Assembly (NCBI GenBank): GCA_053919585.1
Contig: CM132814.1
Length of the DNA: 64,000 nt
DNA from: Euprymna scolopes
Taxonomy: Eukaryota
Strand: one strand, 5' to 3'
A model generated the notes under the pieces. It did not search any database. It was given only the letters and a program-made list of their open reading frames with translations, and was not told the origin of the DNA. Below are positions 1 through 64,000 of the stretch, in pieces. A program made the position numbers and the translations under genes. Within the stretch, counting starts at the first letter, position 1. The number at the start of each line of letters is the position of its first letter.

Positions 1-1089
1 TTTTCTGGGATTTGTAACAGAATATTAAACGTTTTCAAAAATCATATGGTACGACGCATTATTTTATCCAGACTATTAGCTAGTATTTGTTCTCTGTGTT
101 TATTGCTTGTTCATGAGGCATCTTGCTTCGGAAAGAGTGTTTAAATTCGCATTATTAAAGTACTTACGGCGTTTTCTGTCAAGGGATGGCTTTGAAAGGA
201 AAGCCCTTTGTATATGCACATGTGGCGCGTCTAAAAGGCGCACAATTCAGTTTTTTGTTATGCATTTGATGTGAAAGGACGTATAATAACCGTCTCCAAT
301 TATTGAGATTTTCCCCTTCTTTACACATATAACATTCATGAAACTTCATGCTTCTGTTGTCTTCTTTGTAGTGTGCTTCAATTAATCCCTAATTCGAGAC
401 TCTGTTGGAAAAAGCACCGTTTCAGCCTGATTTCTGTCATGAAATATATTGAATAGTACCACTCCTTGGCAATATGTATAAGCGCTGTTCTACTAAATCT
501 TTGGAATTGCCTTAGTAAAGACAATTCCTTGGAAGGATTATACCAGCTACGAAGCACACTGAGACGTATTGTTTCTGCAACATTGACTGAATTGAGAGAT
601 CCTTTAATGTAATTTTCTTGCTTTACGAATTACGTGTCTTCAAAAGTCTTTTACATCTGTCAATTAAATGCTCCACAAGAGATACTGGCACTAATACGAA
701 GTTTAATATATTTTATATAGAACCCCTATGATGGTATTTGAAAATTTTCGTCCCAGATTTTTTTTTATCCTCACAATAGAATTCTACTAACGTTGGAGAT
801 GGTCTGTCAAGTGTGATAAAAATGTTGGCAAAGTATGTTGTAACAGTATTACAGAATTTCCGAATAAAATTGAACTAATAAAATGCTACGTCAGATCTTA
901 AATAATGAACGAAATATACAACTAAGATTAACGCGTTATATGGACCAACAGTACGTATTTATATCAGTTATTAACATCAATATTACATACGCGCCACAGA
1001 AAATAAAGTCGAGTGTAGATATGGAAAATTCAATGGTGGAATTCAAAATATGAAAACAGTAAACATGTTTTTCATTATATATGTTAATG

Positions 1090-3300
1090 GGAATTCTTGC
1101 ATGAGTCGACCGGGTTTTTATATTTGTATCCAGCTTCGGACACTATACGTAACTGCGCATGAAATTCTTTATTCTGTTTATTGGTGGGTGACTTATATGA
1201 ATATATTTCATTATCCCTTTTATACTCCTTGTCCTATGACAACTTGCTCGCTATATAGTAGGACATTACCACACATAAAAGACGCCCTGTATTTGCTGAT
1301 CTTTATCTTTGATTTTCTGTTTTGTAGATTAATACATTTATTTTTTGTGCTTCCGATTTAATTTCATGCAGTGTAATCGAAAGGTATCCAGCTATTGTTA
1401 TACACTAATTAAAGGCACGTAAAAAATATTTAGTCCTCATGTAAGTTTACGCCGTCAATGAATGCGCGTCCGCATGTCTAATCTACTTAGATGAGAGGTA
1501 CTCTAGCTTCAAGTTGTTATTCAACAGAATAGTGCCAACCTCAGCACTCTATTAGCTGTGTAGATAGGTACCCTATTTGTCGATCCAACGATGGTTAATT
1601 GATGTTTATGGCTAGTTCGCAGTATAAAGGATCGTCGGTGCAAATATTGATAAACTGCGAAGATAATAACCAGAGCTTCTCTCATGATTTGTAGATAGAG
1701 CTTTTCTCCTAGCGGGAACATAGATCTTGATGCGTGTTCGATCTTTATTTTCTTTTTCCAGTGTTCGCATTTTCCGAAAGAACTGGCATCGCTTGCGACT
1801 AAAATATATAGTTTAAGGTCATAGTGTGTCAGCAATAAAGATATTATTTTTATTCTATCGAATTCCACCTTGCATTCATGTGCGCATTTATAGACTCTGT
1901 ATTGCCTTGAGGCCCAGGCTTGTACATATTTGGAATACATGTCGGTTAATAGTTCGCTTATCCAAAAAACGTTGGAGTTATGTTATATTTTTAGAAATCC
2001 GGCATATTCTTTGTAGTTTCTGAACTTACATTTCTAGTTACTGCCGTTTATTCTTTGCCAGAACAATTTTCTTTTTCTATAAATAAATGCCGTTCTCCTT
2101 TTTTTATTTTAAAATCAAAACCTTGCAGTGATTTCAAAAAATAAATTCCTCTGTTTAAATTAGTGAAAACTTTTTTAAGTCTATGAAATGAGCAATGGTT
2201 TTCTTTTTGTACTGATTTTAAGCCAGTATAAAAATCAACCGAACGCTCATTTTTTTTTTCTTTTTTGACATAATCAGTATGGGGAGCCAATTTGCTGAAC
2301 CCAGTTTTCAAGAAGATGCAGGTTTTTACAAATCTTACAAATTGAATTGTTGCATCCAATCCGTGCCAAAAGTTGTTTTTGTATTTTGAAAAGCAACCGT
2401 ATTAATTTCTTTGTGGTATCCTTAAATGTAACATTAGTTATCTATTACCTTTCGAATGTTTCTCGCCTTCACCATTTTTGCATGGAAGTTTTTTTTCATA
2501 ACAGCAAAATACTGATAGATTATAATTATCAGAAATCTAACTGAAATTTATGTATACTTCTGTCATAAGTCATGCAAATATTTGCGATATATGAAGCCTT
2601 TACTTTAATATATGATTAGCCATCGATAACATAGACTTACTTTGACTTTTATCGAATCGGCTTTCTATGTGGGTGGGGAGAACTTCCATTATTTTTTATG
2701 TTCATAGAGATTAATGTTTTGAATATTTATATATTTTTCTTACGTGCCTGACACCGAATTCCTTAATATGTGTTAAATTATTTTTAAAGTTTACCACTCG
2801 GTGGCAAACTTCTTTTAGTTCAGGCTGTGCTCTCGTTCTAATTTAGTTAAAACTCAGTGTCGAATTTAAAGTTTTTGACTATTCCTTTCCTTATACAAAG
2901 TTTAGGCGTTTGACAATATTAGATCTTTAAATTTGTCGTAATATTTTGAGATATTGATTCTAATATTAACTGATTCTCATCAACTGTATTTGTTAGATTT
3001 AGGCATTTCACTTTTGTTAAATAACGAGATATTTGAGCTGTTCAGTTTAGTTAAGTGATTTAGAGTTTAAGAAAAAAGTTAAGTCACATATCCTTCGCGG
3101 TAAAATGTAATCCGTCACTATTATGTTCTCCAGATCCTATTTTTGATTCACTAAACATACCTTTTTAGAATCAGACCAAGCAGCACAATCAAAATTATAC
3201 ACGTCATCATACCTATGAAGTGAATTTCTTGTCTTCGTTTAGACGTAAATGAAATTGTTGAGGCCGTTTCAGATTGCGTTTTCTGCGAATACTATGTTTA
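1090..3300 (-). mobile_element. Heavily decayed Ty3/Gypsy (Mag-type) gag-pol relic, related to the element at 28554-34289
   Basis: Minus-strand fragments are colinear with the intact element: gag (VTDYILPRR, NISLFNK, ~2750-3150), RT start (ORF 2048-2359, VDFYTGL..KKVFTNLNRG), RNase H (ORF 1521-1940, LVASDASS..EALVIIFAV..PIYTANR) and integrase Zn region (CGNVLLYSEQVVI; HISHPPINRIKNFMRSY, ~1120-1280). Many stops and frameshifts; no LTRs recognised; boundaries approximate. Confidence 0.8.
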
Positions 3301-4496
3301 CTCTGACTTGGTTTTTGTTTTTAATAATAAACGTGTTCTGTCCTGCTTTTCTAGTTGCATTAAAAAAAATTCTTCCGTTTAGTGTTTAACTTCGTTATTT
3401 TGTTAATGTTCTGTTTTATATTTCACCAGTTGCTTCCTAGTTTATTTGAATTCTTCCATGGTATCTTATTTGTAACTTTTCAGAAGAATAGAAAATGAAT
3501 ATGGCTTTTTACGTGTAAAAATGATTAAACATTTTCCTGGTAGGCCTATGATCTCCTTTATTTTGACTACAATGCCGATCTTGCGGTTGAATAAAAAATA
3601 TTATCTCTTAATCAAAGATCATATCTATGTCATGGTAAGAAAAAAATAAAGCACATCTTTTTTGCACAATTTTTAATTCCATAAATAAATAGATCAAACA
3701 CAAAGTAAAAAAAAAAAAACGCTAACCAAAATAACATTTTAGATCCATCAATGTATGGATTTTTCATCAATATTTTTTTCTGTAGAAAAATCGTGTTATC
3801 TTTGTTTACTTTGTGTCTTAGAAATTCCTAGAATACACATTCAGAATTTTGTAGACTTTTATACTTTTATACATTCAGAGTAGCTTCATTTAGTCGTCCA
3901 AATTTCAAATTGATGATACTATTTTGCTTGTTATAATATTCAATCGCAAATTCGATGTTGTTGAAGACGGTTTTTTGAATACCACATTGTTAGTTTGAAT
4001 ACTTCCATGTCAGTTTTTGGTTTTAAAAATACCCGAACAGCAGGTTTAAGTTGAAAAAAATATATTGTACAAAGTAAATGCAACGAAAATATTTTCGGCA
4101 TTTTCTGACTGTTAAATTAAGCATCTGTAGTCTCACGTTGGGTCAAAATAATCTGTCCAGAAGTAAATTAGACATCGGGAATAGTATTACTATTAGAAAA
4201 GTCAGTTATAAGTTGATGTATAAGTTCTCATAACAAGCAAATTGTAATCAAGCAAACGAAAGAAGACAGAAAAAAATTATTATGATACAGTAGAACATCG
4301 GGATAGGGTGGCTCTAGCATACGTTTATTTCCAATTACGATGTGGAATACGATATTTTCTGGCCTATGGTTATGGCATTTGCACACTTTATGGGGTTATT
4401 TATAATGCTATTTGATTATATATTTGTGTATTATATTATACACTGTACTTGTTACTAATTTTTATGCCGTATCCCGGGATTCTTCTATCTTATTTT

Positions 4497-4541
4497 CTCT
4501 TTCTCTCTCTCCCTCTCTCTCCCTCCCTCTCTCTCTCTCTC

Positions 4542-4585
<44 letters not shown>
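4497..4585. repeat. Compound (CT)n-(AT)n microsatellite
   Basis: Directly visible in the sequence. Confidence 0.95.
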
Positions 4586-4586
<1 letters not shown>

Positions 4587-4716
4587 CTACTTCATTTACT
4601 CACATAAATTTAATATACGAAAGTATAGATTTATGCGTAAACTTTTAGTATTTACTTCAAAAGTGCTCAATACGTAGGTAGAGCTATTTAGTAATTTATA
4701 AAATATATATGGCGAC

Positions 4717-4769
4717 TAAGCTACACTGGATATTCTGCGTTTCATCCACTGTAGGATTCGTCAGGCTTA
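4717..4769 (-). ncRNA. Type I hammerhead ribozyme motif (left arm of the palindrome)
   Basis: Minus strand reads TAAGC-CTGACGA-ATCC tacagt GGAT-GAAA-CGC agaatatcca GT-GTA-GCTTA: stem I TAAGC/GCTTA, CUGANGA core, 4-bp stem II, GAAA, short stem III and a GUA cleavage triplet. Confidence 0.8.
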
Positions 4770-4775
4770 TGTGCA

Positions 4776-4828
4776 TAAGCCTGACGAATCCTACAGGGAA
4801 TGAAACGCAGAATATTCAGTGTAGCTTA
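4776..4828 (+). ncRNA. Type I hammerhead ribozyme motif (right arm; stem II weakened)
   Basis: TAAGC-CTGACGA-ATCCtacagGGAAT-GAAA-CGC aGAATATTCa GT-GTA-GCTTA; loop III carries the palindrome GAATATTC. Confidence 0.7.
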
Positions 4829-4851
4829 GTCGCCATATATATTTTATAAAT

Positions 4852-4921
<70 letters not shown>

Positions 4922-6116
4922 TGCTGCATGCGTTTATTTATTTAGCTAATTCACTAAACGGTTTATTAATTTTTAAACAGAACTTTTAGATTACTTTCAA
5001 AATAAATTTTTAGTTTCCTTATTGTTATATGTTTATCGAATTTTGAGTCAATGAATTCGTTAATGGAAAAATGGTAGGTTTCTCAATATCGGGGGAAAAA
5101 CATCCTATATCTAGTTCTACAATGTCACTGGAGAAATTGAGGACTATCCTATCATTTTAGAAATCACCTGATTTCAATTGAAATCCCTTACATATATGGG
5201 ATTCGGATACATCACTCGAGAGAGTATTGTTGCAACTCCCGTTGATGTGTCGTTAAGAACAACATTGACTTCAAAAGTTCGTTTGTTATCTTATTTATTT
5301 TCTACAAGGATTTCCTAATTAAGAGCAGTCGCTAGTGCCACTCAATTATGCTATATAGAAGATGCTCGATGAAACTATATTATGTTTCTACTTTGTAAGA
5401 TATGTGTGGAAAAATTCCGATTCCATACTAAATGCAAAAACGTGTTTTACTTTCTTTCATATGTGTAACGCAATAAAACATTTTCCTAAAGAGATCTACT
5501 AGTTCAAAGTTGAATACTGTCTTCATTGTTATAATATCCAATGTTAACAAATTAACAATCCCCTATTTATAAATAGTAAATAAGCCGTTAATACATAAAT
5601 GTTCTGCCATATGGTTCCTTAAGCTTTGGATAGAAAAATACGTTATCTCTCGAGTATTATATGCGCTGATCTAAATAGTAATCAAACATATATTTGCGAG
5701 CTGAAATTACGATCGATATGAAAGTGAATTCCGATGCAATTTTTTTTCTGTCACATGATTAGACGTTATTTAATCATATGAAGTTAATGTCATAATACGG
5801 CAAAGTAATATGTTACATGCATTTTGAAGTTTATGAGTTGATTATTTTCGATAAAGATTCATCGGTTTGCATCGATTAGTCGATGGTTTACCAACACATA
5901 AAATACGAATTGTTTCTAGAACAAGCTTTATAGATAAAAAGAGCAGATCAAATAAGTGCTTCTACACGCGCTAGAATTACAACCATGTTTTATGAGATCG
6001 ATATCAGCTTTTCGAAACAGAAAAACAAAATGAAGTCGAGCACATTTGGAATGTTTCCAAAAGATGGCAACGTGCCGATGATAAGTATGGAGGGTAAGAG
6101 TATAGATTATGGGTGC

Positions 6117-6334
6117 NNNNNNNNNNNNNNNNNNNNNNNNNNNNNNNNNNNNNNNNNNNNNNNNNNNNNNNNNNNNNNNNNNNNNNNNNNNNNNNNNNNN
6201 NNNNNNNNNNNNNNNNNNNNNNNNNNNNNNNNNNNNNNNNNNNNNNNNNNNNNNNNNNNNNNNNNNNNNNNNNNNNNNNNNNNNNNNNNNNNNNNNNNNN
6301 NNNNNNNNNNNNNNNNNNNNNNNNNNNNNNNNNN
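6117..6334. other. Assembly gap (N-run)
   Basis: Run of N. Confidence 1.
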
Positions 6335-6599
6335 AGAATAAAAAAAGTGAGACAAAGAAAGTTTTTACAAGCGTATTAGCAGTGCTCAATCGTTGGATGA
6401 TTTACCAACGGCGTTTTATTTACAACCAATGCACCTAACTTGGGCTTTAATGGTGGATACTCGGTAAAAGTGATTATGAAAGTCCAATATATATCGAGTG
6501 TGATTATGATAATCCAGCTACATTCCGTCTGCAGTAGCTTAGAAATGCACTCTAAGAGCCGTCTTTTAAATTAATCTTGTCTCTTTTGTTCTAGTGGCA

Positions 6600-6607
6600 T
6601 GTATATA

Positions 6608-6640
<33 letters not shown>

Positions 6641-6692
6641 GTATATATACATATATATATATGTGTGTGTGCGTATGTGTGTGTATGTGTTT
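6600..6692. repeat. (TA)n/(TG)n compound microsatellite
   Basis: Directly visible in the sequence. Confidence 0.9.
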
Positions 6693-6934
6693 GTATTAGT
6701 TCTGAATTTAAACGATAAGTGTGTTCAAACCTGGTCATGATAACAACTAGAACACAACACCACCACCAACGATAACAACAACTACTACTACCACTAATAA
6801 TAATATTTATAATTACAACAATAACAGCAATAATAATGACAATAACTGACAGCTGATGAGTAATATAACTGAAATTAAAATACAAGGAGTTATCTTTAAA
6901 GGTTATTTTTTTATGACCACAATTATTCATCATA

Positions 6935-8300
6935 TATGGAAAATATACTAAGAAAATGCCAAGTTCGATACAATTTCACTAATTCAGATAAAAGACTAAA
7001 CCTCCTAATGTACATGGATGATTACAAAACTAGAGAGGTTAATAAACACAACTAGAAGGTTTAGCCAGGATATTCGAATGGGAATCCTCATGGAAAAGTG
7101 AGCAGTGCTGATCATGGAAAAGGGAAAACTGGAAACAGCGGAGATTAGGGCACTTGGCGAACATGACAGCTTCACCTATTTGGGGGTTCTGAAACAGTCA
7201 CCATGAAAGCAACAGGAATGAAAAGAATATCACAGAAGAACAAGAAAAATGATCGAAACTAAACTATATAGTAGAAACCTAAAACAAAGGTATAAACTTC
7301 TGTGCGGTCTATCTGTAAGATTTCCTTGACCGTTTATAGGTTAAAACCAAAGAAGAACTGAGACATCTCGACGAGAAGACCAGGAAACTCATGATGACTC
7401 TCTACACCCAAAGGATGGCCGATTCTATGTGAAAAGGAAAGACGGAGGAAGAGGACTGATCGATATAGAAGACTGTGTAAATGGCACAAAAGACAGAAAT
7501 ATACAAAATACAAAACGCAGAAAGTATAATTACCGCAGCAAGAGACACTGAAAAAAACAAACATGACCTAAGGTGAAGAGATGAGAAATAAGAGAAAAAA
7601 GAAATAGGGAAAGAGAAACAGCTACATGGACAATTCATAAAGATTACAAAAGATGAGACTAAGGAAAATAGAAATGGTTACAAAAATTAAAGATAGCAAG
7701 TGAATCTCAATCTCTCATCATAGCCACACAAGGTAACGCGATTAGAACCAACCACATCGAAGCAAGGATCAAGAAAACTCAGGAAAACAGCAACTACAGA
7801 CTCTATGCAAAAAGGAACGAAACAATAAACCACATAATAAGCGAATAAAGCAACCTAGAACCAAACAATTATAAAAATATACACGGTCAAGTGGGGAAGG
7901 TAATACACTGAGAATTATGCAGACAATAACATCTTGAATACCAAGACATATGGTACAAGCACAAACTTACAGATGTTTTCGAAAATACAAATTACAAAAT
8001 CCTATGGGACATTGATATAGAAACGGATAAACACACCAATGCAAGAAACCAGGATGCCATATTAAGAAGTTAACAAGAAGGAAATGTCCTGGCAAGCTGT
8101 AGATTTTATCGTTACATCAGTGAACAGAGTGAAGACCAAGAAGTGACAAAAGAAAGGAGCAAATTCAAGGAAGTGGCCAGAGAGCTGAAATGAATCTGGA
8201 AGGCGAAGAAAGTCAAAGTAACACCGTAAGAGCGCTATGAACAATATCGAAAATTTGGAAAAACGAATGAAAGGGATTCTCACTGAAATTGTATGTATTT
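6935..8300 (+). mobile_element. Decayed, 5'-truncated non-LTR retrotransposon with a restriction-like endonuclease (R4/Dong-like)
   Basis: Fragmentary translation gives RT LMYMDD (~7005-7025), SFTYLGVL, YVKRKDGGRGLIDIE, KQLHGQF, ESQSLIIATQGNAIRTN, a degenerate CCHC region (NYRLY..NETINHIISE) and ENTNYKILWDIDIETDK, the canonical order for RLE-type LINEs. Multiple stops and frameshifts. Confidence 0.8.
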
Positions 8301-9470
8301 TATGAGTGGAACACGTCTGGCTGGAAATCCAGTGATTTTCGCTTCTTTAGATAAACGTTACAGATTACCTTACGTCCTCGCAACAATTGTTTCTTAGTGT
8401 ATTTTTAAATAAAACAGTAGAATAATTTGAGTGAAAAATATGTCAAGATTGCAATACTCTTCGTGGGTTTCAAGTATTGATTGTGTTATACATTATTTGT
8501 ATTTCTATTCTTTCAAACCATATAAAGCTGTTTTAAGCTAGATGTAACCCATGCATTTGATAAGAGTATTATCATAATTATTATTGATTGTACCAGTAAT
8601 ATAAATAATATAGTGGTAGTAGTCGTCGTATTTGTAATCTAGTTTTATTAAACAATGCGCGTTTGATGTCACTATTATAAATGACCAGATGGATGCCACT
8701 TATAAAATGATAAATACTCATCGCTTAATAGTGCTGTCAACAGTAGTCCAAAATTACCCAATTGCTTCACCTATCTTGAATCATTTCATAATAAAGCAAA
8801 ACAAAACGCATCAAGTATGATTTTTTTTGAATTTTCTTATGACTATACTAAAGTGGGAACTCAGAATTCATAATGCATTACTGAACACTCAAACAGTTAT
8901 GCGGAATGAGTCGATACCTATTAATATAATATGTGCATTTTGATGAAAAAACTTGTTTAGCATGCCCTTTATCTAGTTCGAGTATTTTAGCTTTTTCGAT
9001 AATGCTATGATCCAAATAAGAGTGTTATTTTGTGCGTAGTCAATTTATAATTGCCACTGTCCTTGTTTTACGCTACCAAATTCCAAACCGCACATTTATA
9101 AATCTCATTAGTATTGCTGCTGTTATCATTAATATTATTGTTAATTTTATTACTATGTTCTTGCTTCTTTGTCATGTGCCAAGTGTACGAATATGTTTCA
9201 GCGCCGTTCAAGACATTCGCAAAGTGGAATCAGTCGGGCAGAATTTATCACCCCTGATAACAATTTATTTGATTATACGCAATGTAAAACAAAAAAGAAC
9301 AAAAGTACCACTAACGAATACTTCAATATCAAACTTGGCAAATATTCAAATATGTGACCTCGACAGAAATCCATAATTTCACAGTTTGTGCGCAGAACAT
9401 TGCACTTCTTTCCGGGAATGAGAATTTGCTTCTTTTATTTGATACTCATTATCTCTCACATTAAAAAGAA

Positions 9471-9475
<5 letters not shown>

Positions 9476-9554
<79 letters not shown>

Positions 9555-9562
9555 GTATATAT
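9476..9562. repeat. (TA)n microsatellite
   Basis: Directly visible in the sequence. Confidence 0.95.
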
Positions 9563-9915
9563 CGGTAGGCATGCCACATTTATGTTTAAAAACTAGACAT
9601 TGCATCGTTGGTTTGCCATGTTTTAGTTTTAAAGTTGCAAATACGAGTATGTTCAAATTAAATAAGAATGGCACAGATTTAATAAAAGAATACTACAAAT
9701 TTCGAAGGATTTCATACGTTAATGAAGTGTGTGACGATGCCTCTTTCGCTCGATCTGTCCCACCTAAAATTTGAAGTTACACGTCAATATATAAATTAAT
9801 GAAATCCTATAAGACAGGACGCAAACTTCGAAATTGTCATCTGCAGACAGAATTGAAGGTCAAAGATTTTTAGAATGATACAAGAAAGAACGTATTTGGA
9901 AAAAAAGTGAAAATA

Positions 9916-10728
9916 CAGGATGGAACGATAAATTCCTCGCCCTGAAGAAAACAACTGTTTATTTTAAAACTTTTACTGATAAAACTAATACAGGTAACTA
10001 TATTATGTAAGTAGAGCTGACATCTATTCAATGTAACCGCCTTCAGCTTCAATCACTACGTTTATACCGGTCGTTTCCACAAGCGTCGGCGAGAGCTCAG
10101 CAGATTGTGGCGATCAGTCTGACTTTGGTATGGTGGGTGTTCATGTTGGTGATGTTCTCAACGTATAACCAAACGAGATAGTCAATCGGATTCAAATCGG
10201 ACCAGTGAGAGAAAGGTAAATTCTTTCTTAAGCCAAGCCATGGCCTCTTTGGACAGGTGGACCAACGCCAAGACTTGCTGTCACACCCTGGGGTCTGCCA
10301 TCTAATTGCACCAGAGGCACATCGAGGTAAACCTTGATGTTGAATTTCAAGCCTATATCGAAGACATGAGGTATCATAATATGGCCATCACTTGAAACCA
10401 CACCAAAGACTATAACCGTGGCCGAAAATTTCGAGGAGCTCTACCTCAAGCGTTGAACCGTCCGTATTTGCATTTTGAGGGTAATGGCAATGACCCCATT
10501 ATCAAACCTGGATCGGTAAACAGCATCAGTTGTACATTGGCGCATCTCTGATGTCACTCGCTTTACATTGTGTCACTTTCAGACAGAAAGCACCTATCGC
10601 TCTTAGAATTTTAATACAACTGACCAACTAGTTGATTGTCTGCACAACAAAGAACACCTATTTTCATAAAACAGAAATATAATTATGTCCTCTTTTCTGG
10701 GGCGACAATTTTATCGTTCTAGCCTATG
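9916..10728 (-). mobile_element. Internally deleted Tc1/mariner-superfamily DNA transposon (maT/DD37D-like)
   Basis: ~35-bp imperfect TIRs (CAGGATGGAACGATAAATTCCTCGCCCTG vs GGGGCGACAATTTTATCGTTCTAGCCTATG) with TA on both sides. Minus-strand transposase remnants include PDLNPIDY, VWLYVENITN and a C-terminus INVVIEAEGGYIE*. Confidence 0.75.
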
Positions 10729-11838
10729 TATTAATTGTGTATGAAATGCAGAAGGTATATATTTAATAATAAGAGCCTTTATCAACCCCAAAGATCCATT
10801 CTCATATAAGGATTTATGTGTTTATAAGGTGGACGATTGTATAACACGTGGAAAATTAGTAGACTATTGATGAAATTGAACAGACTTTGAATTTGTCATA
10901 ATACGGCTCAACGAAAGTTTATATACATTGCGTTTGAAATCAATCATTCACGTTACTACCCTGAACATATAGAACTAAGGTATTAACTGATTCTTTTTCC
11001 CAAAACCTAACAAAATAGAGATCGTCCTCAAGTTTAAAACTGTTCATTTCAGTTGGGGTATTTTGTGGATCTGAGTGGTTTGTATTAGCAAAGATAAGTC
11101 GTTTTGATTTATTCATACTAGCATGCCATCTTTCAGACAATGTACACGATGCTGAATAAGAGAAATATTAATCATTACTGTTCTTTGAAGTATTTCCAGA
11201 GATTGCTATTTCGTCTGCATGAATACCGATCAATGTTTTCAGAATGCATTCATGAGATCATCGATGTGTTCAAAAAGAGTGTTAAGTCTGGAATGGATAG
11301 TTGAGTTCCACGGCATAGATGCTTAAGATTTCTACTCATCAACAACTACCTCTATACACATATCAGAGGGAAACGGTTTGATGCTTGTGGGGTCTAATAA
11401 GGAGAAAAATACTTCCAACATATGCACATCTTTTACCACGTCTCGTAGCTTTCGTACTAGCCACTTCAACTTATCCTCGCGCATACGGTCTTTTCATAAT
11501 ACCTTTTTAGGATTACTAATTAATCGATATGTAAATTAATGATCCTTAAATATCATTTTGCATAAACGTATATGAATGGCTTCAAGACACAACTAGCGTA
11601 TACTACACGGCTAGTCACTGCTCGCTTAGACAGCTATTAATTATACTTATTTATATATATATGGGAGTATATCTCCTTCTTTACTAAAATACGGTATCTC
11701 ATTCTTCCCCAATTTTTGTTGTCCTGATTGTATGATCTCGTCGAGCCGAAATACCTTGTGATCTTATAAGGAAAATATTTTAAAGAATGCGCAAGACGTT
11801 TTACTGCGTCTAGTATCTGCGAATGAACGAGGACCTGT

Positions 11839-11990
11839 NNNNNNNNNNNNNNNNNNNNNNNNNNNNNNNNNNNNNNNNNNNNNNNNNNNNNNNNNNNNNN
11901 NNNNNNNNNNNNNNNNNNNNNNNNNNNNNNNNNNNNNNNNNNNNNNNNNNNNNNNNNNNNNNNNNNNNNNNNNNNNNNNNNNNNNNNNNN
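11839..11990. other. Assembly gap (N-run)
   Basis: Run of N. Confidence 1.
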
Positions 11991-12187
11991 GATGAGTAGA
12001 TAGAACGATAGATATCATTAGAATTAAACAGAATGAAAAGGAAAATAAAAATAGGGTAAATAAGAAAACAGAAACACCTTTTGGCTATGACATTTTGAAC
12101 CTAAATACTTATTAGAAAAAAGTGATCTGTTCTGATCTCGAACAGATTGGCCTTGTTAAACATATATTATTTAATAACATAATTGCG

Positions 12188-12229
<42 letters not shown>

Positions 12230-12779
12230 AAGAGAGAGGGAGAGATAAATAGATATATTACGTGTATTCTACCATCACATATATGTTTGTGTTTATGTCC
12301 TTCTTTTATCTTTATTCATATACTTTTCTGGGGTAAGGATGGAATTATACTCATGATTTATTTTAATGATATTCTTCAAAGATTACAATACACGAGCGTT
12401 GAATATGTGTTAAAATTCATTGTAAAGCTTTTTACTGATCTTCTAAAGTATTAGGTAAGAAAAATTGTTAATTTAGAATCAAAATAAAATTTTAAATTCT
12501 ACCGTAATATAATTCTTATCAAAATGTGTTTTTCACATATTTATTTTATATTTTACTATAGAACATATACTTAAAGAAAGTGTCCTATTTATTTGTGTGT
12601 GTGTTTTTTGTTCTAAAAGTACCTTTTCTCATACGCTATTCTTCTGAATAGTTTGAAACGCAAGCGCCTCATAGAATTCAAAGTAAAGCCTATCTGATCC
12701 TTCGACAATTGACTCTTTTCTTTTCATGTAAATTTTTAGTAAATTAATATTTTCTGTTTTGCATGAAGTGAACTTATCA

Positions 12780-13692
12780 ACCCGAATACGACTCTTTTTC
12801 ACAAGAGATGGAAGTGTTTGAATCTGGCGAAAAGCGACAGGAAGATTATCTCATCTTTTCTTTCATTCTTAACAACTACTGCGACGACATTCTTTGGGGG
12901 AAATTATCAGTTGTTGATTTTAAGTATTTGATTTTTGTACATGGTCTCGTCACGACGAAAAACGCAGATATACGACCAGGGATACTCTTAAGCACCAAAA
13001 TCAAACAAGCGAGCGCACTGTAAATGCTGGCAGAAGATTGCCAACGAGTAACCAGCGTAAAATACGACCCAAGAAACGCTAAAGAGTCAGACCTAATTCA
13101 TGTTAGAAAAACTAATTAGAGACACAAGGAGTACGCTCTCGCAACAAACAAGAGAAACAATAAAACCCATGCACAATCAAAAGATAGTTATCTAGTTTCC
13201 AAAACAAAATCACCCACAAATCCACATTGCGACATCAAGAGCAAGATCGCTATAAAAGACAACAACGTACCAATTCATTTTCGAGACATTGGATCTCGAC
13301 CCCCCCCCCCTCATTCAACACCAGAACCACGACAGTCGGTTCGGAAAAGGAAAAACATCGATCTACTAATGGTTGCGACTAATTGTAAGAAATATAAACA
13401 TCTTTTATGAGAAAAACGTTTAGGGGTGTAAGGGTGGAACGCATTCAGATTCTGATAATGGATTGTTACTGACGTTACTTCCTATTATCAGTTTCTGCTA
13501 TCGAGTAGTCTGAAGCAGCCTCTCTGGAAATGGTTCGTAATCTTACTTTGCTCTTCCAGTTGAGCTGAGTTCCACTCAACCAATATACGTTTCTGTATTT
13601 TCTGTTTATATATACTAAATTTCGATGTTTTCAAACCTTTCGTTTTTTCAACATTTAAACCACCAGGTTTTTTTAACATTTAAACCACAACA
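12780..13692 (+). mobile_element. Internally deleted Mag-type Gypsy relic: gag fragment fused to integrase C-tail, PPT and putative 3' LTR
   Basis: SLFHKRWKCLNL..DFKYLIFVHGLVTTKNADIR..LAEDCQRV matches the gag at 32194-33087. About 150 bp later, FETLDLDPPP..PEPRQSVRKRK matches the integrase tail of that element. Then TAGGGG and TGTAAGGGT (13427)...ACCACAACA (13692), a ~266-bp LTR-like segment. Confidence 0.7.
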
Positions 13693-14539
13693 TCATAGTT
13701 TTACAGAAACCTCTTGTAGAAGCACTTATAACTTTTCTATATCTAATTAATTACACAGGGTGTTATGTTCCCGATCGGTGCCGAGCTCACCATGATTAGC
13801 AAGTCTACTTTAAGACTTATTTCTAACCACAGCATCAAGGGATTGTGTGATAAGTACCCACTTGTGAATTTTGAACACGTTGTGATATGTGTAGACATCA
13901 TCAAAAATCGACACAAAGTTGACGAGTCATTGCTCAAAACGAAAAATTACAAGATGATGTACTGGGAAGACATCAGTAAGCGCTTCAAGGATCAAGGACA
14001 TTCTATTTTTCTCATCCTGAAAAGCAGTCTAAAATAAATCTACTGAATTATACAAAGCAGCAATGAAGTACATGTTCAGACAATGAAATCATATAGAAAT
14101 TCCCTCTCTTCCTAATAGTTTACTTCTATTTTTGCAGCCTCCATTGTTCGAATGCAGCATGACTTCCGCAGATCCATCCGATACAATCCCAATACTTATA
14201 GATACATTTTATAGAAGCTGAAATAATAAAGTGTGATAAAGTAGCAGCCAAGAAAAAGCATACCATAATCACCAGTAAACGCATTCATCGCAGGAATTTG
14301 AAACTTGCGATTTCTGAAAAACTTGTGATAGTGTAGTAAACCGTTGCCAATTAACAACGTCCCTACAGCACAACAAATATAAGCTTGTTTACCCGTCAAT
14401 TAAGAGGGGTTGCCCGGTAGTCTGCCCCCAACTCTGAATTTAGAATCAACAAAATACTACCGCCTAAATCCCTCTTTGCGGACAAAAGACACACACACTA
14501 ATCTAATCACTCATCGTAATGCTCATGATATCATAAACG

Positions 14540-15130
14540 CATACACATTTTGAAGTTCTGATCCATACCCTATTCTAATATTTAAAATGTTCCCTTGATA
14601 TAGTCCCAGTTCTCTTCAAACTCTTCAGCGAATTCCTTACCAAATTCCAGTTTTCAGGAATTCTGTTGAAAGTACGAACCTACTCTATTATTGTCTCAAT
14701 AGTTTCCTTCGTTTCTTCCTCCAAATGTTTGAGTTCTTCATTAATTAAAAAGTAGTCCACAAGCTTATTGCTAAGGTTTATAGTTAGAAAGCGGTATCTC
14801 TCTACCATGCTAAAAATTCTTACACCTGATATTATCCTATGTATCAAGAAATACACCATTCACCTATGTATAGAATGGTGATGCTGTAACTGATCCGTTG
14901 AATCTCCCACGAGTATCTCACTCTTAAAAAAGACCCAAAAAAGAGTTTCTTATCAAATAGTACAGCCTCCAATCCATGCTCAATCGCCGAAATGTTGAAT
15001 ACCTGTGTATGCTTTACAAGTATTTGAATGAAATGTGCTATATAAAACTCCTAGTATTTGTACTCCATCGCCGTAAATAGACACCGATTGACTTGACTAT
15101 TCTTTGATACTGAAAAAGCTTTACTATTCT
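14540..15130 (+). mobile_element. Degenerate LINE RT fragment (CR1/L2/Jockey-like)
   Basis: Fragments VLFKLFS, IPVFRNS, MFEFFIN.KVVHKL and LFFDTEKAF resemble RT domains 0-3 of the LINE at ~20.3-22.7 kb. Confidence 0.45.
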
Positions 15131-15966
15131 TCGATACTGCAAATGCTTCTACTTTAATAATTTTTGTTCATTCGAACGACTAGCCTTTGGAATTCCTTCC
15201 AGTTTCACTGCTTTCATGCAGAAATTCAACCAAAACCATCAGTCATATTTCGTGTTAATCATTGATGAGTAGTCATCACAAATTAATTTCATCTCTCATT
15301 AGTTTCTCATTCAATGTTTTAAAATATTTGCTTTCGGACAAATTCCATTAAAGGAAATTACTATGTAACGCGTATTTTATGTAAGTTACAAAGCTTATTG
15401 CCTACCTTAATCAACAAAAGGAAAAAAATCGAGGAACGTTATATCGGCGATATGAATAACTTTAAAATTATTATAGATATGAATTTAATTATAAATGATT
15501 TCCTATAGTTAAGCTACTCCTGTGTGATGTATTTGCGTTCAAAATTAAGATTTAATAGAAAATATAAGCATATAAAGTTACAGATAAAATTGGTTAGAAT
15601 GGCATTCCCTCACGAAAAAAAAAAACATGGGTGATTAACTATAAATACTTATACTTTCTATTAAATATCAAATTGAGTTTAACGCTATGCGCCAATATTA
15701 TTTTTGGATGAATTATGCAACAATATTTTCATAAAATATTTTATGTCGCTATTTTTAGGGTTTACCAAAAATTCATGATTTCAACTGATACAAAAGTTTA
15801 TCTTACAAAAATTTTGGATCATCACCCGAATTTGAAAAAAAACAATCTTTAGATTAAGCCCAAGATAGTAGTTTCTTATGCCGCAGTTGCAATGCGCCTT
15901 GTTAGTAGTAAATGACCGTACAAAAATATTCCCCAAACAAATTAAGTATTCTTAAATATTGAATAT

Positions 15967-16075
15967 CAGCAGCCGAATAGAGTAGTTGTGAGAAGCCTTG
16001 ACTGTCGTGTGGGCGTTTCGATCCTGCCTTGAGGTAGTTGCCTGTCAGGCCGCACCGCTGAGTTATGATACAGTG
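15967..16075 (+). mobile_element. tRNA-derived SINE-like head, copy 1
   Basis: A-box-like TAGAGTAGTTG and B-box-like CGTTTCGATCC; homologous to 16241-16345. Confidence 0.5.
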
Positions 16076-16240
16076 AAAACGTACTGTATGTGGATGACTA
16101 TAATGTTCCCATCTTAGGTTAAGCAAATTGGGAAAGTGATATACAAACAGCAATTAGCGTATTAGCGATGCTCTTGTCTAAACAAATCGAGCTTAGTCAT
16201 TCATACGTTATCAAAAATTCGTTAATTCACTACCAGCACG

Positions 16241-16345
16241 GCAGCAACCGAATAGCGAAGTAGTGAACTGCCTTGGGCGGTCGGGTTTCGATCCTGGCTT
16301 TAGGTAGTTGTCTGTCTAGCCGCACCGATGGGCTCTGATACAGTG
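16241..16345 (+). mobile_element. tRNA-derived SINE-like head, copy 2
   Basis: A-box-like TAGCGAAGTAG and B-box-like GGTTTCGATCC; shares AGGTAGTTG..GCCGCACCG..TGATACAGTG with copy 1. Confidence 0.5.
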
Positions 16346-17431
16346 TGTGCGTGTGCATAGGTGTACACTAAACAGTTTATGTATTGTACTGCTTAGTATA
16401 CGTTTACTGGCCTAAACTTATATTTAAAGTTATATACAGTAAGTAGATGGATATTTGCCATTTAAATTCAAATTTAAAAGATGTTAGCAAAAATAAAACA
16501 TGAATAAATAAAAAAAACATATCGCATAAGTTTATTGTGAGAAAATAATCACACCTTTTCCCGATTATTACAGCCGGCGAAGGAGCATACAATTTTATTT
16601 ACGAATATTCAATCAAAACCCTTGTTGACGTACTTACTGTCAATTCAGAGAAGCGTTTACTATCAGACCGATTATTTACGCAATTTATTTGTTGATGAAA
16701 AAGCAATCTTACGCCGCAGCAATTCTTTCTCATACGTGCATTTCTCTACTTTTGTTAGTGGTGCTTATTTTCATTTTCTGTCGTTTTACTCGAGATTTAC
16801 TTTCGCTTATAATCTTATCAATAAGCAAAACAGCAAGAAATATATTCTGTTTTCCTCGTATAGATCATATATTTTAATATAACAATTCTAATTATTGCAG
16901 GTGGCAGGATTTGGGCGTTAATATGAACAATTTTGAGTCTAGCGTAGGAAAAATTTACAAAAGCTTACAACGATCAAGAAAAAGAATAGTCGAGTGAATT
17001 GCACTTGAAAATTTACGTCTTGAAATCTATTACACTCGTGACAGATTCTGTTCGATATTGATTAAGCGAATGAGGAGGGAAAAAGTAAATCGATGACTGC
17101 ATTATTAAAATAACTCGACTCTGTACACAGCGTGATAATCAAATTTACTGCGAACAGGTGATTGCTCTATCACTACAGCTAGCTTCAGAACGCCCACCAA
17201 TCCCTGAAAGCCATCCGCGTAAAATACGATATTTGCAAAGGCACAAAACATGTATCGACAGGCGTGCACATTTAGGAGAGTTAATCTACTAATGACAAAG
17301 AGAACATAGCGAAAAATATCCCGCCTGAAATTGACAAGTCTAAAGTAGTTCCTCTTATATAAATAATTGATCACATTCCAACATACGAGTTGACCTAATA
17401 GAAAGCAATACCAGCGAATCCATTGGCATGT

Positions 17432-17639
17432 NNNNNNNNNNNNNNNNNNNNNNNNNNNNNNNNNNNNNNNNNNNNNNNNNNNNNNNNNNNNNNNNNNNNN
17501 NNNNNNNNNNNNNNNNNNNNNNNNNNNNNNNNNNNNNNNNNNNNNNNNNNNNNNNNNNNNNNNNNNNNNNNNNNNNNNNNNNNNNNNNNNNNNNNNNNNN
17601 NNNNNNNNNNNNNNNNNNNNNNNNNNNNNNNNNNNNNNN
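17432..17639. other. Assembly gap (N-run)
   Basis: Run of N. Confidence 1.
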
Positions 17640-18596
17640 AACTTACTGTTTTATCCGTACTATATTGCACTCGCATCTCAACCATCCTGTCATCTAGAAT
17701 ATAGTTTGGGCACAACTCGTAGCTCAATTCTTAATACCTACTCATACTGTAACGTTATCCTAGACCTAAGCTAACATAAATAAAATAAAAAATATATATA
17801 AAGGGAAAGCCTCAGACCACATTATCTCCTTTCTAATAAGCGTTTTACAATCATAGTTGCTTACATTGCATGAGCTCTACTCATCCCCATTATCCAGTAA
17901 CAATATCCCTAAATCACTTCGAGGAGTCTAACTATTCAGCAGATATATAACCTCTACAAACTAACCCAGTAACATTGACAAACCACGCGGGGTCGCAGAA
18001 ATACCTGGATTAGAACCCAGGCGCGGAGAAAACCCGCTCAGTGCTGACGGACCCAGTAGATCTTCCCAGATCATCCGTCTAGGAGAAAGAAATCTCTGAA
18101 ACTAAACCAAAGGGGAGGGAGGACTCTTCGGTCTTTCCTAGAGCTGGTGAAAAATGACCGGTTTGCAAACCTAAACTGCTTAAGGAGTAGATAGGCACTG
18201 TCTATCACCCGGTTTCCATAATCCTTTTTGCCTATTAGTCAGGCGCAGAGACACTATCACAGTGATTCGACAGAAACACCCAGTGGTAGATCTTGTTTCT
18301 TGTATAGGGCAACGGGCGCCGTTTTCCTCACTCCAGACCCACCCTTAATACAAAGCACAATGTAAAACGAAGGGAACACTCGGGGGTGTTGACAATGTCG
18401 ACAAAGAGATTTAAGTGTCCGGTTACTATTTGGCTCATAAGCTTCCTCGAAATGAAGTGCTATTGTCGCCAATAAAGAAAATTCATGAGTTTCGATCTTT
18501 TCTTGAAGCACTTTCCAGCCGTACAGTGCCTGATATATTTTCAGGATTATGCATACAAATATAATCTCATGTATGCATGTATACGATGATAATATA

Positions 18597-18649
<53 letters not shown>

Positions 18650-20299
18650 GTAGTATTTTCTGCAACATTTCCCATTATCTAAGGCAGTAGAACGTTCCAA
18701 GTTTAAAACTCGTTAAACTTTTTTAGCTAAGTGACCATACGATTTTCTGCGGAGAAAAAGCATATGTTCGCCTACCAGGGTACGAATATTGGAACTCCCA
18801 GTTTCTTAAATACTGTCTTTTCCAGTAAATTTCCGAACGTGTTCTTTGTGTTAAAGTAAACAAAAAATCGCTATAGCTCTAAACGTTTTTAGCTCCCATA
18901 CGTTATATTCAGGCGCGTAACGAAATAAAAAGCTGTATTTAGTAAGTTTATTGACAACGACGACTAAATTCGTTTAAAATTACTTAAACGCACTTCATAT
19001 TTAGCCTGATTGGATATTAGTTTGTTTATGCAAATGAATAGAGCATTTTAAGACGAGGAGATGTTTATCGCATGTTCGATTGCTTTGAATTTGAATAAAC
19101 CGGTACATATCAACACTAAATATGCGCATTTTTAAATATTGTATTTTCAATAAAACTAGAAATGGTATGCAATATATTTCGTTCACTAGAAAATATTTTG
19201 TATCTAATTAATATGAAATATTTTGGAAGTGAGTTAGAGCACTCAAATTTCATTTACATAATAAACAACATACCATGGTAATATAACTCAATTTTGATAT
19301 TTTTATTTAAGTGTGTTTTTTAAATGTATAAGACTACTGGTAAAATGTATTGGTTGAATTTGTTGTTGTCAATTTGACGCTTGTTATGCGCTTGGTATAT
19401 TTCTCGAAATAACCGAATTCTCTCATGCAAAATAAATGCCTGTCATCGCGGTTGTGTGCAAAAATAAACTGTCGGCGCTATCCTTCAGTAAACTTTTCAG
19501 GTAGTTATACTAATAAAGCGTCGAATATGTTAGCAATTGGGGTATACATTTAGCATTTAAATGAGGTCGACAATGAGTTGTCAGAAAAATTACACACATA
19601 AACATGCTGAGTTTTTTCCTTATTTCAATTAATAATAGGGGACCCCATCGCCATACTTTCCCGCCTAAACATGTCAATTAAACTTATATTAATTAGAACA
19701 CTTATTATTAATTTTATTAATTTTTATCTTTTAATAGAGAGTAGACAACGCATTGTGGCTGCGTTATCGGCAGCTCCCGTAAATCCTGTTTTTCCTAATT
19801 TGTCCATCAGTTCCAGTTAGAATGAGCGATTTTTCTGATAAAAGTAGGTGAAAAAGCTATATTATATGTCGGCAGTATTTGTGCGTGACACCTGAGTTGC
19901 CAGAAATTTTTATTTCCATGTCTATCTTTGTAGTCATGTTTCTAATAAGGATGCTGAAGATATTTTTTTTTACTGAGCTGACGTTATCTGCTTGAGAGTA
20001 AGGGACCCCAACCTTGAATTACTACTAAAGCCAGCCCTATCAGCAGGTCCAAAGTACTAAGGCTGCTATACTGCCATTTGGTGAATGGATTCTGGACCAT
20101 ACAGTACTTCTGGTTGGTCTATCAATGCCATATTAGTGGTAATTGTTGCGCCTTTCAGTAATTATGAGATACAAAAAGGTTTCTTCGTTTTTTTTTCTCC
20201 CATATGTTACCTCTCTGCCCTGATCTAACGATATCTATCGACTATTCCATAAATCCAAAAAATCCATCATAGAAAATCTCCAAGAATGTTACAAGATTA

Positions 20300-22670
20300 A
20301 TCCCAGAACACCAACATCCAACGTAGATCCCCACTACAAAATCCCTTTCTCAACCACCAAGGTTCTACGTATTCCAGAGGTTGAAACGCAATTACAGGAC
20401 CATACCTATTGTTCCTAAGCAAAATTGGCAGTGGACTGGCTATTTCTCTGGATAAGTTCGTAATTCAAAGATGCTCTAAATGAACATCAATATCTGACCC
20501 CCGGGATCGCTATAAGTATGTAATATGTTGCGGCATTAGAGATGGCTTTCCATGTGGTAGAGGCATCTTCAGAGAAAACTCTTAATTATCCTGCATATGT
20601 TTCTGGGTTGCGCTTACTCACACTATTGCATTTTCCTAGCCTTCTGTCACCCCCCCCCATAACAGCGGAGTTACTATGTCTAAAAGAATATCGGAGAAAA
20701 TTGATCACATCCTGTCTGTTCATCCTTCAACTAACATTCATGTCTGTGGAGACTTCAATCTTCACAATATAGAATTGTTAGTCCACTCAAACAATAGATA
20801 TTATGAGAGGAGGTTCTGTCATGATTGCTCCATTGCTTATTACCAAACTCAGATTGTTCACCTATCCACTTCTGTTCTTTTCTTTGGCCTTATTCTCACA
20901 ACTTGTCATGGGCTATGTTCATCCTCCGTTTATCTACCCTGGAATCTTCCAAACACTCAGCTGTATCAATTAAGATAAAAACAAAGTTATAAGTCCCCAG
21001 AAGTACCTCTCAATCGTAAAGTAAATCAATGCTCCATGGCTGCATGAATAGCTTCCGTACATTTATACGAGGCTCTTCCAGTCTTTAACAGACTATGGAT
21101 ACCAACGTAGGGGTTCCTGCGCGTGAAATTTTTGTGGCAGGAGGTGCGCAATCTCCACATCTCTCCTGATACGACATTGTTAAATACCAATGGCATGAAG
21201 TGTTTGTACATTTATATCCGCACAACCGTAAAGTTATATCAGATCTATCCCTACATTCCATGTTTAAATAGAATACGCCCTCTATAATATCAGCCCTTAC
21301 AGAATGGTTTCGTGTAGAGTGAACCTCTTCATACCCTCCCATAATTCTTGCAAAAATCTAACAATCAGCCGTGATTTTCCACAGAATACGTTGCTACCAA
21401 TACGCACAGTAATCACTTTTCCATTGCTTCCAACATAATAGATACACTGAGACAAAAGTCGCTCTCAGGTTTGCCAGTAACCACTGAAAAAGTCATAAAG
21501 AACTCGAGAAAGACGTATGCTCAGTTCCTTAAGTCCAAACGAGCTAAGAAGCGTCTTTGTTCTCACCAGTTTTGTGTAAAAGCAAAAAGGATCCTGAACA
21601 GGAGCGTGTACACTATCCCACTGTCAGCATCGGACAAAGGTAAACTCTTTGCCGAGAACTTTGCAGCTAATTCTAACTTAAGGCTGTTAACCCAATAATT
21701 TCCTTCTGTATTTGAAAACAGGCTATGCCTTATGTTGCCAAGAATATCAAAAACCTTCATTACAGTAAAGCAGCTGAACTTTACGGCATTCAAATTATAG
21801 CGCTGACAAAGCTTAAACCAGAACTACTTCCATACTTACAAAGCTGTTAAAGCAGTTTCTTAACGGGATTTGCTTCCCAACATCCTAGAAAACCTCATCG
21901 GTATTATCCCTACTAAAGATTTAGTTGATCGCTCATCTCCCTGTCCTGTGTGGCATGAGTAAGTTGCTGGAATCTGTGTTAAATAGAGAAGTAGTCAACC
22001 ACCTCAGCAAAACTACCCTCATCGTTACATACAATATGCTTTCCGTTCTGCTAGATCTACAACATTTGTGCTAACAGTAAAATCTCATAAAATAAGCTAT
22101 TCTGCACGGAGATTTTCTTTTTATGACAATTACTCTTGACATATCTAAGGCCTTTGATAGAGTATGTAATAAAGTCTAGTCCAAAAGATCTCCAGCTACG
22201 GTATAGCTGAAAATGTATTCTAAATTATTTAATTATTTCTTTCTGATAGGTTCATAAGAGTAGTTGTCGATAGGCTTAAATCAGAAGCTAACGATATTAT
22301 GCTGAAGGTTCACAGGGGTCAATTCTAGGCCCAACTATTTTCCTAATCTACATTATTGATTTCCCATATCACATCCTAAGATCAGTTGTAGACATTTATA
22401 TTGACGACACTAATACCTATGTCTATGTTAACACTATAAATGAAAAAAGTTTTCTGATTCTATCTCCTCTAATCTTTAGCGCGTGGACACTGGAGAAAGA
22501 GATGGCTGGTTGATTTTAATGCATCTAAAACCAGGCTTCCATTTTCAAATCCTCAACTCTCTGATTCCCTTCTGGTGTCAATTGAAATGAATTGCGCTCG
22601 TCTCGGGGAGGTTCATGTTCTGAAAAGCTTTTGGATCGCATCTTTACTACTGATCTGAAATGGAACACGT
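20300..22670 (+). mobile_element. Decayed APE-RT LINE (CR1/L2/Jockey group)
   Basis: AP-endonuclease motif HVCGDFNLHN (~20740), then RT motifs QYAFRSARST, TLDISKAFDRV, SQGSILGPTIFLIYI, IYIDDT (~22400), W.VDFNASKT and DLKWN. Many stops and frameshifts; 3' part missing. Confidence 0.85.
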
Positions 22671-22871
22671 ATTATATTGTAGGTTGGGAAACGTTTCATA
22701 TGTTATATTGAGAAGTGGGAGATATTGTTCTCATAACGGCAACATTTTATAAACCTATAAATTGTACGTATTATTGTTTAGCCAGGGAATATGATACTGA
22801 TGTATATTGATCCATTTTATATTAGAGAATTATCACACGGGTATTTATTACACTTCATATATAAGAAAATA

Positions 22872-22873
22872 GA

Positions 22874-22907
<34 letters not shown>

Positions 22908-22926
22908 GGTGGTGGTGGTGGTGGTG
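22872..22926. repeat. (GAT)n-(GGT)n compound trinucleotide repeat
   Basis: Directly visible in the sequence. Confidence 0.95.
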
Positions 22927-24384
22927 AGATGAAAGAGCATTGTTAAGAAATGTTCTTATGGAATTGATTCAATACACGCGCAATTATTTGTGAATACAAT
23001 GAAATGATAAAGGTGAACTAAGTCTTCTTCCATGGTAATTGGAGTTTACACAAACAGCCATTAAAACACAAGAGATAAAAAGGTTGACATTTTTTATTAA
23101 AAAGATATCTCGAAAAGATATCAAAGATAGAGATTTTCGTAGCGATTTAAAAAGTACCATCTTAGTACCACCCTTTTTAAGAAAACAGTTGACCTTATTT
23201 CTCGAGTACAAGTTATTTCTAGGTCATTAGATATAAAGGTTAGTCATTTTGAGTTTCTGTGGATAGGACAAAAAAGATGGTGGATATTAATTTAATGTCG
23301 ATTATTTGTTGGTCAGAAATTCAGTTATTCCCTAAAAAAATAACCAGTTTATTTCGTTTACTCATACGAAATGGTATTCAGCTAAACCCCTTGGTTATAC
23401 TGATGAAGCAAGAGAAAATACGACCCCTTTACGTTAGTGATGGTAAAAAGTAAAGACCTAATTGAGGGTGAATGCAACGGCCTCTTCAGTTGAAAGTGAC
23501 GGTCAGAGATACGGACTTGCGGAAGAAGAAGAAAGAGAACAATGTTTTAGAGCTTGAGAATTGGTTAACTGAGAATTGTGAAATGAAATATTGCTAATCG
23601 GATGGCGACTTGATTATTAATATAATGAAAGGCAAAAAGTGTCTTGAGGACATTATCTGCCTTACAGCCAGTGGACCAACATGATTCAGAGAAAGGAACA
23701 AGGTCCAAGCAAATGAATCCACATTGTGAACAGACTCGCCCCTAGATCAAAGGTTGACCGCCCGTACTTTAATAAGAGAAGCCGCCAGCTCCCAAGTGTT
23801 TTCATCTTGAGTCAGAAACTTATGAATGATCAGAGTTTTGTAACCTGTTAATAATTAGGCTGTTATTTTTATACAATAGGCCCAATTATTGACTTGTTAT
23901 TCTTTTATTTTTTTGATTTGAAATGATCTCTACTTTTCAATGACGTCGACTTGATAGAGCGGGGCTCAATGTATTGCGCACTCTTTCAATACAACGTGGA
24001 CAGAGTGACACTCTGTCCGACCGGATCCTCTCATCACTTTTCTAAACATCTCAGTCCTTGCCACCAAACGAGATCCAGAGTGGAAAAATCTGGTGACATG
24101 ACGCGCTTTAAATAGGGAAAACTCGTAACAAGATAATAGGAATGTCAGTTGGAAATTCATTAAATTAATTTGCAAATGCAACAACCAGTATTCGCTAAGC
24201 TTTTTTGGTTCATTACATATACGCATTAAAATAGAAAAAAAGTCAGCCGGATTGCTGCATAGCTTCACCTAATACCGATAGGATTGACAAAAGTCTTGCC
24301 TTAGATTTAGCTCCCCATCTTTTATGAATTAATTCCGGTGTTATGACATGAAGAATAAAATAACTGAAGCGGTATGTTATTTAA

Positions 24385-25287
24385 CTAGCGGGGTTACCCG
24401 GCGTTGCCAGGGTGTTTAGAGGTGTGTGTCTAAGGGGGCGGGGGTAAAGTAAAAAAATAAGCGAATTAATAAACTTATTTTAATATTGAAAAAAAAAACG
24501 ATGTTAACTTCTTTAAAAAATCGGAAAAAACTAAACAAAAAAACCCAGCGAACAACCGTAAAACTTATTTAAAAAAAATCGGAAGAACAAAAAGCAAAAA
24601 TAAGGGGGGGGAACTGATGAACGTGTTCAAAAAAACAAAAACAAACAAACAAACAGAGCGAAAAGCGAAGAAAAATGGCATAAATAACCTATCGAATCGG
24701 TAAAGTCCATGGTGCGTTTCACCCAGTAGACAACATAGAACGAAAAGGAACGTTAAAATTCCATTCCAGTTTTTAAGCAACTACAAAACGAAATAAAGTG
24801 AAAAAATGGCATAACTAATAGTTCTATTCGGTTTAGTCCATGATGCGTTTCACCCAGTAGAAAGAGAACGGAAAGGCACGGTCAAATTCCATTCCATTTT
24901 GTTAAGCAACAACGAAGTAAAGAAAATCCAAATCGGTGTTCCTTCGTAACTGCCCCTTGTGAACGAACCGGAATCGGTGTAAGTGGTGGCGGTAAAGGAG
25001 GAATTAATTAGAGAGAAAAGATTTTACTTCTTCCATTGTTTTTAACCTATTGTGGCAGTTAACTTCTAGTAGGAAAAATATAGGAATCCACTATTATCGA
25101 GGAAGAGGAGAAGTAATATACCTAAAACACACCTCAGATATTGCCCTTCAGTTTGTGCATATTTCATTCGCATGAAATGTCTTGATGTTTAATCTTATTA
25201 AGGTCAAAATCATAGGGGAAAGATGCGTTCATTCTATATATATATATATATACATACATATATATACATATATATATATATATAGGA
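24385..25287 (-). mobile_element. Non-autonomous Helitron-like element
   Basis: Minus strand starts TC(CTATATA..) at 25287 and ends with a GC-rich hairpin (CCCTGGCAACGCCGGG) followed by ..CTAG at 24385. It lies between A and T with no TSD and has an internal ~130-bp diverged tandem duplication (24670-24920). Confidence 0.7.
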
Positions 25288-26123
25288 TTAATACTTAAAG
25301 TTTTTAACTCAGTTACGCAAAATCATCAAATATATTCATCGAATTCTAACGAAATAAATTTAAGGATATATAATATGCAGTATTTCATTACACCAATATT
25401 GATTTAGTGGTGAACCTCCACTACAAACTAACTAATGTTTTGGACAAAGGTGTAACTTTACTGTTTCATAATATTGGCATTTCACCTTGAGATACACAGA
25501 AGTAATGGAGATCTAGGTTAAAACATGACCGCTATCTAAATAAGTTATATATTGTTTAGTAAAATGATATTGATACTTGGTGGTGCAGATGAAACAAAAA
25601 TTTTAAACTTAGATTGAAAGTTTAAATAAAAAAAAATTATAATGAAAAGAATTAAAAAGGAATTCGCATTTAATTATATAGTAGAAATCTCAGGAACATG
25701 TGAAACAAAACGAAATCTCTAAATACAGTCGGTTTATATGATCGATCAAGAACTTCCAAATTTCTAACACACATAGGTACTAATGACTATGCACAAACCA
25801 CTACATCCGAACTATTAGGAAATCTCTATATATAAAATATAATCCGTATTCGTTAGGATTTTGTCCATAATGCAATTATTAGATTAAGGAATTAGTCTTT
25901 ATCTGTTCTGTTTATTTTTGTTGTTGATTCATCTTGGATTATAACATTTCTCTTAAATTTGAATTTTATAATCTGTTAGATTCATAGTCATATTTCTTGT
26001 TCAAAGTTTGGTAAGTGATACCTGGATTTACTTATTGGTTTCAATCCATGAACATATTGCTTAAAATATTGCCTATTATAAAAATGTCATGTTTATTGGT
26101 GAGAAGGTTTCCCTGAATCATAA

Positions 26124-26124
<1 letters not shown>

Positions 26125-26184
<60 letters not shown>
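26125..26184. repeat. (TTA)n microsatellite, about 20 units; probably the (TAA)n tail of the adjacent minus-strand retroelement
   Basis: Directly visible; the tail interpretation is inference. Confidence 0.9.
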
Positions 26185-26185
<1 letters not shown>

Positions 26186-26600
26186 CAAATTTCAGTTTTG
26201 GTTACATGCCCAATCTTGTTGGCCATAGGTGTTCTCATTATGTTCGCAATTAATTGTTCGTAAATATCTTATAATAGCTCCCCTCAGAGCGGAAATAGCA
26301 GTTTTAACTTATGTTGGCTCGGATTCGTCCTTATCGTACGATTTTGGCAAAGGGGTCCAAACGAAAGATTGCCCTGGCTGTGTCGAAATGCGGCCAGGCG
26401 GGAAGAGGCGAGTGATTAAATCGGTCCTTGACATAAGCAAATTTCCGCAAATGCAACCAGCTCACGAATTGTAGTCATCGACAGTAGTTGGCTTTAAAAT
26501 GATAATGGACTAAAAGAGTACCAAGTCTCCAGATTGAAGTTAAGGAGAAAGAATGGGTAAAATATAAAGCGTCATCAGCTTTAAAAAGCATCTGACTGAC
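26185..26600 (-). mobile_element. Possible RTE-clade LINE 3' end
   Basis: Minus-strand fragments NLETW and CGNLLMSRTDLITR resemble the RTE C-terminal CG....SR.GL.SH motif; followed by a (TAA)n tail. Confidence 0.4.
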
Positions 26601-26700
26601 TTATTGGACATTAAAAGCGGAAACATGTTTATGTGTTTATATATTTATATATATATATATATATTTATATATATACATATATACATATACGCATATGCAT

Positions 26701-26930
26701 NNNNNNNNNNNNNNNNNNNNNNNNNNNNNNNNNNNNNNNNNNNNNNNNNNNNNNNNNNNNNNNNNNNNNNNNNNNNNNNNNNNNNNNNNNNNNNNNNNNN
26801 NNNNNNNNNNNNNNNNNNNNNNNNNNNNNNNNNNNNNNNNNNNNNNNNNNNNNNNNNNNNNNNNNNNNNNNNNNNNNNNNNNNNNNNNNNNNNNNNNNNN
26901 NNNNNNNNNNNNNNNNNNNNNNNNNNNNNN
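26701..26930. other. Assembly gap (N-run)
   Basis: Run of N. Confidence 1.
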
Positions 26931-28553
26931 CTTATGAAAGATATTTACAAATTGTGAAACATAATTTTCCAAATTATGAAAGATATATAAAAAGGGGTTA
27001 AAAGTTTACAACTTACTTATGATTTAGAATATTTGCGATATGCAACCAAGGCATAACAAATAAGGATGTTGTTTCCTTATTTAGTTGAGTTTCAAGAATT
27101 TATCTTTTTTCTAAGGAGGAGATCAGTGAAATATATAAACTCTATTGACTAGCTTTATTTTCCTGATTGGCACAAACATTTAAAACGACAAAGTTAGAAA
27201 GAAAGAAAGTTTCAAAAGACGAAATTTATATACATGCAAAAAATATTAAAATTGATATGCATGTATAAAGATCTAACTAATTCTAATCAGTGCAATTGAT
27301 CGTAACTTAGTAAAATTCGTAAATCTATCCGTATGTAAGAATATTCAGATCGTTTATATTTGTAGTTTTAGGAAGAATTAACTTGAAATTTCAGCTTGAA
27401 ACCCATTGCAGTTTGGATAATATAGTTTACAGGTTAATTTTTGGGAGGCCTGAGTAGATTTTGAGATGTAAACAGCAAGGTGTTGGCGTTAATGTTTTGA
27501 TGCAAATGGTTTCACCCAACATTTCGTCTATGAGAAAAATCAGAATAACATGAAATGCGTAGATGATTGTGTATGAGGGGCAATTGCATGAAGTTTAATG
27601 GAAAAGTTGTATAAGAAAACAAAAATAAAAAAGATAAAATAGAATACATGTATGTATAAGATAAAATAAACACAAAATAAAACAATCAAAAATAAAGAAT
27701 TGAAAGACATAAAAGTAAATAAAAGAGTTTATCATAAATGAAAAATATGATTTCTGTGCTAAAAGGGAGATAAAGCATCGATGATGTCGATTTTCAAGGA
27801 GTGATGTAAACTTCGCATGTTAACTAAAATTAGGATAAGTATGAATAAACACGCTGAAATCCATATGCTTATATATGCACATATAAATACAGAAACTTGC
27901 ATGCATATTCGTATACACAGGAGCATAGATATTATAAGGCTTGGATTTTAAATATGGATGATTTAAGGTTATATTTACAACTATCTTAAGAAATAGACTT
28001 AGAGCAGTTAATATTTTAAATTTTAAATTTAAGTTTTTTTTTAAGCAATTCAACGGAATAATGCAAATTGTGTAAATATATTACAATTATATGGCCACTG
28101 AAAGCTTAATATAATTTGAATGCTATTTCAAGATCAATTCTGAATCAAATAAAGTGGTTTCTGCAATGTTAGGTACAATTAGCAGTTTAGGATATATGTT
28201 CATTCAGAGTAAGACGAGAGAGAAGATTTTGTTAATCAGTGTGCAAATTTATATATTTTTGAGAAATTATGTCCTCGGTAAAGATAGACCAGATAGAAGT
28301 AAATGTATTAGGAATATGTCAGTTTGTTTTAAAAAAAAGCATAGAGATCTCAAAACGTCCATATTTATTATAACTGCTCAGAACTGATGCCATGCATGGT
28401 GCGCGTGTTTTTCCATTATGTCTGATGTACCTACTTTCGGCTGTTTACATTTGAAAAGTGCTACACGGGTTTGTATATATTTGAACTTTATTCAATGGCT
28501 TAGTATAAAACGGACAAACCGTATTTAATCATCTAACATATATATATATATAT

Positions 28554-28827
28554 ATTTGTGGTTGCAAGGTTGAACAATAATTAGTAAGGAAATACAATGA
28601 AGACGCAAACAACAAGATAACGCAATAATAAGTGTACTAAAGAAAAGGTATATTTACAATATGTACAAATGACGGTGTCGAGTCAGAGAGTCTTGGTGGG
28701 AGGACATGTACGCTCTTCGGCGTCACTTCCGGTGGCATTTGAGTAAGACACCCCAAGGCCAACCTAGGCTTGCCATTTATAGTGTTATGTTATTCGCATA
28801 TGCAAATAAGTGGTTGCCACCACAACA
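28554..28827 (-). repeat. 3' LTR
   Basis: Direct repeat of 34016-34289 with about 7 internal substitutions counted by eye; the outermost 2 bp are replaced by TA-repeat sequence. Confidence 0.95.
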
Positions 28828-28837
28828 CCCCCCTCCC
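28828..28837 (-). promoter_or_regulatory. Polypurine tract (PPT)
   Basis: GGGAGGGGGG on the minus strand, abutting TGTTGTGG of the 3' LTR. Confidence 0.9.
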
Positions 28838-28859
28838 AAGATTTGAAGTCACACAGATT

Positions 28860-31800
28860 TCAATATCTTTTTCTTTTTGGGTTTACCATTAATGGTTCAT
28901 TCACTTTTCTTTTCCTACCTGATCTTCGGGGTTCAGGTGCATTTTGAGGCGGTTCCAAATTAAAAGATTCGTATATGATATCTATGGTGTCTTCCTCTTC
29001 GACTGTTGTCGTATCATCATCATCTTGGATATGACGTTTTTTTTATCTGATTTAGGTGCCTTTTATGTATATTCTGTTGACCTTTAATCATGTATGTACA
29101 ATCACCAATGCGTTTATCAACTACTCCACATTCCCAGTAAGATGTGTTATTTCTGTAGCACTTAAAATATACTCGATCTCCCGAGTTATATTTCTTTCTT
29201 CTCGTGTGTGTAGTGTTTCGGATAATTGCCTGCCTTGGCAATAGTTTGTCAAACGCTGATTTTACCTTTCTGGCAAACATTAGATCAGCTGGTGATATGT
29301 TTGATGGTGTACTAGGATGTGGTGTAATCCTATATACTTGCAAGAATTGTTGCAAAGCTTTTTCTGTTGGTGTTCCAATGGATTTCTTTAACGCTCGTTT
29401 TAGCGTGCTCACGAACCTTTCCGCGAGGCCGTTCGACCTTGGATGATATGGCGGAGTCGTGATGTGCTTCACTCAGAACGTGTCGCAAAATTCCTTAAAC
29501 TCTGCGGATGTGAACTGCGTTCCGTTGTCAGTGACCAGTGTGTCTGGTACACCGAATCTTGCAAACAACTCGTGTAGGAACCCTATTGAGTTGTTCGTTG
29601 TTGGATTCCTGCAACGCATTACCTCCGGCCATTTTGTGAAACTATCCACTACAATTAAATAATAGTCTTCACCTACTGGACCAGCGAAATCCATCTGGAT
29701 TCTCGACCATGGTTGGTCGGTTTTCGGCCAAGGTTTGTGTACTATAGGTGGAGATTTTGCCACTAACTGGCATCCTTTACATTTATCAATTGTTGTCGCT
29801 ATGTCAGTGTCCATGTTACGCCAGTACATGTAGCTTCTCATTAACGACTTCATTCGATTTATCCCCGGATGTCCTGTGTGGAAATCTCTTAACATCCTAT
29901 TCTGCAATGTTTTGGGTATTACCACTCTCTCGCTGTACAGTAACACATCGTCACATATGGAGAAAACTTCCTGCACCTTTGTGTCCGTTATAATTTTCTC
30001 TTTTATGTCCTTTATATATTCGTCTTTCTCGGCTTCCCTTTTAATGTCCGACAAAGTTACGGGTAGTTCCTTAATGATGTTTGCTACCATATTTTTTACT
30101 TCAACATTTGTCCGAATTGCTGCAATGACTGATTCTTCCAGATTGTGTTTCTGTGGTATCAGTCTTGACAATCCATCCGCATGGCAAATCTTTTTTTATG
30201 CTAGATGCTGTAGCTGGAAATTGTAATTAAGTATTATTGTACCCCAGCGCAGCAATCTATTTGCGGTGTATACCGGCAATCCTTTTTTTGATCCATAGAT
30301 CGTGACTAACGGTTTATAGTCGGTTTCAAGTATGAATTGTCTACCATATAAATATCGGTGAAATTTAGTCACGGCAAAGATTATGCTCAACGCTTCTTTT
30401 TCGATTTGTGAATATGCCCTTTCGGCTGGTATCAGCGTTCTCGAAACGTGCGCTATTGGTTTTCTAGACCCATCCTGCATAATATGTTGAATGCATGCTC
30501 CTAAGCCGTAGGAGCTAGCGTCACTAGCGACGACTATTTTTAAGTTTGTGTCAAAGTGCGTTAAGAATAATTCGGATGTTAGTGCGCTTTTTATTTTGTC
30601 AAAAGCGGTTTGACATTCTTGCGTCCAGTTCCACGGTGTATCCTTTTTAAGCAGATTATTTAAGGGGGCTCGCAAGTTATGCATTCCTTCAATAAAAGAT
30701 TGGTAATAATTTGCGAGTCTTAAGAAACTCTGCAAGGTTGTTACATTATCGGGTGCTGGCATATTTTTTATTGCCGCAGATCTGTCCGGGTTTGGACGTC
30801 GTCCATGTTCGTTTATTATGTGTCCAAGATACTTAATCTTGCTCATACAAAAGTCACATTTACTTTCTTTTACTTTAAAGCCGAATTCTTGTATTCGAGT
30901 AAATACTTGTTTCAAATGTTCCTTATGTTCTTCTAGAGATTTGCTCCTGACAACAATGTCGTCCAGGTATGCACATGCGCACTCAATACCACTTAGCATG
31001 GTGTCCATCGCTTGCTGAAAGATGGCAGGCGCTACTTTGATGCCAAAAGGCAATCGGTTGTATTTGTATAATCCCTTATGCGTATTGATGCATAGTATTT
31101 TTGAGCAATTCTCCTCGACCGGTATTTGCAAATACGCGTCGCTCAAGTCTATCTTGGAGACGATATTACCCCCATTCAACTTCGTGAATATTTCCTCTGG
31201 GCTTGGTAGAGGGTAATGGTGATTTTTTAATAGGGAGTTGACCCCGGTCGAAAAGTCTGCGCACACTCTAACTTCGTCATTCTTTTTCTTTACGTATACG
31301 GTGGGGGCTGCCCACTCGCTGTGTTCTATTTTTGATAGAATTCCCGTCTGTTCCAATCTATTTAATTCTTTATCAATCTTTTCCAACCCAGCGAACGGAA
31401 CATTTCGCTTTTTTCTAAAAATTGGGCTGGCGTTTTCTTTAAGTTCAAACGAGGCCTTGAATTTATTGCAGCGACCTAAGTTAGTCGTGAATGCCTCAGG
31501 AAATAATTCTTTTAAATCGTCTTTTATATTTACTGTTGTTGGAGAAGAACATTCTATTTTTTTACAGAATGTATTGATTGGCTTATCCCATAGTCCGAAT
31601 TTCTCAATTAAATCTATTCCAAACAGATTTTCACTATTTTTTAGTACGAATATTTTTAATTTCCTCGAAATCCCTTTCAATTTTATCGGGAGGACAACTT
31701 CTCCTTCAAATTTTATACCACCACCAGTTACCGTACGGGCTGCTTTACTAGTTTTCATCATGGCCGGTTTTCCCAACTTTTTCCACGTATTCAGGTTTAT

Positions 31801-32160
31801 TATAGAAACATCGGATCCGGAGTCGAGTTGTAACTTTATTGATGTTTTAAATATTTCCACTTTTACGTATTTTCGCCGATCTTTGTCTAATTTTGTATTT
31901 GATTTTGTTTGCTGTACTCTCTTTCTGGTGTAATCTTTATATCTGCAGCAATCGCTTTTGTGTCCCACCTTCTTACAAATGTAGCATTTTTTCTTCTTAT
32001 AAGGACAATCTGATTCCCAATGCTTTTCTGCACATCCCTTACAGTTATATCTAGGAAGAGGCTTGTTATATTCTGTACTATATTTATGGTTATTATCTTT
32101 GGAATATCCCGTTCCATTGCTTTTCTTTGTAAAGATCTTGGTTGGTGCGTAAGGGTTTTC
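28860..32160 (-). pseudogene. pol: Gypsy NC-protease-RT-RNaseH-integrase (pol), interrupted
   Basis: Zinc knuckles CKGCAEKHWESDC and CYICKKVGHKSDC; protease LDSGS; RT YLDD; RNase H DAS..EALS; integrase HTGHPG..CKGC, DFAGP, TDNGTQF, SNGLAERF. Frameshifts at homopolymer runs near 30190 and 29045, an in-frame TGA at 29473-29475, and the natural stop at 28860-28862. Confidence 0.93.
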
Positions 32161-32193
32161 TAACTTTTCTTACATATGCCACTCCGGATTCTT

Positions 32194-33087
32194 CTATATA
32201 TTTTTAATCCCATTTAGTGTAATGACCCTTTCACAGTCCTCTGCTAGTTTCTGGAGGGTTAAATCTTGCTCAGATTCCAGCTTAGACAACACTCGTCTGC
32301 GTATTTCTGCATTTTTCGTGGAAACTAACCCTTGAGCGAAGATTAGACATTTAAAATCTTCTACCGTTAGTTCTGCAAGCTTAAAATTATCGCAGTTTTT
32401 ATTGACAACTGATGCGTATGTCAAATAATCTTGGTTGTCCATCTTTCTTTGATTCATGCACAGCCATCTTTTATGAAAAAGAGATATATTTGGATTAAAT
32501 AATTCTTTTAGTAATTTTACAGCTTCCATGAACTCTAATTCCGCAGTTTTTTTAGGTAATATGTAATCTACGAATTTGCTGTGTTCTGATGTACCCAATT
32601 TCCTGAGTAAGAGGCTCACTTTCTGACTATTAGGCCAATTTTTACAGTCCAGTTGAAAAACATCCTTGTATCTTGTGTAGTATGCTTCAAAATTCTTCTC
32701 TTCCTCAGGCATATAATGAAATGTGTCCATGCTATTAAAAATAGTTGTATGGGAGAAATTAACACTGTCGACATTTTCTCGATTACTCTTTAGTAGTTCC
32801 AGTGTTTTAACAAAACGTTCCTCTTGTCTTTCTTCATATTCCAATTGTAGTTTCTTATGCCTTTCTTCCTGTTCCAATTGCAGTTTTTTCTGCTTTAATT
32901 GTGCCATTTTCTGCTTTTCTTCTTGTTCCTGCTGCCATTGCAATAATCTGTCCTCTCTCTTTTCCTCGCGGTCAGCCTGTGTCTGTATTTGTGTTTGCAA
33001 AAGCTCGTTTTGTGTAGCTTGTCTGCGTTCATCTCGCTCAGCCTGTGTTTGTAAAAATTGCATGAACATTTTTGATAAGTCTTCCAT
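32194..33087 (-). CDS. gag: Gypsy gag (coiled-coil N-terminus plus capsid-like region); likely start MEDLSKMF at 33087
   Basis: ORF 32194-33336, with a Q/E-rich coil then FEAYYTRY..LLLRKLG..SLFHKRW..FKCLIFAQGL. Same reading frame as pol; separated from it by a local double frameshift at ~32160-32215. Confidence 0.88.
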   Translation of the reverse strand: MEDLSKMFMQFLQTQAERDERRQATQNELLQTQIQTQADREEKREDRLLQWQQEQEEKQKMAQLKQKKLQLEQEERHKKLQLEYEERQEERFVKTLELLKSNRENVDSVNFSHTTIFNSMDTFHYMPEEEKNFEAYYTRYKDVFQLDCKNWPNSQKVSLLLRKLGTSEHSKFVDYILPKKTAELEFMEAVKLLKELFNPNISLFHKRWLCMNQRKMDNQDYLTYASVVNKNCDNFKLAELTVEDFKCLIFAQGLVSTKNAEIRRRVLSKLESEQDLTLQKLAEDCERVITLNGIKNI

Positions 33088-34003
33088 GTTTTTTTTTTTT
33101 TTTAGTGTGTAGTTAAAAAAATATTGTACCATGTACCATATACACCGGTTTGGGTTACAACAAAAAAGCAAATTGCTGTAAGCTCCTGTTTTCAATAATA
33201 CTATCGCTGCTTGCAATAATATATTCTTTTTGCGAGTCACGCTGCAAAAAAAAAATAAAACAGGTTTATCTGGAATCACGAAATGGAATTGACTTTCCGT
33301 TTTTAGGCACTTACTAATACGTAACTCTTTCCACAAAATAAAAGTTTTTTTTTATCGAGTCACAATTGAATAAATGTATGCAGTACATTTAGTTCTTTGA
33401 GGTTTTTTCTCTAGTATTTTAGTAATTAAAATACCTCTTAAATTGAGATTACCTTTTTTTCCGTGACGTTTTACTGTATTATCCGTTATTCAGTGACAAC
33501 TTCAAGTAAAAAATCCTTTCCTTGAATTTTAGTTTTAGCTGTGGTATTTCCTTTTAGTACCGACGTCAACCAAAACATTAATTAAAAAGTCCTTTAGTTG
33601 TTGTTTTGTTTACAGAGAACAGTAATTAGAATCCACTGGTGAACTTTTTTCGTAGGTTACTTCCTTGCTTTTCGTAATACGGGTCTGACCTGTCGTTTTT
33701 GCGACAGAACAACGTTCGCTTTTCGTTTGCAAGTTGGTCCTTTAGTAAGATTTGTCGTGTAGCGACAAAACAAAAATTCACTTTTACATTCGTTTGCAAG
33801 TCGGATTCCCAGAAAACGGCGTAAATTGTCGCTTTTGCCACGTTAGAGTTTTTTTGTCACTTGAGTTGAAACCTCCTTTTAGCGTAAAATCCGTTTGCTC
33901 GTCAACACTTTGCATTCCTTAAAAAAAATGGTCAACCTTTGCGTTGTATTTTTTTTTTTTTTAAATAGTTCTTCGTCAAACTGTTATATTTGACGCTTCA
34001 TAT

Positions 34004-34013
34004 CTCGTCGCCA
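34004..34013 (-). promoter_or_regulatory. Primer-binding site TGGCGACGAG
   Basis: Lies 2 nt inside the 5' LTR boundary; complementary to the ..CUCGUCGCCA 3' end typical of animal tRNA-Ser(GCU). Confidence 0.85.
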
Positions 34014-34015
34014 AC

Positions 34016-34287
34016 TGTTGTGGTTGCAAGGTTGAACAATAATTAGTAAGGAAATACAATGAAGACTCAAACCACAAGATAACGCAATAAAAAGTGTATT
34101 AAAGAAAAGATATATTTACAATATGTACAAATGACGGTGTCGAGTCAGAGAGTCTTGGTGGGAGGACATGTACGCTCTTCGGCGTCACTTCCGGTGGCAT
34201 TTGAGTAAGACACCCCAAGGCCAACCTAGGCTTACCATTTATAGTGTTATGTTATTCGCATATGCAAATAAGTGGTTGCCACCACAG

Positions 34288-34289
<2 letters not shown>
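34016..34289 (-). repeat. 5' LTR
   Basis: TG...CA termini with extended imperfect inverted ends (TGTTGTGGTTGCAA / TTGCCACCACAGCA). Confidence 0.95.

Positions 34290-34349
<60 letters not shown>
34290..34349. repeat. (AT)n microsatellite flanking the LTR
   Basis: Directly visible in the sequence. Confidence 0.95.
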
Positions 34350-34352
<3 letters not shown>

Positions 34353-35813
34353 CGTGTCACCAGAATATTGGTTTATTCACAGAAAGTGGGGAAATTTATG
34401 AAGGGTTGTTGTCGCTAGATTAGTATTTGTTGATAACGTTGCACAGAGACAGACCATAAATAAATCTCAGTCAAGCACCTACCATAAAAGCAACGATATA
34501 GCAAAGGCAAAATCACAACGTCTCTTTTGTGAGAAAGAGTAGGAAGAAAGGCGAATTTATCCTCACTAACTAAATTTTGAAGACAGTTCTATACCTTATC
34601 AAAGTAGAAAAAATATACTCCTAGGGTTTCCTCAATAGATGTAGCAAGATTACTCAATCTTAGAAAGGATTTGACCCTTCTACAAATCGATGATTACGTC
34701 GGAAGAGAGATAATCTCATGAGCAGTTGAATTATCCCATTATTTTCCAGGGATTTAACAATATTGGGTTAAGGGGGAAAGTCTGTCCCATAAATCTGTCA
34801 AAGAAGGGTGCTCCATAAACACCTAGGCGTTTATTTTAACTTGGGTTAATTGAGCATAAAATAGCTAACGGTGAAGTGTCATAAATCTGGTTTTTGGTTC
34901 ATAAAATATAACAAGGTAGTTTTTATCCCATTTTACCACACGCACTAGGCGGAGGAGAGTGATTTAGTAAAACTCCTAGTCTTTGTAAGTTTTAGAATAT
35001 GTGTAGTATTTTCTGCATCGATATCCACGAACGATCGTATAATATTGTTTTGAAGATCATTGACGCCAGTTCTCGACAGAGTATAATAAATCTTTCGAAC
35101 AACTGAGTATCGTTTCTAAAACTGAATACTAACATCAAAATTTTATTAAAAAAAAAAAAACTTTAAAAAAATTAATATTTGAATTTTGCCCAAAAATGCA
35201 AAAACGAATTTTTTGTTTACGTATGGTTAAGAAATGATTAGAATTCAAGAAAACATGCTCAATGCACAAGGACAGAGAAAGAACCATACTTTTACGTTGT
35301 GATAAAAATGAGTCCGTATTGTGAATGGCTGACAAGTTGGATACAAAGATCTGAGATTAGCCTATCCGTTCTATTTCAATAATACAGTCGTGATAAGGAA
35401 ATTCTCTGCAAAACAAGCTTGAAGAGAAGACAAATAAATGAACCCCACTCGTAAGATTAGGAAAAATATATAAAGTAAACGTTTTAACAGCTACTAGGTA
35501 TAAAAGTGTTATGGGTTAAGAGCGAAGATTGTTTTTTTTTCTGTATTTTATGGTATTGCAATACCTCAGAGGGCAATTAAATTTACACCGGATATAAAAG
35601 GGAAATAATCATGCTTGCTTGTAGAATTGAAATATTCTTCCACGACATCAGCGATATCAGCATTTTATTTATGTAACAGAAATGAATAGCAAAATGAGAT
35701 AAATAAACAACATTTATGCATATGCCATCATATTTCACGCGTCTTTAGATCACATATGTTAGTGTAATTCTGATTTACATATATAGCAGTTAGGTATAAT
35801 TTTTCTATATATA

Positions 35814-36351
35814 GAGGCTGTCTCAATAAAATGTTTACAATCTTTAAATGACCATAAAACCAACATCTAATATAAGAAAATGTTTCATACATAAAAATGA
35901 TGTGAACAAATATAGAAAACAGCTATTTATCCAATGTGTTTAAATGATTGTAGTCCAGGAACAGCTGACAACGATAACATATTGGTTCGAAAACGTTTCT
36001 ATAATACGTTCAATTGGTATATTGACACATCTTCTTTCAATTGTTGCTTTCAACTTATTCATTGTAGCTCGTTTTGTGGTGTGAACAATGTGTTTAACAT
36101 GCCCACCACATCACCCGCAAAAAGAGAAAAACCCCAGGGGGGGTAAAATTCGGTGATATTTCCTCGTCGTATCTGTTTCGCAGGTGACTATCAAGATATG
36201 CTCTTACGTCATGATGATAGTGGAGAGCTGCTCTATCCTGCTGGATGTGCCATTATTTATTCATAAACATCTTTTGGAAACGTGGCATAGCATATTCATG
36301 TAGCATGTTGAGAAAATTTTAAAAGTGTATACATTTAATTGGGACACCCTG
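35814..36351 (-). mobile_element. Short deleted Tc1/mariner derivative
   Basis: 26-bp imperfect TIRs (GAGGCTGTCTCAATAAAATGTTTACA vs rc CAGGGTGTCCCAATTAAATGTATACA, 21/26) in TA-rich flanks; minus-strand remnants IQQDR and SPNFTPL resemble FQQDGA and SPDLTPLD. Confidence 0.7.
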
Positions 36352-36590
36352 TCTATATATATGTATGCATGTCTTTTTTTTTACTTCCATATTATGCAAA
36401 ATATAACTTCAATGATTATTCCATTCAGAATTACGACTCAGAACTGTGTCTTGACCAAAATTGAGAATCGAAAAACAAAATTATTTATTTGTTCCGTGTT
36501 CCGGCCAAAATTGAGAATCGAAAAACGAAATTATTTTTTATTGCTTACAATTGATTGTTGTAGAATAACGACACTATCATGATGCACCAG

Positions 36591-36783
36591 AGCTCAGAGA
36601 AGCACTTAACGCACCATCCTCAGCTCATCTAGCTCAGAGAAGCACTTAACACACCATCCTCAGCTCATCTAGCTCAGAGAAGCACTTAACACACCATCCT
36701 CAGCTCATCTAGCTCAGAGAAACACTTAACACACCATCCTCAACTCATCTAGCTCAGAGAGGCACAACACACCATCCTCTGCT
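36591..36783. repeat. 40-bp minisatellite, about 4.8 copies
   Basis: AGCTCAGAGAAGCACTTAACACACCATCCTCAGCTCATCT starting at 36591, 36631, 36671, 36711 and (partial) 36751. Confidence 0.97.
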
Positions 36784-39025
36784 AAACGTGTCGAAACACG
36801 CAGGACTTCGGTAGAAAGTCTTGCTCTGTTATTGTATCGATCCTCTGTTCGTCGTTGACATAATTCTACATAATTCTACAATTGTTTTTAGCTGTTTAAT
36901 TTTTTAACTTTTAATTTCATCTCAATCTTTAATTATCAGACAGTCGATTACCAAACATAACGTTTACACACATTTCGTTACTAACTAGATGACATTTTTT
37001 TTTTACTGTCGTGCTTGTTCGATAACTCGGGGGGTAACCTTGTTTCACCGCGAATAATCTTAACTCGTATGATGCCAACAGCAAAAATTACTTTTTAAAA
37101 ATATTTGTTCACGTGAGACTTGCACTCATTAAAAACTACCGACAAACAGACACCATTTTGTTTTTATACACCGAAATGCTATTTTTTAAAGTAAAGTAAT
37201 TCATTTTTAAATCGTTGAAGAGCGCCAATAATATTGACGATAAATTTCCATTTTGTTTGCATCTTTTCTCTTTTTGTATGGCACATTCGCTTGTAATTAT
37301 GATTTTTCTTGAATTGAGGGGAAAGAACTTGTGAATATCGACTGGTCGATAAAAAAAAAATCAGCGTAACTTTGATTTGATTAGACATGTTATTGATTGA
37401 ATCGTGGAGAATGAAAATACAAACACAAGACGAATAACATTTCAAAGCATACGCACATCAACGTAATAATCAATAGCATACACATTTATCAACAAATCAT
37501 TAAATTATTAAGAATAAAATGTTTTAATAAAATATATAAATAAATCAGAAAAAATCAATCAGAAAAAAATGAATAAAACATGAACGAAATATATTTTCGG
37601 AAAATTAATAAAGAAATATGTAAGAAATGGGTAAACTTAAAGCCAATCATCGAAATAGCTAAAGTTTCGTCTGTTGTTATGTAACATAAAAGAAAACAAA
37701 TACTTTTTCAACTACAATTGCTTACATTAATACATTTTTTCTAATTTTCGTATATTTCCTTATATTTATATAGTTATAGATAACACATTGGAATAGACTC
37801 AGAGATTTAAACTAAAAAATTATTTTAATATTTTATGCAATTTTTTTGATCTTGCACTTAACGTACCGGGTATATTTTCCAGGTAGTTGTTGCAATTCCT
37901 TTTCATGAGTCCTATTGATACTTTTATTACTAGAATGGTTATAGCACGGGTTCTTCGTATATAACTGTGGGAATTACATAGTATCCGTGAATAGCGGATA
38001 ACTTTTTTTGAGTATTTATTTGGTAAATGTTCTTAAAACTTTATGCTACATTTGATATCAACCTTTTACAGATGGTCTAATAGACACATTTACATATTCC
38101 ATTGTATAGAAGAACCTTTCACCTTGATGCATGGTTGTTCACACTTTTTACTTCTGTTTTGCTATCATTGCTGAGACCAGTCCACTTATAAAAAGCAGCT
38201 ATCTCTATGATATTATTAGGTAGTCATTATAATCATCTCCTGATCAGAGTGGAGCGAATTAATAGAATCATTGTCATCTATATTTGTCTGTGTGAATTTG
38301 TCCAGAACATACTTGTCGCGAATATAGGCGCCTATTCGTGAATAGACACACACGCAGAGACGCGAACTTTAATTACACTGGTCAACAAAGATTTTGGTGT
38401 CTTGTGTTGATCAGTCAATTCTTATAGTTCATGATGGGCTGATTTCAAAAATAACATTTATTTTACCTGATTTGCTCTAGTTTTTCGATATATGATGTGC
38501 CTAAAAGATACAAAAGCATACTTCTCGCCTAGTTAAAGTGAACACATTTGGTGGTATATGTACTAACAACTTATTCAATACAGTTTACAAAAAGCAATGA
38601 TTTTCAAAATTCAAAATTACATCAAACTATTTTGTTCTGATAGAGGATTTCTTTATTTACACGGAAATATTTGTAGATTCAAAACTACAAAAACAAATAT
38701 TGAAGATATAAACAATAATCTTCTTAATTTTCCTTTTCTATTTCAGGAAGTCAGATTGAAAAATGTTATTTAAAGTTTCATATCTTGATTAAACCTGTCT
38801 GAGGTTCCATTTAACGATATTAATTTTTTCAAACTAAATACATTTTTGACTTTTGTAAACTGTTGATGATCATTTTATTTTTTTCCTAGCTCAAAACTTT
38901 TATGGAAATATCGTTGACTACTATTGGAAGGTTCACTTAAATACAACTGTATCTACTTACTTAGTGATAGTTTGAACTTTATTATTTTCTTATTTGAGAT
39001 ATAATAACTAAATAAATATACAAAA

Positions 39026-39510
39026 ATGTAATCATAGATTCGATCATGCAAGAACCACCCAGATTCATTTTGTTATATTTGTGTAGACTTTCGAGTAAAT
39101 GATAAAAAATAGTTTAACAGATTTTATCCGAAAAAAAACTTATTATGCTTATTTTGGTGTGAATACCGGTGATGAAGAATAATATTGGGCTCCACGTATA
39201 GTTTGCAAAAGACGTATTGAACATTTAGGCAATGGACTCAGTTTTCTCGAAAATCCGTAAGGTCTGGAGTACTAATGATTTCGAGAGAGTAAAAAAATTA
39301 CTTCAACGCCTGGTATTTTAGTTCATTAATTCGTTGTTTTTGTAATTAATATATTTTTTAATTTAACAAAAATTAATAATAAGAAGAGAAATACCTAGTT
39401 TAACCCAGCCTTCCCTTTACAATTCGATCAGAATTTTCTCTAAATCGATTTAGACAGATTTCCTGAAAATTTTGGCAATTTCAGTGAGGACCAAGTTGAA
39501 AGATTTACAC
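39026..39510 (+). pseudogene. Chapaev3-like transposase, N-terminal Zn region joined by deletion to the C-terminal motif
   Basis: SCKNHPDSFCYIC..TDFIRKKTYYAYFGV..WAPRIVCK..GVLMISRE..PSLPFTIR, then directly DLDRFPENFGNFSEDQVERF; stops and frameshifts. Confidence 0.8.
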
Positions 39511-42500
39511 ATATATATGTTCTCACATTTAGGAAAATTTGGAGAATGCAGAATATATCTTTTCAGATTTAGCGGAATTTGGAGGAATGCAGAATATATC
39601 TTCTCACATGAAGAGGAATTAAGAGGAATGCAGAATATATCTTCTAACATTCAGGGAAATTTTGAGGAATGCAGAATATATCTTCTCACATTTAGGAAAA
39701 TTTGGAGGTGTGCCGAATATATCTTCTCACATTTAGGGGAATTTGGTTGAATGCAGAATATATCTTCTCATATTTAGGGGAATTTGGAGGAATGCAGAAT
39801 ATATCTTCTCACATTTAGGGGAATTTGGAGGAATACAGAATATATCTTCTCACATTTAGGGGAATTTGGAGGAATGCAGAATATATCTTCTCACATAAAG
39901 GGGAATTTGGAGAAATGCAGACTAAATCTTCTCACATTTAGGGGAATTTGATTGAATGCAGAATATATCTTCTCAAATTTACAGAACTCTGGAGGAATGC
40001 AGAATACATCTTCTCACATTTAGGGGAATTTGGAGGAATGCAGAATATATTTTCTCACATTTAGGCGCATTTAGAGGAATGCAGAATATATCTTCACACA
40101 TTTAGGGAAATTTTGAGGAATACAGAATATATCTTCTCACATTAAGGGGAATTTGTTTGAATGCAGAATATATATTCTCATATTTAGGGGAATTTGGAGG
40201 AATGCAGATGTATTTTCTCACATTTAGGAAAATTTGGAGAAATGCAGAATATATCTTCTCACATTTAGGCAAATGTGGGTAAATGCAGAACATATTTTCT
40301 CACATTGAAAGGCATTTAGAGGAATGCAGAATATATCTTCTCAGATTTCAAGAAATTTAGACGAATGCAGAATATATCTTCTCAAATTAAGGGGAATTTG
40401 GAGGAATGCAGAATATATCTTCTCACATTAAGGGACATTTTGAAAAATGGAGAATATATCTCCTCACATTTAGGGGAATTTGGAGGAATGCACAATATAT
40501 CTTCTCACATTTACGGAATTTGGACGAATACAGAATATATCTTCTCACATTTAGGGGAATTTGGTTGAATGCAGAATATATCCTCTCACATAAGGGGAAT
40601 TCGGTTGAATGCAGAATATATTTTCTCACATGAAGGGGAATTTGGAGGAAAGCACAATATATTTTCTCACATTAAGGGGAATTTAGAGGAATGCAGAATA
40701 TAGCTTCTCACATTTAGGGGAATTTGGAGGAATGCAGAATATATTTTCTCACATTTAGGCGCATTTAGAGGAATGCAGAATATATCTTCACACATTTAGG
40801 GATATTTGGTTGAATGTAGACCATATCTTCTCACATTTAGGGGAATTTTGAGGAATGCAGAATATATCTTCTCATATTTAGGGGAATTTGGAGGAAGGCA
40901 GAATATATCTTCTCACATAAAGGGGAATTTGGAGAAATGCAGAATATATCTTCTCACATTTAGGGGAATTTGGAGGAATGCAGAATATATCTTCTCAAAT
41001 TTACGGAACTCTGGAGGAATGCAGAATATATCTTCTCAAATTAAGGGGCATTTCGTTGAATGCGGAATATATCTTCTGAGATTAAGGGGAATTTATATGG
41101 ATGCAGAATATATCCCCTCACATTTGGGAGAATTTGGTTGAATGCAGAATATATCTTCTCACATTGATGGGAATTTAGAGGAATGCAGAATATATCTTCT
41201 CACATTGATGGGAATTTAGAGGAATGCAGAATATATCTTCTCACATAAAGGGGAATTTTGAGGATTGCAGAATATATCTTCTCACATCAGGGGAATGTGG
41301 GTAAATGCAGAATATATCTTCTCACGTGTAGGGAATTTGGTTGAATGCAGAATACATCTCATCACATTTAGGGGAATTTGGGTTAATGCAGAATATATCT
41401 TCTCACGTGTAGGGAATTTGGTTGAATGCAGAATACATCTCATCACATTTAGGGGAATTTGGGTTAATGCAGAATATATCTTCTCACGTGTAGGGAATTT
41501 GGTTGAATGCAGAATACATCTCATCACATTTAGGGGAATTTGGGTTAATGCAGAATATATCTTCTAACATTAAGGGGAATTTTGAGGAATGCCGAATATA
41601 TCTTATGACATTTAAAGGACCGTCGTTGAATGCACAATATATCATCTGATATTTAGGGAAATTGTGGGTAATGCAGAATATATCTTCTCAAATAAGCGAA
41701 ATTTTGTATTAATGTAGAATATATCTTCTCACATGTATGGGAATTAAGACAAATGCAGAATATATCTTCTCAAATTTAGAGGAATTTAGAGGAATGCAGG
41801 ATATATCTTCTCACATTAAGGGGAATTACGAGGAATGCAGAATATAGCTTTTAACATTTAGGAACATTTGGAGGAATGCAGTATATATCTTCTCTCATTA
41901 AGGGGAATTTTTAGAAATTAAGACTATATCTTCCTACATTTTGGGGAATTTGGTTGAATGCAGAATATATCTCATCACATTTAGGGGAATTAGGGTTAAT
42001 GCAGAATATATCTTATCATATAAAGGGGAATTTGGAGGAAGGCCGCATATATCTTCTGACATATAAGGGAATTTGGTTGAATGCACAATATATCTTCTGA
42101 CATTTTGGGAAATTTTAAGCACTGCAGAATAAGTCTTCTCACATTTAGCGAAATTTTGATGAATGTAGAATATATCTTCTCACATGTATGCAGAATATGT
42201 CTTCTCACATTTAAGGGATTTTAGAGGAATGCAGGATATATCTTCTTACATTTAGGCGCATTTAGATGAATGCAGAATATATCTTCTCACATTTAGGAAA
42301 ATTTGGGTAAATGCAGAATATATCTTCTCACATTAAGAGGAATTACGAGAAATGCAGAATATATCTTCTCACAATTTGGAGAATTTGGAGGAATGCAGAA
42401 TATATCTTCTCACATTTAGGGGAATTTGGATGAATGCAGAATATATCTTCTCACATTAAGGGACATTTTGAAAAATGGAGAATATATCTCCTCACATTTA

Positions 42501-45500
42501 GGGGAATTTGGAGGAATGCACAATATATCTTCTCACATTTACGGAATTTGGACGAATACAGAATATATCTTCTCACATTTAGGGGAATTTGGTTGAATGC
42601 AGAATATATCCTCTCACATAAGGGGAATTCGGTTGAATGCAGAATATATTTTCTCACATGAAGGGGAATTTGGAGGAAAGCACAATATATTTTCTCACAT
42701 TAAGGGGAATTTAGAGGAATGCAGAATATAGCTTCTCACATTTAGGGGAATTTGGAGGAATGCAGAATATATTTTCTCACATTTAGGCGCATTTAGAGGA
42801 ATGCAGAATATATCTTCACACATTTAGGGATATTTGGTTGAATGTAGACCATATCTTCTCACATTTAGGGGAATTTTGAGGAATGCAGAATATATCTTCT
42901 CATATTTAGGGGAATTTGGAGGAAGGCAGAATATATCTTCTCACATAAAGGGGAATTTGGAGAAATGCAGAATATATCTTCTCACATTTAGGGGAATTTG
43001 GAGGAATGCAGAATATATCTTCTCAAATTTACGGAACTCTGGAGGAATGCAGAATATATCTTCTCAAATTAAGGGGCATTTCGTTGAATGCGGAATATAT
43101 CTTCTGAGATTAAGGGGAATTTATATGGATGCAGAATATATCCCCTCACATTTGGGAGAATTTGGTTGAATGCAGAATATATCTTCTCACATTGATGGGA
43201 ATTTAGAGGAATGCAGAATATATCTTCTCACATTGATGGGAATTTAGAGGAATGCAGAATATATCTTCTCACATAAAGGGGAATTTTGAGGATTGCAGAA
43301 TATATCTTCTCACATCAGGGGAATGTGGGTAAATGCAGAATATATCTTCTCACGTGTAGGGAATTTGGTTGAATGCAGAATACATCTCATCACATTTAGG
43401 GGAATTTGGGTTAATGCAGAATATATCTTCTCACGTGTAGGGAATTTGGTTGAATGCAGAATACATCTCATCACATTTAGGGGAATTTGGGTTAATGCAG
43501 AATATATCTTCTCACGTGTAGGGAATTTGGTTGAATGCAGAATACATCTCATCACATTTAGGGGAATTTGGGTTAATGCAGAATATATCTTCTAACATTA
43601 AGGGGAATTTTGAGGAATGCCGAATATATCTTATGACATTTAAAGGACCGTCGTTGAATGCACAATATATCATCTGATATTTAGGGAAATTGTGGGTAAT
43701 GCAGAATATATCTTCTCAAATAAGCGAAATTTTGTATTAATGTAGAATATATCTTCTCACATGTATGGGAATTAAGACAAATGCAGAATATATCTTCTCA
43801 AATTTAGAGGAATTTAGAGGAATGCAGGATATATCTTCTCACATTAAGGGGAATTACGAGGAATGCAGAATATAGCTTTTAACATTTAGGAACATTTGGA
43901 GGAATGCAGTATATATCTTCTCTCATTAAGGGGAATTTTTAGAAATTAAGACTATATCTTCCTACATTTTGGGGAATTTGGTTGAATGCAGAATATATCT
44001 CATCACATTTAGGGGAATTAGGGTTAATGCAGAATATATCTTATCATATAAAGGGGAATTTGGAGGAAGGCCGCATATATCTTCTGACATATAAGGGAAT
44101 TTGGTTGAATGCACAATATATCTTCTGACATTTTGGGAAATTTTAAGCACTGCAGAATAAGTCTTCTCACATTTAGCGAAATTTTGATGAATGTAGAATA
44201 TATCTTCTCACATGTATGCAGAATATGTCTTCTCACATTTAAGGGATTTTAGAGGAATGCAGGATATATCTTCTTACATTTAGGCGCATTTAGATGAATG
44301 CAGAATATATCTTCTCACATTTAGGAAAATTTGGGTAAATGCAGAATATATCTTCTCACATTAAGAGGAATTACGAGAAATGCAGAATATATCTTCTCAC
44401 AATTTGGAGAATTTGGAGGAATGCAGAATATATCTTCTCACATTTAGGGGAATTTGGATGAATGCAGAATATATCTTCTCACATTTAGGGGAATTTGGAT
44501 GAATGCAGAATATATCTTCTCACATTTAGGGAAATTTGGAGGAATGCAGAATATATCTTCTCACAATTTGCAGAATTTGGAGGAATGCAGAATATATCTT
44601 CTCACATTTACGGAAATTTGGAGGAATGCAGAATATATCTGCTCACATTAAGGGAGATTTCGTTGAATGCAGAATATATCTTCTCACATTTAGGGGAATT
44701 TGGTTGGATGCAGGATATATCCCCTCACGTTAAGGAGAATTTGTTGAATGCAGAATATATCTTCTCACATTTAGGGGAATTTGGAGGAATGCAGAATATA
44801 TCTTCTCACATTAAGGGTCATTCGGGGGAATGTAGAATATATCTTCTCACATTTAGGGGAATTTAGAGGAATGCAGAATATATCTTCTCACATTAAGGGG
44901 AATTTGGAGGAATTCAGAATATATCTTCTAAGATTTAGGGGAATTTATAGGAATGCAGAATATATCTTCTCACATTAAGAGGAATTGTGAGGAATGCAGA
45001 ATATATCGTCTCACATTAAGGGTCATTCGGAGGAATGCAGAATATATCTTCTCACATTTAGGGGAATTTAGAGGAATGCAGAATATATCTTCTAACATTA
45101 AGGGGAATTTGGCGGAATTCAGAATATATCTTCTCACATTTAGGGGAATTTAGAGGAATGCAGGATATATCTTCTCACATTTAGGGGAATTTGCAGGAAT
45201 ACAGAATATATCTTCTCACATTAAGGGTCATTTGGAGGAATGCAGAATATATCTTCTAACATTTAGGGGAATTTGGTTGAATGCAGAATATATCCTCTCA
45301 CAGTTAGGGAAATTTGGTTGAATGCAGAATACATCTTCTCACATTAAGGGGAATTTGGCGGAATGAAGAATATATCTACTCACATTAAGGGGAATTTAGA
45401 GAAATTCAGAATATATCTTCTCACATTTAGGGGAATTTAGAGGAATGCAGAATATATCTTCTCACATTTAGGGGAATTTGGTTGAATGCAGAATATATCC

Positions 45501-48500
45501 TCTATCATTAAGGGGAATTGGGTTAATGCAGAATATATCTTCTCAAATTTAGGGGAATTTGGAGGAATGCAGTATATATCTCATTACATTTAGGGGAATT
45601 TGGGTTAATGCAGAATATATCTTCTCACATTAAGGGGAATTTTGAGGAATGCCGAATATATCTTCTGACATTTAAGGGAATTTGGTTGAAGACATAATAT
45701 ATCTTCTGACATTTAGGGAAATTTGGAGTAATGCAGAATATATATCATCTCACATTTAGGGAAATTTGGAGGAATGCAGTATATATCTTCTCACATTTAT
45801 TGGAATTTAGAGGAATGCTGAATGTATCTTCTCACATGTAGGGGAAGTTATAGTAATCCAGGATATATCTTCTTACATGAAGGGGTATATGGAGGTATGC
45901 AGAATATATCTTCTCACATTTAGGGGAATTTGGTAGAATGCAGAATATGTCTTCTAACATTTAGGGAGATTTGGAGGAATGCAGGATATATCTTCTCACA
46001 TTTAGGGGAATTTGAAGGAATGCAGAATATATCTTCTAACATGCAGTGGAATTTGGTTGAATGCAGAATATATCTTCTCACATTTAGGAAATGTGGTTTA
46101 ATACAGAATATATCTTCTCACATTAAGGAAAATCCAGGTTAATGCAGAATATATCTTCTCAGATTAAGGGGAATTTTTAAGAATGCAGGAAATATCTTCT
46201 CACATTGATGGGAATTTGAAGGAATGCAGAATATATCTTCTAACATGCAGTGGAATTTGGTTGAATGCAGAATATATCTTCTCACATTTAGGAAATGTGA
46301 TTTAATACAGAATATATCTTCTCACATTAAGGAAAATCCAGGTGAATGCAGAATATATCTTCTCACATTAAGGAAAATCCAGGTGAATGCAGAATATATC
46401 TTCTCAGATTAAGGGGAATTTTTAAGAATGCAGGAAATATCTTCTCACATTTATGGGAATTTGAAGGAATGCAGAATATATCTTCTAACATGCAGTGGAA
46501 TTTGGTTGAATGCAGAATATATCTTCTCACATTTAGGAAATGTGATTTAATACAGAATATATCTTCTCACATTAAGGAAAATCCAGGTGAATGCAGAATA
46601 TATCTTCTCACATTAAGGAAAATCCAGGTGAATGCAGAATATATCTTCTCACATTTAGGGGAATTTGGAAGAATGCAGATTACATCTTCTCACATTTAGG
46701 GAAATTTGGGTAAATGCAGAATATATCTTCTCATATTAAAAGGCATTTAGAGTAATGCAGAATATATCTTCCCACATTAAGGGGAATTTGTTGAATGCAA
46801 AATATATCTTCTCACAGTTAGGGGAATTTTGAGGAATGCAGAATATATCTTCTCACATTTACGGAAATTTCGAGGAAGGCAGAATATATCTTCTCACATT
46901 AAGGGGGATTTAGTTGCATGTAGAATATATTTTCTTACATTTAGGGGAATTTGGTTTGATGCAGAATATATCCCCTCACATTTAGGAGAATTTGTGGAAT
47001 GCAGAATATATCTTCTCACATTTAGGGGAATTTTAAGGAATGCAGAATATATCTTCTCACATTTATGGGAATGGGGTTGAATGCAGAATATATCCTCTCA
47101 CATTAAGGCGAATTTGGTTGAATGCAGAATATATCTTCTGACATTAAGGGTCATTTGGAGGAATGCAGAATATATCTTCTAACATTTAGGGGAATTTGGT
47201 TGAATGCAGAATACATCTTCTCACATTAAGGGGAATTTGGCGGAATGAAGAATATATCTTCTCACATTAAGGGGAATTTAGAGGAATGCAGAATATATCT
47301 TCTCACATTTACGGACATTTGGAGGAATGCAGAATATATCTTCTCACATTAAGGGAATTTTAAGGAATGCAGAATATATCCTCTCACATTTAGGGGAATT
47401 TGGTTAAATGCAGAATATATCTTCTCACATTAAGGGGAATTTTGAGGAATGCTGAATATATCTTCTGACATTTAAGGGAATTTGGTTGAAGACATAATAT
47501 ATCTTCTGACATTTAGGGAAATTTGGAGTAATGCAGAATATATATCATCTCACATTTAGGGAAATTTGGAGGAATGCAGTATATATCTTCTCACATTTCT
47601 TGGAATTTAGAGGAATGCTGAATATATCGTCCCACATGTAGGGGAAGTTAGAGTAATGCAGGATATATCTTCTTACATGAAGGGGTATATGGAGGTATGC
47701 AGAATATATCTTCTCAAATTTAGGGGAATTTGGCGGAATGCAGAATATATCTTCTCACATTTAAGGGATTTTGATTGAATGCAGAATATATCTTCTCACA
47801 TTTAGGGAAATTTGGAAGAATGCAGATTACATCTTCTCACATTTAGGGAAATTTGTGTAAATGCAGAATATATCTTCTCATATTAAAAGGCATTTAGAGT
47901 AATGCAGAATATATCTTCTCACATTAAGGGGAATTTGTTGAATGCAAAATATATCTTCTCACATTTACGGAAATTTCGAGGAAGGCAGAATATATCTTCT
48001 AACATTTAGGGGAATTTAGAGGAATGCAGAATATATCTTCTCACATTTATGGGAATTTGGTTGAATGCAGAATATATCCTCTCACATTAAGGCGAATTTG
48101 GTTGAATGCAGAATATATCTTCTGACATTAAGGGTCATTGTGAGGAATACAGAATATATCTTCTCACATTAAGGGTAATTTTGAGGAATGCAGAATATAT
48201 CTTCTCACATTTAGGGGAATTTTTAAGAATGCAGAATATATCATCTCACATGTAGGGGACTTTAGAGGAATGCAGGATATATATCTCACATTAAGGCGGA
48301 TTTGGAGGAATGACGAGTATATCTTCTTACATTTAGGGGAATGTTGTTAAATGCAGCATATATCTTCTCACATTAAGGGGAATTTGTTTGAATGCAGAAT
48401 AGATCCCCTCACATTTAGGAGAACTTTTTGAATGCAGAATATATCTTCTTAATGTAAGGGAAATTTAGAGAAATGCAGAATATATCATCTTATATTTAGG

Positions 48501-50505
48501 GTAAATTGGGAGGAATGCAGAATATGTCTTCTCACATTTAGGGGAATTTGGTTGAATGCAGAATATATCCTCTCCCTTTAAGGGGAATTTGGTTGAATGC
48601 AGAATACATCTTATCATATTAAGGCGAATTTGGAGGAATGCAGCATATATCTACTCACATTAAGGGGAATTTAGAGGAATGCAGAATATATCTTCTCACA
48701 TTTTCGGACATTTGGAGGAATGCAGAATATATCTTCTCACATTTATGGGAATTTTTAGAAATGCAGAATATATTTTCTCACATTTACGGGGAATTGTGTT
48801 GGATGCAGAATGTATCCCCTCACATAAAGGGGAATTTTAAGGAATGCAGAATATATCTTCTTACATTAAGATGAATTTGGGTAAATGCAGAATATATCTT
48901 CTCACATTTAGGCGAATTTGGTTGAATGCAGAAAATATTCCATCACATTTAGGGGAATTAAGGTTAATGCAAAATATATCTTCTCACATTTAAGGAAATT
49001 TTGAGGAATTCAGAATATGTTTTCTCACATTTATTGGAATTTAGAGGAATGCAGAATATATCTTCTCACATGTAGGGGAATTTAGAGGAATGCAGGATAT
49101 ATCTTCTCACATTAAGGGGAATTTGGAGGAATGCAAAATATATCTTCTCAAATTTAGGGGAATTTGGTTGAATGCAGAATAGATCTTCTCACATTTAGGG
49201 AAATGTGGTTGAATACAGAATATATCTTCTCAAATTTAGGGAAATTCAGGTGAATGCAGAAAATATCTTCTCAGATTAAGGGGAATTGTGAGGAATGCAG
49301 GATATATCTTCTCACATTTATGGGAATTTGGAGGAATGCAGAATATATCGTCTAACATTGATGGGAATTTGTTTGAATGCAGAGTATATCTTCTCACATT
49401 TAGAGGAATTTGATTGAATGCAGAATATATCTTCTTACATTTAGGGGAATTTGGAGCAATGCAGACTATATCTTCTCACATTTAGGGATATTTGGTTGAA
49501 AAAAATATATCTTCCCACATTTAGGGGAATTTTGAGGAATGCAGATTATATCTTCTAACATTTAGTGAAATTTGTGTAAATGCAGAATATATCTTTTCAC
49601 ATTCGGAGGGATTAAGAGGAATGCAGAATATATCTTCTCACATTTAGGGGAATTTGGAGGAATGCAGAATATATCTTCTCACATTTAGGGGAATGTGGAG
49701 GAAAGCAGAATATATTTTCTCACAGTAAGGGAAATTTTGAGGAATGCAGAATATATCCTCTCACATTTACGGACATTTGGAGGAAGGCAGAATATATCTT
49801 CGAACATGAAGGGGGATTTCGTTGAATGCAGAATATATCTTCTCACATTTAGAGGAATTTGGTTGGATGCAGAATATATCCCCTCACATTTAGGAGAATT
49901 TGTTGAATGCAGAATATATCTTCTCACATTTAGGGGAATTTAGAGGAATGCAGAATATATCTTCTCACATTTAGGGGAATTTGGTTGAATGCAGAATATA
50001 TCCTCTCACATAAAGGGTCATTTGGAGGAATGCAAAATATTCCTTCTCACATTTAGGGGAATGTTGAGGAATGCAGAATATATCATCTCACATTTAAGGA
50101 AATTTGTTTCATGCAGAATATATCTTCTCACATTTAGGGGAATTTGGAGGAATGCACAATATATCTTCTCACATTTATGGGAATTTGGTTTAATCCAGAA
50201 TATATCTTCTCACATTTAGGGAAAATCAGGTGAATGCAGAATATATCTTCTACAATTTATGGGAATTTTATTGAATGCAGAATATATCTTCTCACATTTA
50301 TGGGAATTTTCTTGAATGCAGAATATATCTTCTCACATTTAGGGAAATTCAGGTGAATGCAGAAGATATCTTCTCACATTAAGGGGAATTTTGAGGAATG
50401 AAGAATATATCTTCTCACTTTTATCGGAACTTTGAGGAATGCAGAATATATCCTTTCACATTTAGGGAATTTGGAGGAATGCAGAATATATCCCATCCCA
50501 TTTAG
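39511..50505. repeat. 41-bp tandem satellite array, ~11 kb, ~268 units
   Basis: Consensus ATATATCTTCTCACATTTAGGGGAATTTGGAGGAATGCAGA; conserved AATGCAGAATATATCTTCTCACA half and a more variable G-rich half. Confidence 0.99.
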
Positions 50506-50645
50506 ATATCAAAGTAATGGAAGAATGTTTTTAAGGCTGATTAGACTGGATAATTTTGTCCAACTGCTGTTGGTGCTTAAAACAAGACAAGCTAGATATT
50601 CTCCACTCTAGAAAGTCTTAAAACAAACGACAATTCTTGCCCTAA
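50503..50645 (+). pseudogene. Chapaev3-like transposase C-terminus
   Basis: DIKVMEECF*G*LDWIILSNCCWCLKQD..HSRKS continues the conserved ERFHQDI..ME.RYQG.W...ML.DYCW.L motif interrupted by the array. Confidence 0.8.
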
Positions 50646-50923
50646 CAATATCTATTATGTAATATTTCTACAAAATTTATTTTATTAATGAGGAAAAAGC
50701 AAAAAAAAAACAATAAATTTATATTAGAAAAATTGTCTCAGAAAACTTAATGACTTATTTTTGACACTTTTTTTTTACAAAATTTATTTTACAAGGGGAT
50801 TTTTATGATAAATGCGACATTTTATGACTTAAAAAACTAGAGCTAAATAGGAAAAAAATTACTGTAATACCAATAATTTATTTTTCAAGGGATCATCAGT
50901 TGTTTACCATGAAACACTGTTTC

Positions 50924-50958
<35 letters not shown>

Positions 50959-51169
50959 TATAGCTTTAAGTAAAAGAGGAAAGAGCAAGATCAATTCCAC
51001 AAAAGGAGACTTACCCGGATAATGCCAAGCTGAACAATAATTATTGGAGCTTATACAATAGGGTAACAAGAGAATGAAATGAAGACAGGAAACTATATAT
51101 ATAGGCAGATATAGAATGGATCATTTATTGAATAATGGAATACAGCCAACATTTGGGGGAGCGAAGCGG

Positions 51170-51217
51170 CTCTTTATGCCAGGGCATTTCGAAGCGTAAC
51201 GCTTCTCATCAGAAGAG
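51170..51217 (-). ncRNA. Type I hammerhead ribozyme motif
   Basis: Minus strand reads CTCTT-CTGATGA-GAAGCG tta CGCTTC-GAAA-TGCC ct GGC-ATA-AAGAG: 5-bp stem I, intact core, 6-bp stem II, short stem III and an AUA triplet. Confidence 0.88.
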
Positions 51218-52238
51218 TAGAGAAGGTGTAAGGTAGCATGGGGAAGATGCGGCGTCTAGCGTGAGGTTCGTTTGGGATGAAAAAGATTAAGAGGAATAAT
51301 AGAGTGAAGGGGGAAGCTTTAATGAATTCTAAATAAAAAGGAGAAGCTTATTATATATAGTTTGATATATAAGAATATAAATTGTCTTTAACATAGTATT
51401 GAGATGAAGGGGTATATGTATTATGGTTGAATAAGGGGTGTATTGCTGCTGAGTGGTAATTTATTATAACGGTTTATGGGGTGTCTATTTTCTTTGGAGC
51501 GAGTAATGTTTCATTAATTTGGTGGGGGGTTATGTAAGGTTGTAAAACTGAAAGGTAATATGCGGCAATATATTTATAAGTGTCTACTGTTAATATATAC
51601 GGAGTATGATCATAAGGGGGCGGTTGGAGATTAGGGTGGCAATGACTATGAGTGCGTATAACTTGATGTAAAAGGTTAAGTATACATATTGATGTTAAAA
51701 TGGGGGAGTAAAGGAACCATAGCTACTTATGAGAGTGGTAAAAATATACCAAATAATAGTAGGGTAATTATAATGATTCAGAATATAATAGTAATGACAA
51801 TTTTAATAATAGTAGTAATAATAAAGTTGGACATAAATTAGATGTAAAATTAAATATAAAAAAATAAGAAATTAATATTAAGAAAAATAAAATAAAAAAA
51901 TAAAATAAAATAAAGGCAAAATGGAAAGTAAACCTTAAATTTAAACATTAAATGTAGTGTTAACAGAAGTTGTGATAAAATTAAATTCAAAATTACTCTT
52001 AATGACAGTGAAGATGGAGATAGTAGTAGCAATTATGGTAGCAATGACGAGAATGATAATAACGATATCAATTATAATGAAGATTATAATTATAATAATG
52101 ATGACAAAAACAGTAATAATAATAATACCAGTAGTAATAGCGTAAAAAACAGTGTAGTACTAATACTGATAATGCTTCTGCCACCACCTCCAAACATCAC
52201 CACAACCGTTACCAATGATAATAAAGCTCTATAATAAA

Positions 52239-52480
52239 AACTCTATAAGACTATCCTTCTCAACTATGCCTAATGTAGCACAAACTATTATAAGTACTAA
52301 CAATATGTAAATAGAATCAGCGCAGAAAATAATTATTAGCAAATCTATTCTAGCCCAACCAAACTGCAATTGTAATTACCCAACTAGCTGCCCACTGGAG
52401 AATGACTGTGTTCACTCAGACGTCATATATTCATGTACAGTAACAGAACTCCCGCCTAATACGACAACTAATAAACATTA
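52239..52480 (+). mobile_element. Penelope-like element (Neptune-type) linker/Zn-finger and GIY-YIG start fragment
   Basis: In one frame with one stop: NSIRLSFSTMPNVAQTII..QPNCNCNYPTSCPLENDCVHSDVIYSCTVT, matching the K.SYS.MPN..CNC..CPL..C....VIY pattern. Confidence 0.7.
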
Positions 52481-55400
52481 ATGATATATGCCATGGTTTT
52501 AGGTGATTTTTCAAAACATCACTTAAAACATAAGCAATAGTATAAATAAATTAATTATTGAGTAAGCAATATCAATTGCGTTGGTAATATTTAAATGGTT
52601 GGCAACATCTTATTTTTCCTTTGATAACTATTTAATAGCAATGTACTACCAATAATATGCGTATTAAGCGAGCATACTGTTATTAGTTAATGAAACCCAT
52701 CTTTAGATTTCTATGAAAACAAAGAGAGAAAATCACTTATTTCTCGCAAGGGAAGCGAATTTTAAGAATTATTTTAAGTACGCCAAATGTTTACGATTTA
52801 AACAATTCATTTAATATTTTAGTGTATAATTATATAAACCACTAGATGACATATTATCTTAATTGTTGCAAATAAATATTTTCATAAAAATATTCCAACT
52901 TATACCAAGTAATGAAACTATGATTTTCGTAATAATGCGTTGGAAGACAACGGGCTAAAGCATTTCCTCTATTTTACACTATAAACACCCGAGGCTATAT
53001 GACGCTGTGCGAGAATAGAAATTAATGAATAAACGCATTTACATTACGAATTCATTGATAAGTTTTATTAGTATCGCAAACTTTTGTTAATCAACGTGTG
53101 TTTAATAAAATATTTTTAATATCTCACACGATTTATATGTTAAATTATTTCTTTGTTTTGATATTGAGTTAGGGTTTGTAATAACACCCGTGTAGCTATG
53201 TTAGAATGTCAATTTGCACACCGAACGAAAAACTCAAATATATTGTTCTGAATATTGATTATCTCCTTTTTGATTATCCAAGCTATAAAAGCTTACGTTT
53301 CCGCGTGTCAAGTAGACGAGTAGTTAGATTCGTAATTGAATAAAGGATTACAAGACGGAATCTCTTGTCCTGTTTTCATTAAAATTTATTCAATTAAGAA
53401 TGGAATAATTTATAAGCGATTCACCACAGATTTGGAACGCGATTCAACCGGCATGTGCTGGAAACATTACCGGCAGACATTTACACATTTCATCAAGGTT
53501 CTATATTCAGAAAGACGTCTCATCAATGAACGTGTGCTTCTAACAAACTACCTCTCTCACACAGTCAACGAAATTATCCCACGAAGACGCAATCGATGTA
53601 CTGAAAGCCCAAAAGTGAGATATTTTCTAGACATCTACTTGCGAGATGTCTATTTTCTAGGCATCTACTTAGGAAACATATGAAATAATATTTACAACTT
53701 AACTCTTATTTCAAACATAAGGAATATCTTATGTTAAGCTTATGTTTAAAGACAAACTGATATATTGTTTGAAATTATAGCATTGACAGGTGACAGACCG
53801 GAGGATCTTTTAAAAGATCACTTCAACCTAAAATATATACGTTTATCTTATTCGTGCATTTAGCGACGCAGAGATCCTACTATGAATAAACTGTGACAGG
53901 TCAACGCACAAAGCATTTCATGTAAAAGCAGGGCGTGTCTACAACAAATTGAACTGTGAATAACAAAACTGCTAAATACATCAGGACATTTCATCTGCAA
54001 AGTCTGTAAAAGAATAAGAGCAAATGCGCCGATGAATAAAAATCGAACACATTTAAACGTACGTTAAATGCGGCAAAGCATGTAAACCAGAAAAATATGA
54101 AGAAAAGACAAAAATTACGTAGATTTGAAAATCAATAAAATTTGACTAAACACCATTTGAAAAACTATTTAATTTGCTTTTACTGATGCATCTGATTTAA
54201 TCACGTGACTTTTACTTAGTTCACTTGATTCTATTTATTTTCATACACTTTACCATGGTTTTATTCTTTTCTTTCTTATCCTTATTTCTTTTTCCCCAGC
54301 ATTTTAGTAACTTTATTCATATGTTTGCAATTGGTGGCATCTTCAATTATAAATTGCTGTATAACCTTGTACCAGAAATTACAAACGCAAATCTGAGATG
54401 TTCGATACAAAGACAAGAACTTCACACTCGCTATTTATATTGATTACTAAAATAGCCATTATAATGTTAGAATTACATCTATAAGATTGTTTTTTTTATA
54501 TATGAACTATAAATGTAATTCATTACTACGAATAAATATATAACACACATTTACTTTTCTATTATTTTTGTAATGACGATTTAATTTGAGCATATTTTTC
54601 TGACGACCGAGTAAGTTTGAGATTGTTTCTTACTTTCCATCTATTATAATCATTCACATTATCAGCTTAAATAGTGTTTTCTAGTACTTAGAATATAAAC
54701 TCATGTTATGCTTGTTAGCTCTTGTGTAATGGGATGAATGTAAGTATATATGATTATTAATACACATTGTTCTTTATTATGAAGTAGAGTGTCAGATATT
54801 TCCCCTTTTTAACGAATGCATCTTACTTCAAGTTTATCACGCTGTTATTTTTTTTACATACGTTAGATGAAAGCCAAATGCGGTTATTATGCCCTCTGGG
54901 CCGACATATGCAACACATTTAGGGATAAATTGTCTTGTTTCTGCAAATAATAGACGAGAGTCTCCTCTAAACCAGGACAGTGCGGGCACATAGAAAGTTT
55001 GCCAAGCCCAATTCGTCCTGTATATTTTCATCTGTGATAATAGTGAAGATACACGACTACTAAAATCTTTACAACCGGGTCGTAAATATGTAGGAATACC
55101 TTACAAGGTAGCATTATGTTGAAAAGCCTATCATTATATTGTGTATGATATTAATGTGCGGCACTTTCCCCTCGTTACATAAAAGCCAGAAGATTACACG
55201 AGATGTGTAAAAATAGTGTTGTCTGACTGTTGATACAAAATGACTTAATAAACCGTTGTGAACACACTCATTATAAATCTATAATATTTTAACTGCTTGT
55301 AATCTGTTTATTTTTTTTCAATATAATATTTCCTATAAACATATGAAGCAAAACATTTCACAATTTTAAATTACAAGTTAATGTAGGGAGTACTCCAAAT

Positions 55401-56899
55401 GGTTTATGCAGATTTATCAAAAGAAAATGTAATGTCGTTCGCATAAGAATTCACGTGGTGCAAATCCTTAACGAATAAACGCATGTCAAAACAGAATATT
55501 TAAGGAAAGCTGATTGCATCGCTCGACCAGAAATGACGCTGTATGAAGCTTTATCTCAAAAAGTAGACGTTTATCGACAGGTCATCAGTTATTTTCATGT
55601 CAGTTTCCGGCACATAAATTATTGTTTATTGCATAGCAAACAGTGCTTTCACCACTATGATTTTGCATTTTCTTACGCATACGCGCATTGTTTAACACAG
55701 GTTTTTTAAAAACCAGATAACAATTACGTCATAATCAAAGAAATAAACGAAACTGCAAAGATTGTTCCAGAATATTATATCCATTTCTGCCAAGTAAAGA
55801 ATGAAAGTGTATATAAACTATTGCTTTCCGTGAGGCAATACAAGTGAGCAATTAAATGTCTGTAAATTTATAATAACGAGATATGAGATTACTACTCTTT
55901 TATTTTGGACAAACTGTATATACGTCTATATTACTGTTTCCGGCACCTTATATAAATATACAATTAATCACCCTGCTTGTTTGGGGAACGTTGTTTAATA
56001 CCTGGAGACGCGTGTCCCGTTTAAAATAGATGGTCATCATATTTGAATAAAATTATTTTTTAGTCATATTTATAAATAGTTTCCATCCTATTAAATATAA
56101 TTACAGTATTTATTTATATAACCGCATAGAGGTCAAAATTAATAATCGAATATGAAAGAAATTTACATCTCATTATTCATACTTATAATTATTCTAAACA
56201 TTATAGCAAAGATAATTATCTCCATGTTGAAAAAATATTTTACATTAGCTTAAGTCTAAAAACATTACGCAATGTAAAGCTTAAGGTTACTAGTGTTAAA
56301 AAATAAAGATAAGGTTTATGAAATCTTGCGTAGCAAATGTTTACGAAGCGCATATCTAATAAACGAGTATACGTCGATCACTCCAAGTGAATTGGCGAAT
56401 TCTCTCACAATCTCTTTGGGCCATAATGCGTCACTTACATTTACAACACATATGAAATCAATATAACGTCCGAGTAAAAAAAAACCTGGTCACCGACTGA
56501 ACCCAAATTCTTGTTATTTCAACAAAACATATGGACAACTAAGATTTAATATATTGGCGTATACGGGCATATTTCATTGTGTCTGTTGACATATATCGCC
56601 TAGCCATTCTTTATGAGTTTCTGATTGAAACATACTTGTACAACACCGAATTAATGCTAGACATTTTTGAATCTATATAATACTAAATGTCTATGGATCT
56701 TGTATGTTTGCAATCAGATTTCCGGTTTTCAACATCCGGTTGCGCATGCGTAAATAGCAACGTCTTCAATCCATTATTCCAATTCCGGAATTTTTATATC
56801 GCTTTTAATACAAACAATTTCATTTAATTTGATCAAATAGTTATTTATATATACAAATAATACATAGATTCATAGATAATTATAATATATATTATAAAA

Positions 56900-57704
56900 T
56901 CTATTTATCTATGAATCTATTAATAATATGAAATATTACCCTATACAATTTATGGAAAGAAAACACCTCTCACTTTCCCTCTAATAGATTTCAACACTCC
57001 TGCTCCCTCTGTTTTCGTTACGTACGCGAGAAATAGTTACGTGTATGTGTGAGAGAGAGAAAAAGAGAGCGATGTAAAACTGGATAGAGTTATCCCCCTT
57101 AACTAATGCAGACCTTTTTACTAGAGGGCGTTATTACAAAAAAATTTCTTTTTCTTCTTCCCATGTTTTTTAAAGTCGTCTGCTTACATTTCCAAACGGA
57201 AAGCTGAATCGGTAAATGCACACATTTCTATTACATTAAATAGTGTTTTCCTTTACACAATGGGTACTGAATGTTTGCTTAAATTAAATGAAAAAAGTTA
57301 CATTTTATTTTCATTTTCTATTTAAAAAGCCATTATTAACATGTGGAGAGTGTTTTTTTTATTATTCTGTACTTTCAACTAACAATTTCATTTAAAAGAT
57401 GATATATCAAAATTTGAATTTAACTATAATAAGGATTATGATACCTGTTCAGTGCATATTTACCTATAAGTATGACCAACCACTTATAATTCAGTAACTG
57501 TAATTTAAAAAAAAATAACAATTATAATAAACAGAACGACTCATAGAAATCTATCTATATTCTTTTTTCATTTTAATATACTTTCATAGAAATGCTTCTG
57601 TTATGTAAAAAAAAACTATTTTCTTTATGCCACAAGTGTCACGCTCATACATGAATTCCATAGCTAATATAACGTACTGACCCAACGGGTCACGGGTGGT
57701 CTAG
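56900..57704 (+). mobile_element. Non-autonomous Helitron-like element
   Basis: A|TCTAT.. start; 3' hairpin GACCCAACGGGTC followed by ..CTAG|T. The 5' boundary is uncertain (alternative start at ~56672). Confidence 0.55.
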
Positions 57705-57842
57705 TATGTTGTTATTTTCCACAGTAAATGAACTATAAAAGATTTATATAAAGATTAAAATGAATTTTATCATTTTGGATTTGTAGTAATTCGATTTAAA
57801 CAAAAGGTACAACTTATCGATCCGCATCTAGAAAATTTCGAA

Positions 57843-57847
<5 letters not shown>

Positions 57848-57916
<69 letters not shown>
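57848..57916. repeat. (TA)n microsatellite
   Basis: Directly visible in the sequence. Confidence 0.95.
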
Positions 57917-57920
<4 letters not shown>

Positions 57921-59165
57921 GATGACAAAAAAGTTCTTGCGGTTTTAATATTTGAAATCGAAATGACCATATCTTCGCTCAAACTAAAATTATTAGAAAT
58001 AAACACCATCAGAATCAATACATTTTTGCCAAGGAAAAACAAGTGTATTTATGCCTGTAACATAAATATCTTGCATTCTAGTGTCGATTAAGTCGTTAAA
58101 GGCGTTTGTGATATCGTTAAGGTTTTTGAACAATTTCTCACGCAGCAAGTTATCGAGATGCTTGGAAAAGTGGTAGCCGATAGGTGAGCTAGCTGGAAGT
58201 TATGGCGTATGAGGCAGACTGTCGTAGTCCAATTCGTCCAACTTCTGCAGCGTCGGTTTATTGACGTACGATTGGGTATTTGCTGGAGGAGAATTGCGCA
58301 TTTTCGTTTGAATAATGTTTGTTGTTGAAGCCCAAGTTTCTAATGCATTTCATCCACTTGTTGACAGTACCTCTTTGCCATAATGATATCGTCTGCATTC
58401 AAAAAACTGTAATGAATCAGTCCGATCGCAGACCAACAGACAGTCAGCATGAATTTTTTGGATGCAACTCTGGCTTTGGGAATCTTGTGGAACTTAGTTG
58501 ATGTCTATCCACTGAGCTGAGCATCGGCAGTGGTCGTAAAAAAACATTCTACGGTCTAGAGCGGGTTGTTCTTGTTGCTCAAAAAGGGAAAATTACACAC
58601 CATAAGGGCATTTTTTGTTTAGTTGTCGTCCAATTTTTGAGGCATTCATTTATCAAGATTTTTTGTCTTTCCCATCGCTATTTGTTGGATTTCTTCGTAT
58701 ACGTTACGTCTACTTTAGAAACAAGTTCTCGATCAGCTGTACATTGATTTGCTTAAACTAAATTTTAATTGATCGTTGTCAACATGCGATGGCTGAACAC
58801 TACGCCCATCATCTTCCAAACTCTTGTCGGTGCCACCAAATTACTTAAATCACCATTGTGCTCTCCGGTCAGTACAGGTTCTTGAGCCAAACGAGTCGTT
58901 GATATTTCAAGCGGTTTAATTTATTTTCTGCCTAGCTTGAATTTAAATAAGACAATTGTGCAAATTCGCCCTTTAAAATCTTGTATTCAATGTTCTGAAT
59001 AGAAGAGACAGTTGTTAAAAACTATTGTGATTGCAACGATAAGATGGAGCGAAAAACTTCTTTAAAATTATATATAAACTAAAGGCTTAATAAGTAAAAC
59101 TTATTTGAAAACGCCTCATTTCAAATCAAAATTAAAAATTTCGAAATACCCTTTTTGTCTCTCTC
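57917..59165 (-). mobile_element. Decayed mariner transposon (Hsmar1/cecropia-like transposase)
   Basis: Minus-strand remnants RICTIVLFKFKLGRK..NINDSFG..DRRAQW (N-terminus) and LPHTP..YHFSKHLDNLLREKLFKN..GINTLV (C-terminus). Left TIR TCAGGATGACAAAAAAG; the right TIR remnant CTTTTTGTC runs into (CT)n(TA)n. Confidence 0.85.
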
Positions 59166-59182
59166 TCTCTCTCTCTCTCTAT

Positions 59183-59224
<42 letters not shown>

Positions 59225-59639
59225 CAAATTATTACTTCACAAAATAAGTTATATTTTTCCAATTCTGACAAATCATTCATTTTGTACGTCATTTACTATG
59301 TAATAATTAGAGTATTGCTAAATTCTAATGGCAAACCAAGATTAAAACATATTTTCAAAATATATGCCAGCAATAAATACCTGGAAAAAGTTTCATAGAT
59401 TATCTTGTTATGTACGAAAATCTCAGATTGTATCCTCATTTATAAATAAGAGCTAATTTCTATGATAATATGTTTTTAAAGTAAAAAAACAGTCAGTACA
59501 TATTATTTTATGTATCGAAGACAGATGAAGTAAGAGCTAAACTAATTCTATCAAACACTGTTCAAAAAATATGCAATTCCGAAATCTCGGGCGTGTGGTC
59601 AACCACTTCTTATCTGAAATGAAACATGCATAAAATATG

Positions 59640-60300
59640 TTGCCAAGTTCGGTGGAAAAATTGGTGTATCACTCGACCGCTCTAATAGGTATCAGGGTGG
59701 AATTTGTATAAGAACCAGATACGTTCTAAAATAATGTACTGCTGCAACATCTGGACAGGAGCTTCCTGGCCAGTCTTATCCTGGCGTGATTGAATTCAAA
59801 ACTGGTTTAGAAACCTAGTAGATTATACCCTTTTTCTTCCCTTCAACATCTTTTCCACTAAAGAGACAGTGCGAGCTTGTCCTTCTCTATTTCTATTTTA
59901 ATGGCAAATGCTCGATACAACTCTAATCTCTACCCCCACCTTTGCCAAACTTTTACAAAAAAAGGCACTCGACTAGCAACAACTGCTATATATGATCACC
60001 CTGACTCTCTATCTGTGTCTAGATCAAAACTCATATTCCATGAACAAAGCTTCTTCCTAGAACTGTCCGCTGTTGGAACACTATTCTGCAGTCTTTCCTC
60101 CCGAGTTGGATACAACATGGTTACATTCAAATCCAATGTAAATAAGTTATCGTTGAGCCGTACCAATACATAATCTAAGTCTACCTTATTTACACTATAA
60201 ACGATTACTACACTACCACCTTACATTCATTAATCCTGTTCCTCGAGTGACCTTCAAGTTGTGTATTTCTATTGTTCTTCTATTTTTCTTCTATAATAAA
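59640..60300 (+). mobile_element. 3' end of a CR1/L2/Jockey-group LINE
   Basis: Fragments YFNGKCS, HEQSFF, RTVRCWNT and YNMVTFKSNVNK match the typical SFFPRT.RLWN.L....YNL..FKS.VN LINE C-terminus; followed by an AATAAA-containing tail. Confidence 0.6.
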
Positions 60301-63300
60301 AGGGGGTAAGTCCATAAATGCTAATCGCCAACATATCAGAAAGGACTGAAGATACTTTCACGGACTAGTAAGGACTACACCATCGTATACATCCATTAAA
60401 CCAGAACTTTATTATCCGAACAAGTACATACATTTTTCGCCCAATGTCGTTTTCAGTTTTCTCTCTTGTAAAGATAGGGCTTCGCTCTGACCCCAATCAC
60501 ATGAAAAATCTCGTAATTTTGAGTTAACGAAACGTTTAGTTATAGGCGTTCTTGTTTCATTCCATGACATGTCTCTTGATGTATATCATTCATTCTCTTG
60601 TTATACACTCCCTTTCTAAGAGAGTCATCACGATGATACATGCACATCTTCATGCCCATCTTTTTAAAACTACACGTAAACGTGCACGATGCCAGCTGAA
60701 ACAAACATTTTCGCAATTTCCCATTCCAAAAAAAAACCTCTTATTTTACTAAAGTGTTCTTTGAAATTTACTATTGTTGTGCCCTCTTATTTTTTATGGT
60801 ATTAACCTGTCAATAAAATAAATTATGTTGTATAGATGATTGTCATTTCATTTAGGTTTCCTTTTATCGCTACACTCTATTTAGATTACATAGAACGCAT
60901 ACTACATTTCTATTATATGCCGATGATCGAAAAATGTATGTGCTTTGTTGCTTTACAACGTGTGATTTTTTATTTAAGAAAAGTTTTCTTAATATAAATC
61001 AACGTGAGTAACACTTTGAGATGTTTATAATTGTATTTAATTTCTCCTTCCATTTGTATGAACAGAAAGATTATTAGAGAGTGGTAAATTTCTCACTTGA
61101 ATGACAAATGATTACATTGGTTAAAATTCTAGAAGGCTTTTTCTCACTCTGTAACAATTTTGGCATTCTTGCAATCCGGTTTATTGTAATGAAAACAATA
61201 ACAAAAGAAGTATACGACAGAGTAAAATTACTTTGTTAAGACAAGACTATGTTTGAATGCTAAGTGGTTGGTACCATATGGGATGGTTCAGAATTTGCTG
61301 AAGGCAATGTTTTACTATGAATAAGAAGGCGAGGTATGAAAACCCGATGGTGGTCGGTTCTAATGTCGATGGAAATAAAAAATGAAATACAAGAAGCTAT
61401 AAAAACGACTAAATCGTGTAGTAATGTTGTTCAGTCACATTTTATTGATTTTTCCATCTACATCTACCAGACGTTATTTTGTTTTCATTTGTCAAGTACA
61501 TCGGAATGAAAATAATTACATATGAACTATCGAATGATTATTCCTTCTGAATTCAAATACTTGGAAAATTTAACAAATGTATGTCAAATTTTTTTCTAAT
61601 GGATTTCGCTACATTTTTACGCCTATATATTTTGCGTATTTGATGGTCAAGACTTGTTGACATATCGATTCTTGTTAGAATTCGTAACGAACAAAAGTGT
61701 TTGTTTGCTACTTATCAAGACCAAAATCAATCGGTAATAAACGATAACGAAGTGAATACGTTGTCAGGAAAATAATTTGAAAGGATTGAGAAGGGTTAAA
61801 AATGAACCATGTTTGATTATTTATTTAGAGAATTTTTGCTATTATTTGTTGACATTGGACTTGAAGACAATCATTTTATAATCTTTAGATATATTTAAAA
61901 GGTTTGCTGACGTGAAGATACTGAAAAAGTATGGCTAGTGCTGTAATTGAGGAAGAAACTATTTAGAATTTTCGTTGCAGTGGAAATAGTTCTACTGAGA
62001 ATTTTTATAAAGAAGAACATTTCATCAGTGCTTAGTCGACGGCTTCTTTAAGAGAAACAACGAGAGAGTAGAGAAAGCTAGCAATGTTTGTTAAGTAGAA
62101 AATAGATGAAAATGCCCTGGGAAAATCATTATCGAATTTTGATTTATTTAGTACTCTTTCATTGCAAACGTTAAAGTACTCCGTAGGAACAGTTCAGAAC
62201 TCCTGAAGGAAACTGTGAGTGAATAGCTCGTCAAGTTCATCGTTTTTAATTTTTTACTAGAATCCTTAAGATATACAACTCGATCATACTGTACTCACGC
62301 AAAACTTCTAGAAGAGTACGAACTCTGGAGTAAAAGACGATTACTATGATTTACTTTTATACTATGTTAATAAAATCATAATATTTACATTTTTTCACTC
62401 GCCTTCTCAATTTCCCTCCATATATATCTGGACGTAGCTGACAGTTTGTAAAAAATATTTTTACTTGGTTTAAAGTTTAATGAATACGCATATATGATTT
62501 TGAAGTTTAACGAAAGTTCTGTTGACATGCATTACTTAAATGTGAGGGCATGCGAATTTTAAGTCGATATAAAATAGCGGTTAATGTAGATATTTTTGAC
62601 AAACTTCATTGTCTCACACGAAAATCAAATAATATTTATCATATAAATTTTGTCAAATATTGATCTATTAAAAGTGTTAAATTTCCCCAATACCTTTTGA
62701 TGACACTTGGAGATTTTGCACCGCTTTACATGTACTCCTCAGAATACTTTATCATATGATTAAACTTAACATTTGTTAGTAATTTATGTTCTCACACTCT
62801 TGTAGAGAAAGCTTTATATATTTGAGCGAATTTCTTATATACGGATTCAGGTTAAGATTTTATTTAGACACTAAAATACTTCTTTTTCTATAAAAACGGA
62901 GAAACATCATACAAACACACAAACATGCATACCACCTTAAGCTTTATATAAAAATTCAGTTAACACTATACATTGCATAAGTGGATAAATTCGTACAATG
63001 TAAAATATATTGACTTAAATGAATTTTATTTATGTAACATACGTTAAATATAATTTTTTTTAAATAATTTGTGTCATATATAATAACATACAACATGTAA
63101 ACCATTTGTATTCCATGCTTGATTATGTTTTTTGCATTGTTCGTTCTGTTTTTTTTTTCTTCAGAAATCATACATCCATTGCTCCTTAAAATTATAATGA
63201 ATGCTAGAAAATGTATAGGAAGCGAATAATCAAGACTTATTATCATACGGTTCGGAATCAAAGTTTTGTATTTTTTTCTTCAGCGGAAGAATTTTTGTCG

Positions 63301-64000
63301 GCTGCAGGAATTTCTATTATAGCCACGTCCAGAAAACTATTTTTGGATCTAAACATTTTGTCTCACATCTATCCCTATTAGATATGTTATATAAAAAGAT
63401 GAAACACTATAAAATGCAGATTTATAATAAACAGATGATTCGTCATCTAGTGTAAAGCAAAATCATATACATCTGTATTTCCTATAAAATAAAAATAAAA
63501 ATGTAAGCTTCTCCAATTTCCATATTGTCATGATTTTCCCTTCCTTTGGTGTCTTTCTTATTTTTAAAAATTGTCGTACATATTAATCACCTTCGCATCG
63601 GACACACTACCCAACGGTTAAATAGCAACTGGAAAAGCACAATGTCGTTAAAACTATTCACGGCATATTTATCAATGATTGTCTTCTTTATTTGTAAACA
63701 CTGGGAGAATCCATAAATTTGCCATTTGGTTAATAGTGAAACAGTGTTATCTTACCACAATTGACAAAAGAATGGTTTCAATTTCGATCCAATTTTAGCA
63801 CATTTCAGGCACTCATTATGTTCGCATCATATGTTGCTTTTCTATTAATAAATATACTTATATTGTCCTCCATCGTTATCCCGTTTTTATTCGTTCAACG
63901 CTTTGCAGATGAACAAATTCCATTTAGATTGTGCTTAAAATTGATTTAGGTTGAGTTTATAGAGAAACTTTGATTTATTAAATATATTAAAATATTTCCA

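What the first reader, a model, noticed from the sequence alone, without database searches (positions are those of the whole stretch)
38376..50911. 11-kb satellite array carried inside a Chapaev3-like transposon, splitting the transposase exactly at the conserved Glu motif
Seen: the transposase reads ..FPENFGNFSEDQVERF up to ~39506, then ~268 copies of a 41-bp unit, then resumes at DIKVMEE..CCWCLK (50505 onward). Essentially no coding sequence is lost from the expected ERFHQDIK junction, and both element ends (CACTGG.. and ..CCATG) plus a subterminal inverted motif remain. Established: Chapaev3 elements have CAC..GTG ends and TWA TSDs and are related to Transib/RAG1; TE-borne satellites are known mainly from Helitrons, MITEs and foldback elements. 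Inference: this is either a satellite nucleated inside a CMC transposon or a transposon-mobilised satellite cassette that could seed arrays across the genome. I do not know of a described Chapaev case.
Basis: partly seen in the sequence, partly recalled or inferred. Interest (0 to 1): 0.78.

Follow-up and report, generated by a model that had tools for sequence, protein, structure and literature searches.

The report
Tandem array splitting a dead Chapaev3 transposon
An 11-kb run of about 269 copies of a 41-base unit sits inside the broken remains of one old Chapaev3-type jumping gene in a mollusc genome; it is real, but it looks like an ordinary repeat that grew inside dead DNA, not a satellite-carrying vehicle.

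Summary
A one-stranded 41-bp x 269 array (39513-50492) lies between two collinear pieces of one transposase relic. Real database relatives read ...GERF|HQDI... without a gap there, so 0-2 codons are lost, inside the family's most conserved motif.

The Chapaev3 call also holds:
- The left end, A|TTA|CACTGGTCAACA, matches published Chapaev3 ends and those of three relatives' contigs.
- A 560-aa relative folds like the RAG1 core and Transib (Z 18-19).

The "transposase" is a dead, internally deleted remnant. It keeps about 94 N-terminal and 76 C-terminal codons of roughly 560, with 7 stops and at least 2 frameshifts. Its right end is degenerate (..CCATG, no GTG, no matching TSD).

The 41-bp unit shows no detectable similarity to the flanking transposon, so "born from the transposon's own sequence" is not supported. 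Monomers lie about 10% from consensus with no higher-order structure, apart from one exact 2,028-bp duplication (recent event or assembly artefact).

Nothing supports a mobilised cassette. The scan has already reported many arrays inside dead transposons elsewhere in this genome.

Verdict: a new member of a known kind, of low to moderate interest.

The parts
38372..38375 (+). Target-site context A|TTA immediately 5' of the element (putative TWA target-site duplication, left copy only)
   Evidence: Sequence read. It fits the Chapaev3 rule 'TWA TSD, inserted between A and T' (PMC4079192). The right flank (AAA|C after 50911) does not repeat it.
38376..38387 (+). Left terminal inverted repeat CACTGGTCAACA
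   Evidence: Compare Bombyx CACGGGTCAACA and lamprey CACTGTGTAACA in the supplement of PMC4079192. Compare also the relatives' contigs: L003 CACAGTCCAACA, L004 CACTGTGCAACA, L006 CACAGGTCTACA.
38451..38505 (+). Left subterminal motif (core GCTCTAGTTTTT at 38474-38485), inverted partner of 50810-50870
   Evidence: Local alignment of the left 400 bp against the reverse complement of the right arm. Exact 12-mer positions.
39041..39346 (+). Decayed N-terminal zinc-finger (Chapa-type) coding remnant, read in three frames with 3 stops and at least 2 frameshifts
   Evidence: tblastn of real relatives. P0172 residues 5-27 match 39041-39109 and residues 27-66 match 39105-39227 (E 5.6e-9). P0215 residues 43-76 match 39221-39322 (E 1.3e-7). 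The remnant reads FCYIC..YYAYFGV..GDEE*YWAPRIVC..RQW..MISRE*KNYFNAWYF.
39347..39416 (+). Internal deletion joint: about 380 codons of the catalytic core (residues ~97-479 of P0172) are absent
   Evidence: N-terminal homology ends near 39322-39346 and C-terminal homology resumes at 39417.
39417..39506 (+). C-terminal coding remnant LQFDQNFL*IDLDRFPENFGNFSEDQVERF (matches MSLKIHFLHSHLDFFPENLGAVSDEHGERF of relatives), ending at codon F509
   Evidence: tblastn, (40-43% identity over 30 residues; E 2e-4 to 5e-3). Family conservation profile.
39507..39512 (+). Six bases (ACACAT) between the last transposon codon and the first in-register monomer; origin unclear (filler, or a damaged His codon CAC)
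   Evidence: Junction print-out.
39513..50492 (+). 41-bp tandem array, 269 copies. Consensus ATATATCTTCTCACATTTAGGGGAATTTGGAGGAATGCAGA. A constant 25-bp core and a variable 16-bp part with two linked variants (GGAGG / GGTTG)
   Evidence: TRF; monomer statistics. Mean identity to consensus is 0.90. Pairwise identity is about 0.80 at every lag from 1 to 200.
40404..44485 (+). Exact tandem duplication of a 2,028-bp block inside the array (40404-42457 is identical to 42432-44485)
   Evidence: 2,054 bp at 100% identity, with mismatches immediately outside. Either a very recent unequal exchange or an assembly artefact.
50493..50498 (+). Tail of the last, diverged partial monomer (ATATATCCCATCC runs from 50486 to 50498), running into CATTTAG
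   Evidence: The 7-mer CATTTAG (50499-50505) is both the conserved monomer segment and, read as CAT TTA G.., the His-Leu in place of the family's His-Gln.
50499..50642 (+). C-terminal coding remnant HLDIKVMEECF*G*LDWIILSNCCWCLKQDKLDILHSRKS*NKRQFLP (residues 510-554 of P0172), with 3 stops
   Evidence: tblastn, (P0160 E 9.5e-6; P0218 E 3.8e-6), collinear without indels with HQDISAMEKRYQGQWSARMLADYCWMLKRD..RKS..F.
50810..50870 (-). Right subterminal motif (reverse complement of GCTCTAGTTTTT at 50832-50843)
   Evidence: It lies 68 bp from 50911, against 98 bp for the left copy.
50900..50911 (-). Degenerate right terminal repeat TTGTTTACCATG (expected ..TGTTGACCAGTG)
   Evidence: aligned by eye to the left TIR (10-11 matches, 1-bp gap). 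A 40-bp search for the left end's reverse complement downstream found nothing better than chance (p 0.95).
50924..50962 (.). (AT)19 microsatellite just outside the right end; may have replaced or obscured about 30 bp of the true terminus
   Evidence: TRF; the motif offset argument rests.

Best explanation
A non-autonomous, internally deleted copy of a Chapaev3-type DNA transposon (about 1.55 kb without the array) inserted at an A|TTA site and then decayed as junk DNA.

Later, at one point between the codons for Phe and His of the GERF-HQDI motif, a short piece of sequence unrelated to the transposon became tandemly duplicated. It was then amplified in place, by unequal exchange or replication slippage of multi-monomer blocks, to some 220-270 copies of a 41-bp unit.

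The array has since aged by point mutation. It was recently lengthened, or mis-assembled, by one exact 2,028-bp block duplication.

The array is a passenger of a dead relic. It is not part of the transposon's design, it is not being mobilised, and its position in the catalytic-Glu motif has no functional meaning, because the catalytic core had already been deleted.

Shown: the anatomy, the family assignment, the decay, and the lack of unit-to-transposon similarity. Inferred: the order of events, in-place growth and the absence of function.
For: Array and its single orientation.

Codon-precise collinearity of the two flanks with real relatives, which argues for one element split by an insertion.

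The host copy is dead. Residues ~97-479 are missing, and there are 7 in-frame stops plus at least 2 frameshifts in about 169 codons. Simulated decay of relatives' coding DNA gives P(7 or more stops) below 0.05 at divergence 0.10 or less, with the best fit at 0.25-0.3.

Monomers are 10% from consensus overall and about 4-5% at core positions. Pairwise identity is flat at 0.80 for all lags, with no higher-order repeat.

Linked monomer variants are intermixed without order.

There is no unit-to-flank similarity, and no other copy of the unit or the element in the window.

Family identity.

Other windows of the same genome hold many single arrays grown inside dead transposons (unverified AI notes, used as context only).
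Against: The genome-wide distribution of the 41-mer and of this transposon family is unknown.

Concerted evolution can make an array look younger than it is, so the comparison 'array younger than relic' is only suggestive.

The source of the 41-bp seed is unexplained.

The 7-bp identity CATTTAG at the right junction could mean a microhomology-guided import of an existing satellite rather than local birth.
Confidence: 0.6

Rival explanations
1. The 41-bp repeat is a pre-existing, multi-locus satellite of this genome. A piece of it, or a circular copy, was integrated into the dead transposon at a break, guided by the 7-bp microhomology CATTTAG, and then grew or arrived long.
For: The unit is unrelated to the flanking transposon. 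The last monomer ends exactly on CATTTAG, which also reads as the next transposon codons. Two intermixed monomer variants suggest that a mixed source array was amplified.
Against: There is no other 41-mer match in the 64-kb window. Nothing turned up in 241 million metagenome records except two single chance hits. Nothing in the protein collection resembles the array's ORFs. All three are weak tests. A 7-bp match at one junction is not improbable for an AT-rich unit.
Confidence: 0.2
2. The array was born from the transposon's own sequence: a 41-bp stretch at or next to the ERF/HQDI site was duplicated and expanded, as reported for many other arrays in this genome.
For: Same-genome precedents exist (unverified notes). 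There are short resemblances: TGGAGGAATG in the unit against TGGAAGAATG 20 bp into the right flank, and CATTTAG at the junction.
Against: Local alignments of the unit trimer to 150 bp and to the whole of either flank score no better than dinucleotide shuffles under five scoring schemes (p 0.13-0.93). The reverse strand of the immediate 120-bp flanks is also negative (p 0.10-0.24 against base-order shuffles). Relatives have no residues between F509 and H510, so there is no room for a 41-bp parent segment.
Confidence: 0.08
3. Transposon-borne cassette: a non-autonomous Chapaev3 family carries the 41-bp repeats internally and spreads them, seeding arrays at many sites.
For: The array lies wholly inside the element's boundaries. 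The left end and the subterminal motifs are preserved. Carriage of satellite-like repeats by mobile elements is documented in molluscs (Helentron in oyster, PMC7492417) and in flies (Tetris, PMC4079207).
Against: The right end is degenerate and no TSD can be verified. The host copy appears to have decayed more than the array has. An 11-kb load is far beyond the short arrays carried by known vectors. No second copy is in the window. The relatives fetched from other species carry no tandem repeat at this site in their coding sequences.
Confidence: 0.06
4. Assembly artefact: the array, or its length, is a mis-join or an over-expansion by the assembler.
For: An exact 2,054-bp repeat sits inside an array whose monomers otherwise differ by about 20%. 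That is the pattern expected from a duplicated read path. The window holds four N gaps elsewhere.
Against: The two flanks are the two halves of one relic, collinear to the codon, which a random mis-join would not produce. No gap lies within 38376-50911. A recent unequal exchange gives the same 100%-identical block.
Confidence: 0.05

Closest known systems
Chapaev3 DNA transposons (Merrow / Garfield / Conan families; Kapitonov and Jurka 2008; Zhang et al. 2014, PMC4079192)
   Same: The 5' end CACTGGTCAACA is preceded by A|TTA. The N-terminal Cys/His finger and the C-terminal H(4)H-GERFHQDI region align to relatives. Those relatives' contigs show CAC..GTG ends flanked by TWA. One relative's predicted fold matches the RAG1 core and Transib.
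   Different: The window copy is a dead deletion derivative without the catalytic core. Its right end lacks GTG and its TSD is not duplicated. No sequence labelled Chapaev3 by Repbase was available for a direct comparison.
Satellite or minisatellite arrays grown inside dead transposable elements
   Same: A long, one-stranded tandem array is confined within one decayed element, and both halves of the parent are still readable.
   Different: In those cases the repeat unit is a recognisable piece of the parent element. Here the unit shows no similarity to the element that hosts it.
Mobile elements that carry satellite-like repeats (oyster Helentron non-autonomous elements, PMC7492417; Drosophila virilis foldback element Tetris, PMC4079207; tandem-repeat MITEs of bivalves)
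   Same: Tandem repeats lie between the ends of a DNA transposon in a mollusc.
   Different: Those families have many copies with short arrays at a fixed internal position and intact ends. Here only one copy is known, it is dead, and it carries about 269 units. Multi-copy carriage could not be tested.

Membership tests
Chapaev3 transposons | Termini 5'-CAC ... GTG-3' within short terminal inverted repeats | tested here: inconclusive
   The left end CACTGGTCAACA is present and close to published and fetched Chapaev3 ends. The right end reads ..TTGTTTACCATG: there is no GTG, and it matches only with a 1-bp gap.
Chapaev3 transposons | 3-bp TWA target-site duplication, insertion between A and T (PMC4079192) | tested here: inconclusive
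   The left flank A|TTA fits. The right flank is AAA|C, so no duplication can be shown. Relatives' contigs show A|TAA..TTA|T (L003), A|TTA (L004) and TAA|T (L006).
Chapaev3 transposons | N-terminal Chapa-type zinc finger in the transposase | tested here: met
   The remnant at 39041-39322 aligns to the CFCYICG..WAPH..C..C..DCYFC N-termini of P0172, P0218 and P0215 (E 5e-9 to 1e-7). That this finger is the 'Chapa domain' rests on the literature (PMC4411706) and was not compared directly. A sequence search of the PDB found nothing.
Chapaev3 transposons | Transposase motifs C(2)C, LH and H(4)H plus the catalytic core, in the window copy | tested here: not met
   Residues ~97-479 of the family protein are deleted. 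Only the H(4)H-to-Glu stretch remains, and it has decayed to QNFL*IDL..VERF.
Chapaev3 transposons | The same motifs and a RAG1/Transib-like catalytic fold, in the protein family to which the remnants belong | tested here: met
   P0172, P0190 and P0262 carry CCFLC/CYLC, PPLHIKLG, HFLHSH and GERFHQ. The AF2 model of P0172 (pLDDT 78) aligns to HzTransib (Z 18.9, 311 residues, rmsd 4.1) and to mouse RAG1 478-1008 (Z 18.4, 332 residues). These stand above P element (Z 11) and Hermes (Z 9).
Transposon-borne satellite cassette (Helentron / Tetris / tandem-repeat MITE type) | The same repeat at the same internal position in several copies of the element, each with its own target-site duplication | not testable with these tools
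There is no second copy in the window. Findings look-ups by sequence were blank, which means nothing.
Transposon-borne satellite cassette (Helentron / Tetris / tandem-repeat MITE type) | The array-bearing copy has transposition-competent ends | tested here: not met
   The right terminus is degenerate, the subterminal motif is offset by 30 bp, and no TSD is present.
Transposon-derived satellite (unit is a piece of the parent element) | The monomer is homologous to a segment of the flanking element | tested here: not met
   Unit trimer against the flanks, five scoring schemes, dinucleotide shuffles: p 0.13-0.93. The reverse strand of the immediate flanks gives p 0.10-0.24 against base-order shuffles. 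blastn of the trimer finds nothing outside the array.
Satellite DNA in the strict sense (abundant, multi-locus) | Many arrays or high genomic abundance | not testable with these tools
   Only this locus is visible. Scans of outside collections were negative but uninformative.

The most novel reading that the evidence does not exclude
A non-autonomous Chapaev3 family of this mollusc carries the 41-bp repeat as an internal cassette at the GERF|HQDI site and has seeded arrays at several loci. This would be a RAG1/Transib-related cut-and-paste transposon acting as a satellite vector, and this copy would be one that expanded after landing.
Probability: 0.05. Interest if true: 0.6.

Novelty: new member of a known kind. 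Interest (0 to 1): 0.25.

Why it matters
Arrays caught inside a still-readable parent element show how tandem repeats start. This one is a clean anatomical example. It adds a Chapaev3 host to the list, and the unit is not derived from the host element, which points to capture of foreign or filler DNA at a break followed by local amplification. That is useful for annotating this repeat-rich mollusc genome, but it does not change what is known. Only the untested vector reading would be of wider interest.

Tried and rejected
1. Pfam scan of the six stop-free coding pieces: nothing.

2. Word-index protein search with the C-terminal remnant read through with X at each break: no candidate shared three words.

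3. A bait typed from my memory of the family motif was used only to fetch real database proteins. All comparisons use the returned proteins.

4. The long 'relatives' P0134, P0135, P0145 and P0163 proved to be chimeric gene models fused to retroelement or ankyrin parts and were dropped.

5. Unit against flanks on both strands, and unit against the whole window: no similarity.

6. blastx of the unit against the fetched proteins gave only a chance-level resemblance (E 1.3 or worse in a 270-protein set) to a mariner-type PPYSPDL..C motif in two chimeric models. I rejected it because the match runs through more than two monomers in shifting frames.

7. Search for a better right end downstream of 50505: none.

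8. Metagenome scan for the 20-base core: two single chance hits in microbial genes.

9. Protein search with a 123-aa array ORF: nothing.

10. Exact look-ups of a junction-spanning ORF and an array ORF: not on record.

Read support, copy number and expression remain untested.

12. Findings look-ups by sequence and by the words Chapaev, ERFHQDI and RAG1: blank.

13. PDB sequence search with the N-terminal finger of P0172: no hit.

Full report
**What is there.** Tandem Repeats Finder reports one array at 39513-50492, with period 41, 269.2 copies and 80% matches. All 145 exact copies of the core GCAGAATATATC are on the + strand, and none lies outside the array in the 64-kb window. blastn of a consensus trimer also finds nothing elsewhere in the window.

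**The flanks.**
- The left flank reads, in one frame, ..LQFDQNFL*IDLDRFPENFGNFSEDQVERF and ends at 39506.
- The right flank reads HLDIKVMEECF*G*LDWIILSNCCWCLKQDKLDILHSRKS*NKRQF from 50499.
- Further upstream (39041-39346) three frames together read FCYICVDF..SLTDFIRKKTYYAYFGVNTGDEE*YWAPRIVCKRRIEHL / RQWTQFSRKSVRSGVLMISRE*KNYFNAWYF.

**How the family was identified.**
- Pfam sees nothing in these short pieces. The word-index search with the remnant read through with X at the breaks found no candidate.
It returned 1,573 database proteins.
- One of them, P0061 (121 aa), found 5,614 relatives when searched without a word index, 182 of them below 1e-30. The longest were chimeric gene models and were set aside.
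- Members of about 550-560 aa (P0172, P0190, P0262) combine four features: an N-terminal CFCYICG..WAPH..C..C..DCYFC finger; CCFLC and PPLHIKLG in the middle; HFLHSH; and GERFHQDI..MLADYCW at the C-terminus. The middle and C-terminal features are the C(2)C, LH and H(4)H motifs that PMC4079192 gives as the Chapaev signature.

**Mapping the window on these proteins.**
- P0172 residues 5-66 match 39041-39227 (E 5.6e-9).
- P0215 residues 43-76 match 39221-39322 (E 1.3e-7).
- Residues 480-509 match 39417-39506.
- Residues 510-554 match 50499-50636.

So the window element keeps about 94 N-terminal and 76 C-terminal codons and lacks residues ~97-479, which is the whole catalytic core. It carries 7 in-frame stops and at least 2 frameshifts. 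It is a dead, internally deleted, non-autonomous copy, not a transposase gene.

**Where the array sits.** In 113 relatives stacked without gaps on the motif, G-E-R-F-H-Q is the most conserved stretch, at 90% or more. In a 17-sequence alignment G506, R508, F509, H510 and Q511 are invariant and E507 is nearly so. The array lies between F509 and H510.
- If CATTTAG at 50499 is transposon sequence (His-Leu in place of His-Gln), no codon is lost.
- If it is the end of the last monomer, whose conserved part is ..CACATTTAG.., two codons are lost.

That the Glu is catalytic is an inference. In the AlphaFold model of P0172 (mean pLDDT 78) it opens helix 503-519. Model residues 198-548 align to mouse RAG1 478-1008 (Z 18.4, 332 residues, rmsd 4.0) and to Helicoverpa Transib (Z 18.9). 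That places E507 within a few residues of RAG1 E962 by distance from the aligned C-terminal end. No residue-level alignment was available.

**Is it Chapaev3?**
- The left end reads A|TTA|CACTGGTCAACA.
- PMC4079192 states that Chapaev3 elements have CAC..GTG ends and TWA duplications and insert between A and T. Its supplement shows lamprey ..ATTA|CACTGTGTAACA and silkworm ..TGTTGACCCGTG|TAA.
- Contigs that encode the fetched relatives show the same features: L003 A|TAA|CACAGTCCAACA...TGTTGGACTGTG|TTA|T; L004 A|TTA|CACTGTGCAACA; L006 ..TGTAGACCTGTG|TAA|T.
- With the fold result, the protein family and the left end meet the Chapaev3 criteria.

The right end of the window copy does not meet them cleanly. 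TTGTTTACCATG matches the left repeat only with a 1-bp gap, lacks GTG and is followed by AAA|C. The subterminal inverted motif (GCTCTAGTTTTT at 38474, its complement at 50832) is real but lies 30 bp nearer the right end. An (AT)19 run follows at 50924. No sequence labelled Chapaev3 by Repbase could be compared directly.

**The array itself.**
- Monomers are on average 90% identical to the consensus. A 25-bp core (AATGCAGAATATATCTTCTCACATT) is at 91-100% per position, except two positions at 82% and 87%. A 16-bp part is much more variable.
- Much of that variation is two linked variants, GGAGG and GGTTG (136 against 61 monomers, almost perfectly linked). They are intermixed without order.
- Pairwise monomer identity is flat at about 0.80 from lag 1 to lag 200. 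There is no higher-order repeat and no decay toward the edges.
- The one exception is a 2,028-bp block: 40404-42457 is repeated exactly at 42432-44485. In an array whose monomers otherwise differ by 20%, this is either a very recent unequal exchange or an assembly artefact, so the true length is about 9 or about 11 kb.

**Origin of the unit.** Notes from other windows of this genome (unverified) describe many arrays that grew from a piece of the dead transposon hosting them, so I tested that here.
- Local alignments of the unit trimer to 150 bp and to the whole of each flank, under five scoring schemes, score no better than dinucleotide shuffles (p 0.13-0.93).
- A first pass on the immediate 120-bp flanks, on both strands, was also negative (p 0.10-0.48).
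- Relatives have no residues between F509 and H510, so there is no room for a 41-bp parent segment.

The unit is therefore foreign to the element as far as can be seen. The left junction is abrupt, with six unassigned bases (ACACAT). The right junction shares the 7-mer CATTTAG. That is compatible with microhomology but is not significant on its own.

**Relative ages.** I mutated the homologous coding DNA of two relatives at random with the window's base composition. Seven or more stops in 169 codons then occur in under 5% of trials at divergence 0.10 or less, with the best fit at 0.25-0.3. The monomers are 0.10 from consensus, and about 0.05 at core positions. Taken at face value, the last amplification is younger than the death of the element, which favours growth inside a relic over carriage by an active element. 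Concerted evolution can rejuvenate arrays, so this is only suggestive.

**What could not be done.**
Read support for the junctions, copy number and expression are untested.
- No tool searches the host genome.
- Indirect attempts were blank and weigh little: the metagenome scan for the core (two chance hits), a protein search with an array ORF, exact look-ups of junction and array ORFs, and findings look-ups.
- A literature search found no paper linking Chapaev elements to satellite arrays. Carriage of satellite-like repeats by Helentrons in oyster and by Tetris in Drosophila is well described.
- The read-through with X was the only joined sequence sent to a tool. No mended or consensus sequence was made.

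**Verdict.** The most likely account is a foreign 41-bp seed captured at a break in a dead, deleted Chapaev3 relic and amplified in place (confidence 0.6). Rivals are import from a multi-locus satellite (0.2), birth from the element's own sequence (0.08), a mobilised cassette (0.06) and an assembly artefact (0.05). The finding is a new member of a known kind, in a genome where this scan has already found many arrays inside dead transposons on other DNA.

Noticed in passing
window 29020-33336 (- strand): A Ty3/Gypsy-type LTR retroelement with long open frames. A 380-aa ORF carries DUF7083. A 590-aa ORF carries protease, RVT_1 and RNase H. ORFs of 232 and 150 aa carry Integrase_H2C2, rve and rve_3. 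It looks younger than the Chapaev relic.
   Followed up: partly
window 36591-36783: A short tandem repeat, 40 bp x 4.9 copies at 94% identity (AGCTCAGAGAAGCACTTAACACACCATCCTCAGCTCATCT), 1.6 kb upstream of the element. By eye it is unrelated to the 41-mer, and the trimer blastn found no match there.
   Followed up: no
window 40404-44485: An exact 2,028-bp tandem duplication inside an otherwise 20%-diverged array. It is a useful marker for checking the assembly with long reads.
   Followed up: partly
window 39513-50492: Each monomer has a constant 25-bp core and a variable 16-bp part. Two tightly linked variants (GGAGG / GGTTG) are scattered without order. Each unit also contains one TTAGGG hexamer.
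   Followed up: partly
window 6117-6334, 11839-11990, 17432-17639, 26701-26930: Four runs of N (assembly gaps or masked stretches), all outside the finding. They were left untouched.
   Followed up: no
window 4689-4856: Another first-stage note on this window reports back-to-back hammerhead ribozymes in a 168-bp palindrome. I did not examine it.
   Followed up: no
P0134, P0135, P0145, P0163 (database proteins): In public gene models the Chapaev3 C-terminal module is often fused to unrelated parts (integrase plus ankyrin, reverse transcriptase, Pao protease plus kelch). These are probably annotation chimeras across nested repeats.
   Followed up: partly
P0218 (344 aa, ENA contig): A relative in another organism is also an internal-deletion derivative that keeps the N-terminal finger and the C-terminal GERFHQD module in one open frame. 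Its breakpoints differ from those of the window copy.
   Followed up: no
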